Shown: positions 1 to 64,000 of the stretch, in pieces
Numbering within the stretch: the first letter of the stretch is position 1
Layout of the letters: each line of letters begins with the position of its first letter
Assembly (NCBI GenBank): GCA_963717525.1
Contig: OY970343.1
Location: 512,001-576,000, forward strand
Origin: an uncultured Methanoregulaceae archaeon
GTDB taxonomy: Archaea > Halobacteriota > Methanomicrobia > Methanomicrobiales > Methanospirillaceae
Length of the DNA: 64,000 nucleotides
Reading direction: 5' to 3'
The notes under the pieces: generated by a model
Seen by the model: only the letters and a program-made list of their open reading frames with translations
Database searches by the model: none
What the model was told of the DNA's origin: nothing
Made by a program: the position numbers and the translations under genes

Positions 1-502
1 ACTCAATCGTGGCGTTGCGCATCTGGAATATCCCCAGCGGCGTTGCCGAGAGGATCGCGGTCAGCTGGTCGTTCTGCAGTTTAACATCGCGCTCCGATTT
101 TTTGCGCAGTGCTGCCTGCTTGATGAGCGTGACGAGATCTGCCGCCGGCGAACGCAGGTCCGCGGTGCGGGGGAGGATAATCTCCGTGCCATTGCTGACC
201 TCCTCGAATGCCACCCGGCTCTCACCCTTCCGGTGGAAGATGATGACCGGCGTGGGGTTTCCCATGGAACGGAGATAGCGCAAAAATCCGATGCCGTCCA
301 TATCGGAGACAAACTCTATCCCGTTGACCGGTGAAACATCCTCGTAACAGACGATAACGTCATAGGCCCGGCTCTTGAGCTTCTCGATCGCCTGCTTGGT
401 GGAGGCCACCGACTCCAGGCGCACCTCGCCGGTTTTTTCAAGGACCGGCCGGAACTGCGCAAGGAAATCGGTATTGTCATCGATAAACAGGACGGATATC
501 AT
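1..502 (-). CDS. Receiver-like domain plus start of a PAS domain signalling protein (partial, runs off the left edge)
   Basis: Manual translation from ATG at 502: MISVLFIDDNTDFL...YDVIVCYEDVSP...MDGIGFLRYLRS...ILSATPLGIFQMRN. Frame is open to the window edge; absent from the ORF track. Confidence 0.75.
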   Translation of the reverse strand, partial: MISVLFIDDNTDFLAQFRPVLEKTGEVRLESVASTKQAIEKLKSRAYDVIVCYEDVSPVNGIEFVSDMDGIGFLRYLRSMGNPTPVIIFHRKGESRVAFEEVSNGTEIILPRTADLRSPAADLVTLIKQAALRKKSERDVKLQNDQLTAILSATPLGIFQMRNATIE

Positions 503-663
503 CAGGCACTCGCGAACCGGGGTTTTCACCTGTGGTGTATACTTATGATCTGGATGGTGTTGAAATAAATAGTTGACTCTATGGCGGGGAAATTGCCGAT
601 TTGGCGCAATTTACGGCCGGAATACCCGTTGTCCCGAATCAGACGGCCCGGACTGGCAGGGAT

Positions 664-1191
664 CTATTCAGTTGAGTCACCAGTCTTCCCCTCGTCAACT
701 CCTTCCACCCCGGTGGAGCCTTCACCGGCACCGAAATCCCCGGTAACAAGCCAGAAACCGGTGACGAGAATGAGCGGGACACCGACAGGAACGGAAGATC
801 CGTGGCCGTTTGCAAGGGTTGGCCCGTACTCTACGATCATGGCGGCAAAAAAGAGCACGCCGCAGGTGACCGTGAGTATTCCCGCGGGCCGTACCAGGCA
901 GGTTGTGCGCCGTACGGCGGCAATGCCAAGAGCGATGACCGCGGCGACGAGAAGAACCGCCCCGGTGATCCAGAGGATGGTCGAGTACGCACTTGAACCC
1001 CGCAGGATACCGTCGGCCACATACATGAAATCCTTATGGATGAGGATCAGGCTGTTTCCAAGGTAACTCTGCTGGTACCGGAAAAGGGCCCACTGCACGC
1101 CGTGTGCGAGATCGTTGCCGATGACATAGATATTGAGCGGTACAAAAAAGAGCAGGCATTCGCAGATGAGCGGCAGGGTGAGACGGGTCAT
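664..1191 (-). CDS. Multi-pass membrane protein of unknown function
   Basis: ORF 664..1272 with about 4 hydrophobic segments; start placed at MTRLTLP so it does not overlap the upstream gene. Confidence 0.65.
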   Translation of the reverse strand: MTRLTLPLICECLLFFVPLNIYVIGNDLAHGVQWALFRYQQSYLGNSLILIHKDFMYVADGILRGSSAYSTILWITGAVLLVAAVIALGIAAVRRTTCLVRPAGILTVTCGVLFFAAMIVEYGPTLANGHGSSVPVGVPLILVTGFWLVTGDFGAGEGSTGVEGVDEGKTGDSTE

Positions 1192-1243
1192 GAGAGGAAA
1201 AACAGATGGTTGTGAAAGATCCCGGGGGATAAGGAAGGACCGG

Positions 1244-1588
1244 TCACTGGTTACTGCTCCCGACAATGGCAAGCTGGTACATCCAGTCCATTAAGGGGTG
1301 GCATTCGTTCACGACGCATTCAAGGTCGCACGCGATGCAGGGGATCAGTTCGTCGCCGGCGAGCAGGTTCTCGGGACAGACCGGCTGCCGTTTTGCCTTG
1401 AGGAGATAGGTCTTGATCCCGTCTTTTTTGAAATCAGTACGGTCGATAAGCCCGTTCTCTTCAAGTTTTTTGACGATCCTCGAACATTTCCGGCTGTCAA
1501 CACCGAGTTCTTTCCAGAGCTCGCTCTGGAGGATGCCCTCGGGGCGTGACTGGATCAGGGTGAATGCTTCGTCTTCAGGTTCCGGCAT
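1244..1588 (-). CDS. Winged-helix protein with C-terminal Cys cluster (RPC34/TFE-beta-like)
   Basis: N-terminal wHTH (GILQSELWKELGVDSRKCSRIVKKLEENGLI) plus PCxxC-x3-C-x4-C-xx-L-x-DW tail. Confidence 0.7.
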   Translation of the reverse strand: MPEPEDEAFTLIQSRPEGILQSELWKELGVDSRKCSRIVKKLEENGLIDRTDFKKDGIKTYLLKAKRQPVCPENLLAGDELIPCIACDLECVVNECHPLMDWMYQLAIVGSSNQ

Positions 1589-1611
1589 CGCTGGTTCTTC
1601 TCCTTTTACCC

Positions 1612-1848
1612 TCAGAAGACCGGGGCAATGGTAAGAATATTATTGCCCCGGATGACGACCGTGCCCAGACTTCGCCCGCGCTCGTTGTTGACGAACTCGA
1701 TCGTCTCGTCCATATGGATATTGAGATACTCGTCTACTGCTACAAGCCGGCCCTGCAGCTTGCGCCCCTCATCCTTGATCTCGACCATGATCTTAGAATC
1801 TACGAGGGCAAACACTTTCTTTATTGGCAAAACAATTCCGTTAACCAT
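1612..1848 (-). CDS. Sm-like (Lsm) RNA-binding protein
   Basis: Sm1 motif GRLVAVDEYLNI and Sm2 motif GTVVIRGNNI; start at MVNGIVLP. Confidence 0.9.
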   Translation of the reverse strand: MVNGIVLPIKKVFALVDSKIMVEIKDEGRKLQGRLVAVDEYLNIHMDETIEFVNNERGRSLGTVVIRGNNILTIAPVF

Positions 1849-1976
1849 CTGTCCTGATTTGGGTCGTAAGATAATTAAAGTTTGCGAGTGGATAAAAAAG
1901 GAGTATCTCCCGTCTTCGCGGCGGGATTTTATCGCATGTCCCCCCGGTTTCTCGCTGTTTCCGTGAACCTGAACCA

Positions 1977-3077
1977 TCACTCACCGAGGGGTTCCCAGCG
2001 CAGTTCCAAGGCTTTTTCGACGGCAGGAAGGGTGGTGTACTCCATCTCCTCACGCGAGAGCCGGTGGGGTTCGAACGGACCCTGCGCACGTATCGTGTCC
2101 GCAAGCTTCGTTGCACCGCGCCCTCACCCGGTCGAAACCCGGGATCGTCGAACATGTCGGCAGGACCGATCAGGGTGCCATTAGTGACCTGGAACCCAAG
2201 GCAGATGACCCGGGGAGGGCCGTCGAACCGGGTGCAATTGGCATCACAGAGCCCGACCGGCATGAAGGGCCCGTGGTGGGACCCGCGCATCCAGCCTGCG
2301 ACGAGCACCGGGATGGTAAACGGCTCTATTGCCTCACCCATCGACGGAAAACCATCCTGGGCCCGGACGATCATGACCGGATCATCCTCTCCCATGACCT
2401 GGCCAGTCTCCTTGTTCAGGCGCCGGGTGCTTGTCGAGGCAGCGATGGTCCCGTCCTTTTTGAACACGTGCCTGATGATGTACCGTGACGGGGCCCCGAC
2501 ACAGGCAAGCAGGTTGTAACTCTCCTCCGGGCAGGCAAAGCTGCATCTTTCGTTTCCCGACGAGATCGTGCACCTCGAAGACGAAACCCTCATGCAGGGA
2601 CGGGTCGATGACGAGGCCGGGGGTATTAAAGGGATCGGCAAAGATTTTGTACAGATAGAAGTTCCATGCGCCGGGCCCTGCCTTGTCTGCCATGTAGATA
2701 AGGACAGGATCAGATTCCCTCTCCTCGAATTCCATCTCCGCGACACCCGGCCCCATGCCCCGGACATTCCCCGCGAACGCACCGGCAGGCATATCCTGAC
2801 CGGCTTCGTAGAGTTTGAGGCTTTTTGCAACCTTTGTGCATTCCATAAACACGTTCCCTGCAAGCCGGTGGATCTCTTCGTTGTAGATTCCCCGGGTATG
2901 CATCATAATCAGTTCGAGGCTGTCGCCGCAGTGGGTGACAAAGGAATCGGTAAGCAGCTTGCCCCTCTCGGATTTGAGCATCTGCGCCGCAGTTTCGAGC
3001 AGCTTGGGGTGGGTGCGGGAATGGCCGGGAAAACTTCCCACATCCGCGTTAATGACGGAGATCGTGGTTCTTGGCAT
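1977..3077 (-). CDS. Fructose-1,6-bisphosphate aldolase/phosphatase (type V FBPase) homologue, frameshifted and with catalytic substitutions
   Basis: ADVG..GH, GNVRGMGPGVAEMEFEER, ADPFNTPGLVIDP and GWMRGSHHGP motifs are spread over ORFs 2382..3077, 1841..2863 and a third frame ending EMEYTTLPAVEKALELRWEPLGE*. Confidence 0.85.
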
Positions 3078-3157
3078 ACATGTTCACACTATTGAGATCG
3101 CACGAGGATCCTAAAAATGATTGGGGGTGAGGAGGCAGGGGTTTGCACAGCAGGAGA

Positions 3158-4297
3158 TCAGTTCAGGGACTTCCTGATGGCCGACGCGGTGCCGTATGAG
3201 CCAAAAGCCCTGAAAAAGACCAGGCTTTCGGCATAGGCCATCGCCTGCATGGCCGTGCTGGTCTCTTCATCGACAGCATAAATCTCTTTGTAAAACACCT
3301 TTATGGCGTTCTTGCAATTGCCGTCGAAGATCTGGCTGTCTTTCTTGCCGGGGTTTGCAGGACGGTATTTTTCAAGGGTCCAGTCCACGATGTTCTTGTA
3401 GAGAGAAGGCTCGTAAATTTTCAGGATCCCGAACGCCACATCCTGCCAGAAGGTCCCGACATTTCCTTTGATGATGTCGCCCTTGGGGAAGTGCAGGTTG
3501 ATGAGATCCCGCGGGGTACCGGTGATGCCGTGCTGGGCGATGCCGACAGGGAGGTGGTTGTCCCGCAACGCCTGGGCGATCTCCTTTGTACGGTTGATGT
3601 CTATCGAGAGCTGTTCGACCACGTTCCCGTTTGCATCGTACGCGTGTCCGTGAGAGCTGCCATTTGCGATAGCGATCACATGAGGGTAAACATCATTTTC
3701 GTTGAGGGCTTTTATGAACCCGACGGCTTCCTCAGGGCGGGTCAGGATCAGCCCCCCGGTGTCTTTCCTGCCGATCTCTCCCACCTCCACTTCGAGGCCG
3801 AACTCCTTTCCGTTCATCTTCTGCCGGATGTAGCGGGCAAGGTCAGAGGTGATTGCAATATTCTCTGCGAGCTCCTCCCGGACATTCTTTCCCTGGAAGT
3901 TGAAAAGGTGCGAGGCATCGATGGCAAACGAGGTGTACCCGGCTTTGACCTGCGCATCGATCAGCTCCTTTGTTCCCTCTATCTCGGCAGCGTCGCCTTT
4001 CTTGATGGAGATATGATCGGCGTGCAGCGCCCAGATGTCACAACCCACGGCTGCTGCTGCCGCGTGCATCTTCTCCGAGAAGACCTGCGGGGTCATGCCG
4101 GTGTACCCGCCGGAAAGATCGGATTCGGACCGTGCGAGTTCCATGAAGACCGCAGAGTCGGTGTCTTTTGCCGCCTTAAAAATTCCCTCGGCGACGGTGG
4201 CGATACGTACGTTTGCTGCCATAACGATGGCTTTCCGGCCGGTAATTCCTGTCAGGATAGTCGAGCCGGGGATCGGACCAAAGGTGCGTGCGTTCAT
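3158..4297 (-). CDS. fba: Class II fructose-bisphosphate aldolase
   Basis: ALHADH, AIDASH, EVEVGEIG, ANGSSHG and AQHG motifs; alternative start at 4333. Confidence 0.85.
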   Translation of the reverse strand: MNARTFGPIPGSTILTGITGRKAIVMAANVRIATVAEGIFKAAKDTDSAVFMELARSESDLSGGYTGMTPQVFSEKMHAAAAAVGCDIWALHADHISIKKGDAAEIEGTKELIDAQVKAGYTSFAIDASHLFNFQGKNVREELAENIAITSDLARYIRQKMNGKEFGLEVEVGEIGRKDTGGLILTRPEEAVGFIKALNENDVYPHVIAIANGSSHGHAYDANGNVVEQLSIDINRTKEIAQALRDNHLPVGIAQHGITGTPRDLINLHFPKGDIIKGNVGTFWQDVAFGILKIYEPSLYKNIVDWTLEKYRPANPGKKDSQIFDGNCKNAIKVFYKEIYAVDEETSTAMQAMAYAESLVFFRAFGSYGTASAIRKSLN

Positions 4298-4314
4298 ACT
4301 GGTGCTCCCTGTAC

Positions 4315-5217
4315 TTATCCTTCCTTCATACATGTTTCAATCTTTGCGATCTCTTTTTTGCCGCCGATATAGATGGGGGTGACCTGGCCAATTGTTTTCG
4401 GCGTGATCCCCCGGTAATCTTTATGCCCGTCGCTCACTGCCCCGCCGGCCTCGCAGATGATCAGCCCCATAGGGTTTGCCTCGTACAGGAGGCGGAGTTT
4501 TCCGGACTCCTTTCCCTTGTAGCCGGGGTAGGTAAAGACCCCTCCCTTGTGGAGGATCTGGTGGACGTCGGCGACAAAACAGCCGGAAAACCTGAGCTTG
4601 TAGCCATCGCTTTCGAGGCATTCGATCCACCGTGCATGGGGGGCAAGGTAGTCCCTGCGCAGCGCGCCGGGAGAGTGGATCTTCCCCTCGGGGATCCGCA
4701 GGTCATGGTGGCGCAGTACAAATTCCCCGTCCTCGCGCTGGACAAATTCGTGGACGCCATGTTTTGTGGTGAAGGTGAGGAGCGTCAGGGGCCCGTACAG
4801 GATATAAAGGGCGGCAATCATGCCGGTGCCTTTCTCAAGGACATGGCCGGGGTAGATGCCGATGATGGAGCCGACGCAGAGGTTGACATCAAGAAGTGAA
4901 GAGCCATCGAGCGGGTCGATGACAACACCGAACTGGTTCTTTGCGCCGCTGACCTCGATCACCTGGTCCTGCTCTTCGGTTGCGATATACCGGACAAGCC
5001 GCGATTCTTTGAGCGCGTGAATGAATACATCATCGGCATACTTGTCAAGGGGCTTCTGGTCTTCCCCGAACATGTTCCGGGTGCCGCAGGCTGCTGTATT
5101 CATGCAGGTCGAGAGGAAGCCCTTTTTTACCTCTCCGGCCTGTTCGCTCAGGAAGAGAATGAGCCCGGCGAGGTTCTTCTCCGTCCCCTCTTTAACGAGA
5201 AAATCCTTGAGAATCAT
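4315..5217 (-). CDS. fbp: Class I fructose-1,6-bisphosphatase
   Basis: [18 protein letters not shown] and [11 protein letters not shown] signatures; start at MILKDFL. Confidence 0.92.
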
Positions 5218-5621
5218 AGTGTGACTCCTGACACGGCCGCAAACGATTCCTCTCTGGCGGAGCATGGGATTGTCGCAGGCACTGGATTCGTAGTTAGTCC
5301 TTTGATCCCGATCTTTATCAGGATTGTTGATCGGCGAACTTAACCAGTTCTCTGGATTGCACGGCAAGAATGGATCGTTCGCAGCCGGGGCCGGCTGTCA
5401 TGTCGTTGTCATTAAAAAAGGGATAGTCCCGGAAGACTCTCAAAATAGGGATCAGGATTCCGGTTTCAACGGTGTCTCCGCAGGAAGCCAGGCCAATATC
5501 CCGTTACTCCCCTCACAAGGTCCGGATGCGGCGCTCATGACCGGGGGCCTCCTTTGTTTTTAATTACCGGCTTTCTTGTCCCGTGCTACTGTGAGTTTCT
5601 TTATCGCGTCGGTTCCCGGGA

Positions 5622-8213
5622 TCAGGAATTCGTAAATACCAGCTTTCCTTCTTTCTCATCAACCACGATCACCTTGTCTTTGTTTACTGTTCCTTCCAGG
5701 ATCATTTTTGATAACTCATTCAGCAGGTTTTTCTGGATCACCCGTTTGATCGGCCGTGCACCGAATTGCGGGTCAAAGCCCTGGGTGGCGATGAACTGGA
5801 TGGCTTTCTTTGTGGCCCTGAGCCGGATATCGCTCTTCCCGAGCATTTTCTGGACGTTTTCCAGCTGGAGCTCGACAACCTTCTGAATCTCCTCCTTCGT
5901 GAGAGGTTTGAACATGATGATCTCATCAATCCGGTTGAGGAATTCGGGACGGATGGTCTTCTTGAGCAGGTCGAACACCTGTTCCCGGGTGCGGTCGAAC
6001 ACCTCGTCACGGTTTTTGTCGGTGACATGCTCCAGGTTTTCCTGGATAATGGGTGACCCGATGTTCGAGGTCATGATGATGATGGTATTCTTGAAATCCA
6101 CCGTACGGCCCTTGTTGTCGGTCAGGCGGCCGTCGTCAAGAACCTGCAGCAGGATATTGAATACATCCGGGTGGGCTTTCTCGATCTCATCCAACAGAAC
6201 CACGGAATAGGGCTTTCTCCGGACCGCTTCTGTCAGCTGCCCGCTCTCTTCGTACCCCACATACCCCGGAGGTGCGCCGATCAGCCTTGAAACAGTATGC
6301 CGTTCCTGGTATTCCGACATGTCAATACGCACCATGCTGTTCTCGTTGTTGAACAGGAATTCTGCCAGGGCTTTTGCCAGCTCGGTCTTTCCTACACCCG
6401 TCGTCCCCAGGAAGATGAAAGAACCGATCGGGCGTTTTGGGTCCTGCAACCCGGCACGGTTCCGGCGGATTGCATCGGAGACTGCCCCGATGGCTTCATC
6501 CTGGCCTACGACACGCTTGTGGAGTTCGGCCTCAAGGCTGAGCAGTTTCTCCCGCTCGCTCTGCAGCATCCTGCTCACGGGAATGCCGGTCCAGCGCGCA
6601 ACCACTTCGGCAATCTGCTCTGCATCTACCTCCTCTTTTACCATCGGGGAATCCTTCTGCAGCGCGGTCAGTTTTTCCTTGAGGCCCTCAATGGTCTTCC
6701 CGGTCTCCGGGATACGACCATAGCGGATCTCTGCCACCCTGCCGAGGTCCCCGCTCCGTTCGGCACCTTCGGCCTCGAATTTCAGGTTCTCGATCTCGTT
6801 TTTACGCGACTGGATCTGGTCTGCAAGATCTTTTTCCGATTGCCACTTTGCTTCCAGCCGGTTTCGCTCCTCGGTCAGGTTCCCAATCTCAACATTCAGG
6901 GTCTTGAGTTTTTTCTCATCCTTCTCACGTTTGAAGGCTTCCATCTCAATTTTCAGCTGCTGGATCCTGCGTTCAATCGTTTCCAGTTCTTCCGGTTTCG
7001 AGTTTCTCTCGAGGCGGAGCTTCGCGGCAGCCTCATCGATCAGATCGATAGCCTTGTCGGGAAGGAAGCGGTCGGAGATATAGCGCTGCGAAAGTTCAAC
7101 GGCAGCAATGATAGCCTCATCTTTGATTTGCACATTATGATGGGTTTCGTATTTTCCTTTGATCCCGCGAAGGATTGAGATGGCATCCACCGTATCCGGC
7201 TCATTGACCATCACCGGCTGGAAACGCCGCTCAAGCGCTTTGTCCTTCTCGAAATATTTCTGGTATTCTTTTAAGGTTGTTGCGCCAATGACATGCAATT
7301 CTCCCCGTGAAAGCGCGGGTTTCAGGATGTTCGCCGCGTCCATGGCGCCTTCGCTCGCGCCGGCCCCGACCAGGGTATGGATCTCGTCGATGAAGAGGAT
7401 GATCTCCCCTTCGGCGGATATCACTTCCTTGACGACACTTTTCAGCCTTTCTTCAAATTCTCCCTTGTACTTGGCCCCGGCGATTAGGGCTCCCATATCG
7501 AGGGCATAGATCTGCTTGGTCTTCAGGTTATCCGGTACATCCCCGTCGATGATCCGGTGGGCGAGACCTTCGGCAATGGCGGTTTTTCCCACACCCGGTT
7601 CCCCGATAAGGATCGGGTTGTTCTTCGTTCGCCTCGAAAGGATCTGCAGCACCCTGCGGATCTCTTCGTCACGACCGATAACCGGATCGAGTTTTCCCTT
7701 ACGGGCCAGATCATTCAGGTTCCGGGCATATTTTTCCAGGGAGTTATAGGTCTCTTCCGCGGTCGGGCTGTTCACGGTCGAACCTTTCCGCAGCTGGCTG
7801 ATGGCAGTTCTCAGGTCTTTCTCTGTTACCCCGTTCTCCTTCAGCAGCCGCGAGGTGCTGTCGTTTACTAAAAGAATTCCCAGAAGAAGATGTTCGATGG
7901 AGACGAATTCGTCCCTGAATTCCTGGGAAAGCGCGGTAGCTTTATCTAAGGCTTTTGTGGCATCCTTTGAAAGGTGTTGCTCCCCGCCACTGACGTTGGG
8001 ATAAGCATCGATGATCCTGTCGAGTGCAGGGGTAAAACTATCGAGGTTCACATTCAGTTTTTTGAGGAGGTAAGGAATGACATCCTCGTCAACCAGAAGC
8101 ATACCTTTGAGTACATGCGAAGTCTCGATGGCCTGGTTCTGTTTTGCCGTTGCAATCTCCATTGCTTTCTGGACGGCTTCCTGTGATTTGATGGTGAATT
8201 TGTCGAAATTCAT
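5622..8213 (-). CDS. clpB: ATP-dependent disaggregase ClpB
   Basis: Two AAA+ modules ([16 protein letters not shown]), KYKGEFEER pore loop, coiled-coil M domain, GAPPGYVG and FGARP motifs. Confidence 0.96.
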
Positions 8214-8407
8214 AACGTTTGTCACCCGTTCTTCATTATTCGTAATTTAGTATTGGCTGTTCATTATAGCGCTTCTTCCTGCCAGATAATGTGCCGGCCC
8301 GGCGTTTATCAGAAACAGAGGTTGTTACCCTGCGTCTTCGTTATCCAACGCTTCCTGCACGGTCAGGTTTACCCCTTTGTCATCGATTATAATCGTAATA
8401 CTCATGC

Positions 8408-8446
8408 GAATGATTTACCATAGGTTAGTATGATATAATATATAAA
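8408..8446 (-). promoter_or_regulatory. clpB promoter: TATA box plus palindromic putative heat-shock operator
   Basis: Minus strand TTTATATA-T-TATATCATACTAACCTATGGTAAATCATTC; near-identical copy upstream of grpE at 18908..18946. Confidence 0.7.
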
Positions 8447-8587
8447 TTATTGTGTTGTCGGTTCTGATAGGTTGGGGGTGGATCAACCGGTTCATCGGTT
8501 GGTGATAAGTCACAGTTGGTAATGCACTTATGGATCAGAACTTCAAAATTAGCAATGGATATATTTGCCAAAGAAAAGATTCACCAT

Positions 8588-9358
8588 ATGTATCAAAGAC
8601 ACCCCTCCTTCAATCCCCCAGAAGATGAAAACATAAAAATATGGAGATATCTTGATATCCCGAAATTTCTTTGGCTGTTAGAGAGAAAATCGCTATATTT
8701 TTCAAGGTCTGATTTACTTGGTGATTCTTTTGAAGGATCTTTACCATCCACACCGGGTCAATTTTTGGTTGATTCGTTATTAAAAAAACAAGCTTCGGAA
8801 TTGCTGAAGATTGATGAAAAAGATGTACCCCCTCCACCGTCATTTCTTGACATTTGGAGAAAAGTGTGTTATGTGTGCAGTTTCCATATGAACGAACACG
8901 AATCGGCAGCCTTGTGGTCAATTTATACTAAAGCAAAACAAGGAGTGGCAATTCAATCAACTTTCAAGAAATTGGTTGATTCTTTTAAGAGTTATTCTAT
9001 AAATCCCGTTTTTATTGGAACTGTGAAGTACATTGATTATCAATCTGAGATCATTCACGTAGAAGAAAATGCTTTTTTACCATTATTACATAAAAGAAAA
9101 AGTTTTGAATACGAAAGGGAAATTAGGGTGGTGATAACTCAGCCAAGTGCGATTTTTGTCGGGGCAACCCCTTATAAAGAATGTGAAAAACACGAGGGGT
9201 TAAATGTTCCAATAGATTTAGATTGTTTTATTGAACACATCTATCTTGCTCCCACCACTAAACCGTGGATTAAAGAATTGCTTACATCTATTATGGATAA
9301 AAACGGGATCAACAAACCTTTAGATCAATCAAGTCTCGATGCAAATCCTATAATATAA
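8588..9358 (+). CDS. DUF2971-like hypothetical protein, AT-rich
   Basis: IWRYLD..KF, D.FEG, YVCSF...ESAALWSIY, V.YIDY and KRKSFEYEREIR pattern; low GC relative to flanks; start uncertain (8516/8555/8588). Confidence 0.65.
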   Translation: MYQRHPSFNPPEDENIKIWRYLDIPKFLWLLERKSLYFSRSDLLGDSFEGSLPSTPGQFLVDSLLKKQASELLKIDEKDVPPPPSFLDIWRKVCYVCSFHMNEHESAALWSIYTKAKQGVAIQSTFKKLVDSFKSYSINPVFIGTVKYIDYQSEIIHVEENAFLPLLHKRKSFEYEREIRVVITQPSAIFVGATPYKECEKHEGLNVPIDLDCFIEHIYLAPTTKPWIKELLTSIMDKNGINKPLDQSSLDANPII

Positions 9359-9938
9359 GATTGCCAGGATTCTGGTGCGTTCTCGGCAGATCTAAACTTT
9401 AACACTCTGAAGAAAAGTGACAACCTGCCGAAGATTTGACAGAACCCTTTATTGTACTGTCTTGAGAATGACCTTCATCGATACTCCTATCAGTAATTGT
9501 CGGCATATAGGGCATACATGTCAGATTATGGCAAGGATCATATTTTCATTTGCCCGCACTGCGAACTCAAGTGGCGCACTACAGAAATCACTTCGAAACT
9601 GCATTGTAAGCAATGCAACCGCGATTTCCCGAACCCTTGGGCGGCAGCACCGGCCCTGAAAAAGTAGATCCACCAACACGTTCCTGATGAAACGATATCA
9701 TGACCTGGTCTCTGCCGGGGGAAATGCACGGTCCAGCCTAAAAAAAGATCTTTTTTTGCTCCTGCTCTGTCGGGGCTTCTCCATGTTCAGGGACATTGGA
9801 GAAAAGTTATCGCGTCCCGCCCAACTTGACAAAAACCCACTGCACCACCCCGGAGCGAGAGGCTTTACACCCCCTCTCAACATCCCGGAGGTAAAACGAT
9901 TTTGAATAAGAAAAAGAGGTGGTGATTTTGTCCCTCAC

Positions 9939-10085
9939 CTACCCGGATGTGTTCTCCGATGATCCTACCAGCTGCATCGGCTCGTTGTGGCAGATAATTT
10001 CCCCGCCGCCGGCTTCTTTTACTACGACAACATTTCCGCATATCGTGCACCGGTATATTTCACCGGATTTCTGGACGTTTACCAT
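9939..10085 (-). CDS. Desulforedoxin-like small metal-binding protein (48 aa)
   Basis: Manual translation MVNVQKSGEIYRCTICGNVVVVKEAGGGEIICHNEPMQLVGSSENTSG; GGGGG upstream; below the ORF-track size cutoff. Confidence 0.85.
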   Translation of the reverse strand: MVNVQKSGEIYRCTICGNVVVVKEAGGGEIICHNEPMQLVGSSENTSG

Positions 10086-10324
10086 TGTGATGCCCCCGTA
10101 TTTTCCGTGCTTTAAAGGCTCTTTTAGTCCCTTTACACGATAAAAGAACCGTTATAGGTTTCGTTCATTTTCAAAATTTGCAAATTCCCTCCATCCCAAA
10201 AATTTCTCTTCATGAAACAAGCGAGCACGGGAACGGTAACAAAACACAGAGACGGCACGGGGAGAATCAGACGCCGGAAGGGGGTGTCGAAACTTTTTTA
10301 GCGGTCAGGTGGCAACTACTCGCA

Positions 10325-11212
10325 ATGGCAGGTGGCCCGGGGAGACTGGAAGAAACTGCAATCGATGCTCTCACGAGAGTCCACCTCACCCGGCTCGACA
10401 AGGTCCTGTACCCGGCGGCCCGGGTCACCAAAGGCGACGTCCTCACGTACTACATCCGGGTGGCGCCGCTCCTGCTCCCGTTTCTCCAGGACCGGCCGCT
10501 GACAATGCACCGGTTCCCGGACGGATTCGGGGGAGAGGGGTTCTTTGAGAAGGACGCTCCCGCCGGCACACCGGAGTACGTGGACATCTTCACTCACTTT
10601 TCGAAGACAGCAGGGAGGGACGTGCATTTTATTGTCTGCAACAATCTCGATACACTCATCTGGATCGCGAACCTTGCCTCCCTTGAAATCCATATCGCCC
10701 TCTCGACTGCAGGTTCATTTGAGTCTCCTGATTTCCTCCTCTTCGATATCGATCCCGAGCCCCCGCTCCGGTTCGATGACGTGATCGATGTTGCACATAT
10801 CGTGCGGGAGCAGCTGGAAGGTGCCGGGCTGCAGCCGTTTGTCAAGACGTCGGGGAAAAAAGGCGTCCACATCGTAGTGCCGCTCATTTCCGGCTACCGG
10901 TTCAGCGAGGCGAGGGAGTTTGCGCACCGGATAGGAAGGGAGATCGCCCGCTCGACCCCGCATGTCGTCTCGGAGTTCCCCCGGTCCCGGGACCCCGGGA
11001 CGATCTTCATCGATTACCTCCAGAATGCGCACGGCAAGACCATGGTCGCTCCGTACAGTCTCCGGGCTGTCCCCGGCGCAACCGTCTCCGCCCCGCTCCG
11101 GTGGGAGGAGCTCCGTCACGGTGCACGTCCCGAAGATTTTAATATAAAGACGATGCTTTCGAGACATGAAGAACCATGGAGGGGAATCCTTGACACCCGG
11201 CAGACAATCTGA
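10325..11212 (+). CDS. ligD: NHEJ primase-polymerase (stand-alone LigD PolDom)
   Basis: TRLDKVLYP, RFPDG..GEGFFEK, FDIDP, KTSGKKGVHI, FIDYLQN and VAPYSLR motifs. Confidence 0.92.
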   Translation: MAGGPGRLEETAIDALTRVHLTRLDKVLYPAARVTKGDVLTYYIRVAPLLLPFLQDRPLTMHRFPDGFGGEGFFEKDAPAGTPEYVDIFTHFSKTAGRDVHFIVCNNLDTLIWIANLASLEIHIALSTAGSFESPDFLLFDIDPEPPLRFDDVIDVAHIVREQLEGAGLQPFVKTSGKKGVHIVVPLISGYRFSEAREFAHRIGREIARSTPHVVSEFPRSRDPGTIFIDYLQNAHGKTMVAPYSLRAVPGATVSAPLRWEELRHGARPEDFNIKTMLSRHEEPWRGILDTRQTI

Positions 11213-12119
11213 TGCGCCACCCGGGCCGCCTGCCCGGGGGACAAAACATGCTGCCAAAGGTGCGGGGAAAAAACCGGCCCCGTCACCGGCAGTCCCCGGA
11301 AAAGACGGAAAGGCAGGAACGCCAGATGACCACGGGAACTCCGGGAAATCCGGCAGGTCGTTCTGGAGCGGGAGCATCACGATCGGGCTCATCAACGTGC
11401 CGGTCCAGCTCTACACGATGGTTCGTGACCGGTCCTTCTCGTTCAGGCTGCTCCACCGGGCAGACGGCCAGCCCCTGAAGTACGACCGGGTCTGTACCCG
11501 GGACGGCATCGTGGTCCCGTGGGCTGAGACCGTGAAGGGATACGAGGTGCGGAAAGGCGAATTCTTGGTCTTTGAACCTGACGAACTCAAAGCGGTGATG
11601 CCCGGGTCCGACCGGAAGATCCGGATCGACAAGTTCGTCTTTTACCTCTCCCTTGACCCGGTCTATTTCGAGAACACCTATCTCCTTGTCCCTGACCGGA
11701 GCGAGGAGGCGTACGGCCTGTTGGTCGCTGCCCTGCAGGAACTCGGCCGTGCCGGGGCCGGGACCATCACGCTCCGGACCAAGGAATACCCCGTGGTAGT
11801 GCACGTGTACGACGGTGCTTTGGTCCTGACCACCCTCCGGCACGCTGAGGAGGTAACGCAGCCGCACGCGTTTGGGATCCTGCCCGTCCTCGCGGCCCCG
11901 AAGGAGAATGAGCTCGCCCTTGCAAAAAAGATCGTAAAAGACCTGTCCGGTGACTTCTCGATCAACGATTACCCGGACCGGTACCGTGAGGCTGTCCTTG
12001 CTCTCGTCGACAGGAAACTGGCCGGCGAGAAGATCGTGTACGAGGAGCCGCACCCCGGGGAGGCGAAGGAACTGATGCAGGCATTGCAGGAGACCATCGC
12101 CACGCTTGCATGGAAGTGA
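11212..12119 (+). CDS. ku: Ku DNA end-binding protein
   Basis: RSFWSGSITIGLINVPVQLY, VKGYEV, DPVYFENTYLLVP and D.YREAV..LV..K motifs. In-frame ATG is at 11166; the TGATG-coupled ATG at 11212 would be in frame with one added base. Confidence 0.9.
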
Positions 12120-12122
12120 GGC

Positions 12123-13555
12123 ATGGCCTCCCGTTACCTCCCGATGCTCGCCCGGCCCGCCCCCGCCCCGTTCAGCGGCGATGACTGGCTGTTCGAGATC
12201 AAGTGGGACGGCGTGCGGGCGATCGCGACCGTGGACGGGACGCTCTCCCTCCGGAGCAGGAACGGCACGGAACTGGCCGGCCGGTTCCCGGAACTCAACG
12301 AGCTCCTGACGCTCGCACCCGGCACAGTGCTCGACGGGGAGATCGTGGTGATGACGGGCGGGAAACCCGATATGCAGGCCCTTCTCCAGAGGTTACAGGC
12401 CGGCGTGCCCCGCACCGGCACCACACCGGTCACCTACATCATCTTTGACATCCTCGAACGGGACGGAAAACCCCTGACCGGGCTCCCCCTCTTCTCCGGC
12501 GAAAGCAGCTGGAGGCGGCGGTGCAGGAAGGTTCCCATGTCGTCCTCTCCGAACCCGTTGCGGGCCGGGGCGAGGACTATTACCGGGCCGCGGTAGCACA
12601 GGGCCTCGAAGGGGTCATGGCAAAACGCAGGGACAGCCGGTACGAGCCCGGTATCCGGAGCGGGATGTGGCTGAAGGTCAGGGCGCAGAAAAGCTGCGAC
12701 TGCGTGATCGCCGGCTACACACCCGGGCGGGGGATCCGGAAACCGGCCTTTGGGGCACTTCTCCTGGGGTTGTACGAGAACGATCTGCTGGTCCCGGTCG
12801 GCAAGGTCGGAACCGGCTTCTCCGCCCGGCTGCTCGGGGAGCTCGCGGAGCAGTTCGCACCGCTCGCGACAGCATTGCCACCGCCCTGGAGCGCCCGTGA
12901 GAAGGTCGTCTGGCTGGAACCGGTCCTCGTGTGCGAAGTGGCATACCAGGAAGTGACCCGTGACCGGAAACTGCGGATCCCCCGCTTTCTCCGTCTCCGT
13001 TCCGATAAGCCGGCGTCTTCCTGTACGATCGACCAGATCGAAGGCGGGCAATCGCATCCTGCACGAACGGCACCGGCTTCACCCTGGGCACGACCCGATG
13101 GCGTGCAACCCGGCCTGAGGAAGTATCATGAAAAACGGAATTTTTCTGTCACCAACGAACCGGAGGGACTACCGGATATGAGCGGGAACAGTTTTGTCAT
13201 CCAGGAACACCACTCCCACAAGCTGCACTACGATTTGAGGCTGGAGCGGGACGGGGTGCTCGCAAGCTGGGCGGTGCCAAAAGGCGTCCCCCTCGCCGTG
13301 GGCGAGAAGCACCTTGCGGTTGCTGTCGAAGATCACCCGCTTGAGTACGGAACGTTCGAGGGCGAGATCCCCAAAGGCCAGTATGGCGCCGGTACGGTCA
13401 CCATCTGGGACAGCGGGACGTACGAGACAAAACACTGGGACGCAGAGAAGATCGAGTTCACTCTCCACGGCAAACGGCTGGACGGGCCGTACGTGCTCGT
13501 GAAGTTCAAACGGGCGGGAAAGAACGAATGGCTGCTGTTCCGGGTGGCGGAGTGA
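12123..13555 (+). CDS. ligD: ATP-dependent DNA ligase fused to a C-terminal 3'-phosphoesterase (LigD LIG-PE), one frameshift near 12500
   Basis: EIKWDGVR (motif I), LDGEIV, FDIL, EGVMAK, WLKV and OB fold, then in frame FVIQEH...LHYDLRLE..GVLASWAVPKG...EDHPLEY...GQYGAG. Confidence 0.88.
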
Positions 13556-13558
13556 GGG

Positions 13559-13633
13559 CTTTGTCAAGTCTTCGGGAGTTATGACGAACACTACGTCGAA
13601 AAATATATGTCCCCTCCCGATGACTTGACAGAG
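13559..13633. repeat. 20-bp imperfect inverted repeat directly after the ligase stop codon
   Basis: CTTTGTCAAGTCTTCGGGAG (13559-13578) versus CTCCCGATGACTTGACAGAG (13614-13633); 18 of 20 positions complementary. Confidence 0.7.
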
Positions 13634-14454
13634 GCCCCGGGAAAGCCTAGGAGTGTCTGCGGGCACGAGCGAGCACGAGCGATTGCTCGCCTTTTATGTA
13701 TGAGGATCCGGTCGATCCGATATAATATCCCGGTTTTTCCTGTCAATTTTTGAATCCTCATTCCCTGTCTTTTTTAGTTCTCGTCCAGAAAGCCGTGCAT
13801 TTCGTTTTATACGAGTAAAAGGAAAGAAAAACCTTTGCAACATTTTCTAAGCTGAAAACCGGAAAATCCGGATCCGGGATCCGGACCGGCCGGATCACAA
13901 AAAATATTCCCCAATACAACAAATGAAAAAACAGAATATCAACTAGTACCCAAAACGGACCCGGCTAGGACCGGCAAGATCAATAGGAACGATTCCGATT
14001 TATGCGCGTTTTCAGACGTAATCAAAAAACACAGAGTGTAAGCCTTTAAACTCTGTATTTCTCCAAAAAATTTCGGATGAGTATGACAATATTAATGTAA
14101 ATCGTCTAAAAAGGTTTAGATTTTTGTTTTATTGTCTTTTAATTGGTTTAATAGCTTTTAGTTATTTGTTGTTCCGGTGTTTTTATTTACGTATCTCTAA
14201 CAATGTAATATTTTTCATTTTACCCAAATATCACACGACAGTTAACACTTCCGTTCATCCCTCACCAAGTTAACAGAATCGTGTGGTCTGTTCTGGCACG
14301 TTGTTGGCAGTTCGGCACTCACCAAAATCCCCATTAAAAATCGGCGGGTGATGTAATTGCTGAAAATAAGGGTTGATGGCTATTATCGGTTTCCTTTGCG
14401 GCATATTTTTATGGGAAACACTTATCGCATAATTCTAAAAATGAGAGGAAGAGA

Positions 14455-14799
14455 TTAGTTCCTATTCTTTAGGAACAGTAAGATCACGGCGCACAGGCTT
14501 ATTGCCGCAAGAACTGGGATCACGTCAAGACCAGACTCGGTCGTATTTGTGGTTGTCGCGGTAGCTGTCGTGACATTTGTCGGCAACGGTGTGGTCACGG
14601 TTGTCATCACTTGAGTGGGTACAGTTGTAATATTTTCGTTAGTGTTTTCACCTACCCAATAGTCAAGACGTGCGCCACCACCCCCAGAACTACCTCCACC
14701 AGAAGATCCCCCCTTCGCCGCAGACACTGGTACCACAACAGTAACCAACGCAATAATCAATAGCAATGCAAGAACCAGACTTAACCGTTTCAGATCCAA
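14455..14799 (-). CDS. Small secreted/surface protein: signal peptide, Gly/Ser and Thr-rich linker, C-terminal membrane anchor
   Basis: TTG start after AAGGAG; signal ending VPVSA; Thr-rich stretch; terminal hydrophobic helix plus KNRN, resembling archaeal CTERM sorting tails. Confidence 0.7.
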   Translation of the reverse strand: MDLKRLSLVLALLLIIALVTVVVPVSAAKGGSSGGGSSGGGGARLDYWVGENTNENITTVPTQVMTTVTTPLPTNVTTATATTTNTTESGLDVIPVLAAISLCAVILLFLKNRN

Positions 14800-15205
14800 T
14801 CACATCAACTCCTTCATATCAATTTATGTTATTATCCTTGCCAGAGAATAAAAAAGGTTCTACTGGGTTCGTGGTTGATTGATAAGTTTTAGGGCATGTG
14901 GTAAGTGACGGTTGGTCTCGCACTTTCACGCCCCGCATGGCCTAGGCTCTAAAACCTGCATCGGCCATTTACTTTTACTGTGGGTCGCACATTTCTATCT
15001 ATCAGGCAGGGTATCAACGAGATTGCAGGTCGTTAGGCGCGGTCAGACTCGGTGGTTGAAAAACCCCGATCAGAAGTACGGAGAACTTCTTGTTCAATAT
15101 ACCAAAGCGTATTCGAGTGTGGCTTTTGATGGTTCTGTCAAGTTGCCGGGACTTTTAGTAAAAATGATGGGGTGTTGGAGGGCGCAATCTTTTGGTACCC
15201 GGTTC

Positions 15206-16267
15206 TTATCTTTCACTGGCAAAAGCCTCTTTTACGAGGTCTTCCTGTTTTTTTGACAACTTTTCCGGGATCTTCACTATCGTTTTTACCATCAGGTCTC
15301 CCCGTTTGTCTGAATTCAGGTACGGCATCCCCTGCTCGCGGAGCCTGAAAAGCGTATGGCTCTGCGTCCCGGGAGGGATCTTCAGGTGCGCTTTACCCGT
15401 AATCGTGGGCACCTCTACCTCTCCGCCAAGAAGTGCGGTTTCAAGCCTGATGACCACGGAGCTGTAGAGATCTGCACCTTTGCGGTCGAACGTGCGGTCC
15501 GGCCGGATATGGATGACCGCGTACAGGTCACCGGGGGGGCCGTTGTTCTCGCCGGGTTCCCCCTCCCCCGGGATCCTCAGAAACTGTCCGTCTTCCACTC
15601 CGCGGGGGACCGAGACCTCGATCTTCCGGGTCTTCTGCACCGACCCCTTTCCTTTGCAGGCCGGACAGGGCTTGTCGATGATCCTTCCCTCTCCCCGGCA
15701 GGCCGGACAGACCGAGATATTCATTACCTGGCGGTTGCCGTTTCTCTGGATATTCCTGACCTCGCCGCTCCCCTGGCAGGTCGGGCAGATCCGCATGGAA
15801 CCCGATTCTGCCCCCGTGCCATGACAGGTCCCACAGGTATAATGATGCGGTACACCGACCGTATTTTTCGTGCCGTGAAATGCATCGGCGAGTGAGATCT
15901 CAATCTCGTACCGGAGATCCGCTCCCCCACGCTGGCGGGGACGCGGAGAACCATCGGAATATGCATCGAAAATATCCCCTAGGCCAAAGTCCCGGAAAAG
16001 GTCATCGTAGCTGGGCGGTTTATAGCCGGCATAGTCCCCGGGCCGGAAGTCCGCGTGGCCGATCTGGTCGTACTGTGTTTTTTTCTGGGGATCTGAAAGC
16101 ACTTGGTAGGCCTCGTTGATCTCCTTGAATTTCTCCTCGGCCTCCTTGCTCCCTTTGTTGAGATCCGGATGATACTTCCGTGCAAGCTGCCGGAATGCTT
16201 TCTTGATGTCATCCTGCGATGCATCCTTTTTAGCGCCGAGGATCTCGTAATAGTCTTTCTCTGCCAT
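15206..16267 (-). CDS. dnaJ: Chaperone DnaJ
   Basis: J domain with HPD and four CxxCxGxG repeats. Confidence 0.96.
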
Positions 16268-16287
16268 GGTTTTTTTTAAAAAAAGGA

Positions 16288-18165
16288 TTATTTCTCATCC
16301 TTTACTTTGAAATCAGCATCGACGACCTTTTCGCCGCCCGGGCCGGTCGTCTCACCCTGGGGAGATTCATTTCCTGCAGGACCTGCCTGCTGCTGGGACT
16401 GCGCCTGCTGCCGGGCAGCTTCCGCGTAAACGGCAGACCCGGCCTCCCCGAGAACCTTCTGGAGATTTTCCATTTCTGCCTTGATCTTTGCGGTATCTTT
16501 TCCTTCCAGCGCGGTCTTTACCGTAACGATAGCCGCATTCACCTTGTCAATGAGATCGGAACTTATTTTTCCGGCAAGATCGGATTTCGTCTTTTCCGCG
16601 GTATAAACCAGGGAGTCCGCCGTATTACGGATCTCGACTTCCTCTTTTCGCCGTTTGTCCTCTTCTTCGAACTGTTGTGCATCATTGACCATCTTTTTTA
16701 TATCAGATTCTGCCAGCTTGGACGAGGCAGTGATGGTCATCTTCTGCTCTTTACCGGTGCCGAGATCCTTTGCAGATACGTTCAGGATACCTGATGCATC
16801 GATATCGAACGAGACTTCGATCTGGGGAACACCGCGGGGTGCCGGGGGAATGCCGACGAGGTTGAACTGCCCGAGGCTCACATTGTCTGCTGCCATGGGA
16901 CGTTCACCCTGGAGCACATGGATGGTAACTGAGGTCTGGGTATCCGCCGCGGTGGAAAAGATCTGGCTCTTTTTGATCGGAATCGTAGTGTTCCTCTCGA
17001 TCAACGGGGTCCTCACGCCGCCAAGCGTCTCGAGACCAAGCGTAAGTGGAGTCACATCAAGGAGCACCATATCCTTGATCTCGCCACCTAAGATTGCACC
17101 CTGGATTGCCGCTCCGATGGCGACACACTCCATCGGGTCGATTCCCCGCTCCGCCGTCCTCCCGACACGGTCCTCGATGAACTTCTGGACCACGGGCATC
17201 CGTGTCGGCCCTCCGACAAGGATCACCTTCTGGATATCATCTTTTTTCAGTTTTGCATCCTTCAGGGCCTGTTCACACGGCTGAATGCAGCGGCTGATAA
17301 TCGGTTCGATCAGCTGTTCGAGTTTTGCCCGGGTCAGTTTCATGGCGAGATGTTTCGGGCCTGACTGGGTTGCAGAAACATAGGGGAGATTGATCTCGGT
17401 TTCTATGACGGTGGATAATTCGATCTTTGCCTTTTCAGCGGCTTCTTTCACCCGGTTGACAGCCATCTTGTCACTCCGGAGATCGATCCCCTCGACTTTT
17501 TTGAATTCGTCGGCAATCCAGTCAAAGATTGCATTATCCATATCTGTCCCGCCCAGCTGGGTGTCGCCCGAGGTTGCAAGGACCGTGAACGTCCCGCCGC
17601 CGAATTCCATGATGGTCACATCGAGCGTGCCTCCGCCAAGGTCAAAGACTAGGATCTTGTACTCACCGCTGCGGTCAAGGCCGTACGCCATCGATGCTGC
17701 CGTGGGTTCATTGACTAGCCTGACAACATCCAGCCCTGCAATTTTGCCTGCGTCCTTGGTAGCCGTTCTCTGGTTGTCGTTGAAGTAGGCGGGAACGGTA
17801 ATCACGGCCTTGGTCACCGGTTCCCCCAGGAATGCTTCTGCATCCCTTTTTATCTTCTGCAGGATATAGGCAGAGATCTGCTGGGGCGTGTATTCCTTGC
17901 CGTATATCTTGTACACGTGATCCGATCCCATCTTCCGTTTTACCGCCGTGACCGTACCTGACGGGTTGCTCACTGCCTGCCGCCGCGCCGGTTCTCCGAC
18001 GAGAAGCTGACCGTCCGGCGTGAACGCAACGTACGAGGGAAACATCTTACCGGCAACGGTTGCCCCTTCTGCAGAGGGAATAATGGTCGCTTTGCCCCCG
18101 AGCATCACCGCGCCTTCACTGTTCGAAGTCCCAAGATCAATTCCGATAATCTTCTCTTTAGCCAT
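16288..18165 (-). CDS. dnaK: Chaperone DnaK (Hsp70)
   Basis: [24 protein letters not shown] and LLDVTPL motifs; short form without the proteobacterial N-domain insert. Confidence 0.97.
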
Positions 18166-18685
18166 TGTTTTCACCTTCATGTTCTCCAACGTTTTCTGCA
18201 ATCACTACTTTCGATGGTCGGATAACCTTTGATTTCAGCTGGTAGCCCTTTCCGATCTCGTTAACCACCGTATCAGGTTCCCTGGTGCATTGCTCCCTGC
18301 ACAGTACGTCATGAAAATTCGGATCGAATTTTTTCCCCACGCAGTCTATGGGATGGAGTCCATAACCAGCAAGGATTTTCAAGAGTTTTTTCTGGATCAT
18401 CAAAACTCCCTCCTTGTTTTTTTCCTTTTCGAGTGACGGGAGCGCTCGTTCGAAATCATCGAGGATGACGAGGAGGTCTTTGATCAGGTCCTCGTTCGCG
18501 AGCGCTATGATCGCGCCTTTCTCTTTCTCAGACCATTTGCGATAATTATCAAAATCTGCCTGGAGGTATTTCAGCCGGTTCAGCCGCTCCTCTGCCAGAT
18601 CTGTTTTCTCATCGAGGTCTTTTTTCAGCCGTTCGATCTCTTCCGTCAGCGATTGTTTTTTCTGCTGAACATCATCGGTGTCCAT
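18158..18685 (-). CDS. grpE: Nucleotide exchange factor GrpE
   Basis: [16 protein letters not shown] and [12 protein letters not shown] motifs. Confidence 0.95.
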
Positions 18686-18907
18686 TGAAACGTCCTTAAC
18701 TTCTTAATGCTCTTTAACCTTTGCTTAGGGCAGTCCTTCATCGGACCGGCGATGTTTTCTCCAGGTTCCCGAGGGAAAGGTTCAGCCTGGCACTCACCCG
18801 CAAGGGAAATGTTTACGATGCTGCACGTGACATCTTTATTGTTCAACGTTTCCTGAAAGGTCAGTTTTACCCCCCTTTGTTCCCGGTCATAATCGTGAAT
18901 CTCCTTT

Positions 18908-18946
18908 GAATGATTTACCATAAGTTAGTATGATATAGTATATAAA
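18908..18946 (-). promoter_or_regulatory. grpE-dnaK-dnaJ promoter: TATA box plus palindromic putative heat-shock operator
   Basis: Minus strand TTTATATA-C-TATATCATACTAACTTATGGTAAATCATTC; two mismatches to the clpB copy. Confidence 0.7.
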
Positions 18947-19060
18947 ATGTTGGTATGGGGGGCTATGCATATAAAGTCCCATTTTGACCCGACTTTAGGT
19001 GCAGACTTAGACTTATCAGCATCCTTATATTATCATGAGGTAGAACAGGAGATCGATTTT

Positions 19061-21484
19061 ATGACCGGTGATTCGATCACCCCGGACACAACAACAGCGG
19101 CACCGGATCAGGGATTCATGAACGGACTTTCCAGTACCGAGGTAACTGACCTCCGGCACCGGTTTGGCTTCAACGATCTCCCTGAAGAAAAGAAACACCC
19201 GCTGCTCAAATTCCTTTCCTATTTCTGGGGCCCTATCCCGTGGATGATCGAGGCAGCAGCCATCCTGTCGGCGGCAATTTCGAACTGGGAAGACTTTGCC
19301 GTGATTCTCCTCCTTCTGATAACCAATGCGGTTGTCGGATTTCTCCAGGAGAGAAAAGCGGAGAACGCCATTGAACTCTTAAAAAAGCAGCTCGCCCCCA
19401 ATGCCCGAGTCCTCCGGGACGGGATCTGGCAGGAAATACCGGCTCGCGAACTCGTGCCCGGGGATATCGTCCATATCCGGCTCGGGGATATCGTCCCGGC
19501 AGATGCCGTCCTTGGCAAGGGAAAGTATCTCCTTCTCGATGAATCGGCACTGACCGGTGAATCCCTCCCGGTCGAAAAGAAGTCGGGTGATACGGTGTAC
19601 TCTGGATCCATCGTCCGTCAGGGTGAGATGGATGCAACGGTCACCACAATAGGGGGAAACACCTTTTTTGGCAAGACCGCCCGGCTTGTCCAGGTAAAAT
19701 CTCCGCGAAGCCACTTCCAGGCCGCCATCGAAAAGATCGGGAATTATCTTATTATTCTCGCTGTTGTGCTGGTCAGCATCATTTTTATTGTCGCACTCAT
19801 ACGGTCTGAATCTTTTGTGGACACACTTCAGTTCGCCCTCATTCTGGTGGTAGCAGCAATTCCTGCGGCACTTCCCGCCGTAATGACCGTGACCATGGCC
19901 GTCGGCGCCGTGGCCCTGGCAAAAAAGGAGGCGATTGTCAGCCGGCTTTCTGCTATAGAAGAGATGGCGGGAATGGATATCCTCTGCTCCGATAAGACCG
20001 GGACCATCACGCAGAATTCCATTAGCATCGGTGAGATCAGAACTTTTCCTGGGGTTTCCGAACAGGATGTCATTATCGCGGCTGGGCTGGCCTCAAAAAA
20101 AGAGAGCAATGATCCTATCGATATGGCAATCATCGAAAAATCCGGATCTGCAACCACTTTCGAAGAACCCGGTACCCAAGGATACGAGGTTATCGATTTT
20201 GTGCCATTCGACCCGGACTCAAAATATACAAAGGCGAAGGTCAGGAACGCTGGTGGAACAGTAATTGAAGTGGCAAAGGGTGCTCCTCAGGCAATTGCCT
20301 CCCTTGCCGGGAAAGAAGCGGTACTCGGTTCAACGCTGGACGGCTGGATAACGGCATTTGCTGAGAAAGGGTACCGGGCGCTTGGCGTTGGACGGACAAT
20401 ACCGGACGGTACATGGCAGTATCTTGGCCTGATCGGACTTTTCGATCCGCCCCGGGAGGATGCTGCGGCCACGATCGCCGAGGCAAAAAAACGTGGCGTG
20501 AACGTGAAAATGGTGACCGGGGATCATGTCGCCATTGCCAAGGAGATCGCCGGAAAGGTAGGTCTTGGCCAGAATATCCTTCCCCGGACTGCGCTGGCTG
20601 CCGGTGACGGGGACGAGTCCCGGAAACAGATGGAGTCTGCCGATGGGTTCGCACAGGTTCTCCCTGAAGACAAGTTCCGGATTGTAAAAATCCTCCAGGG
20701 TGGCAACCATATTGTCGGGATGACCGGGGACGGTGTGAATGATGCGCCGGCACTTCGGGAGGCAGATGCCGGCATTGCGGTTGCCGGTGCAACAGATGCT
20801 GCAAAATCTGCCGCAGATATCGTCCTGACAAGACCCGGGCTCTCGGTTATCATTGATGCGATCGAGAGAAGCCGGGAAATATTCCGGCGGATGGAAAATT
20901 ATGCGGTCTACCGCATCGCCGAGACGGTCCGGGTCCTGATATTCCTGACTCTTTGTATTGTGCTCCTTAATTTTTACCCGGTTACTGCACTCATGCTGGT
21001 TGTGCTCGCTATCCTCAACGATCTTCCCATCATGATGATTGCCTTTGATAATGCACCGGTCGCAGCAAAGCCCGTGCGCTGGCAGATGAACCGTATCCTG
21101 ACACTCGCATCTATCCTCGGGATCCTCGGTGTGGTTTCAAGTTTTATCCTTCTCTGGGTTGCACGGGAATATTTCCATCTTGATCCCGGCGTCATCCAGA
21201 CGCTCATTTTCCTCAAGCTTGCTGTTGCCGGCCACATGACGATTTACCTTGCCCGTACCGGCCAGCAGCATTTCTGGGAACGGCCGTTGCCGGCGTTCGC
21301 TCTTTTTGGCACTGCAGAAATAACGCAGGTAGCCGCCACTCTGATCGCGATCTACGGTGTTTTCATCATGACGCCCATCGGGTGGTCGCTTGCGCTCATA
21401 GTCTGGGGCTATGCACTGGTATGGTTCGTGATCAACGACCAGGTCAAGGTATTGTTGTTCAGGAAGATCCATCCCTATTCGTGA
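19061..21484 (+). CDS. Plasma-membrane proton-efflux P-type ATPase (type IIIA)
   Basis: KFLSYFWGPIPWMIE, TGES, CSDKTGT phosphorylation site, DPPR, TGDGVNDAP and AILND (H+-binding Asp). Confidence 0.92.
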   Translation: MTGDSITPDTTTAAPDQGFMNGLSSTEVTDLRHRFGFNDLPEEKKHPLLKFLSYFWGPIPWMIEAAAILSAAISNWEDFAVILLLLITNAVVGFLQERKAENAIELLKKQLAPNARVLRDGIWQEIPARELVPGDIVHIRLGDIVPADAVLGKGKYLLLDESALTGESLPVEKKSGDTVYSGSIVRQGEMDATVTTIGGNTFFGKTARLVQVKSPRSHFQAAIEKIGNYLIILAVVLVSIIFIVALIRSESFVDTLQFALILVVAAIPAALPAVMTVTMAVGAVALAKKEAIVSRLSAIEEMAGMDILCSDKTGTITQNSISIGEIRTFPGVSEQDVIIAAGLASKKESNDPIDMAIIEKSGSATTFEEPGTQGYEVIDFVPFDPDSKYTKAKVRNAGGTVIEVAKGAPQAIASLAGKEAVLGSTLDGWITAFAEKGYRALGVGRTIPDGTWQYLGLIGLFDPPREDAAATIAEAKKRGVNVKMVTGDHVAIAKEIAGKVGLGQNILPRTALAAGDGDESRKQMESADGFAQVLPEDKFRIVKILQGGNHIVGMTGDGVNDAPALREADAGIAVAGATDAAKSAADIVLTRPGLSVIIDAIERSREIFRRMENYAVYRIAETVRVLIFLTLCIVLLNFYPVTALMLVVLAILNDLPIMMIAFDNAPVAAKPVRWQMNRILTLASILGILGVVSSFILLWVAREYFHLDPGVIQTLIFLKLAVAGHMTIYLARTGQQHFWERPLPAFALFGTAEITQVAATLIAIYGVFIMTPIGWSLALIVWGYALVWFVINDQVKVLLFRKIHPYS

Positions 21485-21610
21485 TCCGGTTTTTTGGCGG
21501 ACGGTTTGCCCGGCCACGGTGAGCCGAGGATACTACGGTCGGAAAAATTCACCGGTTCATAATGAGAACACAGAAATAGGTCAGGAAAATAATAAAAAAT
21601 CCATATCATT

Positions 21611-23431
21611 ATGGCATTTTCGTTCCCTTACGGCTTCACCCCAACAAAACGGATCACCATAATTGCGATAATCATCGGGGTTATTGCCGGTTTCGGCTCC
21701 GTTCTTTTTTACGAGGGGCTCAAATGGGGAACAGCATTTTTCATGGGGTACCTTCTGCACTATGCCTACCCGCAGGAAGGCCAGAGCGTTGCCGCGATCA
21801 GCCAGTGGTCGGAACCAAATTCGCTCGTCCTTTTAATTCCAATCATGATATTAGGAAGCCTCTTGTCCGGGATCCTTGTCACCCGGCTTGCGCCGGAAGC
21901 AGAAGGCGATGGCACCGATGCAGCGTTCAAGGCATTCCACAGCGATGGCAGGATACGGAAACGGATTCCGGTCTTAAAAGCGATCACGTCAATCCTCACG
22001 ATCTCAACCGGGGGAAGTGCAGGAAGGGAAGGGCCTGCCGCCCAGATCGCGGGAGGTTTTGGATCCCTTGTTGCGGAGATGTTCGGCCTCTCCCCCCGGG
22101 AGAGGAGAATTGCACTCGCAACCGGGATCGGGGCAGGGATCGGGACCATATTCAAGGCACCGCTGGGCGGGGCGGTGCTTGCTGCAGAGGTACTCTACAC
22201 CCGGGACTTTGAATCCGACGCGATCATCCCGGCATTTATTGCATCGGTGATCGGCTATGCAATTTTCGGGTTCTTCGAAGGATATGCGCCCATCTTCTCG
22301 CTCAACCCGCTCGCCTGGACCCTCTGGCAGATCCCGCTCTTCATCCTGCTGGGTGTCCTGTGCGCGGCGTTCGGGTTCCTCTTCATCTTTGTTTACTACT
22401 GGAGCAACGACCGGTTTATCTCGGTATTCAAAAAGCATGATCTCCCGCAATACTTAAAACCAGTCGCCGGTGCCCTCCTCCTTGGGGGATTTGTTATCGG
22501 TCTTGCCCTCATCTCCCCGCAGGCAGAGACGCTCGGCCTTGCCAGCCTTGGAACCAGTTACGGCTTCGACCAGCTCATGTTGTATTCCCTGCTCCCGATT
22601 GCAGTTGTACTGATGCTGCCGTTTGCCAAGATCCTTGCAACCTCTCTCACCCTTGGCTCCGGGGGAAGCGGGGGGGTGTTTGCCCCGGGGCTCACCATCG
22701 GGGCCGCGGTCGGCGCAGCGCTCGGGGTAACCCTGCACCTGCTCTTCCCGGCGTATGTCCCGGTTGAAACGATCCCGGTCTTTGTGGTTGTTGGCATGAT
22801 CTCCCTCTTTGGGGCTGTGGCAAAGGCACCTGTTGCCGTTCTGATCATGGTTGTCGAAATGGTGGGGAGCATCACGATCCTGATACCGGCGATGGCCGCG
22901 GTCGCCGTCTCCCACCTGCTGACCGGTGAAAAGGGTATCTTCAAGGACCAGGTGCCCACCAAGGCCCAGTCCGGCGCCCACCGGGGGGAGTATGACCACG
23001 AAACCCTCGAAGGAATACTGGTCCGGGACGCAATGACACCGGGGGAGGCAGTCGTCACGCTCTCCCCTGCAGATGAGCCGGCAAAAGTCGTCGACCTCAT
23101 GACAAAAACCGGGCATACCGGTTTTCCCATTGTTGAGAACGGCCGCCTTGTCGGGATTATAACGAACCGGGATGTGAGCGCGCTGCGGGCCGCAGATAAG
23201 ACGTGCCCAAGCATACATGAGGCCATGACATTCAAGCCGTTTATCATTCATCCGGATGATACCCTTGAGGATGCTCTTGCCATCATGGTCGGCCAGAACT
23301 TCGATCACCTTCCGGTAGTCCGGAAGGAAACACCGGATATGCTGGCCGGTTTTCTTACCCGCTCCGATATCCTGAGAACCTACGTTCAGGCAGGTTATCT
23401 GGCAGCGTGCCAGAAACAAAAATCTCCATGA
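21611..23431 (+). CDS. ClC-family chloride channel/antiporter with tandem CBS domains
   Basis: GGSAGREGP, GGSGGVFAP and many transmembrane helices; C-terminal CBS pair. Confidence 0.92.
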   Translation: MAFSFPYGFTPTKRITIIAIIIGVIAGFGSVLFYEGLKWGTAFFMGYLLHYAYPQEGQSVAAISQWSEPNSLVLLIPIMILGSLLSGILVTRLAPEAEGDGTDAAFKAFHSDGRIRKRIPVLKAITSILTISTGGSAGREGPAAQIAGGFGSLVAEMFGLSPRERRIALATGIGAGIGTIFKAPLGGAVLAAEVLYTRDFESDAIIPAFIASVIGYAIFGFFEGYAPIFSLNPLAWTLWQIPLFILLGVLCAAFGFLFIFVYYWSNDRFISVFKKHDLPQYLKPVAGALLLGGFVIGLALISPQAETLGLASLGTSYGFDQLMLYSLLPIAVVLMLPFAKILATSLTLGSGGSGGVFAPGLTIGAAVGAALGVTLHLLFPAYVPVETIPVFVVVGMISLFGAVAKAPVAVLIMVVEMVGSITILIPAMAAVAVSHLLTGEKGIFKDQVPTKAQSGAHRGEYDHETLEGILVRDAMTPGEAVVTLSPADEPAKVVDLMTKTGHTGFPIVENGRLVGIITNRDVSALRAADKTCPSIHEAMTFKPFIIHPDDTLEDALAIMVGQNFDHLPVVRKETPDMLAGFLTRSDILRTYVQAGYLAACQKQKSP

Positions 23432-23586
23432 TAAGGAAGCGAAATAGATTCTGATACGATGACGGGACTTTTCACTTCTCAGGTTCCTTGGTGCACCCTA
23501 GGACTTTTTATAAGGGTATGTGACTTCATACCCCCTGAAGTTAATTCACGAAAACTACAATTGTTTAAAAAATAAAATAAAAATAT

Positions 23587-24015
23587 ATGGTGGGGACTGA
23601 AGAAGCACAATTTTTTATAGAAATATTTGCGAAGCCCACTATTTTTGTAAAACTTAAAAAATCCCTCAGGCGACTGTTTACAAGCAGTTCCGGGATTATC
23701 AATATGCGCAATCGCTTAATCAAAGAATATAAACTGCCGTTCACAGAACGCATAAAAATAGATTCTTTGGATTTTGAGGATTCCTGGTCTAAACAGATGA
23801 TTATCGATCATTTTGATGAGCGTATCAAAACATTACCTGAAGAGATGATACTGGATCTTTATGGGGATTATTTAAAATCAAAAACCATGAAAACCAAATC
23901 CGGAAGAGATGCTGTTAACAATTACATCTTGCATTTCCTCGAACTAAGCTATAACCTCGACACTTGGTTCAGTAAAGAAAAAATGGTCGCACGAAGTAAG
24001 AAAAAGCGATTCTGA
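23587..24015 (+). CDS. Hypothetical protein, AT-rich
   Basis: 142-aa ORF in a low-GC segment; no recognised motif. Confidence 0.5.
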   Translation: MVGTEEAQFFIEIFAKPTIFVKLKKSLRRLFTSSSGIINMRNRLIKEYKLPFTERIKIDSLDFEDSWSKQMIIDHFDERIKTLPEEMILDLYGDYLKSKTMKTKSGRDAVNNYILHFLELSYNLDTWFSKEKMVARSKKKRF

Positions 24016-24039
24016 TTTTGATTTATTTTACCGCCAGCC

Positions 24040-24330
24040 CGATCATCGGCTCCCCTCAGGTTGATCGGGATAGTTGCCATCTGTGCCGCCACCATCCAAC
24101 CGATTCCCTGATGCGGCCGGATATAATTGTAATACGTCAGCATCTTGGCGGCGAACTCATCAGCACCGACAACACTGTCGAAACTACGGGCACCTGGTGC
24201 ACTCCATGAATGTCCCGGTAAAGTGTTCGGGGATGCTATTTTTCGGCCTGGTTTTTAAATCCTTCAATCGGATATGGGGGCTTTGGATGCATCCCGTAAC
24301 TTTTGATCTTTACACACGTACTGGTGCATG
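24040..24330 (-). mobile_element. Degenerate DDE transposase C-terminal fragment (IS6-like)
   Basis: Broken frames KNSIPEHFTGTFMECTR / SFDSVVGADEFAAKMLTYYNYIRPHQGIG...AQMATIPI match the N..ER..GT....YN..RPH..L...TPA end of DDE transposases; catalytic Glu region degraded. Confidence 0.6.
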
Positions 24331-24352
24331 ACGCACCTTAACTAAAAAGAGG

Positions 24353-24526
24353 TTACTTGGGTGGGGCAGCTTTTGTCTCACATTTCATTGCCATTTTGAT
24401 CCCAAGTATAATGATCAGGATACCGGCAACATCAAGGAAATATGCTGTGTACATACTCGCGAGTCCGCCCACCAAGAGACAGAGTCCGACTAAAACCAAT
24501 AATACTGCTGCAATTACTTTACTCAT
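24353..24526 (-). CDS. Small two-helix membrane protein (57 aa)
   Basis: GGAGG RBS then MSKVIAAVLLVLVGLCLLVGGLASMYTAYFLDVAGILIIILGIKMAMKCETKAAPPK*; not in the ORF track. Confidence 0.65.
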   Translation of the reverse strand: MSKVIAAVLLVLVGLCLLVGGLASMYTAYFLDVAGILIIILGIKMAMKCETKAAPPK

Positions 24527-24943
24527 GTTAATGCCTCCAATTCAAACCAGTGGCAGCCCGGAACTTTCACAAGGGAGAAGTTCACAGGACAAGCTACCAG
24601 ACACGCATATGGATAGTCCTGTAGATAAAGATATGTCCGAATTTTTATATTTGAAAAATCGCGCGAAAGAAAAGAACCGGTGAAGGAAGATGGCATTTCT
24701 CTGAAATTTATGGTCATTATTCATAATCAGTCCCCCACGCAGCGACAACCGTATATTTTTTGGTTCGTAAAAACCATATTCGGGTGTCAGTATTGCCCCC
24801 TCTTCCCCTCCATGGGGCGGTGCGGCACCGGTCCTTCCAGAAAATCCCGGTGCCCCCTCGCGCTGACCCAGCAGCAGAGGCAGCCCTGATCATTCGGGCC
24901 GGACCGGAATAGACGTCCCCTCCCGGTATATCAGCAGGGAAAA

Positions 24944-25180
24944 TTACGCGATGTTCTTCTCGCTGGCCCGGATAATCTCAATGACCTGTTCAAGGATTGC
25001 CTGGCCTTCCGCGATCGTTGCAAAATTTTCCGTCGTGATCCCGGTCTGGACCGCCGACATCGCCGTGGTGATATATGCCATCAGGTTTACCGGCAGCGAC
25101 TCAAAACAGTCTTCAAGATCCATCTTATAGCGTTCCTTATTGATGCGCCGTGCCTCTTTCATGAGACTGGGGTAGTCCAT
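24944..25180 (-). CDS. Hypothetical protein
   Basis: 78-aa ORF with a GAGGA RBS and host-like codon usage. Confidence 0.6.
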   Translation of the reverse strand: MDYPSLMKEARRINKERYKMDLEDCFESLPVNLMAYITTAMSAVQTGITTENFATIAEGQAILEQVIEIIRASEKNIA

Positions 25181-25393
25181 ACGCGTACTGTCCTCATCTC
25201 TTTTTGAGATGTCCCGGGTATTTATGCGTAGGGGAACGCGATCCCGGGGCGTCCTTGGCCGAAGGTCGTGGACGGGGCAATCCGGGCCGTACCAGGGAGA
25301 GGTCTGAGGCAGGGGGGATTGCGACTTGCCATCTCTTCCGGGTTTTGTGGCCCGTGCTCCACCGGTTTATTGTGTCGGACTGGGAGAAAGCGG

Positions 25394-27813
25394 TCAGGCT
25401 GCCGGGTTCTTCCGGACAAATGCTTCAAGCGCCTTGCGGAGTTCAGCGGTGCGTTCCCGGATCACGTCGAAGGATTTTCTTTGCCAGTAAATAAGATCCC
25501 GCAGCTCCTCTGCCTGCTTCACAATCCGGGCATCGAGCCTATGCTTTCCTTTCAGGGTACTCAACCTGGTTCACGAGGTTTACTGCCTCGTACAGGATGT
25601 CGCGCTTTCCTTTCGCGTACAGGAGATCCCAGGACTTCTGCTCGTGCCGTTCGAAATCCGTACCGTCGAGTGTACCTTTGACTTTCTCAAGCGCGGCGTC
25701 GAAATGCCGCCGGGTTATTTTAATGGATTCATCCGGCGTCTCATTGTCCTCCCCGGCACCATGATCGCCGGTCAGCTCATCGATCACGAGAGCCTTGGCT
25801 TCCCGTACCAGCCCTTCGAGATCAGCCCCGACAAAGAACCGGGTCTGTGCCGCGAGATCATCGATGTCCACTCCGGGGTCGAGGATACCGTCCAGGCTCC
25901 TGAGATAGGTGGCGAGGATAGCTTTCCGTGCCGCCTCGTCGGGTGGTGGGATGTACAGGTGTTTTTCCAGCCGGCCCGGGCGCAGGAGAGCCGGGTCGAG
26001 CAGGTCGGGACGATTGGTCGCTCCGATCACAAATACCTCCTTCAATTCTTCGACACCGTCGAGCTCGGTTAAAAACTGGGAAAGGACGCTTTCGGTGACA
26101 TGCGTAGAGTCGTTTACCGTGCCCCTTTTGGGGAAGAGCGCATCGATCTCGTCAAAGAAGATAATGCAGGGCGCGGACTGCCGCGCCTTCCGGAACGCCT
26201 CCCGCACATGCTTTTCTGAATCGCCTACGCCTTTTGCGAGGAGCTCCGGGCCTTTGACCGAGATGAAGTTGAGGTGGCGCTTGCTTGCGATGCCTTTCGC
26301 GAGCAGCGTCTTTCCTGTGCCCGGCGGACCAAAGAGCAGGATGCCTTTGGGGGATTTATAACTCAGTTTTTCAAAGATCCGGGGGTACCTGCAGCCGTCC
26401 CTCGATAATTTTGATGAGGGTGTCCTTGGTCTCATCGAGGCCCGCGATATCTTCCCACGCGACATCGGGGACCTCGATAAGGACCTCCCGCAGGGCGCTT
26501 GGCTGGACGATCTTCCGTGCGGCATCGAAGTCTCCTTTTGTGAGCCTGAGCTGGTCGATCACCTCGTTGGGGATCTCCTTGTCGATGTCGATAAGGGGGA
26601 TGATCTTCCGTATCGCGTTCATCGCTGCTTCTTTAACAAGAAGCGCGATATCGGCGCCGACAAACCCGAAGGTAGTCTCCGCAAGTGCTACGATATCCAC
26701 ATCCTTTGCCAGGGGCACGCCCCGGGTATGCACCTGGAAGATCTCGAGCCGGCCCTTCTTGTCGGGAATACCGATCTCGATCTCCCGGTCGAACCGCCCG
26801 CCCCTCCTGAGTGCCGGGTCGATGGAGTTGGGAAGGTTTGTCGCCGCAATCACGATGACCTGCCCCCGGCCGGCGAGCCCATCCATCAGGGCGAGCAGCT
26901 GCGCGACGATCCGGCGCTCCACCTCGCCCTGCACATCCTCGCGTTTCGGAGCGATCGCATCGATCTCATCGATGAAGATGATGGAGGGTGCATTCTCCTC
27001 CGCATCGTGGAACTTGTCACGCAGGGCTTTTTCACTGTCCCCGTAAAACTTGCTCATGATCTCAGGGCCCGAGAGCGAAAGGAAGTGGGCATCGACCTCG
27101 TTTGCCACAGCTTTTGCGATAAGCGTCTTTCCTGTGCCCGGTGGGCCATAGAAGAGGACACCCTTGGGGGGTTTGATCCCCAGTTTCTCAAAGATCTCCG
27201 GGTGGCGCAGCGGGAGCTCGATCATCTCCCGGACCAGCTGGAGTTCCCGTTCGAGCCCCCCGATATCCTCGTACTGGATCGTGGAGATCTCCCGTTTCCC
27301 CTCTTCCGGGTTAAAGGGCTCATCCTTGAGCTCGATCTCCGTGTCATCGGATACGATGGCGATGGCCCGGGGGGTGACCCGGACGATGACAAAAGTCACG
27401 GAATTGCCGATGATATCGACCCGCAGCGTCTGGCCCTCGACTACCGACCGCCCCCGCAGGACCCGGGAAAGGTACTGCTCTCCCCCCACGAGCCGGGTCG
27501 CTTGAGCCGGCTGGATCACCACTTTTGTGGCATATACGGCCTCGGATTTGCGGATCTTCACTTTCTCATCGATGCCGGCATTCGCGTTCGCCCGGATACT
27601 CCCGTCGATACGCAGGATGGCAAACCCGATATCCTCGGCAAAGCCCGGCCAGACGATCGCAGCCGCGTGCCGCTTCCCCACGATCTCGATGACGTCCCCG
27701 GAGACCAGGTTCAGTTTCTTCATCACGTCGACACTGAGCCTGGCTATGCCACGGCTGGCATCGTTATGCGCCGCCTCTTTGACTGTTACCTCGAAAAAAT
27801 CCGTCTCTGCCAT
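25394..27813 (-). CDS. cdc48: CDC48/VCP-family AAA+ ATPase (frameshifts near 26385 and 25555)
   Basis: N domain, two GPPGTGKT Walker A motifs, [15 protein letters not shown] and [11 protein letters not shown]; third frame ends AFVRKNPAA*. Confidence 0.9.
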
Positions 27814-28029
27814 CAGGGCCCCGTACTCATTCTCATCCCTCTGGTTTGGTGCGGAGACCTATAAAAATACCAGTCAGGACAGCAGGATCCTCAAGGACCG
27901 GTGTGGCTGGATGAGTAGCAATAGCTTATTTTTCTAAAAACAATTTTACTTGTTTACATAACAAGCCAGATTTCGTCCATAAATGCAAAACCGAGCCTTT
28001 ATTTTGTCGTTTTGTGGTACTGGTAAGGT

Positions 28030-29307
28030 ATGAGTATCGTTGGTGATGCCAAACGCGGCATCGTAACAGATGAGATGAAACAGGTCGCACACCAGGAAGG
28101 AGTCACCGAGGACTTTGTCCGGCGCAGCGTTGCCGAAGGCCACATCGTGATCCCGGTCTCGCCCTACCGCAAGGTGAAGATCTGCGGCATCGGGGAAGGC
28201 CTCCGCACCAAGGTGAACGCCTCGATCGGGACCTCCACCGATATTGTGAATATCCCTGAAGAGATCGAGAAAGCACGGCAGGCCGAGCTTGCGGGCGCTG
28301 ACACCCTCATGGAACTCTCGACCGGCGGGGACTTTGCCGAGATCAGAAGACAGATCGTCGCCAATACCACGCTCTCCGTGGGGAGTGTCCCGCTGTACCA
28401 GGCTTTTATCGAGGCGGTCAAGAAGGACGGCGCAGTCGTCGACATGAAAGAGGACGACCTCTTCCGTATCACGGCAGAGCAGGCAAAACTCGGCACGAAC
28501 TTCATGGCGATCCATACCGGCATCAACTGGGAGACGGTCAAAAGGCTCCGCAACCAGGGCCGGCATGCCGGGCTCGTCTCCCGGGGCGGCGCGTTCATGA
28601 CCGCGTGGATGCTCCACAACGAAAAGGAGAACCCGCTCTACTCCGAGTTTGACTACCTTCTGGAGATCATGAAGGAGCACGAGGTCACGCTCTCGATGGG
28701 GAACGGCATGCGGGCAGGGGCCATCCACGATGCCACCGACAGGGCAGGCATCCAGGAACTCCTGATCAATGCCGAGCTCGCGGACAAGGCGCATGCGCAG
28801 GATGTTCAGGTGATCGTCGAAGGCCCGGGCCACGTGCCGATTGACGAGATCGCCACAAACGTCCAGCTCATGAAGCGGGTCACCAACAACAAGCCGTTCT
28901 ACATGCTCGGGCCGATCGTGACCGATATCGCGCCGGGCTACGATGACCGGGTCGCCGCTATCGGCGCAGCGATCTCATCATCGCTTGGTGCCGATTTTAT
29001 CTGCTACGTCACCCCTGCCGAGCACCTTGCGCTTCCCACTCCGGAAGAGGTGTTCGAGGGCGTTATCAGTTCGCGGATCGCCGCCCATGTCGGCGATATG
29101 ATAAAGCTCAAGAAGACCCGGGCGGCAGACCTCGAGATGGGTCACGCCCGGCGCGACCTCGATTGGGAACGCCAGTTCGCTGTCGCCATGAACCCGGCCC
29201 GGGCAAAAGAGATCCGTGCAGAGAGGATGCCGGCCGATACCGATGGCTGCACGATGTGCGGGGACTTCTGCGCCATCAAGATCGTCAACCGGTATTTCAA
29301 GTTCTAA
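28030..29307 (+). CDS. thiC: Phosphomethylpyrimidine synthase ThiC (or a BzaAB/F-like paralogue)
   Basis: TKVNASIGTS, LSTGG, SRGG, EGPGHVP, CYVTPAEHL and CTMCGDFC motifs. Confidence 0.9.
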   Translation: MSIVGDAKRGIVTDEMKQVAHQEGVTEDFVRRSVAEGHIVIPVSPYRKVKICGIGEGLRTKVNASIGTSTDIVNIPEEIEKARQAELAGADTLMELSTGGDFAEIRRQIVANTTLSVGSVPLYQAFIEAVKKDGAVVDMKEDDLFRITAEQAKLGTNFMAIHTGINWETVKRLRNQGRHAGLVSRGGAFMTAWMLHNEKENPLYSEFDYLLEIMKEHEVTLSMGNGMRAGAIHDATDRAGIQELLINAELADKAHAQDVQVIVEGPGHVPIDEIATNVQLMKRVTNNKPFYMLGPIVTDIAPGYDDRVAAIGAAISSSLGADFICYVTPAEHLALPTPEEVFEGVISSRIAAHVGDMIKLKKTRAADLEMGHARRDLDWERQFAVAMNPARAKEIRAERMPADTDGCTMCGDFCAIKIVNRYFKF

Positions 29308-29392
29308 GATAATCCTTTTTTTTGACTGTCGTTTCCTGCAGATCGGATCATCTCTCTCCTCAACCACGCATGCTAAATAATCCCGTCTCACA

Positions 29393-30205
29393 ATGATCCC
29401 TAACGGTGATGCTATCAGGCTGAATTTTGGTGGTTTTCTCCCGCTCTCGACCGTGGACTGGCGGGGCCGGTCGGTCTGTACCGTCTTTTTCCGGGGCTGC
29501 CCGCTCCGGTGCTCGTACTGCCAGAACGCCGCGATCCTGACCGGTGAGGACCTGCGTGACACAGAGGAGATCATCGACCTGATCAAAGGCTCGAAGATCG
29601 CAGCGAACGGTGTGGTCTTCTCCGGGGGTGAGCCCACGATGCAGAAGGACGCGCTCCTGGTGCTCGCCCGCGCAGCAAAGGATCTCGGCCTTGTCGTGGG
29701 CATCCAGACCAACGGACTCTTCCCCGGTACGCTGGATGCGCTCATCCGGGAGCGGCTTTCAGACCGGATCGCCATCGATTACAAGACACAGTGGGAGGGC
29801 TTCTCCTGCGCAGGGAACAGTGCAGGGCTCTCGTCTGCAAATTACCGGAAGAACGTGCGGCAGTCGGTAGAGATCGCAGCCGGTGCGTTCCGGGAAAAAC
29901 GCCTTCCAGAGTTTGAGATCGTAGTAACCGTATTTTATGAGAATGCGAAATACTTACAGGAGATTTCACGCATGTTCGGCGACATCCCGCTCGTCCTCCA
30001 GCAGGGAGAGCATAAGATCCCGATGGTCCCGGGCGGGGTGACCAACGCGTCCGCCTACCTGGCAGAAAAACAGGCCGGCCTCGGGCAGTATACTCCTCTT
30101 TCCCTTGCAGAGATCAAAACGATCGCAGACGGGCTCAAGAGGGACGTCCGGATCCGGACCCGGGAGATCGGAGAGATAGTATATAACCGGAGGTATCTCC
30201 TGTGA
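29393..30205 (+). CDS. Radical SAM activase (anaerobic RNR-activating-like)
   Basis: STVDWRG, GCPLRCSYCQN and SGGEPT motifs; start uncertain. Confidence 0.8.
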   Translation: MIPNGDAIRLNFGGFLPLSTVDWRGRSVCTVFFRGCPLRCSYCQNAAILTGEDLRDTEEIIDLIKGSKIAANGVVFSGGEPTMQKDALLVLARAAKDLGLVVGIQTNGLFPGTLDALIRERLSDRIAIDYKTQWEGFSCAGNSAGLSSANYRKNVRQSVEIAAGAFREKRLPEFEIVVTVFYENAKYLQEISRMFGDIPLVLQQGEHKIPMVPGGVTNASAYLAEKQAGLGQYTPLSLAEIKTIADGLKRDVRIRTREIGEIVYNRRYLL

Positions 30206-30750
30206 AAGTGATCGGAGTCGTCGGGCTTCCCGCAAGCGGTAAAGGAGAGTTTTCAAAGATAGCGGAGCGCCTGGGGATCCCGGTTGTTGTCATGGGCGAC
30301 GTGGTACGGAACGCCGTAAAAAAAGCCGGCCTCCCCCCAACCGATGGGAACCTTGGCGCGATGGCCAACCAGCTCCGTTCTGAACGCGGCATGGATGCGA
30401 TCGCCATTCTCTGCGTGGATACCATCCGGGAGCACAACGCCCCCCTCGTCCTCATCGACGGCATCCGGGGCGATGCTGAAGTCCGGGTCTTCCGGGACAA
30501 TTTCCCGGGTTTCCGACTCATAGCCATCGAGACTTCGTTTGAAAAAAGGCTTGCACGACTCTGCGAACGCAAACGCAGTGACGACGTGGGATCCGCAAGC
30601 GGGCTTGCGACCCGGGACGAGCGCGAGCTCGGATGGGGACTGGGCAACGCCCTGGAACTGGCAGATATCAGGCTCGACAATGACGGCAGCCTCGAAGAGT
30701 TTACCAAACGCGTGACAGAGCTGATCCGGAGCATGGAGCGTGATGCATGA
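30202..30750 (+). CDS. P-loop nucleotide kinase-like protein (UPF0200/dephospho-CoA kinase-like)
   Basis: GLPASGK, MGDVVR, IDGIRG and RDERELGWG motifs. Confidence 0.8.
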   Translation: MKVIGVVGLPASGKGEFSKIAERLGIPVVVMGDVVRNAVKKAGLPPTDGNLGAMANQLRSERGMDAIAILCVDTIREHNAPLVLIDGIRGDAEVRVFRDNFPGFRLIAIETSFEKRLARLCERKRSDDVGSASGLATRDERELGWGLGNALELADIRLDNDGSLEEFTKRVTELIRSMERDA

Positions 30751-31519
30751 CCCTTCGCCCGTATTTCTCTTCTTCGGCAAAGGTCTGGGACGATATCAGG
30801 TGGGTGTACGACATCGAGGAGGCCGGCTATGCCGGCTGGGAGATCGTCGCTGACGGCAACTACCGGTTCGAGCGGCCCGAAAACCTTGAGAAGATAAAAG
30901 AAGTGGTGGCAAGCACCCGGCTGGGCGTCACCGTGCATGCGCCCTACGGGGATCTCAACCTTGCGACCCTCAACGATCCGATCTGGCGCGAGTCCATCCG
31001 GCAGATCGAGGTTTGCATCGAAAAGGCAGGGGATCTCACTGACCGGGTCACGATCCACCCCGGTACCTCTCGCCGGCGGGCAAACTCCTTCCCCAGAAAG
31101 TCTGGGAACTCCAGAAAGAGGCCCTGCGCCGGATCGGGAAGTGTGCAGTGGAACACGGGGTACTTGCCTGCCTTGAGAACATGATCAGCCAGAAAGAATT
31201 CCTCTGCCGGGATGCCGGGGAGCTCATGGGGATGGCCGGCGGGATCGAGGGCATCGGTCTAACGTTCGATTTCGGGCACGCGAACACGGTGGGCAAGGTC
31301 CCCGAATTCCTTGCGCAGGTCGGCTCGGCTAACCACATTCATATCCATGACAACCACGGCGTCCTGGATGAACATCTCATGCTCGGTGCCGGGACCATCG
31401 ACTGGAAGACCGTTGGTGCAGCGATCGCCGCCAGGTACAGCGGTGTGGTCGTGATCGAAGGCCGTTCTGTTGAGGAAGCAAAGAAGAGCCTTGCCGTCTT
31501 TTCGGAGTGTTTTGTATGA
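30747..31519 (+). CDS. Sugar phosphate isomerase/epimerase (AP-endonuclease-2 TIM barrel), frameshift near 31065
   Basis: TVHAP..DLN, TIHPG / LENM, TFDFGHA, HIHIHDN.G..DEH and VIEG motifs. Confidence 0.8.
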
Positions 31520-32454
31520 GCGGTGAGACCCTCCAGGTCTATTTCCTTGGCACGGCAGGGGCGCTCCCCACCCCGGTGCGCAACCCGCCCTGCATCATGA
31601 TCCGGCGCGGTACCGATACGATCCTCTTTGACTGCGGGGAAGGGGCGCAGCAGCAGATGATGCGGGCGCGGTGCGGGTTTACGGTCGATGCCATCTTCGT
31701 GACTCACTGGCACGCGGATCACTTCCTCGGGATCTTCGGCCTTGTCCAGACCATGTCGTTCAACGGCCGCACCGAACCGCTTACCCTCTACGGCCCTGTG
31801 TGGGTGCATGAGTGTGTCGAGACCATAAAAAAGATCGGACGGTTCAACCTCAAGTTCCCCCTCGATTCGGTCGAGCTATCGGAGGGATCATGGGTGCGCT
31901 TTAACGGTTACACGGTAACCGCGTTTGCCGCAAGCCACGGCCTGCCCGCACTTGGGTATGTGCTCGAAGAGGACCCGCGCCCGGGCCGGTTCGACCGCGA
32001 ACGGGCCATCGAACTGGGCGTGCCGCCCGGCCCTCTCTTTGGCCGGCTCCAGCGCGGCGAGACGGTCAAGGTGACAAAAGACGGAGAGGAGCGGGAGGTG
32101 CTCCCCTCGGACGTGATGGGTGCGCCGCGCCCGGGCCGGAAGATTGTCTACACCGGGGATACGCGCCCGGTGATCCCGGCGCTTCTCTCGTACGGGAAAG
32201 AAGCAGATCTCCTCATCCATGACGCGACCTACGATGAGAGCGAGAAGAAGCGTGCCGCCGAGTTCTATCATGCGACCGCAGCGCAGGCCGGTCAGGCAGC
32301 CGCCGCCACCGATGCCCGGGTCCTTGCCCTCACCCATATCAGCTCCCGGTACACGGATACCGTAGCTCATGCCGCCGAGGCAAAAGCCGCGTTCTCCGGT
32401 ACCGTTATCATTCCTGACGACCTGTTTATGCTGGATGTTACGTACCGGAACTGA
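31516..32454 (+). CDS. rnz: Ribonuclease Z
   Basis: FLGT, FDCGEG.Q, THWHADH, GVPPGP exosite, YTGDT and LTHISSRY motifs. Confidence 0.95.
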   Translation: MSGETLQVYFLGTAGALPTPVRNPPCIMIRRGTDTILFDCGEGAQQQMMRARCGFTVDAIFVTHWHADHFLGIFGLVQTMSFNGRTEPLTLYGPVWVHECVETIKKIGRFNLKFPLDSVELSEGSWVRFNGYTVTAFAASHGLPALGYVLEEDPRPGRFDRERAIELGVPPGPLFGRLQRGETVKVTKDGEEREVLPSDVMGAPRPGRKIVYTGDTRPVIPALLSYGKEADLLIHDATYDESEKKRAAEFYHATAAQAGQAAAATDARVLALTHISSRYTDTVAHAAEAKAAFSGTVIIPDDLFMLDVTYRN

Positions 32455-32582
32455 AGCGGCCGGGGGCTTTTTTGTTCAGAAAACAGGTCAAAGCAATCCT
32501 TTTCAGGTCTGACCTGTGGACAGGGAATAATCTGGATATTGTGATGAGGGTGGTAACCTTCGTACTCCCCATTGCGATGAAC

Positions 32583-32676
32583 GCCGCCGCCCCCGACGGG
32601 GCGCCCCCGCGGCGGATCAGGAATGATAAAACCGCACTTGCCCCGCCGTGCCCCGAAAGGGCCCTGAGGCGGGGAG
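32583..32676 (+). repeat. Dispersed GC-rich structured repeat, copy 1
   Basis: Near-identical reverse complement at 61075..61168. Confidence 0.85.
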
Positions 32677-32958
32677 GCATCACTTGTCGTAACGAGTCGT
32701 TTTTAATTTTTATAATTCGAGAGTGACCCGGATCGGTTTATACCAGTTTCTCAATGGTACTCGTTCTCCTGTTTTTTCGTACAGCTTTTTTTTTACCTGC
32801 AATAACAAGTGCCGGAATGACAACTAACATAACCCTCCGGTGACTATTCATGGTACACGCTGGCAATGCTGTGTGCCGGTTAACGAAAAAACGATACAAA
32901 TACAGAGATAAGTCACATACCATATCGTTTCGTTTCGCCGTGCGTGTGGAGAAAGAAC

Positions 32959-34794
32959 ATGGAAAATGATACTCTTGTCTACCGGCTGGCAGCCGGCTGT
33001 GACCTGTCCGATGTTGAGGAAGGAAAGACGTACCTCGGCAAGGTGCAGGGTTTTGCCACCTTCGGGATGTTTGTCCAGCTCAACGACCGGATCAAGGGCC
33101 TCGTGCATAAGACCAGCATGAAGGCCGAACACAAGGAGAAGGACAGCGTGCTTGTCCGGGTCAGGCAGATCCGGCCCAACGGGAACATCGATCTCGAGGA
33201 GCAGCTGATCCAGGTCTACCAGGTCCAGCAGGTCGAGCGCACATCGACTACGGTCAGGATTGCCGACCTTGGCACAAAACAGGGAAAGAGTGTGGCCATC
33301 GAGGGAGAGGTTGCCCAGATCAAGCAGACGAGCGGTCCCACCATCTTTACCATTGTCGACGAATCCGGCACCCAGAACGTCGCCGCATTCGTGGAGGCCG
33401 GTGTCCGGGCCTATCCCGAAGTGGAACTGAACATGATCGTCAAAGTCATCGGCGAGGTCATGATGCGCAACAACCAGCTCCAGATCGAGGCCGATGCGGT
33501 TGCTGCACTGAGCGGTGACGAGGAAGTAACCGTCCGGGCACGGATAAAAAAAGCGCTCGATGCACGTGCCGAGCCCGAGAATATCAGGCCACTCGTGAAA
33601 AGCGACGTCCTCGACAGCCTGATGCCCGAGATGCGCAAGGTGGCAAAGATCATCCGGAGAGCGGTCTTCACTGCCCAGCCGATCATCCTCCGGCACCATG
33701 CCGATGCCGATGGTATCTGCTCGGCAGTCGCCATCGAGCAGGCAGTGGTCTCGCTCATCCGGGAGTCGGGCGGGGACTTTGACGCCGATTACTACCTCTT
33801 CAAGCGTGCCCCGTCAAAGGCACCGTTCTACGAGATCGAGGATATAACCCGGGACCTGGATTTCGCGCTCAAGGACCATGCCCGGTTCGGCCAGAAGATG
33901 CCTCTGGTGATCCTCACCGACAACGGTTCCACCGAAGAGGACGAACCGTCCTATAAGATCGCAAGCGTCTACGACATCCCGTTTGTCGTCATCGATCACC
34001 ATCACCCCGATGCGACCATCGACAAGTACCTCGTCGGGCACGTCAACCCGTACCATGTGGGCGGTGACTTCGGGGTTACAGCCGGGATGCTCGGAACCGA
34101 GGTTGCCCGGCTGATCAACCCCCGGGTCGAACCGCTCATCTGGCACCTGCCGGTCGTTGCCGGGGTCGGGGACCGGAGCGAGGCGCCTGAACGGGGCCTC
34201 TACCTTGCACTTGTCCGCGACCAGTACCCCGAGCAGGCATGCAAGGACATCGCGCTCGCCCTTGACTATGAGCAGTTCTGGCTCCGGTTCAATGACGGGC
34301 GGGAGATCGTCAAGGACGTGCTCGACCTGGTCGGGAACCACGAGCGCCACACCAAGCTCGTCGGTTTGCTGGTCGATGGTGCGAACAGGATGATCGAGGA
34401 CCAGATGAGCGCCTGCATGCCCCATGTCGCTGCCCGCGTCCTTGAAAACGATGCGAAGCTCTTCTTAATCGACGTGGAGATCCATGCCCACAAGTTTACC
34501 TTCCCTCCGCCCGGTAAGACCTCGGGCGAAGTCCATGACAGGCTCTGCAGGCAGAACGAAGGAAAGCCGGTCGTCACGATCGGCTTTGGCCCGGACTTTG
34601 CCGTGCTGCGCTCCCGGGGCGTGCACATGAACATCCCCCGCATGGTCCGCGACCTGCACAACGAGATCCCCGGCGGCGGCATCTCCGGCGGCGGGCATCT
34701 TGTCGTCGGGAGCATCAAGTTTGTCGAAGGCATGCGCGATGTAGTGCTTGAAGCCCTGATCAAAAAGATCGGCGAGGCCCCGGTCCAGCAGTAA
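32959..34794 (+). CDS. Archaeal RecJ-like DHH phosphoesterase with S1 and OB domains
   Basis: S1 (GKVQGFATFGMFV), OB fold, HHADADG, IDHH and GGGH motifs. Confidence 0.85.
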   Translation: MENDTLVYRLAAGCDLSDVEEGKTYLGKVQGFATFGMFVQLNDRIKGLVHKTSMKAEHKEKDSVLVRVRQIRPNGNIDLEEQLIQVYQVQQVERTSTTVRIADLGTKQGKSVAIEGEVAQIKQTSGPTIFTIVDESGTQNVAAFVEAGVRAYPEVELNMIVKVIGEVMMRNNQLQIEADAVAALSGDEEVTVRARIKKALDARAEPENIRPLVKSDVLDSLMPEMRKVAKIIRRAVFTAQPIILRHHADADGICSAVAIEQAVVSLIRESGGDFDADYYLFKRAPSKAPFYEIEDITRDLDFALKDHARFGQKMPLVILTDNGSTEEDEPSYKIASVYDIPFVVIDHHHPDATIDKYLVGHVNPYHVGGDFGVTAGMLGTEVARLINPRVEPLIWHLPVVAGVGDRSEAPERGLYLALVRDQYPEQACKDIALALDYEQFWLRFNDGREIVKDVLDLVGNHERHTKLVGLLVDGANRMIEDQMSACMPHVAARVLENDAKLFLIDVEIHAHKFTFPPPGKTSGEVHDRLCRQNEGKPVVTIGFGPDFAVLRSRGVHMNIPRMVRDLHNEIPGGGISGGGHLVVGSIKFVEGMRDVVLEALIKKIGEAPVQQ

Positions 34795-35017
34795 GGGGCA
34801 TTCTTCTTTTTCCGGTCAAACCCGATCAATGCCCCGGATTTTTAAAAATAATGTGGAATTGGGCCGGATAAAATTCGGCCCGATATTTGAACGATTTAAA
34901 TAGTTTCTTGTCAGATTTGTGTCACTATTCCCAAAAAAAACCATTAACCTTACCAGTGCTATCAGATATTTATATATACATCGTGATCTATATGCATTCC
35001 TAATGCTGAGGCGAAAT

Positions 35018-35269
35018 ATGTCAACAGGTAAGAACATTCGTGATAAGTACAACGAAACCCAGCACAAAATCGTTTCCTATCTTCATTCAGGGATAGACAA
35101 AGGCAAACACTACTTCAAGTCCAAATATATCGCAAAAGATTTGGGCTTGTCCCCCAAGGAAGTGGGAACGAATATGGCGATCCTTGCCGGTATGTGCAAG
35201 GAGTTGTCCATTATCCGGTGGAGTTATTCGAATAGCACGACGTGGATGGTCACGCCCCGTGCTCTGTAA
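35018..35269 (+). CDS. Small archaeal winged-helix protein
   Basis: YFKSKYIAKDLGLSPKEVG and WSYSNSTTW; TTTATATA promoter at about 34968. Confidence 0.75.
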   Translation: MSTGKNIRDKYNETQHKIVSYLHSGIDKGKHYFKSKYIAKDLGLSPKEVGTNMAILAGMCKELSIIRWSYSNSTTWMVTPRAL

Positions 35270-35300
35270 ATTTTTTTAATCATCCCCGCCTTCTTTTATT

Positions 35301-35489
35301 ATGCCAAAAACAGAGTTTGAATCATCCATTGAATTTGTTGCTGATATCAATGAGCAGAAGGATTGCCTGATGTCCCAGGATCCGACCCAGGATAATCCCG
35401 GCGCTCTCTGGTTCAACATCGATCTTCCCAAGGGACACCAGTTCAAAGCCGGAGACCGTGTACGGGTGATCGTGGAAAAGATCGGGTGA
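35301..35489 (+). CDS. Small hypothetical protein
   Basis: 62-aa ORF ending in FKAGDRVRVIVEKIG. Confidence 0.6.
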   Translation: MPKTEFESSIEFVADINEQKDCLMSQDPTQDNPGALWFNIDLPKGHQFKAGDRVRVIVEKIG

Positions 35490-35544
35490 TCATCTCTTTT
35501 CCTGTGAAGTATATCGCGCTCCCCGTGCAGAGCGTATTTGAGGA

Positions 35545-36197
35545 TCAGGCACCGGATCCGGCTTTTTCATAGTACGAAAACGGTGTTTCCAGGGTGATCC
35601 GGAAGGAATCGACATAAGCGACACTGATGATCAGATACATCGAACCTGAGTTCCGTACGACCTTGTACATTGTACCGCCATTCTGGATTTCGGCACCTGT
35701 GATGATGGTGCCGGTTTTTGCATCGCAGAGCACCATCCTGAACATCGCGTACTGGGGCTGGCTGGTTGCGGTGACACTGATATTGAGGGCCCATGCGTCG
35801 TAGGGCACCGAGAAGACCGTGGTAAGGCCGCCCCGGGAATCCTCGACATACGCAAAGGGAACGGTCGCATTTCCCCGCAGGGGGATATCGGAAGCGCCGA
35901 AGGTCTCCATATGGTCGGGGAGATGGATCACCGGGTACGTGTACGGGTTATTCGGTACAGGATCCGGTAGGGTGGCGCCGGAGGCTGGGGGGTAAGATTC
36001 ACTACGGGGGTTGGTGTGACAGATACCGAGAACATGACCGTTGGCTCCGGGGCTGGAACGTTTGTCGCCTGTACAGCAGGGCCACTCCCTGAAACAGGCA
36101 GGAGCGGCGACAGCATGGCCGGGTTTACGATCATAGCGATGAGCAGGATCACCACCAGACCGCCGGCGATGGTAAAAATATCCCCCTTATCCACACG
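35545..36197 (-). CDS. Membrane-anchored hypothetical protein, frameshift near 35945
   Basis: ORF 35928..36239 (TM plus Pro/Thr linker) continues into ORF 35545..35931; GTG start inferred. Confidence 0.55.
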
Positions 36198-36358
36198 TAC
36201 TACTGGGATGTTCCTGATAAAAATCGTAATGATCTGCACGATGCAGGTACAAAAACCATGAGTTTTCCCGGCACTTCTTCCCTTTTTTTATCTGCGAGAC
36301 CGGCACAACGGGGTGGTGGCGGAAATACATTAGTATTCCCATTGTGTATATTGATGCT

Positions 36359-36619
36359 ATGGACGTTCCCGGCCTGCGGACGTGGGTCATGTTTTACCTG
36401 ATCTCGTTTGTTGTCCTCCTCTGGGCTGCATTTCTTACCGTGAACGGCACGATGCTCTGGGTAAGCCTGATGCTTGTCATCGTGGTCGTCGGTATTAACT
36501 TTGCCACTGTCTATAACCAGATAAAAGCCCAGGCCTCGAGAAAAGCCCTGCAGGCTGCGCTTACTAAAGACATCGGGAAAGATACCGAAACCGGGCCGGA
36601 CGATCGTCAGCGGCACTAA
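36359..36619 (+). CDS. Small two-helix membrane protein
   Basis: Two hydrophobic segments followed by a charged tail. Confidence 0.6.
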   Translation: MDVPGLRTWVMFYLISFVVLLWAAFLTVNGTMLWVSLMLVIVVVGINFATVYNQIKAQASRKALQAALTKDIGKDTETGPDDRQRH

Positions 36620-36629
36620 AAAAGGTTGT

Positions 36630-37440
36630 TCACTCTTTTTTCCGGTAGATCTTCTGGATGGAATTGAACGGTGTAAAGAGCCCCTCTACCTCGCGCCCGA
36701 GGTACTCGGTTTTTCCCATGACGTAATACCCGCCGGGCACAAGCGCCGAATGGAACGTCTTTGCGAGCTCGTCTTTCTGTTTCTCGGTAAAATAGATGGT
36801 CACGTTCCGGCAGCTGATCATGTCAAGGAACCGCGAGGTCGGCTGGCCGCTCATGAGGTCGTGGGGACGGAACCGGATAATTGACTGGAGGTGTGGCTTT
36901 ACCTGGTACGTCCCATCAGGGAGCCTGGTGAAATGCCGGTGGATCCGGGCTTCGGAAAGTTTTCCCATCGCTTTTTCCGAATAGATCCCGTCTTTTGCTT
37001 TTTTGAGCACGACTTCGTCGATATCGGTGGCAAAGATCTGGCCGGAGAGGGTCTTGTCGGCGGCGTTGATCTCGGAGAGGATCATGGCAAGGGAGTAGGG
37101 TTCTTCTCCCGTCGAACAGCCGGCACACCAGATGCGGAGTGTTTTCCTGCCTTTGAAGAGCGCGGGAAATACTTCCTTTCTGAGGAGATCGTACACATCT
37201 GCATCCCGGAAGAACTCCGTGACGTTGATAGTGAGCGCATTTCGCAGGTTCTCCAGCTCCGGGGGGTGTTCGCGGAGGTACCTGAGGGTACTCGTCGTAC
37301 GCCGATGTCCCGGTCGAACGCATGCGGGAGAGCAGCCGCCGTTTTATGTAGTCCTCCTTGTAATTGGAACACTGAATCTTGAGGGTCTGCTCGATATACC
37401 GTTTCAGGACCGCAAAACCGTCGTCTTTTTCTGGCGTCAT
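36630..37440 (-). CDS. cheR: Chemotaxis methyltransferase CheR, frameshift near 37290
   Basis: IWCAGCSTGEEPYS, ATDID and ISCRNV motifs; N-terminus in ORF 36916..37440. Confidence 0.9.
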
Positions 37441-37518
37441 TAAAATGCTCTGCTCTTATGGCTGGTGAATCGGGGGTGGAGAAAAAGGACCGTCTGTCCC
37501 CCTCCTTAACACTACCTC

Positions 37519-40419
37519 TCAGGTGTGGAATTCCTTCATCATGCTGGTGCAGCGCTCCACCATGGTCGAGAGCTCTGCCGAGGCACTGGCAATCTCCTCA
37601 GTCGATGCGCTTGTCTCCTCTGCAAGCGCTGCCATGTCCTCCATGCGCTGCTGGTTGTTCCCGGTAGAGGTCCTGACCGATTCGATGCCGGCCATCAGGC
37701 CGGAAGTGGCCTGGGCCTGGCTCTCGGTAGCTTTTGTGATCTCGGTGACCCCCTGGGAAACTATGTTTGCCTCGGCGATGATCCTGTTAAGCGATTCGAC
37801 CGTCATGTTGACACTCTCGATACCGCCCTTGATCTGCTCAAAGGAGTTCTGGATGGATGATGCCGTCATCTCGCTCTTGGTCTGGATGGATCGTATCAGG
37901 GTCTCGATCTGGCTACTTGCTTTCTTCGATTCCCCTGCCAGGTTCTTTACTTCGCCGGCGACAACGGCAAACCCCCGCCCGTGCTCTCCTGCCCGTGCAG
38001 CCTCGATCGCGGCATTAAGGGCGAGCAGGTTTGTCTGGTTCGCGATATCGGTGATCAGGTTGACGATCTTTGAGATCTGGCGCATCTGTTCATTTAAGCC
38101 TGTGATCTCGTTGACGCTCTGCTCTGAGATCTTCTCGACAGCCTGCATCTTGTCTGTTGCGGTCTTTCCGACACCGGCCGCCCGGACCCTTCCTGAGCTG
38201 CTTTATCGGCGTGGGTCATGACATCATGGGAGGTGCTTGCGATCTCCTCGATCGAAGCAGAGATGTCGGATATGACCCCGGATATCTTCTCGACACTGGT
38301 GAGCTGTTCTTTTGCATTGTCGGTCGCTTTCTGGGAGGAGATGGCCACCTGTTCAGTCGCCTTTGCGATCTCATCGGTACTCCGGATCGTGTCCTGGATG
38401 GTCACGTCCAGCTTCTGGATTGCCTGCATCAGTTCGGTTATGACCGAACGGATCGCCACAGCAGATGTATTATAATCCTTTTTGAGCAGCACGAGCGGAT
38501 CTGCGTCGTCGATGCTGAGCTGGAAGGTGAGGTCACCGGCAGCGATCTTTGCAAGGCCGGTCTGGAGTTCAGCGGCGCTTGCAGAGAGCAGCTCTGCACC
38601 GGCCTTTGCCTCCTCCATCATGACCTGGATCTTCTTTTCCTGTTCGCGCCGGGCCGTCACATCGACGTAGACGCATAGGATCGTCGAGATGTTCTGCTGC
38701 GCGTCCAGCATGGGTATCCCGTACTGTTCGAGAATGCGCAGCCCTTTCGGGAACTCGATAGTGATCTCCCCGAAACTCCGGGTCTTCCCGGTGAGCACTT
38801 TTTTGAGCCCCTCGCCGGTCTGCGAGAGGATCTTGAACTCCCGGGCGTTCATGCCATGCAGTTTCTCCTTTGAGAGTCCGGTGAGGCTGGTATACGCCTC
38901 GTTTGCCATGATGATCTTAAAGGACGTGTCCATGAGCATGATGGGCATCGGGTTCTGCATGACGATGATATCCGAACGTTTCTTGAGGGCAGCCACCTCT
39001 TCCATCTTCTTTGCGAGGTCCTGCTGGCTGGCACGCTGGCTGGTTACATCGTTGTACACGAGGAGGAGGTGCTCGATCTCGTTTTTGCTGTCCAAAAGCG
39101 GCATCACGTACTGTTCGAGAATCCGGGTGCCGCTGGGGAGTTCCACCGTGACTTCGCCGAATGCCCGGCGCTTCTCCCGGATAGCAAGGCCGGCACCCTC
39201 GCCTTTCTGTTCGTGGATCTTGACATCACGCAGGTTCATGCCCGTGATCCGGTCGAGGGTATAGCCGCTCATCTGCACATAGGCGGGGTTTGCCGAGATG
39301 ACCTTAAACGAGCGATCGGTCATTAAAAGGGGGATCGGGTTCTGCTGGACGATTGTCTCAGACATGCGCCGGGCTGCAAGGACCTCCTCCATCTCCTTTC
39401 TCTCTTCAGTAATATCGTTATAGACCACGAGGATGCTCTCGATCGCCCCTTTTGCGCCGGGAATGGGTATACCGTACTGCCGGAGCCGCCGGCTGCCTGA
39501 GGGGAACTCCACGACAACCTCCCCGGCGGAACGGGTGCCGGTCTCGATGACCTTCTTCAACCCCTCCCCGGTCTGTTCGGCCAGCTTGAAATCGCGCAGC
39601 GACATGGACAGCAGCCGGCTCTTCTCGATGCCGGTGAGCGCTACGTACGCATCGTTGACCACCCGGATTTTGAAACCCATGTCCGCGAGCACGATCGGCA
39701 TCGGGTTCTGCTGGACAATTGTCTCCGATCTGGCCCTGAGCCGTTCGATCTCCTCGTTCTTCTTCCGTCTGGTGGTGAGATCATCGTAGAGTATGACCAG
39801 GGACGTGACCTCGCCGGTGCTGTCAAGCACCGGGATACAGGTACTGCTCTAAGGTATGCACACCGGAAGGAAAGGTAACGGTGAGTTCACCGACGGCACG
39901 CCGTTTCTGTTCGAGAGCGACCTTCGCATCCTCCCCGGATAGGCTCGTGATGGCAAAATCATGGATATTGGTCGTGAGGATCCTGCTCTCGGGAATCCCG
40001 CTCATGGTGACATACGCGGCATTGGCTTCAGTAATATCCAGGGACGGCGTGGCAATGAGCATGGGCACCGGGTTGTTCTTCTCCATGAACTCGAGCCGCC
40101 GTTCGAGCACGTTGATCTTCTTCTCGCATTCCACAAGTACTTCCGGCTGCGTTCCTGCCGGCGCCGGGACCCCTGGCGTCGCTGCTGCTATCTTCGATAA
40201 GGCAGCATTCACGGCGTCCACGAGCGTCGTATATTCGCTCCCGAAATGCGACGCGTCAAGGGTTTTTACCGCCTTGTTGGCGGCTGCCCCTTTGAGCGCA
40301 AGGGCAAGATCCTCGTTTAACCCCCGCACCCGCTCTGCGATCTCATCGGGAGAACTCCGTCCAGCCGGGGCCGGTGCCCCGACGAATAATGCTTTTCGTC
40401 CCGGTCGTTGTTCGGTCAT
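37519..40419 (-). CDS. Soluble methyl-accepting chemotaxis protein with four PAS repeats (frameshifts near 39835 and 38180)
   Basis: Four NP(M/V/I)P-initiated PAS repeats, [30 protein letters not shown] hairpin tip, no TM segment. Confidence 0.88.
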
Positions 40420-40453
40420 ACCCTTTCCCCATCCTATTTTTTCTATTAAAAAT

Positions 40454-40966
40454 TTATTCGGTGCTGTGCATGATACCGGCACCCGGGCTGTTCCTAGAGC
40501 CGCTGCCCAGATCGGTGATCACTTTTTCCATGTCAAGCCAGATAATGAGATCTTTTTTCTTCTTTTCAGTATCATCTGATGAGACCTTGATGATGCCCTT
40601 GACAAACTGGGAGAATTCTGACGAGATCCCGGCGCCGATGTGCTCGATATCAGACTCGGGCACCTGGCGGACGCTGGAGACATCGTCAACGATGATCCCG
40701 ATATTGTTCCCTTTTGCTGCCTCGGGGACAAGGACAATGATCTTCTGGTTATTCCGCACTTCCTTGTCGGGAAGCGCGAGCAGCGTGTTGAGGTTCATGA
40801 TGTTAGTGATCTCTCCCCGGAGGTTGATGACCCCGGAGATGAACGGTGGTGCCCGGGGTATGGGAGTGATCGGCATCATCTCCACGATCTCGCGGGCGAG
40901 GTTGATGTCCAGTGCATACCGCTCCCCGCCCAGCTCGAACTCCACGACATCGATTGTTCCGGCCAT
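40454..40966 (-). CDS. cheW: Chemotaxis coupling protein CheW
   Basis: ITPIPRAPPFISGVINLRGEI and GIIVDDV motifs. Confidence 0.93.
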   Translation of the reverse strand: MAGTIDVVEFELGGERYALDINLAREIVEMMPITPIPRAPPFISGVINLRGEITNIMNLNTLLALPDKEVRNNQKIIVLVPEAAKGNNIGIIVDDVSSVRQVPESDIEHIGAGISSEFSQFVKGIIKVSSDDTEKKKKDLIIWLDMEKVITDLGSGSRNSPGAGIMHSTE

Positions 40967-40969
40967 AAC

Positions 40970-42961
40970 TCACCGTATCTTGAACTTGTCGGTCGCAGTC
41001 TTGAGCTGTTCTGCCATGGTGGAGAGCTCGGCGGAGGCGCTCGCGATCTCCTCGGTCGATGCACTCGTCTCCTCGGCAAGGGCTGCCATGTCTTCCATGC
41101 GCTGCTGGTTCTGGTGGGTGAGGGTATTGGTCTGCTCCATGCCCTGCATCACCCGGTTTGTCGCTTCGGCCTGTGCCTCGGTAGCCTTGGTGATCTCGGT
41201 TACGCCCTGCGAGACGACATGTGCTTCCGAGATGATCCGGTTGAGCACGTCGATGGTCTGGTTGACGCTCTCGATACCGGTCTGGATCTCCAGGTAGGAG
41301 TTCTTGATCGCTGCCGCGGTCTTCTCGCTGTTGTTCTGGATGGAGCCGATCAACGTCTCGATATTGTTCGTGGCGCTCTTGGACTCCCCGGCGAGGTTGC
41401 GCACTTCACCGGCAACAACGGCAAACCCGCGACCGTGCTCCCCTGCACGTGCCGCCTCGATCGCGGCGTTTAAGGCCAGCAGGTTCGTCTGGCTGGAGAT
41501 ATCAGCGATCAGCTTGACGATGTTTGAGATCTCCTTCATGCGGTCGTTGAGTGCCGTGATCTCGGCGACGCTCTCTCCCGAGATCTTCTCCACGGTCTTC
41601 ATCTTTGCCGTTGCAACCTTGCCCAGTTCTGCGGCCTGGTTGCCCTCGCTTGCAGCCTTCTGGGCATGGGTCATGAGGTCATGGGAGGTGCTTGCGATCT
41701 CCTCGATGGAGGCAGAGAGATCAGAGACGTCGCTGCTGACCTTTTCGATCTCGGTGAGCTGTTTTTTTGCCCCTTCTGCGGATTCCTGGGTCGATATCGC
41801 CACCTGTTCGGTGGACCTGGAGATCTCCTGCGTGCTCTTACCGGTCTCCGCGGTAGTGAGGTCGAGCTGGTGGGCGGCCTTTGCGATCTCCTCGATCACG
41901 GTCTTTATGGAGAGTGCTGCCTTGTTGTAATCTTTCTTCAGGGAGACGAGGGGATCGTTCTCCGCGATCTCTGCCACAAAGGTGAGATCCCCTTCTGCCA
42001 GCCGTGACAACCCGGACTCGAGCACGTCGGCACTCCCGGAGAGCGCCTCCGCCTTCTTCTTTGAGTCCTCCATGAGTGTCTGGATCTCCTGTTCCTGCCG
42101 GCGCCGCTCGGTGATATCGTTGTATACCACGAGCAGGCTCTCGACTGCGCCGGATTCGTCAAGGAGCGGGATATAATACCAGTCCAGCGTCAGCGTACCG
42201 GCGGGGAACTCGATTACGGATTCACCATGCCCGCGCTGCTTGGATGAGATGGTCGCCTCGACACTTACCCCTTTGTTCTTCTTGTACCGGAAGTCCTTCA
42301 TCGAGATGCGGGCGGCCTCGTCCCGGGAATACCCGGTCAGTTTCAGGAACGCATTGTTCGTCGAGCGGACGGCAAGGTTCGTGTCGATGGTGAAGAGTGC
42401 ATACGGGTTCTCCTCGATAATGCGGTCGGCCCGTTGCTTGATCTGCTCGGCCTCGGCAATCTTGTCGTGGAGCTCGGTCGTGTCGATCCAGAAATAGAAT
42501 GCCCCGTCCACTTCGCCGACGGCATCAAGCAGCGGCATCGCCTGGAGGGTCAGGTACTTCTGGGTGCCGTCAGGCCATTTCACCCTGCACTCGCTTACGG
42601 CGAGCTTGCGCGTCTCGAAGCATGCATAGACGTGATCCCCGGAGATGACGGTGATATCAAAGTCATACAGCCGCTTTTTCATCAGCTCGTCGCGGGTCCC
42701 TCGCCAGAGAGATTCGTATTTTTTATTGATGTTGACGATCGCCCGGTCTTTTTTCAGGATCGCGATTGCAAGCGGGTTGAACTTGATCATCGTATCGGCC
42801 CGATGCTTCTTCTCTGCCGTATCTGCTGCCCGTGCTATGAGCCGGTTCACCTGCTGTACCAGAGGCCGCATCTCCGTTTCTGCACGGTTTTCATCGATCC
42901 GGGTCTTCAGATCCCCGTCTGCGGCTTTCTTTACTGCCTGTTCCAGTGTTGTTACGTCCAT
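40970..42961 (-). CDS. Soluble methyl-accepting chemotaxis protein with two PAS domains
   Basis: Two PAS repeats, MCP signalling tip, no TM segment. Confidence 0.92.
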
Positions 42962-43848
42962 CTCATCACCTCATCTGCAATTATTTTGTATGCGCACCCG
43001 GCGCTGCTTTCCGGCGCGATATGCGAGATCGGCATACCACGCTTCTGGGCCTCGTACACCTCGGGAGAATAAGGTACGGTATGCACATCAGAAAACTTCG
43101 TTTCGATCCCGGCGAGCATCTCTTTTAAGCGGTCATGCTCTTTTGCATGTTCTTCATGTGCATACTTTTCCTCTTCCGTAAGGACATGGTGCGGAGTAAG
43201 GAACGACCGGAGCCAGCTGACAAGGTCACCTTTTTCCGGTTCCCGCGCCTTATCGGCCTCGTCCTCCCCGGCCTCGCCCCAGCGGGAGATGACAGCCATG
43301 TCCACGCGGAGTTCTTTTCCAAGGTCCTCTTTGATATCCTTAAAAATAGTAAAGAGCGGGCCCACACCGTTGAGGGCAAAGGATCCGGAATCGAGCGTGA
43401 CAATGATATGATCAGCGGCTACAAGGCCGTTTATCACAAACTGCCCCATGCTCGGGGGCGTGTCGATAAGGATCAGGTCATAGATCGGTTTCACGGGCAG
43501 CAGTGCGTCCCGCAGCACTTCTGCCCGCGAGGCAATCCCATAGAGATAGGGTTCTGCACCGACAAGATCCAGGTTTGACGGTGCAAGATCGATACCGGAT
43601 TCCGTAGAACAGATGATATCGATCATTTTAACCTGAGGGAACCCCTCTATCCGGCTCATGAAGAGATCATACATGTTCTTCCGGGCCGATTCCGGGAAAA
43701 CACCGAGGCCAGCTGTCGCATTGGCCTGGGGATCGCAGTCAACCACCAGCACTTTTTTCCCTGCCAGAGAACAGAATCCGGCAATATTCAGGCAGGACGT
43801 TGTTTTCCCGGTCCCGCCTTTATGGTGGCAGAACGTGATGGTTGTAAT
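42952..43848 (-). CDS. ParA/MinD-family ATPase
   Basis: Deviant Walker [10 protein letters not shown] lies upstream of the ORF-track GTG (43752), in frame; VDCDPQAN and IDTPP motifs. Only an ATT at 43848 after AGGTGA fits as the start. Confidence 0.85.
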
Positions 43849-44034
43849 GATATCACCTGACTGAATTTTTATAAAGGTTCCCTTTAATAACTTTGCTTTC
43901 CGGAAATTGTCGAGCCGGACTTTGTTTTTTTTATTTTTTTCAGGCTATTAAAGCGTTTTTCCAGTTTCGCGGGTATACGGAGTTTTTCCCAGACAGGGTA
44001 TAGGTTTTTATGGATAAAGTCTGACAAGAGAAGT

Positions 44035-44385
44035 ATGACCGGACGCTGGTGCCTGCTCGTGGGAGTCTTTCTTGTCCTGTTCCTTTCAGCTGCCGGCTGT
44101 ACCACCCTCCAAGTCGGGGACGTATCGTACGGGAACGGCAACCTGACTGTGGGGGTTGCAGGACCCGCTAATCCTGTTGATGTCGGGGTCCAGGTAACGG
44201 TTTATACGCTGGACCAGTTCGAGCAGCACGAACTGCTTACCACCGGAACCACGGCTACGCTCACCGGGAATGAAAACACCGTAACGATCCCCGTGCAGCT
44301 GGAACCGGGCAGCTACAAGATATACGTGTATATCACCCGGAACGGTGAGCGCGAGACTGCCATAATCCGGGACATTACGGTGTGA
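44035..44385 (+). CDS. Predicted lipoprotein
   Basis: Hydrophobic signal ending in an AAGC lipobox, followed by a beta-rich domain. Confidence 0.7.
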
Positions 44386-44389
44386 ATGC

Positions 44390-46056
44390 ATGCCAGGTTC
44401 GCATGCAGACCTTATACCGGCAGCCCGTGGCACGGAGCCGGCGGATGCTGTCTACCGGAATGCCGAGATCTTCGATGTTTTTTCCTGTACATGGGAGCGT
44501 AACGATCTCGCGATAAAATCCGGGACAATTGTCGGGATCGGGCGTTCGTACCGGGGCCTCCGCGAGCGGGATCTTCACGGGAAGTACCTGGTACCGGGCC
44601 TGATCGACGCTCACGTCCATATCGAAAGTTCGCTTCTCGCCCCTCCGGAATATGCCCGGCTGGTCGCATCGCATGGGACGACGACCGTGATCGCCGACCC
44701 CCACGAGATCGCAAACGTAGCGGGAAAAGACGGGATTGAATACATGCTGGCCGCCGGCGCGGTGCCCCGGTAGACATTCTTTACATGCTTCCATCCTGCG
44801 TACCGGCAACCCCCTTTGACATCGGGGGAGCAACACTTGATGCCGGCGCACTCTCCGGTTTCGTAGGCCGGGACGGGATCCTCGGGCTGGGCGAGATGAT
44901 GAACGTGCCGGGGGTGCTTGCCGGGGATGAGGAGATCACAAGAAAACTTGCGCTGGTGCGCATCCGCGACGGCCACGCGCCGCTCCTCTCCGGCATGGAT
45001 CTGAATGCCTACATCCTTGCCGGCCCCGACAGCGACCATGAATGTACCACGCGGGAGGAAGCAGCAGAGAAACTCCGGCGCGGGATGTACCTCTTTGTCC
45101 GCGAAGGATCGACCGAGAAGAACATCGCGGCGCTCGTCCCTGTTATCACGCCATGCAACGTCTCCCGGTGCAGTTTTTCTACCGATGACTGCCATGCGGA
45201 TCTGCTTGCCCGGGAAGGCCACATTGACCGGTGTATCAGGAAGGCGATGAGCTGCGGGTTCGAACCTGAACTTGCGATCCGGATGGCGACGCTTTCTCCC
45301 GCAGAACGCTTCGGTCTTTCTGATCGCGGGGCGCTTGCCCCGGGTCGGCGGGCAGATTTCTGTATCGTGGACAATCCCTGTACTTTTAGCGTCAGAGAGA
45401 CGTTCTCGCGCGGGAAGCCGGTAGCGGAATACACCAGTCCCGCAGCTGTCCCCGCCCTTTCGCCGGCAATCCGGTGCACCACGCCCTCGCCGGAACAGAT
45501 CCGGCTCTCCGGGAAAGGGCATGCGCGGGTCATCGGTCTCGTGCCCGGCCAGATCATCACCGGATCGCTCTTTTTCGACCTCGATGCCTCTCTCCTTCCC
45601 GACCTGAAGCGTGACCTGCTCAAGGTCGTGGTCTGCAACCGGTACGGTAGGGGGACGGTCGGCACCGGCATCGCGCACGGTTTCGGGTTCAAAGACGGTG
45701 CGATCGCCGCAAGTGTTTCCCACGATGCGCACAACATCATTGCGGCCGGTGCCGGGGACGATTCGATCCTCTCCGCCATCAGCGCAGTAATCCGGGCCGG
45801 GGGTGGTATGGCAGCGGTACACGGCAAGGAGGCGACGGTGCTCCCGCTGGACTGTGCCGGGCTTATGTCAACGCTGCCGGCTCACAAGGTTGTGGCAGCG
45901 CTGGATGATCTGAGGGCGGTGAGTACAAAAATAGGCGGTATCGCCGATCCATTCATGTATCTCTCGTTCCTTGCGCTCACCGTGATCCCGTCACTCCGGA
46001 TCACGGACCGCGGGCTCTTTGACGGGATCACGTTCCGGGATGTGCCGGTCTTTTAG
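44390..46056 (+). CDS. ade: Adenine deaminase, frameshift near 44760
   Basis: [40 protein letters not shown] and SHDAHN motifs. Confidence 0.9.
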
Positions 46057-46198
46057 TTGACGGGGACCTGCATGCAGAGAGAGATCCCTTTTTTTAGATC
46101 CTGTCCGGATCTATGAAGTTCCCCGGCTCCGGAATAATCCCGGTATTTCTCCCGGCAGCATAAGGTTGATATTTTTCTATCACTATCAGTAATTGCAT

Positions 46199-46753
46199 AT
46201 GCATACCCCCACTCCTGAAGAGCTCCGTTCCCGCCGCGAAACACTGGGGCTCCGCCAGACCGAGATTGCACGAAGGGCAGGGATCAGCCAGTCCATGGTG
46301 GCCCGGATCGAAGCGGGCAGCGTCGATCCTCGGGTCAGCACCCTGAATAAAATAATTGCCGTGCTCAACAATGCCGAGCCAAAGAAGATCACCGCCGGCC
46401 AGATCATGCATACGCCGGTCCTCTCCGTCCCGCCGCAGGCAAGCATTTCGCAGGCTGTCGAGATCTTCGAAAAGAACAACGTCTCCCAGCTGCCGGTGAT
46501 CGAACGGGGTGCAACGGTCGGGTGCATCTCCGAATCGGTGATCGTGAAAGCGATCGAGCAGCAGCGCCTCCACCATACGCAGCAGTTCATGGTTAAGGAT
46601 TTTATGGAGCCCGGTTTTCCCACCGTGCCTCCGGATATGGATGTTGAGACCGTGATAAACATCCTCCAGCAGAACCACGCAGTGCTCGTGACTGAAGGGA
46701 GGATCGTGAGAGGTGTGATCACCAAGCATGACCTGATCACGCTTATCGTCTGA
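46199..46753 (+). CDS. XRE-type HTH plus CBS-pair transcriptional regulator
   Basis: LRQTEIARRAGISQSMVARIEAGSVDPR followed by two CBS domains. Confidence 0.88.
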   Translation: MHTPTPEELRSRRETLGLRQTEIARRAGISQSMVARIEAGSVDPRVSTLNKIIAVLNNAEPKKITAGQIMHTPVLSVPPQASISQAVEIFEKNNVSQLPVIERGATVGCISESVIVKAIEQQRLHHTQQFMVKDFMEPGFPTVPPDMDVETVINILQQNHAVLVTEGRIVRGVITKHDLITLIV

Positions 46754-46870
46754 TCCCGGTACTCTTTCGTTCTTTTTTCCTGTCCTGTCGCCGGGCCGAC
46801 AGAAAACTTTATTAATGATTATAAAAGAGGAATGCTTGTTGTGGTCGATACCACACCAGAGGGATGTTTC

Positions 46871-46978
46871 ATGGCAGATGAAGAGAAATCAAAAGATATT
46901 AGCAATGTGACGATTATCGGAATCGGTGTGGTATTGTTTATTATTATCATCGCAGTCTGGTACCTTTTCCTGAAATAA
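46871..46978 (+). CDS. Small single-pass membrane protein (35 aa)
   Basis: GAGGGA RBS then MADEEKSKDISNVTIIGIGVVLFIIIIAVWYLFLK*; TTTATTAA promoter at about 46808. Confidence 0.6.
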   Translation: MADEEKSKDISNVTIIGIGVVLFIIIIAVWYLFLK

Positions 46979-47009
46979 CACGGTTCTCCGTGACTCTTTT
47001 ATCTCTTTT

Positions 47010-47679
<670 letters not shown>

Positions 47680-47757
47680 CGTCTCTCATTCCTCGTTCTT
47701 GAGGTGTTTGCCCCCGGCTCCATTCAACCTTTCGCTCCCGTGGTGGATTTTTTTGTA

Positions 47758-50409
47758 TTACTCTTCCCTTACTCCCCTCGTGTAGTGGCCAGCGGTGATT
47801 CCCCCGAGTGCGATCACTTTTGCCCGTTCCCTGAGTGTGGCATACCCGCGGGCAGTACTGGCGGGAGGTTTTGCTGCACGTGCGATGGCATCCCGGTAGA
47901 TCCGGACCATCTCACCAGCGTAGCCGGGCGTGCGGCCCCGTGCATCGATCACCATGGCATCGACGCCGATCCGCACCAGCTCCGGGACAGCATCGACAAG
48001 GCAGGTTTCGGCGGCATTGAAGATATGGCCCCGGCATTCGCCATCGATCCGGACCGGCAGGAGGTGCCCGGTCTCGTCCCGGATCCCATACCACTGGTCA
48101 CGTGAACAGGGACCAGCGCCCTTCCCGCACAGGCCCGATGGGATAATCAGGCAGTCCTCGGTAACCATCGTCTCGAGGTTTCCCTGCGCGAACACGGCCA
48201 GTTCCGGTCTCAGCCCCTGCGACCGCGCCGCACCGGCAAGGAGGGTGATCTCACCGGCAGATAATTCCGGCGAGAGCAGGAGCAGCTTAAAAGACAGCCG
48301 GCCCAGCGCCCGGACCGTCTCTGCATTGAAGACGTTGAGTCCCAGTGAACCCGCAAGCGTGATGCCTGGTGCAATCTCCGCCACGGCACCGGCAGTTCCC
48401 GGGTTGTCCACCATACACGCGTAAAGGCCTGCCTCGTGCAGCCGGGGCAGGGCCGATCGGATGGCGGAGATTTCGGCCTGCCGGGTGATCCTGGGCAGTT
48501 TCCAGATGAGCCGGGCGTTGTGTATCCGGCAGGTCTCAAGGGCAGAGCGGATCGTGTCTACCAGCCTTTCCGCGTCTTTTCCCTCCATGCCAGAACCCGG
48601 GGAGACCGGGGGTTCAAAACAGATCGTCCCTGCCCCGGCCCGGGCACCGGCCTCCACGATTCCGGGTGTGTCCGTGTACAGGATGATGCCCATGGCCCGA
48701 TCAGGGGATTTAAGGGTTCCGGGAAGCGGTAGTGCCTGATTGTGTGCAATAAACCGGTCAAGGCGCTCACGTGCTACCTCTATATCCTCGCTGGAAGGAC
48801 GAGAGGCAGCCACCAGGGCCTCTTTGGCACGGGCAAAAAACTCCCGCCGTACCCGATTGATCTCACTGACCGGGGCAAAGAGGGTGCCGTCATAACCAAG
48901 GGTGAGGCTGGCGATACCAAAGGGCGTCCCCCCGGTCTTTTCCAGCTGTGCGGCAAGTTGTTCTCTCGTGAGCGGGCTGGTCCGGGCTGGTGCGAGCCGA
49001 AGATTTCCGGCCTCTTCCACGGTGACTGGTTCTTTACCGGGCGGGTACAGGGTCCCCGCGAGCGTAAGAAGTCCTTCCGGAGTGACCTTCGCCACGATAC
49101 CGGCCGGCACCGGCTGACGCAGTCCGGGACTTCCCTGCCGGAGGATCTGCCGGGCGCGGGCCGCAAGATCGACCGATGATGTCAGGGAGACCCGGGCACC
49201 TTTCTCCACCGGGAGGGGGACGACGAGTTCGATCCCCTCCGGTTTTACGCCGGGTTCGGTGTTGAGAGAAAAGCCCCATTCCGCTTCCGGATTGCCGGGA
49301 TGGGAGAAGAGGAGCCCGTCCCCGGGATGCAGGGTGACCGCCAGATCCGGGCAGAGGGTTGCCGTGCCTTTCCTGCGGTCGTACCCGGACACGGTCCCGA
49401 TGAGCAGGCCGCGGTTGTCCGGACGGTCCCTGCCCATGAGGCTCCCTTTGCGGTCCCCGAAGAGGTAGCCCCGGGTGAACCCCCGGTTGAATGCGAGGGC
49501 AAGGTCGCGGAGTGCAGCCTCGTCCGGGACAAATGTACCTGCGGCAGCCTCGTCAAGGGCGCGCCGGTAGGTGGAGACCACGATCGCCACGTACTCCGGC
49601 GACTTCATCCTGCCCTCGATTTTTAACGATGCGACGGGAGAATCCACGAGCCGGGGGATATCCCGGTACGTGCAGAGGTCTTTTGGCGAGAGGAGATACG
49701 GTCCCGGCATCGGTACATCGTGGAGACCGGTCGGCCGGCCATACCGGTCAACCCCGGCGGTGACAAGGGTGTATTTTTTCCGGCACGGCTGGGCGCACAT
49801 GCCCCGGTTCCCGCTCCGGCCGCCGATCACGGACGAGAGGAGGCACTGGCCTGAATAACTGTAGCAGAGGGCCCCATGCGCGAAGACCTCAAGCCCCATT
49901 CCGGTATCCGCAGTCGCCCGGGAGATTGCCTCCATCTCGGAAAGCGGGAGTTCCCGGGCGAGCACCACCCGCGAGAACCCCATGGCATGCGCCCACCGCA
50001 CCCCCTCAGCGTTGTGGATGGTAAGCTGGGTCGAGGCATGGAGAACAAGGCCCGGTACAATCTCCCGTGCGAGAGCTGCGAGACCGGGGTCCTGCACCAG
50101 CACCGCATCAACTCCCGATTCGTACAGCCAGACAAGGTACTCAAGGACATCGGGGAGTTCCCGGTCGTGCACCAGCGTATTGACCGTCACGTACACCTTC
50201 ACGCCCCGGGCGTGGGCGTACGCGATCGTTTCCGCGATCTCCTCCCCGGAAAAATTCTGCGCGAACTTCCTTGCGCCAAACCGTTTCCCGCTCAGGTAAA
50301 CCGCATCGGCCCCGGCTGCCACGGCGGCAAAGAACGCCTCCGGGGAACCGGCTGGTGCGAGCAGTTCGGGGATCTTCTTCTTTGGGAGGGCAATCGTGCT
50401 TTTTGTCAT
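47758..50409 (-). CDS. Peptidase U32-family Fe-S protein (RlhA-like, long form)
   Basis: PELLAPAG, HASTQ, ARELP, HGALCYSYSGQC, NRGMCAQPCR and LKIEGRMKS motifs plus a degenerate second barrel. Confidence 0.88.
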   Translation of the reverse strand: MTKSTIALPKKKIPELLAPAGSPEAFFAAVAAGADAVYLSGKRFGARKFAQNFSGEEIAETIAYAHARGVKVYVTVNTLVHDRELPDVLEYLVWLYESGVDAVLVQDPGLAALAREIVPGLVLHASTQLTIHNAEGVRWAHAMGFSRVVLARELPLSEMEAISRATADTGMGLEVFAHGALCYSYSGQCLLSSVIGGRSGNRGMCAQPCRKKYTLVTAGVDRYGRPTGLHDVPMPGPYLLSPKDLCTYRDIPRLVDSPVASLKIEGRMKSPEYVAIVVSTYRRALDEAAAGTFVPDEAALRDLALAFNRGFTRGYLFGDRKGSLMGRDRPDNRGLLIGTVSGYDRRKGTATLCPDLAVTLHPGDGLLFSHPGNPEAEWGFSLNTEPGVKPEGIELVVPLPVEKGARVSLTSSVDLAARARQILRQGSPGLRQPVPAGIVAKVTPEGLLTLAGTLYPPGKEPVTVEEAGNLRLAPARTSPLTREQLAAQLEKTGGTPFGIASLTLGYDGTLFAPVSEINRVRREFFARAKEALVAASRPSSEDIEVARERLDRFIAHNQALPLPGTLKSPDRAMGIILYTDTPGIVEAGARAGAGTICFEPPVSPGSGMEGKDAERLVDTIRSALETCRIHNARLIWKLPRITRQAEISAIRSALPRLHEAGLYACMVDNPGTAGAVAEIAPGITLAGSLGLNVFNAETVRALGRLSFKLLLLSPELSAGEITLLAGAARSQGLRPELAVFAQGNLETMVTEDCLIIPSGLCGKGAGPCSRDQWYGIRDETGHLLPVRIDGECRGHIFNAAETCLVDAVPELVRIGVDAMVIDARGRTPGYAGEMVRIYRDAIARAAKPPASTARGYATLRERAKVIALGGITAGHYTRGVREE

Positions 50410-50416
50410 GGTCGCC

Positions 50417-50959
50417 TCAGAGCAGGGGGAGGAAATAGTGGATGAACCCGAGCGTGGCAAGCGTAATTGCCGCGGCAGAAACGCAGTACCCGGCCATCGT
50501 GATCGCAAACGACCGCCATTTCTGCCACCCGAAAAGCCAGGAGGCCGGGGAACAGAGGTATACACCGATAAGGATCTCTGCAGGGACGAGGCCGTAGATG
50601 CCGTACCGCTCAAACATCCATGAACGCGCCGTCATCCTCCGGGTCCAGTCCAGGAAGGCTGCAACGTGTCCCGACGCCGTCCCAATCGCATCGAATATAC
50701 CAAAGAGGCCAAGGAAGATCCCGGCCTCGACACTGGTGGCAACCGGCACCACATACTGCACCGGCAGGCCAAGCCCTATACCGATCGGTATCGACCCGTC
50801 CTCGATGACAAATGCGCTCGCGATAAGGGCACCGGCAGCAACGGGGGAGAGGCCAAGAAGGTATGCAGCGCCAAGCGGCAGGACGAATGCAAGGATAACG
50901 CACCATCCAAGCGCACTACAGGCAAGCCTGAGGGTTTTCATGACTGCCGCAGGTTCCAT
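50417..50959 (-). CDS. Membrane protein (small multidrug-export-like)
   Basis: Several TM helices and an RYGIYGL motif. Confidence 0.6.
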   Translation of the reverse strand: MEPAAVMKTLRLACSALGWCVILAFVLPLGAAYLLGLSPVAAGALIASAFVIEDGSIPIGIGLGLPVQYVVPVATSVEAGIFLGLFGIFDAIGTASGHVAAFLDWTRRMTARSWMFERYGIYGLVPAEILIGVYLCSPASWLFGWQKWRSFAITMAGYCVSAAAITLATLGFIHYFLPLL

Positions 50960-51074
50960 ATCCGGTACTAGGGTTTTCACCCGGAAGGGGATAAACGGGT
51001 ATCCCAGACAACCCGTCCCTGACAGGCCGGGCAGAGCGTATCTTTTTGTGGCCCCGCGACAAATCGTCAGGTAC

Positions 51075-51704
51075 ATGCAGATCGTTGCCTGCCTGACGGA
51101 TCCCGCACAGGCTGCAGCCGCAGAGGCTCAGGGTGCACAGGTGCTCGAGCTCCGCCTTGACCTGATGGAGGGTAACCCGAAAGACCGGGTGCGGCAGTGC
51201 AAAGCGATCTCGCGTCTCCCGGTCATCGCCACGCTCCGCTCCGCAGAGGAAGGCGGCCGGTACTTCGGGAGCCCGGAGGAGTGGCAGAAGAAGATCGCGC
51301 CGGTTATCCCGCTCGTGGAGTATATTGATGTCGAGCAGCAGTTTGCCCGCATGGCCGGGCCGGTCAAAGCGGCGGGAAAAGGGATCATCGCGTCACATCA
51401 TACGGCAGGAATGGTGCCGCTCCCTATCCTCTTCGTGCTCGAACAGGAACTCCGGTCGTACGGCGAAATCCCCAAGATTGTTGTCACGCCGGGAAACGAG
51501 GAAGACCTCATCGATCTCATCGCCTTTACCCGGGCGGCAAAAAAACCGATCTGCACCGGGGTGATGGGAGCGGCGTTCCGGTACGCCCGTGCCATCCTCC
51601 CGCTTTTTGGCTCGGAGTTCGTGTACTGCCATACCGGTGTGCCGACAGCAGTTGGGCAGTATTCCGTAGAAGAGTTTGTTACTCTCGCAAAACTGCTTTC
51701 CTGA
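51075..51704 (+). CDS. aroD: Type I 3-dehydroquinate dehydratase
   Basis: ELRLD, TLRSAEEGG, IDVE, IASHH, IPKIV and AVGQ motifs. Confidence 0.9.
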   Translation: MQIVACLTDPAQAAAAEAQGAQVLELRLDLMEGNPKDRVRQCKAISRLPVIATLRSAEEGGRYFGSPEEWQKKIAPVIPLVEYIDVEQQFARMAGPVKAAGKGIIASHHTAGMVPLPILFVLEQELRSYGEIPKIVVTPGNEEDLIDLIAFTRAAKKPICTGVMGAAFRYARAILPLFGSEFVYCHTGVPTAVGQYSVEEFVTLAKLLS

Positions 51705-51993
51705 AATCAAACATATGAAAAAGCCGCTCCCGGGGGCTTTCGCCCCCGCCGCTCGTCCACCCCCCAGATGCGATAGTGCTGTATTACTCATAATCAGGCA
51801 TGTCCCTGACACAGGAAATACAGAAGCATCGCATGTGAGTCCCGTCCCTCTCGGGAGACGCATTGGCTCAAGAGGGGGGCTGCACAAATTTAAAAACAGG
51901 TTTTCTACTAAACAGTTCTTTTCAGTCAACGAGTGAAAAAGAAGATGTTTACGAAGGGGAAAAGCAGCGATCCTCCGTTTGTTTATCTGCACC

Positions 51994-52005
51994 AAAAAAA
52001 AAAAA
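51994..52005 (-). terminator. Oligo-T terminator of the aro operon
   Basis: A run of 12 T on the minus strand immediately after the aroC stop codon. Confidence 0.55.
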
Positions 52006-52992
52006 TTACCGGTATTTTTCCTGTTCCAGCATCGTATCGGCAAGAACAAGCGCGAGCATCGCCTCTGCCACCGGGAGGATACGGGGCACGATGCAGGGGT
52101 CGTGCCGGCCGCCGACCGTGATCTCCACGGCGTTCCCGTGGATGTCCCGCGTCTGCTGGACCTTTGCGATGGAGGGCGTCGGTTTTACCGCAATGCGCAC
52201 GACGATATCCTGCCCGGAGGAGATCCCGCCGAGGATACCGCCCGCGTGATTGCTTTTAAAACCGGTGGCGGTCATCGGGTCATTGTTCTCGCTTCCGAAC
52301 CTCCCTGCGACCGCAAACCCGTCGCCGATCTCCACGCCCTTGACTGCACCGATCCCCATCATGGCGCCGGCAATTGCCGCATCAAGTTTCCCGAAGACCG
52401 GGTCGCCGAGGCCTGCCGGGCAGCCGGTTGCGATAATCTCCGCGATCCCGCCGACAGAGTCCCCGGCCGCCTTTGCCGCGAGGATCTCCTGTTCGATCTC
52501 CTTTGGTACGGTTTTGCCATGCACGGACATGATCCGGCCGGTGATAGCGATCCCCCGTCCGGCAAGGTACTTCAGTGCCACGGCGCCGGCCGCAACCCGG
52601 CCGACAGTCTCCCTGCCCGAGCTCCTGCCACCCCCCCGGTAATCCCGGATACCATACTTTTCCTGGTACGTGAAATCCGCGTGACCGGGCCGGAACTTCT
52701 CTTTGATCGCCTCGTAATCCTTCGACTGCGTATCCCTGTTTCTCACCAGCAGCGCTATGGGTGCGCCGGTCGTCATCCCTTCGAACACACCCGAGAGGAT
52801 CTCGACCGTGTCGGCCTCATCCCGCGCGGATGTCAGAGAAGATGTGCCCGGCCGCCTTCGGTCGAGCAGCGGCTGGATATCAGCCGCCGTTAATGCGAGC
52901 CGGGCCGGGCACCCGTCGATGACCGCGCCCACGGCCGGGCCGTGGCTCTCTCCAAAGGTCGTGACTGCAAAATTCCTGCCAAAGGTGTTCAT
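52006..52992 (-). CDS. aroC: Chorismate synthase
   Basis: [24 protein letters not shown] and GRHDPC motifs. Confidence 0.96.
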
Positions 52993-54377
52993 GCCAGTAT
53001 CTCCCGTATGACGGTATCGGGCACGTCAATCCCGAAGAAGAGCCGGAACTGCTCCCGTGCTTGGTGGATAAAAACCTCGGTACCGATAATGGTTGCGCAG
53101 CCGGCTTTCCGTGCTGCGGTGATCAGGGGTGTGACCGGGGGTGTGTACACAAGATCAAATACGGTCATCTCCTTCTTGAGCTGATCGTCCCGGAGCGGGC
53201 TTTTCGTGTCCGGCTGCATGCCAACCGGTGTGGCGTTCACAACAAGGTCAGGGTTTGTCCGGTCAAAGTCGTCCCATGCGCCCCACCGGCAGCCGGACCG
53301 CTCCGCGAGCGCCCGTGCCTTCTCCGGCGTCCGGTTCAGGATGGTGACCTCCATGCCGAGATCCATAAGGGCATACGCGGCCGCTGCTGCAACCCCACCA
53401 GCGCCGAGCAGTACCGCACGGGCACCTTTGTGGCCGGCGAGGGGTTTTTTGATGCCCAGCCAGTCCGTGTTACAGCCGTATGCTTCCCCGCAGGCGAAGA
53501 CCACCGTGTTTATTGCACCGATCTGCCTGGCCGCGTCATCGATCTCGTCAAGGCAGGCCATCACGTCCTGCTTGAAAGGGATGGTTACCGAGAGCCCTTT
53601 CGCATCGATGCTGCGGGCAGTCTCCATGATGGCGCTGATTGACGGGTCCTCGAACCGGGTGTAGTGGCAGTCGAGCTGGTATTTCTCAAAGAGCCGGTTG
53701 AAGAGGAGCGGGCTCCTGCTGTGGCCGCAGGGCCAGCCGGCAACTCCGAGGAACCGGGTCCGGGGATCATGGCCGGGACCGGTGAGCAGGGACTGCAGCT
53801 GTTCGCGTTCAGGTGCCGGGAGGGGGGTTGCCGCAAACCACTTTGCTGCTGCCTCCCGGACCGGGGCAGGGATCGTCCCGTGTTCCAGCAGGCCGAGGAT
53901 CCGGCCGGCCGCCTCTTCGTTTGTGGTCCGGCTGGTATCCACGCAGAAGTCTGCCGCTGCGGCATAGTTGTGGCGCCGGCGGGCGATCACCTCTGCGATC
54001 TCCTGATCCGCAGGAAGGCTGGTGAGAGGCGGGCGGGGGGCCCGGGCGAGCCTGCGCCTGATGGTCGCGATCTCTGCGGTCAGCAGCACACAGGTACTTT
54101 GTGCCCTGAGGTGCTCCATGTTTTTAGGGTCCATGACCACGCCGCCCCCGGTGCCGATCACGATGTCACGGGCAGGGAGCCCGGCGATCGCCTCACGTTC
54201 CAGCGTACGGAAGCGCTCCTCATCGTCCTTCCTGAAGATCTCCGGGATCGTGCGACCGCTCTGCTGTTCGATAAGTGCATCGGTATCGAGGAAGGGTACA
54301 CCCAGCCTGCGGGCGAGCACCGTCCCGATGGCGGTCTTGCCGGTCCCGCGGTAGCCGAAGAGCACGATCCGCCTCAT
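52989..54377 (-). CDS. aroE: Shikimate kinase (AroK-type) fused to shikimate dehydrogenase
   Basis: [15 protein letters not shown] and RPPL, then HSRSP, SVTIPFK, GAINT, NTD, GAGG, NRT, NATPVGM and DLVY motifs. Confidence 0.9.
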
Positions 54378-55639
54378 TCCATCACCCCGGCAAGTGCGTC
54401 CCAGAAACCGGGATAGGATTTGGCGACGCATTCCGCGCCGGTGATCGAGACCCCGCCGATCCCGAGACCAAGGACGGCAAAGCTCATCGCCATGCGATGG
54501 TCGTTTGCCGGGTCGATGGTGCCGCCATGGAGCAGGGCCGGCTGGATGATGATCCGGTCTTCATGGGTATTTACCGTCGCGCCAAGCTGCCGGAGTCGTT
54601 CCGCGGTAACGGCAATGCGGTCGCTCTCCTTGTACTTCAGGTGGCCGATGCCGGTGATCACCGAGGGGGTCTTTGCCACCGCTGCCACCATGCAGAGCGT
54701 CTGGACCGTGTCGGGAGCCGAGGACATGTCGATGGTGATCCCGGCAAGCTGCCCATCGTGTTCGATCATGACACTGTCATGGGCATAGGTCACCTGGCAG
54801 CCCATCCTCACGAGTGCAGAAAGGAAGAACCGGTCGCCCTGCACGGAGTCCGGGGTGAGGCCGGTCACCGTCACTCTGCCGCCACAGATAGCCGCGAGCG
54901 CAAAGAAGTACGAGGCCGACGAGTAGTCCCCTTCGATGACGTACGTGCGGCCGGTGTAATGGTTGCAGGTGCTAACCTCGAACCTCCGGTATCCTTCGCG
55001 CCGGATAACCGCCCCAAAACCGGTCATGACACCGGTCGTGATGTCGAGGTACGACTGAGATGCGGGAGTTCCCGTGATCTCTAATGAGACCGGGTTTTTC
55101 GCGTAGGGGGCGGCCATCAGGACCGAGGATGCGAACTGGCTGCTCACCGATCCGTCTATCGTGGCGCTGCCGCCACGGAGATTGCCGCCGATCGTTACCG
55201 GGGGGAACCCGGGCTTTTTTGGAAACCTGATCTCCCCCCCGAGGACTGTAAGCGTGTCGGCAAGCGGCCCGACCGGCCGCTCCTGCATCCGGGCGCTGCC
55301 GGTGAGAGTGACCGGGTGATCCGCGAGGAGCGCGGAGGAGGCGAGCAGGCGCAGGGAGGTGCCGGAGTTATTAAGGTCAAGCACCGTGCCCGGGGGGCAG
55401 GTGAATGCCCCGTCACATCCTTCCACGATCACACTCCGGTCATTGGTTTTTATATCGGTGCCAATCTTTTCAAGGGCGGCGATCGTGAGTTGTGTGTCGT
55501 CGGCCATGAGCGGGTTGACGATGGTACTTGTGCCCTGTGCGAGTGCTGCCGCGATGAGGGCACGGTGCGTGTAACTCTTGGAGGGCGGGGCAGCGACCGT
55601 AAGGTCGATACCGCGCCGCAGGGGGAGGGTGACGATCAT
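54374..55639 (-). CDS. aroA: EPSP synthase
   Basis: PPSKSYTHR, NSGTSLR, SSQF, EGDYSSA, KESDR and DHRMAM motifs. Confidence 0.95.
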   Translation of the reverse strand: MIVTLPLRRGIDLTVAAPPSKSYTHRALIAAALAQGTSTIVNPLMADDTQLTIAALEKIGTDIKTNDRSVIVEGCDGAFTCPPGTVLDLNNSGTSLRLLASSALLADHPVTLTGSARMQERPVGPLADTLTVLGGEIRFPKKPGFPPVTIGGNLRGGSATIDGSVSSQFASSVLMAAPYAKNPVSLEITGTPASQSYLDITTGVMTGFGAVIRREGYRRFEVSTCNHYTGRTYVIEGDYSSASYFFALAAICGGRVTVTGLTPDSVQGDRFFLSALVRMGCQVTYAHDSVMIEHDGQLAGITIDMSSAPDTVQTLCMVAAVAKTPSVITGIGHLKYKESDRIAVTAERLRQLGATVNTHEDRIIIQPALLHGGTIDPANDHRMAMSFAVLGLGIGGVSITGAECVAKSYPGFWDALAGVME

Positions 55640-56430
55640 GGCGGCACCCTGATTTCCGGGTAGCATCCCAGGTTACGGACCGTGGTGATCTCTTTTAGTT
55701 CCCGGAGCGCCTCGTCCGTGCACCCGCTGACCGCGTAGTCAAGGAAAAAGACATATTTTCCCATGCCCCTTTTTGACGGCCTTGACTCGATCCGGGTGAG
55801 GTTGATCTTCTTCCTGGCAAAGACGCCAAGAAGGTCGTAGAGCAGACCGGCCCGGTCGGTGTCGGTGTCGATCAGGATGCTGCACTTTCCCGCCCGGCAG
55901 TCCGGGACGGATGTCTGCGAGATCCTCACAAACCGGGTCGTGTTCTCCGGGTTGTTCTCCACATGTTCAACGATCACCGGGATGTGGTAGATAGCGGCTG
56001 CCGAGACCGAGAGGATCGCCCCGGCGTTCGGGGTCTTTTTGGCCTCGATCGCGCTCGACGCGTTGCTGCTCGTATGGATCACCGGCACCTCCCGCCACTG
56101 CTCGATCCACCCGCTGCACTGCTCGTGGGTCTGCGGGTGAGCGTAGATCACGCGGATCTTTTCGAGCGGGACAAGGGAAGCGAGGCTATGGTGGATAGGC
56201 ATGTACATCTCCGCGGTGATCGAGAGGGGGTATTTGGTCAGGCCGTCAAGGGTCTCGCCCACCCCGCCGGCCTCGGAGTTCTCGATCGGGACGATGCCAT
56301 CTCCCCGCCCGGCTGCTACGCCCGCAAAGATGCTGTGGATGGTCGGCTCGAGAATAACGGGTTCGCACCCGAGCCGGAGCGCGAGCTCGTGGGAGAACGT
56401 CCCTTCGGGGCCGAGGGTGATGACGGTCAT
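55636..56430 (-). CDS. pheA: Prephenate dehydratase with ACT domain
   Basis: LGPEGTFS, VPIENS, HPQ, NTTRF and NLTRIESRP motifs. Confidence 0.93.
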   Translation of the reverse strand: MTVITLGPEGTFSHELALRLGCEPVILEPTIHSIFAGVAAGRGDGIVPIENSEAGGVGETLDGLTKYPLSITAEMYMPIHHSLASLVPLEKIRVIYAHPQTHEQCSGWIEQWREVPVIHTSSNASSAIEAKKTPNAGAILSVSAAAIYHIPVIVEHVENNPENTTRFVRISQTSVPDCRAGKCSILIDTDTDRAGLLYDLLGVFARKKINLTRIESRPSKRGMGKYVFFLDYAVSGCTDEALRELKEITTVRNLGCYPEIRVPP

Positions 56431-57257
56431 TTCTTCACCATGCACTCTATCAAAGCGTCGGTGAGCTCCAGCCCGCGTTCGCAGTAGGTGCCGAGATGCC
56501 GGGTGTCGCGGGAGAAGAATTCGGCAAACGCTGCAGGATCACCGCCCTGGACGATCTCCGAGAGTTCCCCGGCTGCCGACCGGCACGCAGCGAGCACCCC
56601 GGGCACAAACGGGTTTTCCTGGAGTATATCGGCATAGAGCGCCGGGTCCTGAGAGAGAGCCGGCCTACGAGCGAGAGCTCGATCTGGTACACCGGGCTCA
56701 TGAACGGTCCGGTCTTCCCTATGTCAATGCCCAGCCGTGCGGATGGAGTCAGCCATGCATATCGTGACAAAGTGGGTGAGCCCCTGGACGATGGCCATCA
56801 TCCGGTCGTGCTCCTCCGGTGTTGCGATCGTGCAGACGGCCCCCTCGTGCAGGAAGATTCCCCTGAGGTCGGAAAGCATCGTCCCGGTTATCCGCGCCGG
56901 GCACATGATGATGGTCTGGCGTGCAATGGACGAGAGCGTCGGCCCGAACATCGGGTGGAGCCCGATGACCTGAGCCTCCGACTTAAGCATCGCCGCGACG
57001 GGGGCTACCTTGAGCGAGGTAAAATCGCAGAGAACCTGGTCTTTTCCGAGGAGCGGTGCGATCTCACCGATGACCCGCACGGTGTCGCGGATGGGCACAG
57101 AGACAATGACGAGATCGCAGGTCTCTGCGATGTCAGCATTCGTTACCGCTGTCGAACGCCCCGAGACTATCATCTCGTAGCCCGCCCGCTCAAAGACCGG
57201 GGCGAAGAGCTTTCCCATCTTCCCGGTGCCGCCGATGATGCCTGCCTTCATGTTCAC
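56427..57257 (-). CDS. tyrA: Prephenate dehydrogenase, frameshifted
   Basis: IIGGTGKMG, DFTSLK, HPMFGP and EHDRMMAIVQGLTH; C-terminus in other frames, ending IECMVKK*. Confidence 0.88.
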
Positions 57258-58241
57258 TTCTCGCGTATCGTCTCTTTGACCGGCATGCCAAAGTGCCTGC
57301 CGCCTTCGAGCGCACAGCCGAGGATCGTATGTCCCGGCGCAAGGTTCACGACCGAGATCGCACTCCCGTCGGGAGCCACGAGCCGGATCGTCTCTGCGTT
57401 CTGGAGGATCAGGCTCGCCTTGGCCCCTCCTCCCTCTGCCTCGACAAGGAGCAGTGGCCGGCGCTCGATTTTCGTCCTGCCTACAATAGCGGAACGGGCG
57501 GTGCCCCGGTGGTCGGCCACCAGCACCTGCCCCCCGATGGAGAGATCGGAGAGGTACGCGGTCTTCCCGTCAGGCATCAGGATGTATGCATGCACCGCGC
57601 CGGCGTTCACCCGGAACGGGCGGGGCGCGACGTACGGGTTTTCGAGCGTTTCGGCATGCACGAGGAGCATGGCAGACGAGGTGTTCCCCATCAGCATGCC
57701 GTCGCCATCGGCAAGCATCGAGCAGGTGTCCACGCAGACCCGGTCGCCCATGCCTACGGGCTGGATCTTTGTGACCGTGAAGGGTATGAGCTGCACGCTT
57801 CCGGAGGCGTTTTTTATGAGCGCCGCGACCGCCTTTACGACTGCGGGGTCTGTGGTTTTGAGGAGGATCCCGAACACGCCTTTTTCAAGAACGTGGAGAG
57901 CGAGCTCCGCCTCGTGAACGTTCTTTACGGCCGCGACGATCTTGTCCGACTGCGCGACCAGGTTTTCGAGCGGGATGACCGTCCAGTCGCTTGTCGTGAC
58001 GATGACGATCCGGTTCTTACCCTTCTGTGCCGCCTCGTTCTCGCTTGCCTTGTCGGTGATCGTGCACTCGATCACGTCTTTGCCCGGGAATGCGGTCGCC
58101 GTCAGGTGCGACGGTTGTTATCCGCCCGAGTCTTTTAACATCCCCGGCCCGGTCAGCCACGACCGCATCCGCACCGCTCTCGATGGCGGTCGTCACGATC
58201 TCCTTGTTCCACGGCCGGGCATCCACCCAGAACTGCTTCAT
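57254..58241 (-). CDS. aroB': 3-dehydroquinate synthase II (AroB'), frameshift near 58080
   Basis: DWTVIPLENL, GDRVCVDT, RPFRVNAGAVHAY, LQNAETI and GRHFG motifs. Confidence 0.9.
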
Positions 58242-59024
58242 TTATTGCTTCTCCAGCGCTTTCTTCGGGTCGACGTTGTGGTGGACAACGCGGCAGATAG
58301 ACTGGACAAAGGCCCGGGTATTGTCGCGCTGGAAGGCGTTCCTCCCCATGCAGACCCCGGCACCCCCGGCTGCGATCGATTCGCGGATCATCTCGAGCGA
58401 TTCAAGGTCGCTGCACTTCTCGCCGCCGGCGACAAAGACCGGCACCGAGCAGGCTTTCGTGATCCGGGCAAAGGCCTCGGCACTTCCCGGGTAACTGGTC
58501 TTTATCATGTCAGCGCCGAGCTCTTCTGCCACCCTGACGCACTGCCCGATGGTCTGGGGCGAGGTGGGGTCGATGCCCTTGCCCCGCGGGTAGATCATGA
58601 CCAGGAGCGGCATGCCCCAGCGGTTGCAGTCCCGGGCGATCTTCGCGCCGGACTCGAGCATCTTCGATTCGTTCGGGGCCCCGAGGTTGATGTGGATGGA
58701 GACCGCGTCGGCGCCAAGCGCGATGGCCTCTTCTACGGTGCAGACGAGGACCTTGTCGTTCGGGTCCGGGTTGAGCGAGGTGCTGCCCGAGAGGTGCACG
58801 AAAAGCCCGATGTCCCGGCCGTGCCGCCGGTGTCCTCTCTTGACCATGCCCTTGTGGAGGACGATTGCATTTGCCCCGCCCTCGCTCACATCAGTGATGA
58901 CTTTTGTCATGTCCAGGAGGCCGTCAATCTGGCCCATGGAAAACCCGTGGTCCATGGGAATTATCACGGCCCTCCCTGTGTTCCTGTCGATAATCCGTTC
59001 GATCCTGATATCCTTTCCAATCAT
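58242..59024 (-). CDS. DhnA-type class I aldolase, ADH synthase (AroA') paralogue 2
   Basis: PMDHG, YPRG, AEELGADMIKT, AGG and GRNAFQ motifs; alternative start 59042. Confidence 0.85.
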   Translation of the reverse strand: MIGKDIRIERIIDRNTGRAVIIPMDHGFSMGQIDGLLDMTKVITDVSEGGANAIVLHKGMVKRGHRRHGRDIGLFVHLSGSTSLNPDPNDKVLVCTVEEAIALGADAVSIHINLGAPNESKMLESGAKIARDCNRWGMPLLVMIYPRGKGIDPTSPQTIGQCVRVAEELGADMIKTSYPGSAEAFARITKACSVPVFVAGGEKCSDLESLEMIRESIAAGGAGVCMGRNAFQRDNTRAFVQSICRVVHHNVDPKKALEKQ

Positions 59025-59034
59025 GATTTCAACC

Positions 59035-59826
59035 TTATCCATTGAGAATCTTCAGCGCCTCTTCGACGCTCTTGTTCTGGTGCACGATACACGCTGCTGC
59101 CCGGACGAACTTGTCCGGCATCCGGTGCTGGAAGGCGTTCCGGCCGATCGAGATCCCGGCCGCACCGCCCGCCATCGCGCCTTCAATCAGTTCCAATGTT
59201 GTGCGGTCATCCGTCTTTGAACCTCCGGCGACCACGACCGGCACCGGGCAGCCCCGGGTCACTTCGCGGAAGGACTCGGGATCCCCGGTGTACACGGTTT
59301 TCACGATATCGGCCCCGAGCTCGGCTGCCACCCGTGCGGCGAGCTTCACCTGCTCGACATCGTTCTCCTTCTTGATATCTTTGCCCCGCGGGTACATCAT
59401 CGCGAGGAGCGGCATCCCCCATTCCATGCACTCGACCGCCACGTGCCCGAGGTCCTGGAGCATCCGCGCCTCGGACCCGGCCCCGATATTGACGTGCATC
59501 GAGACCGCGTCGGCGCCCATCTTCAGCGCGTTTGTCACCGAGTTTACGAGCACCTTCTCGTTCGGGTCCGGCCCAAGCGAGGTGGATGCCGACAGGTGCA
59601 GGATGAGCCCGATGTCGCGGCCACCCTGCCGGTGGCCGAAGAGGGCGAGACCCACGTGGCCGATCACCGCGTTTGCCCCGCCGTCCGCGACCAGGTTCAC
59701 GGTCTGGCCCATGTCGATCAGGCCGGGGATCGGCCCGTTCGACACCCCGTGATCCATCGGTACGATGACGGTCTTTTTCGTATTACGGTTCATGATTCTT
59801 TCCAGACGAATTTCTTTACCTCTCAT
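59035..59826 (-). CDS. aroA': DhnA-type class I aldolase, ADH synthase (AroA') paralogue 1
   Basis: [26 protein letters not shown] and GRNAFQ motifs. Confidence 0.88.
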
Positions 59827-59876
59827 AACAACAACTCCCCCTCCAGCCCTGATACAACAACCAGACGTGAAGGGAA

Positions 59877-60023
59877 TTACCGGTACCGGGGATAATACCC
59901 GAAACCGAAAAAGCCAAAAAAGCCAGAAACGCGATAGCCGATGCTTCTCGCGTTTACGCTTTCAGAAACGGCATTACTGATGCTAAAGATGGGTGCTGCG
60001 CTTTCAGAGATAAAGACATTCAC
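59877..60023 (-). CDS. Putative Phe/Tyr-rich leader peptide of the aromatic amino-acid operon
   Basis: GTG at 60023 opens [48 protein letters not shown]; stop is 50 nt before the aroA' ATG; true start uncertain. Confidence 0.65.
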
Positions 60024-60088
60024 GAGGGAAAAAACCCTCACGGGCGCTGTTGCACTCTTCCTGCATGATTATTGGTTGGAGCCGGGGG

Positions 60089-60097
60089 TATATAATT
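60089..60097 (-). promoter_or_regulatory. Candidate TATA box for the aro operon leader
   Basis: AATTATATA on the minus strand; a second candidate CTTTATCT lies at 60015..60008. Confidence 0.45.
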
Positions 60098-60261
60098 GTG
60101 CGTGCTAAGGAGTAGCATGGTGGGGGGAACCGGCCCATTTTATGGGCCAATCTCTCTTTTTCATATGAATCTCAAAATTTTCATTAGAATGTGAATAGCA
60201 TTATTAAATTATAATATTATCAAGTAAAATTTTGATTCAAAATCAAAACCAATTAAACAGA

Positions 60262-61038
60262 TTATAGATCTTTCCTTTTACTCCAAAGAAATTTGGCCAA
60301 TTGAATTCTTCCTTTATTTTTTGAATAATCCGACATATATATCGGTACCATTCGTATCATCTTTTCAAGTATTCTATAGAAAAATTTTTCAGAAATCGAT
60401 TTGATTATTAATAAAAATAAAAATCCCTTGAAAGTTTCATCTGGCCTAGAACATATTGAAGAATCCCAAATAAACAATCCAATTATTGTATCCTTTTTCT
60501 TATCAAAACCCAAGTCACTTAAATCTTCAACATTGATAAATAAATTTTCCATCATTTTTTTTAATAATTCTGCATTTAAAGACAGATAATACAGAATTAA
60601 ATTAAAAACAGCTGCAATAATACAGAAAATTGCTGAAGTATATGACATCAATTCAGAGAGATGAAAATAAAATGATCCTATGGAAATAATGAATAATGCA
60701 GGAATTATGCCTAAAGTAAATATTGCATCAAAATAACCAAAAATACTGCCAGAAATTTCTATGGATTTTCTCAGTCTAATTAAATGAGGTAATGATTTTT
60801 TTTGGGGATCAAATTTTTTTATATAATCTCCGCATTCAAAAATTTTACGATAATAGTCGTAATTCGAAGGAGATTTGTATTGCTGTTTTAGAGATTGTGG
60901 GGCTTTTAAAACAATGTTGGAGTATAATCGAATAAAATCTGCTCTAACGTTTAATTTCTCTTCAATTCGAAAAATAAAATTACATAGGTATCGATTTAGA
61001 CGATTAGTACAACTATCACAGTTGGTGTTATAGTCCAT
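60262..61038 (-). CDS. Very AT-rich hypothetical membrane protein
   Basis: 258-aa ORF with two central TM helices; composition strongly unlike the flanks. Confidence 0.65.
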   Translation of the reverse strand: MDYNTNCDSCTNRLNRYLCNFIFRIEEKLNVRADFIRLYSNIVLKAPQSLKQQYKSPSNYDYYRKIFECGDYIKKFDPQKKSLPHLIRLRKSIEISGSIFGYFDAIFTLGIIPALFIISIGSFYFHLSELMSYTSAIFCIIAAVFNLILYYLSLNAELLKKMMENLFINVEDLSDLGFDKKKDTIIGLFIWDSSICSRPDETFKGFLFLLIIKSISEKFFYRILEKMIRMVPIYMSDYSKNKGRIQLAKFLWSKRKDL

Positions 61039-61074
61039 CGATTTTGTATTCCTTTTTCAGATAAATAACGATCT

Positions 61075-61168
61075 CTCCCCGCCTCAGGGCCCCTCTCGGG
61101 GCACGGCGGGGCGAGTGCGGTTTACCCTTCCTGATCCGCCGCGGGGGCGCCCCGTCGGGGGCGGCGGC
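61075..61168 (-). repeat. Dispersed GC-rich structured repeat, copy 2
   Basis: Reverse complement of 32583..32676 with a few substitutions. Confidence 0.85.
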
Positions 61169-61290
61169 ACATCTCTCCCGTGGGGGTGTGGGGGCAACAG
61201 CCCCCGCGATACCACAAGCTCCATAGATTCCCGGAACAGTCTGGCCCGCGACCTGGCCATTCCGAAAAAAGCCTGAGCCCCCGGTCTTTC

Positions 61291-62184
61291 TTACCGGTCC
61301 CCGACCACGGCATACACAAACGATGACGTAGTGAGGAGTTCCCGTCCTTCCTTCTTTCTGTTGAAATACAGGCGCCGGTAATCGTTCCCGGGCACAATCC
61401 GGAGCCGGGAAAAGCCTCGTGCGCGGAGAAACGCTCCCGGGCCTTCCTTTGGCATCGAAAACAAGATCGGTTCGCCGTGGCGGGCGGTATGTTTCCCGAG
61501 ATCTTCTCTCATCTCCCGGGATGAGGAATCCGTGTCACCGGTTTCCTCCGGATAATCAAAGAGCACGGCGCTATTTTTGCCGGAATTATTGACCACAAAG
61601 GACAGGATCGCATCAATGGCCGGGGGGGTAAGGTACATGATCACGCCTTCCATGACAAAAAGGGTCTTTTTCTCCGGGGAATACCCGGATTCCAAAAGAA
61701 GGCTGCCAAAGTCCTGCGTCTCAAAATCAACCGGGACATACACAACATCTTCGGGAAGCCCGCCAAAAATTTCCCGGATCTTCTCTTTTTTTACCTGCTG
61801 GGTATCGGGATGATCGAGCTCAAAGACCCGCACGCGGCCCGTAAATTCCTTGATCCGGTACGCCCGGGTATCATACCCCGCACCCAGGATCACCAGCTGG
61901 AGAAGCCCGGTCTTTGCCGCAAGCGTGATAACCTCGTCAAAATGCCGGGCCCGTGCAACAACATAATTCCGGAGCCCGGGGAAATGGTTGTCGGTATATT
62001 CTGTCAGTTCATCAAGGCGATCGGGATCAATAAACCGGATCGCGTACGGATCGTAGCATACCCGCAGGTCTTGCGGCAGCATCGATTCGGCTGCCCGGAA
62101 TGCGGCCACCCTCTTAGCAGTCCGGCTGGGCCCGGAGCGGGAGTGGTTACGGGCGGGATCACGGTCTCTCTCTGATCGTTCCAT
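61291..62184 (-). CDS. SAM-dependent methyltransferase (leucine carboxyl methyltransferase-like family)
   Basis: DPYA..F, ARARHFD, QLVILGAGYDTRAYR, FELDHP and EGVIMYL motifs. Confidence 0.88.
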   Translation of the reverse strand: MERSERDRDPARNHSRSGPSRTAKRVAAFRAAESMLPQDLRVCYDPYAIRFIDPDRLDELTEYTDNHFPGLRNYVVARARHFDEVITLAAKTGLLQLVILGAGYDTRAYRIKEFTGRVRVFELDHPDTQQVKKEKIREIFGGLPEDVVYVPVDFETQDFGSLLLESGYSPEKKTLFVMEGVIMYLTPPAIDAILSFVVNNSGKNSAVLFDYPEETGDTDSSSREMREDLGKHTARHGEPILFSMPKEGPGAFLRARGFSRLRIVPGNDYRRLYFNRKKEGRELLTTSSFVYAVVGDR

Positions 62185-62368
62185 AATAGAGCCATTTTTC
62201 CCGGAAGATAATGAGTTTTTTTATTGCGCCCTCCCAAGGGATACATCAAGCCGGGAGCGGCGGCACTCCTCGCTCATGGAGGCATCAGCCCCCCAAAACC
62301 GGATAAGGGGGAGAGGGGGTAATTCCCTCTTGAAAAAAAGTAGGGGTGGGGGGCAGGCCCCAGTCAGG

Positions 62369-62566
62369 TCAGGAAATTAGTATGCCACGAACTCTTGTCG
62401 CATACCATACCCCGAATCCGCTTACGATGGCAAAAAGGATGACTATGACTATGGTCAGTGCAGGCTGGCGGTCCGGGTGCGCTATCATATTGATGTATAT
62501 AGCCAGTCCCTCGATAAGGGAAAGGAGGACAAACATCATTGGTAAGTTATACTTCTTTTGCGTCAT
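62369..62566 (-). CDS. Small two-helix membrane protein
   Basis: MTQKKYNLP... with two hydrophobic segments. Confidence 0.6.
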   Translation of the reverse strand: MTQKKYNLPMMFVLLSLIEGLAIYINMIAHPDRQPALTIVIVILFAIVSGFGVWYATRVRGILIS

Positions 62567-62721
62567 GCTCTCTTCACACTTCGATATATACGCTGATTTT
62601 AAAGAATTAGGTATCTGTTCCTGCCACAAGGGTTACGATGTAAATTTATTTTACCGTCAGGCAGCAGAGAAGTGTACTCCCCCCCACACCATTTTTATCC
62701 CCAGCCCTCGGAAACAATCCT

Positions 62722-63373
62722 ATGAAACTCATCGCATTCAACGGGAGCCCCCGGAAAAAGAGGAACACCGCGACGCTCCTTGAACACGCATGCAAAGGCG
62801 CCAAATCAGAAGGGGCAAAGACCGAACTCATCCACTTGTACGACCTGGACTACAAGGGCTGCACCAGCTGCTTTGCCTGCAAGCGGATCGGCGGGAAGAG
62901 ATACGGGCACTGCGCTGTAAAAGACGATCTCCTGCCGGTCTTTAAAAAAGTCGAAGCAGCGGATGCGATCCTGGTGGGCTCGCCCATCTACTATTCGATC
63001 ACGACCGGTGAGACCCGGTGCTTCCTCGAACGACTGATGTTCCAATACTCTGTTTACGATAAAGAGCGGTCAACGCTCTTTGGCCGGAAGATCCAGACCG
63101 GGTTTATCTACACAGCCGGGGCAAAGGAGGAGATGGTGCGGGAGATGGGCTTTGACCGCAATGCACAGTCTGACCGAAATGGCGATGGCCCGGATCTTCG
63201 GGTCGTGCGAGTCGATGTTTGTCACCGATACGCTCCAGTTCGATGATTATTCGAAGTATGTCTCCACGCTCTTTGACCCGGCGGAGAAGAAGAAACACCG
63301 GGACGTGCAGTTCCCTAAAGACTGCAAGAAGGCATATGAGCTCGGGGCCCGGCTTGTTCACACAACGGCATGA
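62722..63373 (+). CDS. Iron-sulfur flavoprotein / NADPH-dependent FMN reductase family, frameshift near 63165
   Basis: NGSPRK..NT, GCTSCFACK...C..KDD and GSPIY; C-terminal FDDYSKY...KAYELG in a second frame. Confidence 0.85.
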
Positions 63374-63536
63374 AATTTTCCGGTGAGGAGTCGCCGCGGA
63401 GGAGTCCCTTGGGGGGCGGCTGGACTCCTCGCTTATGGGTGGAGGAGTACTCCATCACTTAATCCTATCCGGGCCCAAATTGGGCCCCGATTGGTATCTG
63501 ACCATGCCAAAAGAAGCCCGTATCGGGCTCCGTTTT

Positions 63537-63719
63537 AAAATAAGCCCAAATTAGCCTTATTTTTGCAATCGGACAAATTAAAACGTTCACATAAAGGTGA
63601 TTTGCGGGCCGTTTTTTGGTCCGGATGGGTTTTCTGTTGATCCTGAAAATAGTGGCCGCTTTAGGGGTCTCTATGGCCCGCTAATGGGCATTATATGGGG
63701 CTCAATTTGGGCTTATTTT
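63537..63719. repeat. Perfect 16-bp inverted repeat within a motif-rich intergenic region
   Basis: AAAATAAGCCCAAATT (63537-63552) and AATTTGGGCTTATTTT (63704-63719). Confidence 0.65.
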
Positions 63720-63878
63720 TGCAAAAGGGGGAATATATGAGCTTTAAATTTCAGGGAAAACAATCGGGCGGTTTTACGGGCGTATTTTTGAGGAGCGCCC
63801 CGTCGGGAGCGGCGGCACTCCCCGCTCATGTTCATTGCCGGGCAGTCTCACGGGCCGTTTTTGGCTGAATAAAAAAGA

Positions 63879-64000
63879 TCAGGATCTTGACAGCATAAAC
63901 TGGTGAACGGACCAAGGCACGAGATAATAGAAGAACACCGTGGCTGCAACGATAAGCAGTATGACGACAGGGATAATAATGGCGAGTGCCGCCTTCCGGG
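63879..64000 (-). CDS. 3' end of a membrane protein (partial)
   Basis: ...RKAALAIIIPVVILLIVAATVFFYYLVPWSVHQFMLSRS*. Confidence 0.5.
   Translation of the reverse strand, partial: RKAALAIIIPVVILLIVAATVFFYYLVPWSVHQFMLSRS

What the first reader, a model, noticed from the sequence alone, without database searches (positions are those of the whole stretch)
59877..60023. Phe/Tyr-rich leader peptide upstream of an archaeal shikimate/Phe/Tyr operon: candidate ribosome-mediated attenuator
Seen in sequence: the long 5' region of aroA'-aroA'-aroB'-tyrA-pheA-aroA-aroKE-aroC holds a same-strand ORF ending [20 protein letters not shown]. Eight of the last 14 codons are Phe or Tyr and none is Trp. This matches an operon that makes Phe and Tyr but carries no trp genes. 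The stop lies 50 nt from the first ATG. Possible starts are GTG 60023 (48 aa), GTG 60041, or ATG 59974 if one G is missing (giving [14 protein letters not shown]..., 32 aa; single-base losses are common in this assembly). Established knowledge: bacterial pheL, pheM and trpL leaders sense charged tRNA through runs of cognate codons, and archaea couple transcription and translation. Archaeal aromatic biosynthesis is mainly described as controlled by DNA-binding regulators such as TrpY. Inference: this ORF is a dual Phe/Tyr sensor. To my knowledge it is not described in methanogens, but I cannot check the literature.
Basis: partly seen in the sequence, partly recalled or inferred. Interest (0 to 1): 0.9.

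Follow-up and report, generated by a model that had tools for sequence, protein, structure and literature searches.

The report
Archaeal Phe/Tyr leader with frameshift sensor
In front of the aromatic amino acid genes of this methane-making archaeon and its relatives lies a small two-part reading frame that ribosomes can apparently complete only by slipping one base at a phenylalanine or a tyrosine codon, which would make it an amino-acid shortage sensor of a design not found in the papers searched.

Summary
The Phe/Tyr-rich frame is real and conserved, but the proposed starts look wrong and no base is missing. An ATG at 60066, at promoter distance from a TATA box, opens a 20-codon frame. That frame holds two sites six codons apart: (C/U)UU-Phe and (C/U)UU-Tyr. 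A +1 slip at either enters the Phe/Tyr frame, which stops at the foot of a hairpin before aroA'. Of 127 relatives' loci, 102 have this layout, in 25 genera and with 28 lengths. One more has the sites but a broken frame. The other 24 lack the sites and have the tail in frame with the ATG (starts set by hand); a tree gives five such switches. Best reading: an amino-acid-sensing leader entered by a starvation-induced +1 ribosomal frameshift (0.65). Main rival: a GTG/ATG start 8 nt before site 1, present in 102 of 102. Whether the output is ribosome-site release or termination is open. Trp occurs in 54 of 102 tails. There are no expression data. Ten paper searches found no description. The scan noted similar leaders on other DNA before (unchecked AI notes).

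The parts
60102..60118 (.). Inverted repeat (TGCTA-N5-TAGCA) just upstream of the TATA box; likely binding site of a separate transcription factor
   Evidence: found in 26 of 27 loci of this genus and in few others; similar repeats seen by eye before many aroA' homologues of other classes
60089..60095 (-). TATA box (inferred)
   Evidence: Sequence. A TATA-only pick found the same ATG in 94 of 102 shift-type loci. The start site of transcription is not mapped
60004..60066 (-). ORF1: 20-codon frame from a probably leaderless ATG (frame 0), ending TGA one codon after the Tyr site
   Evidence: ATG 15 or 33 nt before site 1 in all 102 (69 and 33). Stop 1-2 codons after the Tyr codon in 92 of 102, with all three stop codons used
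60034..60042 (-). Purine-rich element before site 1; pairs with the 16S 3' end and holds GTG 60041 in the +1 frame (stimulator, or rival start)
60028..60033 (-). Shift site 1: P-site UUU (CUU in 12 of 102), A-site Phe codon
   Evidence: TTT 90 / CTT 12, then TTC 83 / TTT 19
60016..60024 (-). Second purine-rich element, holds GTG 60023 in the +1 frame
   Evidence: an ATG/GTG/TTG at this place in 96 of 102
60010..60015 (-). Shift site 2: P-site CUU (UUU in 58 of 102), A-site Tyr codon, followed by C in 100 of 102
   Evidence: TTT 58 / CTT 44, then TAT 86 / TAC 16
59877..60032 (-). +1 frame entered at either site; 51 codons from site 1; predicted trans-frame product 62 aa
   Evidence: Open from site 1 to the tail in 102 loci against a mean chance of 0.22 for shuffled sequence
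59880..59921 (-). Phe/Tyr-rich control tail (last 14 codons)
   Evidence: Across 102 loci 49% Phe/Tyr against 3% in the linker
59829..59882 (-). Hairpin that starts at the tail's stop codon; its 3' arm holds the ribosome-binding site of aroA' (59844-59835)
   Evidence: Fold -18.9 kcal/mol, z -1.6. Site unpaired 0.25, rising to 0.65 when 13 nt from the stop are covered
59035..59826 (-). aroA', ADH synthase, first gene of the operon
   Evidence: TIGR01949 and NF005556 above cut-off
52006..59042 (-). Rest of the operon: second aroA', aroB' (3-dehydroquinate synthase II), tyrA, pheA, aroA, aroK-aroE fusion, aroC

Best explanation
A Phe/Tyr-sensing leader of the aro-tyrA-pheA operon with a two-step, ribosome-based switch. 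(1) Ribosomes start at the ATG at the 5' end of the mRNA (inferred). (2) With Phe and Tyr plentiful they pass both sites and stop one codon after the Tyr codon, about 125 nt before the hairpin. The hairpin forms and the operon stays low (inferred). (3) When charged tRNA-Phe or tRNA-Tyr is scarce the A site waits at UUY (site 1) or UAY (site 2). The P-site tRNA on UUU or CUU re-pairs one base on, at UUU. Either shortage leads into the same +1 frame (layout shown, slip inferred). (4) The shifted ribosome crosses a linker poor in Phe/Tyr, stalls in the Phe/Tyr run next to the hairpin, and melts or prevents it (inferred). (5) This frees the ribosome-binding site of aroA' in most lineages. Where the hairpin lies far from the start codon it more likely prevents early termination (open). 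Lineages that lost the shift sites keep steps 4-5 with a single in-frame leader. Odds: translated aromatic-amino-acid sensor about 0.9; entry by +1 frameshift, given that, about 0.72.
For: Frame: of 105 loci matching the two-site pattern behind an in-frame ATG, the +1 frame is open for 30 or more codons and ends Phe/Tyr-rich in 102. Frame 0 does so in 0 and frame +2 in 1, under the same test. There are 28 different lengths (34-87 codons) in 25 genera of 6 families. Indels in the linker and tail come in threes, those outside do not (nine loci). Natural experiment: all 24 loci without the sites have the tail in frame with an ATG behind a TATA-like box, and none has a (C/T)TT-T(T/A)(C/T) pair in frame in its first 20 codons. 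The tree puts the shift type at the root with 5 switches, three of them nested among shift-type neighbours with support 0.88-1.0. Site sequence: the P-site codon is only TTT or CTT (204 of 204), while the A-site codon varies synonymously in frame 0 (TTC/TTT, TAT/TAC). No locus with a +1 tail lacked the pattern. CUU_U, and UUU_U in a minority, is the release factor 2 shift site, and a slow A site matters for +1 shifts (PMC5009743, passages). The 13 nt before each site pair with the genome's own 16S 3' end at -4 kcal/mol or better in 98% and 90% of loci, against 33% of 499 linker windows. The linker holds fewer Phe/Tyr than shuffles (68 against 117 in 2051 codons). The last Phe/Tyr is within one codon of the stop in 93 of 102. 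Replicate: all 80 listed pattern hits in named genomes lie before an aroA' homologue, and 50 of the 51 not seen before have the +1 tail. The window's sequence is right.
Against: An ATG or GTG sits in the +1 frame 8 nt before site 1 in 102 of 102, and the +1 frame has no stop between the first ATG and site 1 in any. The GTG changes to ATG in 19 loci, 2 of which then pair weakly with 16S (-2.7). In register, the GGUGA element ends further from the shift site than the 3 nt known for +1 stimulators (PMC5009743). Covering the stop freed the aroA' ribosome site by more than 0.2 in only 52 of 108 short-gap loci, and in 32 of 108 under a model that lets upstream RNA re-pair; in that model the window's own site stayed paired. 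The hairpin is modest: median z -1.95, below -2 in 58 of 126. In 18 loci it ends 26-155 nt before the start codon. Two loci break the frame rule (L048 fully, L047 within the tail; both genomes have aroA' itself in pieces), as does L196 in the replicate. The in-frame starts were set by hand; a blind TATA pick agreed in 15 of 24. In E. coli pheL a 15% +1 shift proved incidental (PMC3082878, abstract). There is no RNA, ribosome or protein evidence.
Confidence: 0.65

Rival explanations
1. The Phe/Tyr tail is a separate ORF with its own start at the GTG/ATG 8 nt before site 1 or site 2 (internal initiation, or re-initiation after ORF1). ORF1 gates access to it. Still a Phe/Tyr leader, but with no frameshift.
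For: ATG/GTG at -8 in 102 of 102 and a start-like codon at +10 in 96 of 102; no +1 stop upstream; GTG-to-ATG change in 19 loci. Out-of-frame internal starts occur in Haloferax (PMC7261190, passages).
Against: The GTG is kept in 8 of 9 in-frame leaders of genera g7, g10 and g27, where it does not lead to the tail (closed after 5-7 codons in g10), so it can persist for other reasons. In the 33 longer leaders the 5'-most copy is lost in 28 while the copies next to the sites are kept. It does not explain why the P-site codon is never ATT or GTT. A ribosome stalled in ORF1 under starvation would cover or block these starts, which runs against a stall-to-open tail (inference).
Confidence: 0.22
2. 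The +1 shift happens at a fixed rate and only limits how many ribosomes reach the tail; sensing is done in the tail alone.
For: UUU_Y is shift-prone in bacteria without a stop or shortage (PMC5009743, passage). In-frame lineages manage with the tail alone.
Against: The A-site codons are exactly Phe at one site and Tyr at the other in all 102, with synonymous variation. A fixed-rate shift would not need both.
Confidence: 0.06
3. The U-rich tail is only a termination signal (poly-U, aCPSF1/FttA) and the Phe/Tyr codons are a by-product; or the RNA polymerase, not the ribosome, drops a base.
For: Archaeal termination uses U-rich stretches (PMC8116511, passage). Phe and Tyr codons are U-rich.
Against: The same 42 nt give 6.9 Phe/Tyr in the conserved frame against 2.3 and 1.3 in the others. 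The frame is fixed to the ATG over 28 lengths. The T runs are short: at most 7, and only 3 at a CTT-TAY site.
Confidence: 0.04
4. The 40-100 aa trans-frame or in-frame product is a small protein with an aromatic, perhaps membrane-binding end that works in trans.
For: The aromatic C-terminus is kept across the order.
Against: Length varies from 36 to 98 aa and the middle is not conserved. The stop is tied to the hairpin. The content matches the operon's products.
Confidence: 0.03

Closest known systems
Bacterial leader-peptide attenuators with end-product codons (E. coli pheL-pheA; trpL and hisL recalled)
   Same: Short leader frame ahead of a biosynthetic operon, runs of the end products' codons, stop next to a hairpin.
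   Different: Archaeal; apparently leaderless; 40-100 codons; control codons at the very end; split over two frames; no conserved antiterminator found. In pheL the +1 shift is at CCC_UGA and is reported as incidental (PMC3082878, abstract). No Rfam leader family matched.
Release factor 2 (prfB) autoregulatory +1 frameshift
   Same: P-site CUU_U or UUU_U, slow A site, SD-like element just upstream, short zero frame that stops soon after (PMC5009743, passages).
   Different: The A site is a sense codon (Phe or Tyr), not UGA. There are two sites in tandem. The shifted product is not an enzyme; the output is ribosome position on the mRNA. The SD-like element is mostly not at the 3-nt spacing.
ermCL leader frameshift induced by ketolides
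   Same: A frameshift in an upstream ORF carries ribosomes into the spacer, which unfolds the structure hiding the next gene's start (PMC5009743, passage).
   Different: There the trigger is an antibiotic; here the inferred trigger is shortage of charged tRNA, with a second stalling run and conserved tandem sites.
Mycobacterial leaderless polycysteine short ORFs (bioRxiv 10.1101/834739; search listing and start of abstract only)
   Same: Leaderless short ORF at the head of an operon, acting as an amino-acid-responsive attenuator. The 24 in-frame loci look most like this.
   Different: Bacterial, cysteine, and no frameshift in what was seen.
Archaeal DNA-binding regulators of aromatic pathways: TrpY (Methanothermobacter) and Tar (Thermococcus) (PMC6737238, passages)
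   Same: Same pathway regulated. A likely factor-binding repeat also sits at this promoter (60102-60118).
   Different: These are proteins acting at the promoter. The words 'attenuat' and 'leader' do not occur in that paper. A very short Trp-codon ORF in the trpY leader is recalled from older literature and was not retrieved.

Membership tests
Leader-peptide attenuator (pheL/trpL type) | Short upstream ORF rich in codons of the operon's end products | tested here: met
   8 of 14 here; 49% Phe/Tyr over 102 tails against 3% in linkers; operon confirmed
Leader-peptide attenuator (pheL/trpL type) | Coding-type conservation of the leader in relatives | tested here: met
   Open frame over 28 lengths, synonymous Phe/Tyr codons, three stop codons used
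Leader-peptide attenuator (pheL/trpL type) | One continuous reading frame from start to control codons | tested here: not met
   Tail is +1 to the promoter-proximal ATG here and in 102 loci; met only in the 24 in-frame loci
Leader-peptide attenuator (pheL/trpL type) | Mutually exclusive terminator and antiterminator hairpins | tested here: inconclusive
   One hairpin at the stop; no covarying alternative in nine aligned loci, covariation term 0.17; U-rich sequence follows the hairpin in most long-gap loci
Leader-peptide attenuator (pheL/trpL type) | Match to an Rfam leader family | tested here: not met
   Only one weak antisense-family hit, below its gathering score
Leader-peptide attenuator (pheL/trpL type) | Expression responds to the amino acid through translation of the leader | not testable with these tools
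   Needs reporters or ribosome profiling
prfB-type programmed +1 frameshift | P-site CUU_U or UUU_U | tested here: met
   204 of 204 sites; no +1-tail locus lacked the pattern
prfB-type programmed +1 frameshift | UGA stop in the A site, sensing release factor 2 | tested here: not met
   A site is TTC/TTT or TAT/TAC
prfB-type programmed +1 frameshift | SD-like stimulator 3 nt upstream | tested here: inconclusive
   Pairing with the 16S end is enriched, but GGUGA ends 4 nt before the site and sits further off in register; GAGG at site 1 of this genus ends 2 nt before
prfB-type programmed +1 frameshift | Frameshift product shown | not testable with these tools
   Needs mass spectrometry or a dual reporter
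ermCL-type frameshift-coupled translational attenuation | Structure hides the downstream ribosome-binding site and a ribosome in the new frame opens it | tested here: inconclusive
   Site mostly paired in 100 of 108 short-gap loci; freed by more than 0.2 in 52 of 108; not applicable in 18 long-gap loci
ermCL-type frameshift-coupled translational attenuation | Induced by a ribosome-binding antibiotic, ahead of a resistance gene | tested here: not met
   Downstream genes are aromatic biosynthesis enzymes

The most novel reading that the evidence does not exclude
Most Methanomicrobiales sampled use a programmed, selected 'hungry-codon' +1 frameshift as an amino-acid sensor. Two tandem release-factor-2-like sites, one reading Phe and one Tyr, form an OR gate that admits ribosomes to a second, stalling checkpoint. 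This would be a chromosomal +1 frameshift in archaea and a productive use of starvation-induced frameshifting, neither of which the reviews read here list as shown, inside an archaeal leader attenuator that has reverted to a plain in-frame leader about five times.
Probability: 0.6. Interest if true: 0.95.

Novelty: new variant of a known kind. Interest (0 to 1): 0.88.

Why it matters
The 2021 review of recoding in archaea (PMC8211752, passages) lists one cellular case, the -1 shift in fucA1, a presumed one in magnesium chelatase, and a few viral ones, one of them +1. The 2016 frameshifting review (PMC5009743, passages) calls the natural use of hungry-codon shifting unclear and describes pheL as the candidate that did not hold up. 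This leader would give a conserved, compact case of both. It also offers a direct test of whether archaeal ribosomes control operons from a leader, and of how translation competes with aCPSF1/FttA termination, which PMC8116511 (passage) raises as speculation. Natural in-frame versions supply ready controls. The pattern also hits named Methanoculleus strain genomes, so cultured hosts exist.

Tried and rejected
Missing G at 59974: rejected by four runs' contigs and by the same offset in 102 loci. Rfam: nothing relevant. RNA runs: no RNA holder listed; this says nothing on expression. Other amino-acid operons in this genome: upstream regions for trpE, ilvC, leuA-like/ilvB, a second HMGL-family operon, two hisG-like genes, argG and hom were read by eye (9 of 10 targets, one had no gene call). 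No cognate-codon leader was seen. A genome scan for the shift unit behind TATA-ATG gave only this locus and one hit that closes after 6 codons. Other classes of the phylum: none of 40 upstream regions of aroA' homologues had the site pair, and the best Phe/Tyr count was 6 of 14 in one AT-rich locus. These homologues may not head the same operon, so this shows only 'not found in those examined'. A conserved long-range antiterminator: not found. The first operator search used a 4-nt spacer and missed the site; redone with 5 nt. The blind TATA pick chose a different ATG in 8 of 102 shift-type and 9 of 24 in-frame loci. A maximum-likelihood tree with bootstraps did not finish; the FastTree tree has weak deep nodes, and g20 is unplaced. 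Earlier findings by sequence and by place: none. Paper searches with no description of this element; the library lacks most subscription journals. Protein folds and homologue searches were not run on the peptide, as its middle is not conserved.

Full report
Observation. On the minus strand a frame ends at TAA 59879-59877, with 5 Phe and 3 Tyr and no Trp in its last 14 codons, 50 nt before the ATG of aroA'. The operon is aroA'-aroA'-aroB'-tyrA-pheA-aroA-aroKE-aroC. It is the only one of 372 TATA-plus-ATG candidates in the genome with 6 or more Phe/Tyr in the last 14 codons, and the best Phe/Tyr case among 4704 upstream frames. The idea that a G is missing at ATG 59974 is wrong: contigs from runs X9, X10, X11 and X5 match the window over that place with no gap (X5 may be the source of this DNA).

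What was missed. A TATA-like box at 60095-60089 lies 23 nt before ATG 60066. This ATG opens a 20-codon frame (ORF1, 60066-60004), and the Phe/Tyr frame is +1 to it. ORF1 holds two similar units six codons apart: TTT-TTC at 60033-60028 and CTT-TAT at 60015-60010. Each is preceded by a purine-rich element.

Relatives. I fetched the DNA upstream of aroA' for 129 loci from draws of relatives and of the class. Two were dropped for short upstream sequence, leaving 127 from 126 genomes; one further locus held only the second paralogue and was left out. The loci were chosen by the gene, with weight on covering genera, not by the leader. A pick that used only the TATA box and the best Phe/Tyr stop found the final ATG in 94 of 102 shift-type loci (tail +1 in 93) and in 15 of 24 in-frame loci (tail in frame in all 15). 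With the two-site pattern behind an in-frame ATG, 105 loci matched. The +1 frame from site 1 is open for at least 30 codons and ends with at least 4 Phe/Tyr in 14 in 102 of them; frame 0 passes in 0 and frame +2 in 1. The three misses are L048, a true pair whose frame closes after 25 codons, and L073 and L107, chance matches in in-frame leaders. L047 is counted among the 102, but its tail changes frame near the end. The genomes of L047 and L048 have aroA' itself in pieces. The 102 span 25 genera in 6 families and 28 lengths. Shuffled linker-plus-tail sequence stays open with a mean chance of 0.22. Kin are not independent, so I give no P value. All 80 listed lie before an aroA' homologue and are nearly all named as Methanomicrobiales; four bacterial bins carry Methanomicrobiales-like aroA' and look misbinned. 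Fifty of the 51 not seen before have the +1 tail. The other 40 were printed but not scored for frame; one (L216) has a stop inside its tail.

The natural experiment. The remaining 24 loci, in seven genera, have the Phe/Tyr tail in frame with an ATG behind a TATA-like box (36-73 aa). None has a shift-type codon pair in frame in its first 20 codons (starts set by hand, L083 least sure). Several keep the same first codons as the shift type. A FastTree tree of the two aroA' proteins (46 ingroup and 4 outgroup rows) puts the shift type at the root and needs 5 switches: g27, g10+g12, g7, g17+g24 and g20. The first three are nested among shift-type neighbours with support 0.88-1.0; the deep nodes are weak. 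Loss of the sites goes with a return to one frame each time. That is what one expects if the tail is read by ribosomes that began at the first ATG.

The sites. The P-site codon is TTT or CTT at all 204 sites. The A-site codon is TTC or TTT at site 1 and TAT or TAC at site 2, with both variants inside several genera. The pattern imposed these letters, but no locus with a +1 tail fell outside it. CUU_U is the conserved release factor 2 shift site, UUU_U occurs in a minority, and slow A-site decoding matters most for +1 shifts (PMC5009743, passages). The genome encodes tRNA-Leu(GAG) and tRNA-Phe(GAA). ORF1 stops 1-2 codons after the Tyr codon in 92 of 102, with all three stop codons used. The 13 nt before the sites pair with the genome's 16S 3' end at -4 kcal/mol or better in 98% and 90% of loci against 33% of linker windows, though mostly not at the 3-nt spacing known from bacteria. 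The linker has fewer Phe/Tyr than shuffles (68 against 117), and the tail window gives 6.9 Phe/Tyr in frame against 2.3 and 1.3 out of frame.

The rival. The purine element contains GTG or ATG in the +1 frame 8 nt before site 1 in 102 of 102, and a start-like codon before site 2 in 96. An internal start cannot be excluded, and the GTG-to-ATG change in 19 loci favours it. Against it: the GTG persists in 8 of 9 in-frame leaders of g7, g10 and g27, where it does not reach the tail. The 5'-most copy is lost in 28 of 33 longer leaders. And a ribosome stalled in ORF1 would cover these codons just when the tail should be occupied (inference).

The output. A hairpin begins at or within a few bases of the tail's stop in most loci (median z -1.95; below -1 in 101 and below -2 in 58 of 126). 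In the window it spans 59882-59829 and holds the ribosome-binding site of aroA'. The Haloferax ribosome covers 15-16 nt from the P site (PMC7261190, passages), which is 13 nt from the first base of a stop in the A site. Folding only what lies beyond that raises the site's unpaired share from 0.25 to 0.65 here, but by more than 0.2 in only 52 of 108 short-gap loci. When upstream RNA is allowed to re-pair, the gain is seen in 32 of 108 and not in the window. In 18 loci the hairpin ends 26-155 nt before the start codon and is mostly followed by U-rich sequence, which points to termination there; archaea terminate at U stretches, helped by aCPSF1/FttA (PMC8116511, passage). No conserved antiterminator was found in nine aligned loci. 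So the last step is open and may differ by lineage.

Reach. I saw no such leader before nine other amino-acid gene targets in this genome, nor in 40 upstream regions of aroA' homologues from other classes of the phylum. Rfam has no match.

What is known. Ten searches found no description of this element; the library lacks most subscription journals. PMC8211752 (passages) lists no cellular +1 shift in archaea in what I read. PMC6737238 (passages) describes archaeal aromatic regulation by TrpY and Tar. PMC3082878 (abstract) warns that the pheL shift is incidental. The ermCL case (PMC5009743, passage) is the nearest working model. A very short Trp-codon ORF in the trpY leader of Methanothermobacter is recalled, not retrieved. 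No supplements were read. After the analysis I found that this scan had noted like leaders on other DNA: e1-6492365 (an order of methanogens, +1 shift at a Phe codon), e1-5606627 (another methanogen, entry at a Phe or Tyr codon), and in-frame leaders in Archaeoglobi, Woesearchaeota and Bathyarchaeia. They are unchecked notes and are not counted as support.

Verdict. A real, conserved and very probably translated aromatic-amino-acid leader (about 0.9), most likely entered by a starvation-sensitive +1 frameshift (0.65 overall). It works like a leader-peptide attenuator but fails membership of the pheL, prfB and ermCL families on defining features. New variant of a known kind; interest 0.88.

Noticed in passing
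window 60102-60118; also L253, L255, L257, L259, L270-L274, L280-L282, L291: An inverted repeat of the TGCTA...TAGCA type lies at the aroA' promoter in 26 of 27 loci of this genus, in g7, g20, g21 and most g24, and similar repeats lie before many aroA' homologues of other classes. It looks like an old operator of an unnamed factor.
   Followed up: partly
G000:C1:878600-878614: A near match to the same repeat lies about 30 nt before a gene whose start resembles a sugar-phosphate isomerase (label recalled, from no call); 8 matches with up to one mismatch in the genome.
   Followed up: no
window about 58083, and about 56730: aroB' is split into two frames; the window has one base more than each of five relatives shown in full, so this is an insertion, not a loss. 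tyrA also ends early at 177 aa. Probably assembly errors; not checked against reads.
   Followed up: partly
G000:C1 about 1809930-1809950, upstream of trpE: No Trp-codon leader, but a TGTACA next to a TATA-like stretch; TGTACA is recalled as the TrpY box.
   Followed up: no
L067, L068, L071 and the 33-nt leaders of g1, g15, g16, g21: The 18-nt unit was duplicated once more at the 5' end; the extra copy has lost its shift site. The sensor is built from a repeated six-codon module.
   Followed up: partly
L037, L040, L094, L095 and L106-L112: Genera g10 and g12, placed in different families, share the leader's last codons and hairpin and group together in the aroA' tree with support 0.98, which suggests transfer of the operon with its leader. 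The g12 tails have few Phe/Tyr (5-6 in 20).
   Followed up: partly
L097-L099, L103: In g27 and g30 the Phe/Tyr run lies well before the stop rather than at it.
   Followed up: no
window 60262-61038: An AT-rich 258-codon ORF directly upstream has no NCBIfam match and differs in base content from the operon.
   Followed up: no
L007 and L049 (G011): One genome bin holds two aroA' operon starts, each with its own leader; one has a long Ala/Pro-rich linker that keeps the +1 frame.
   Followed up: no
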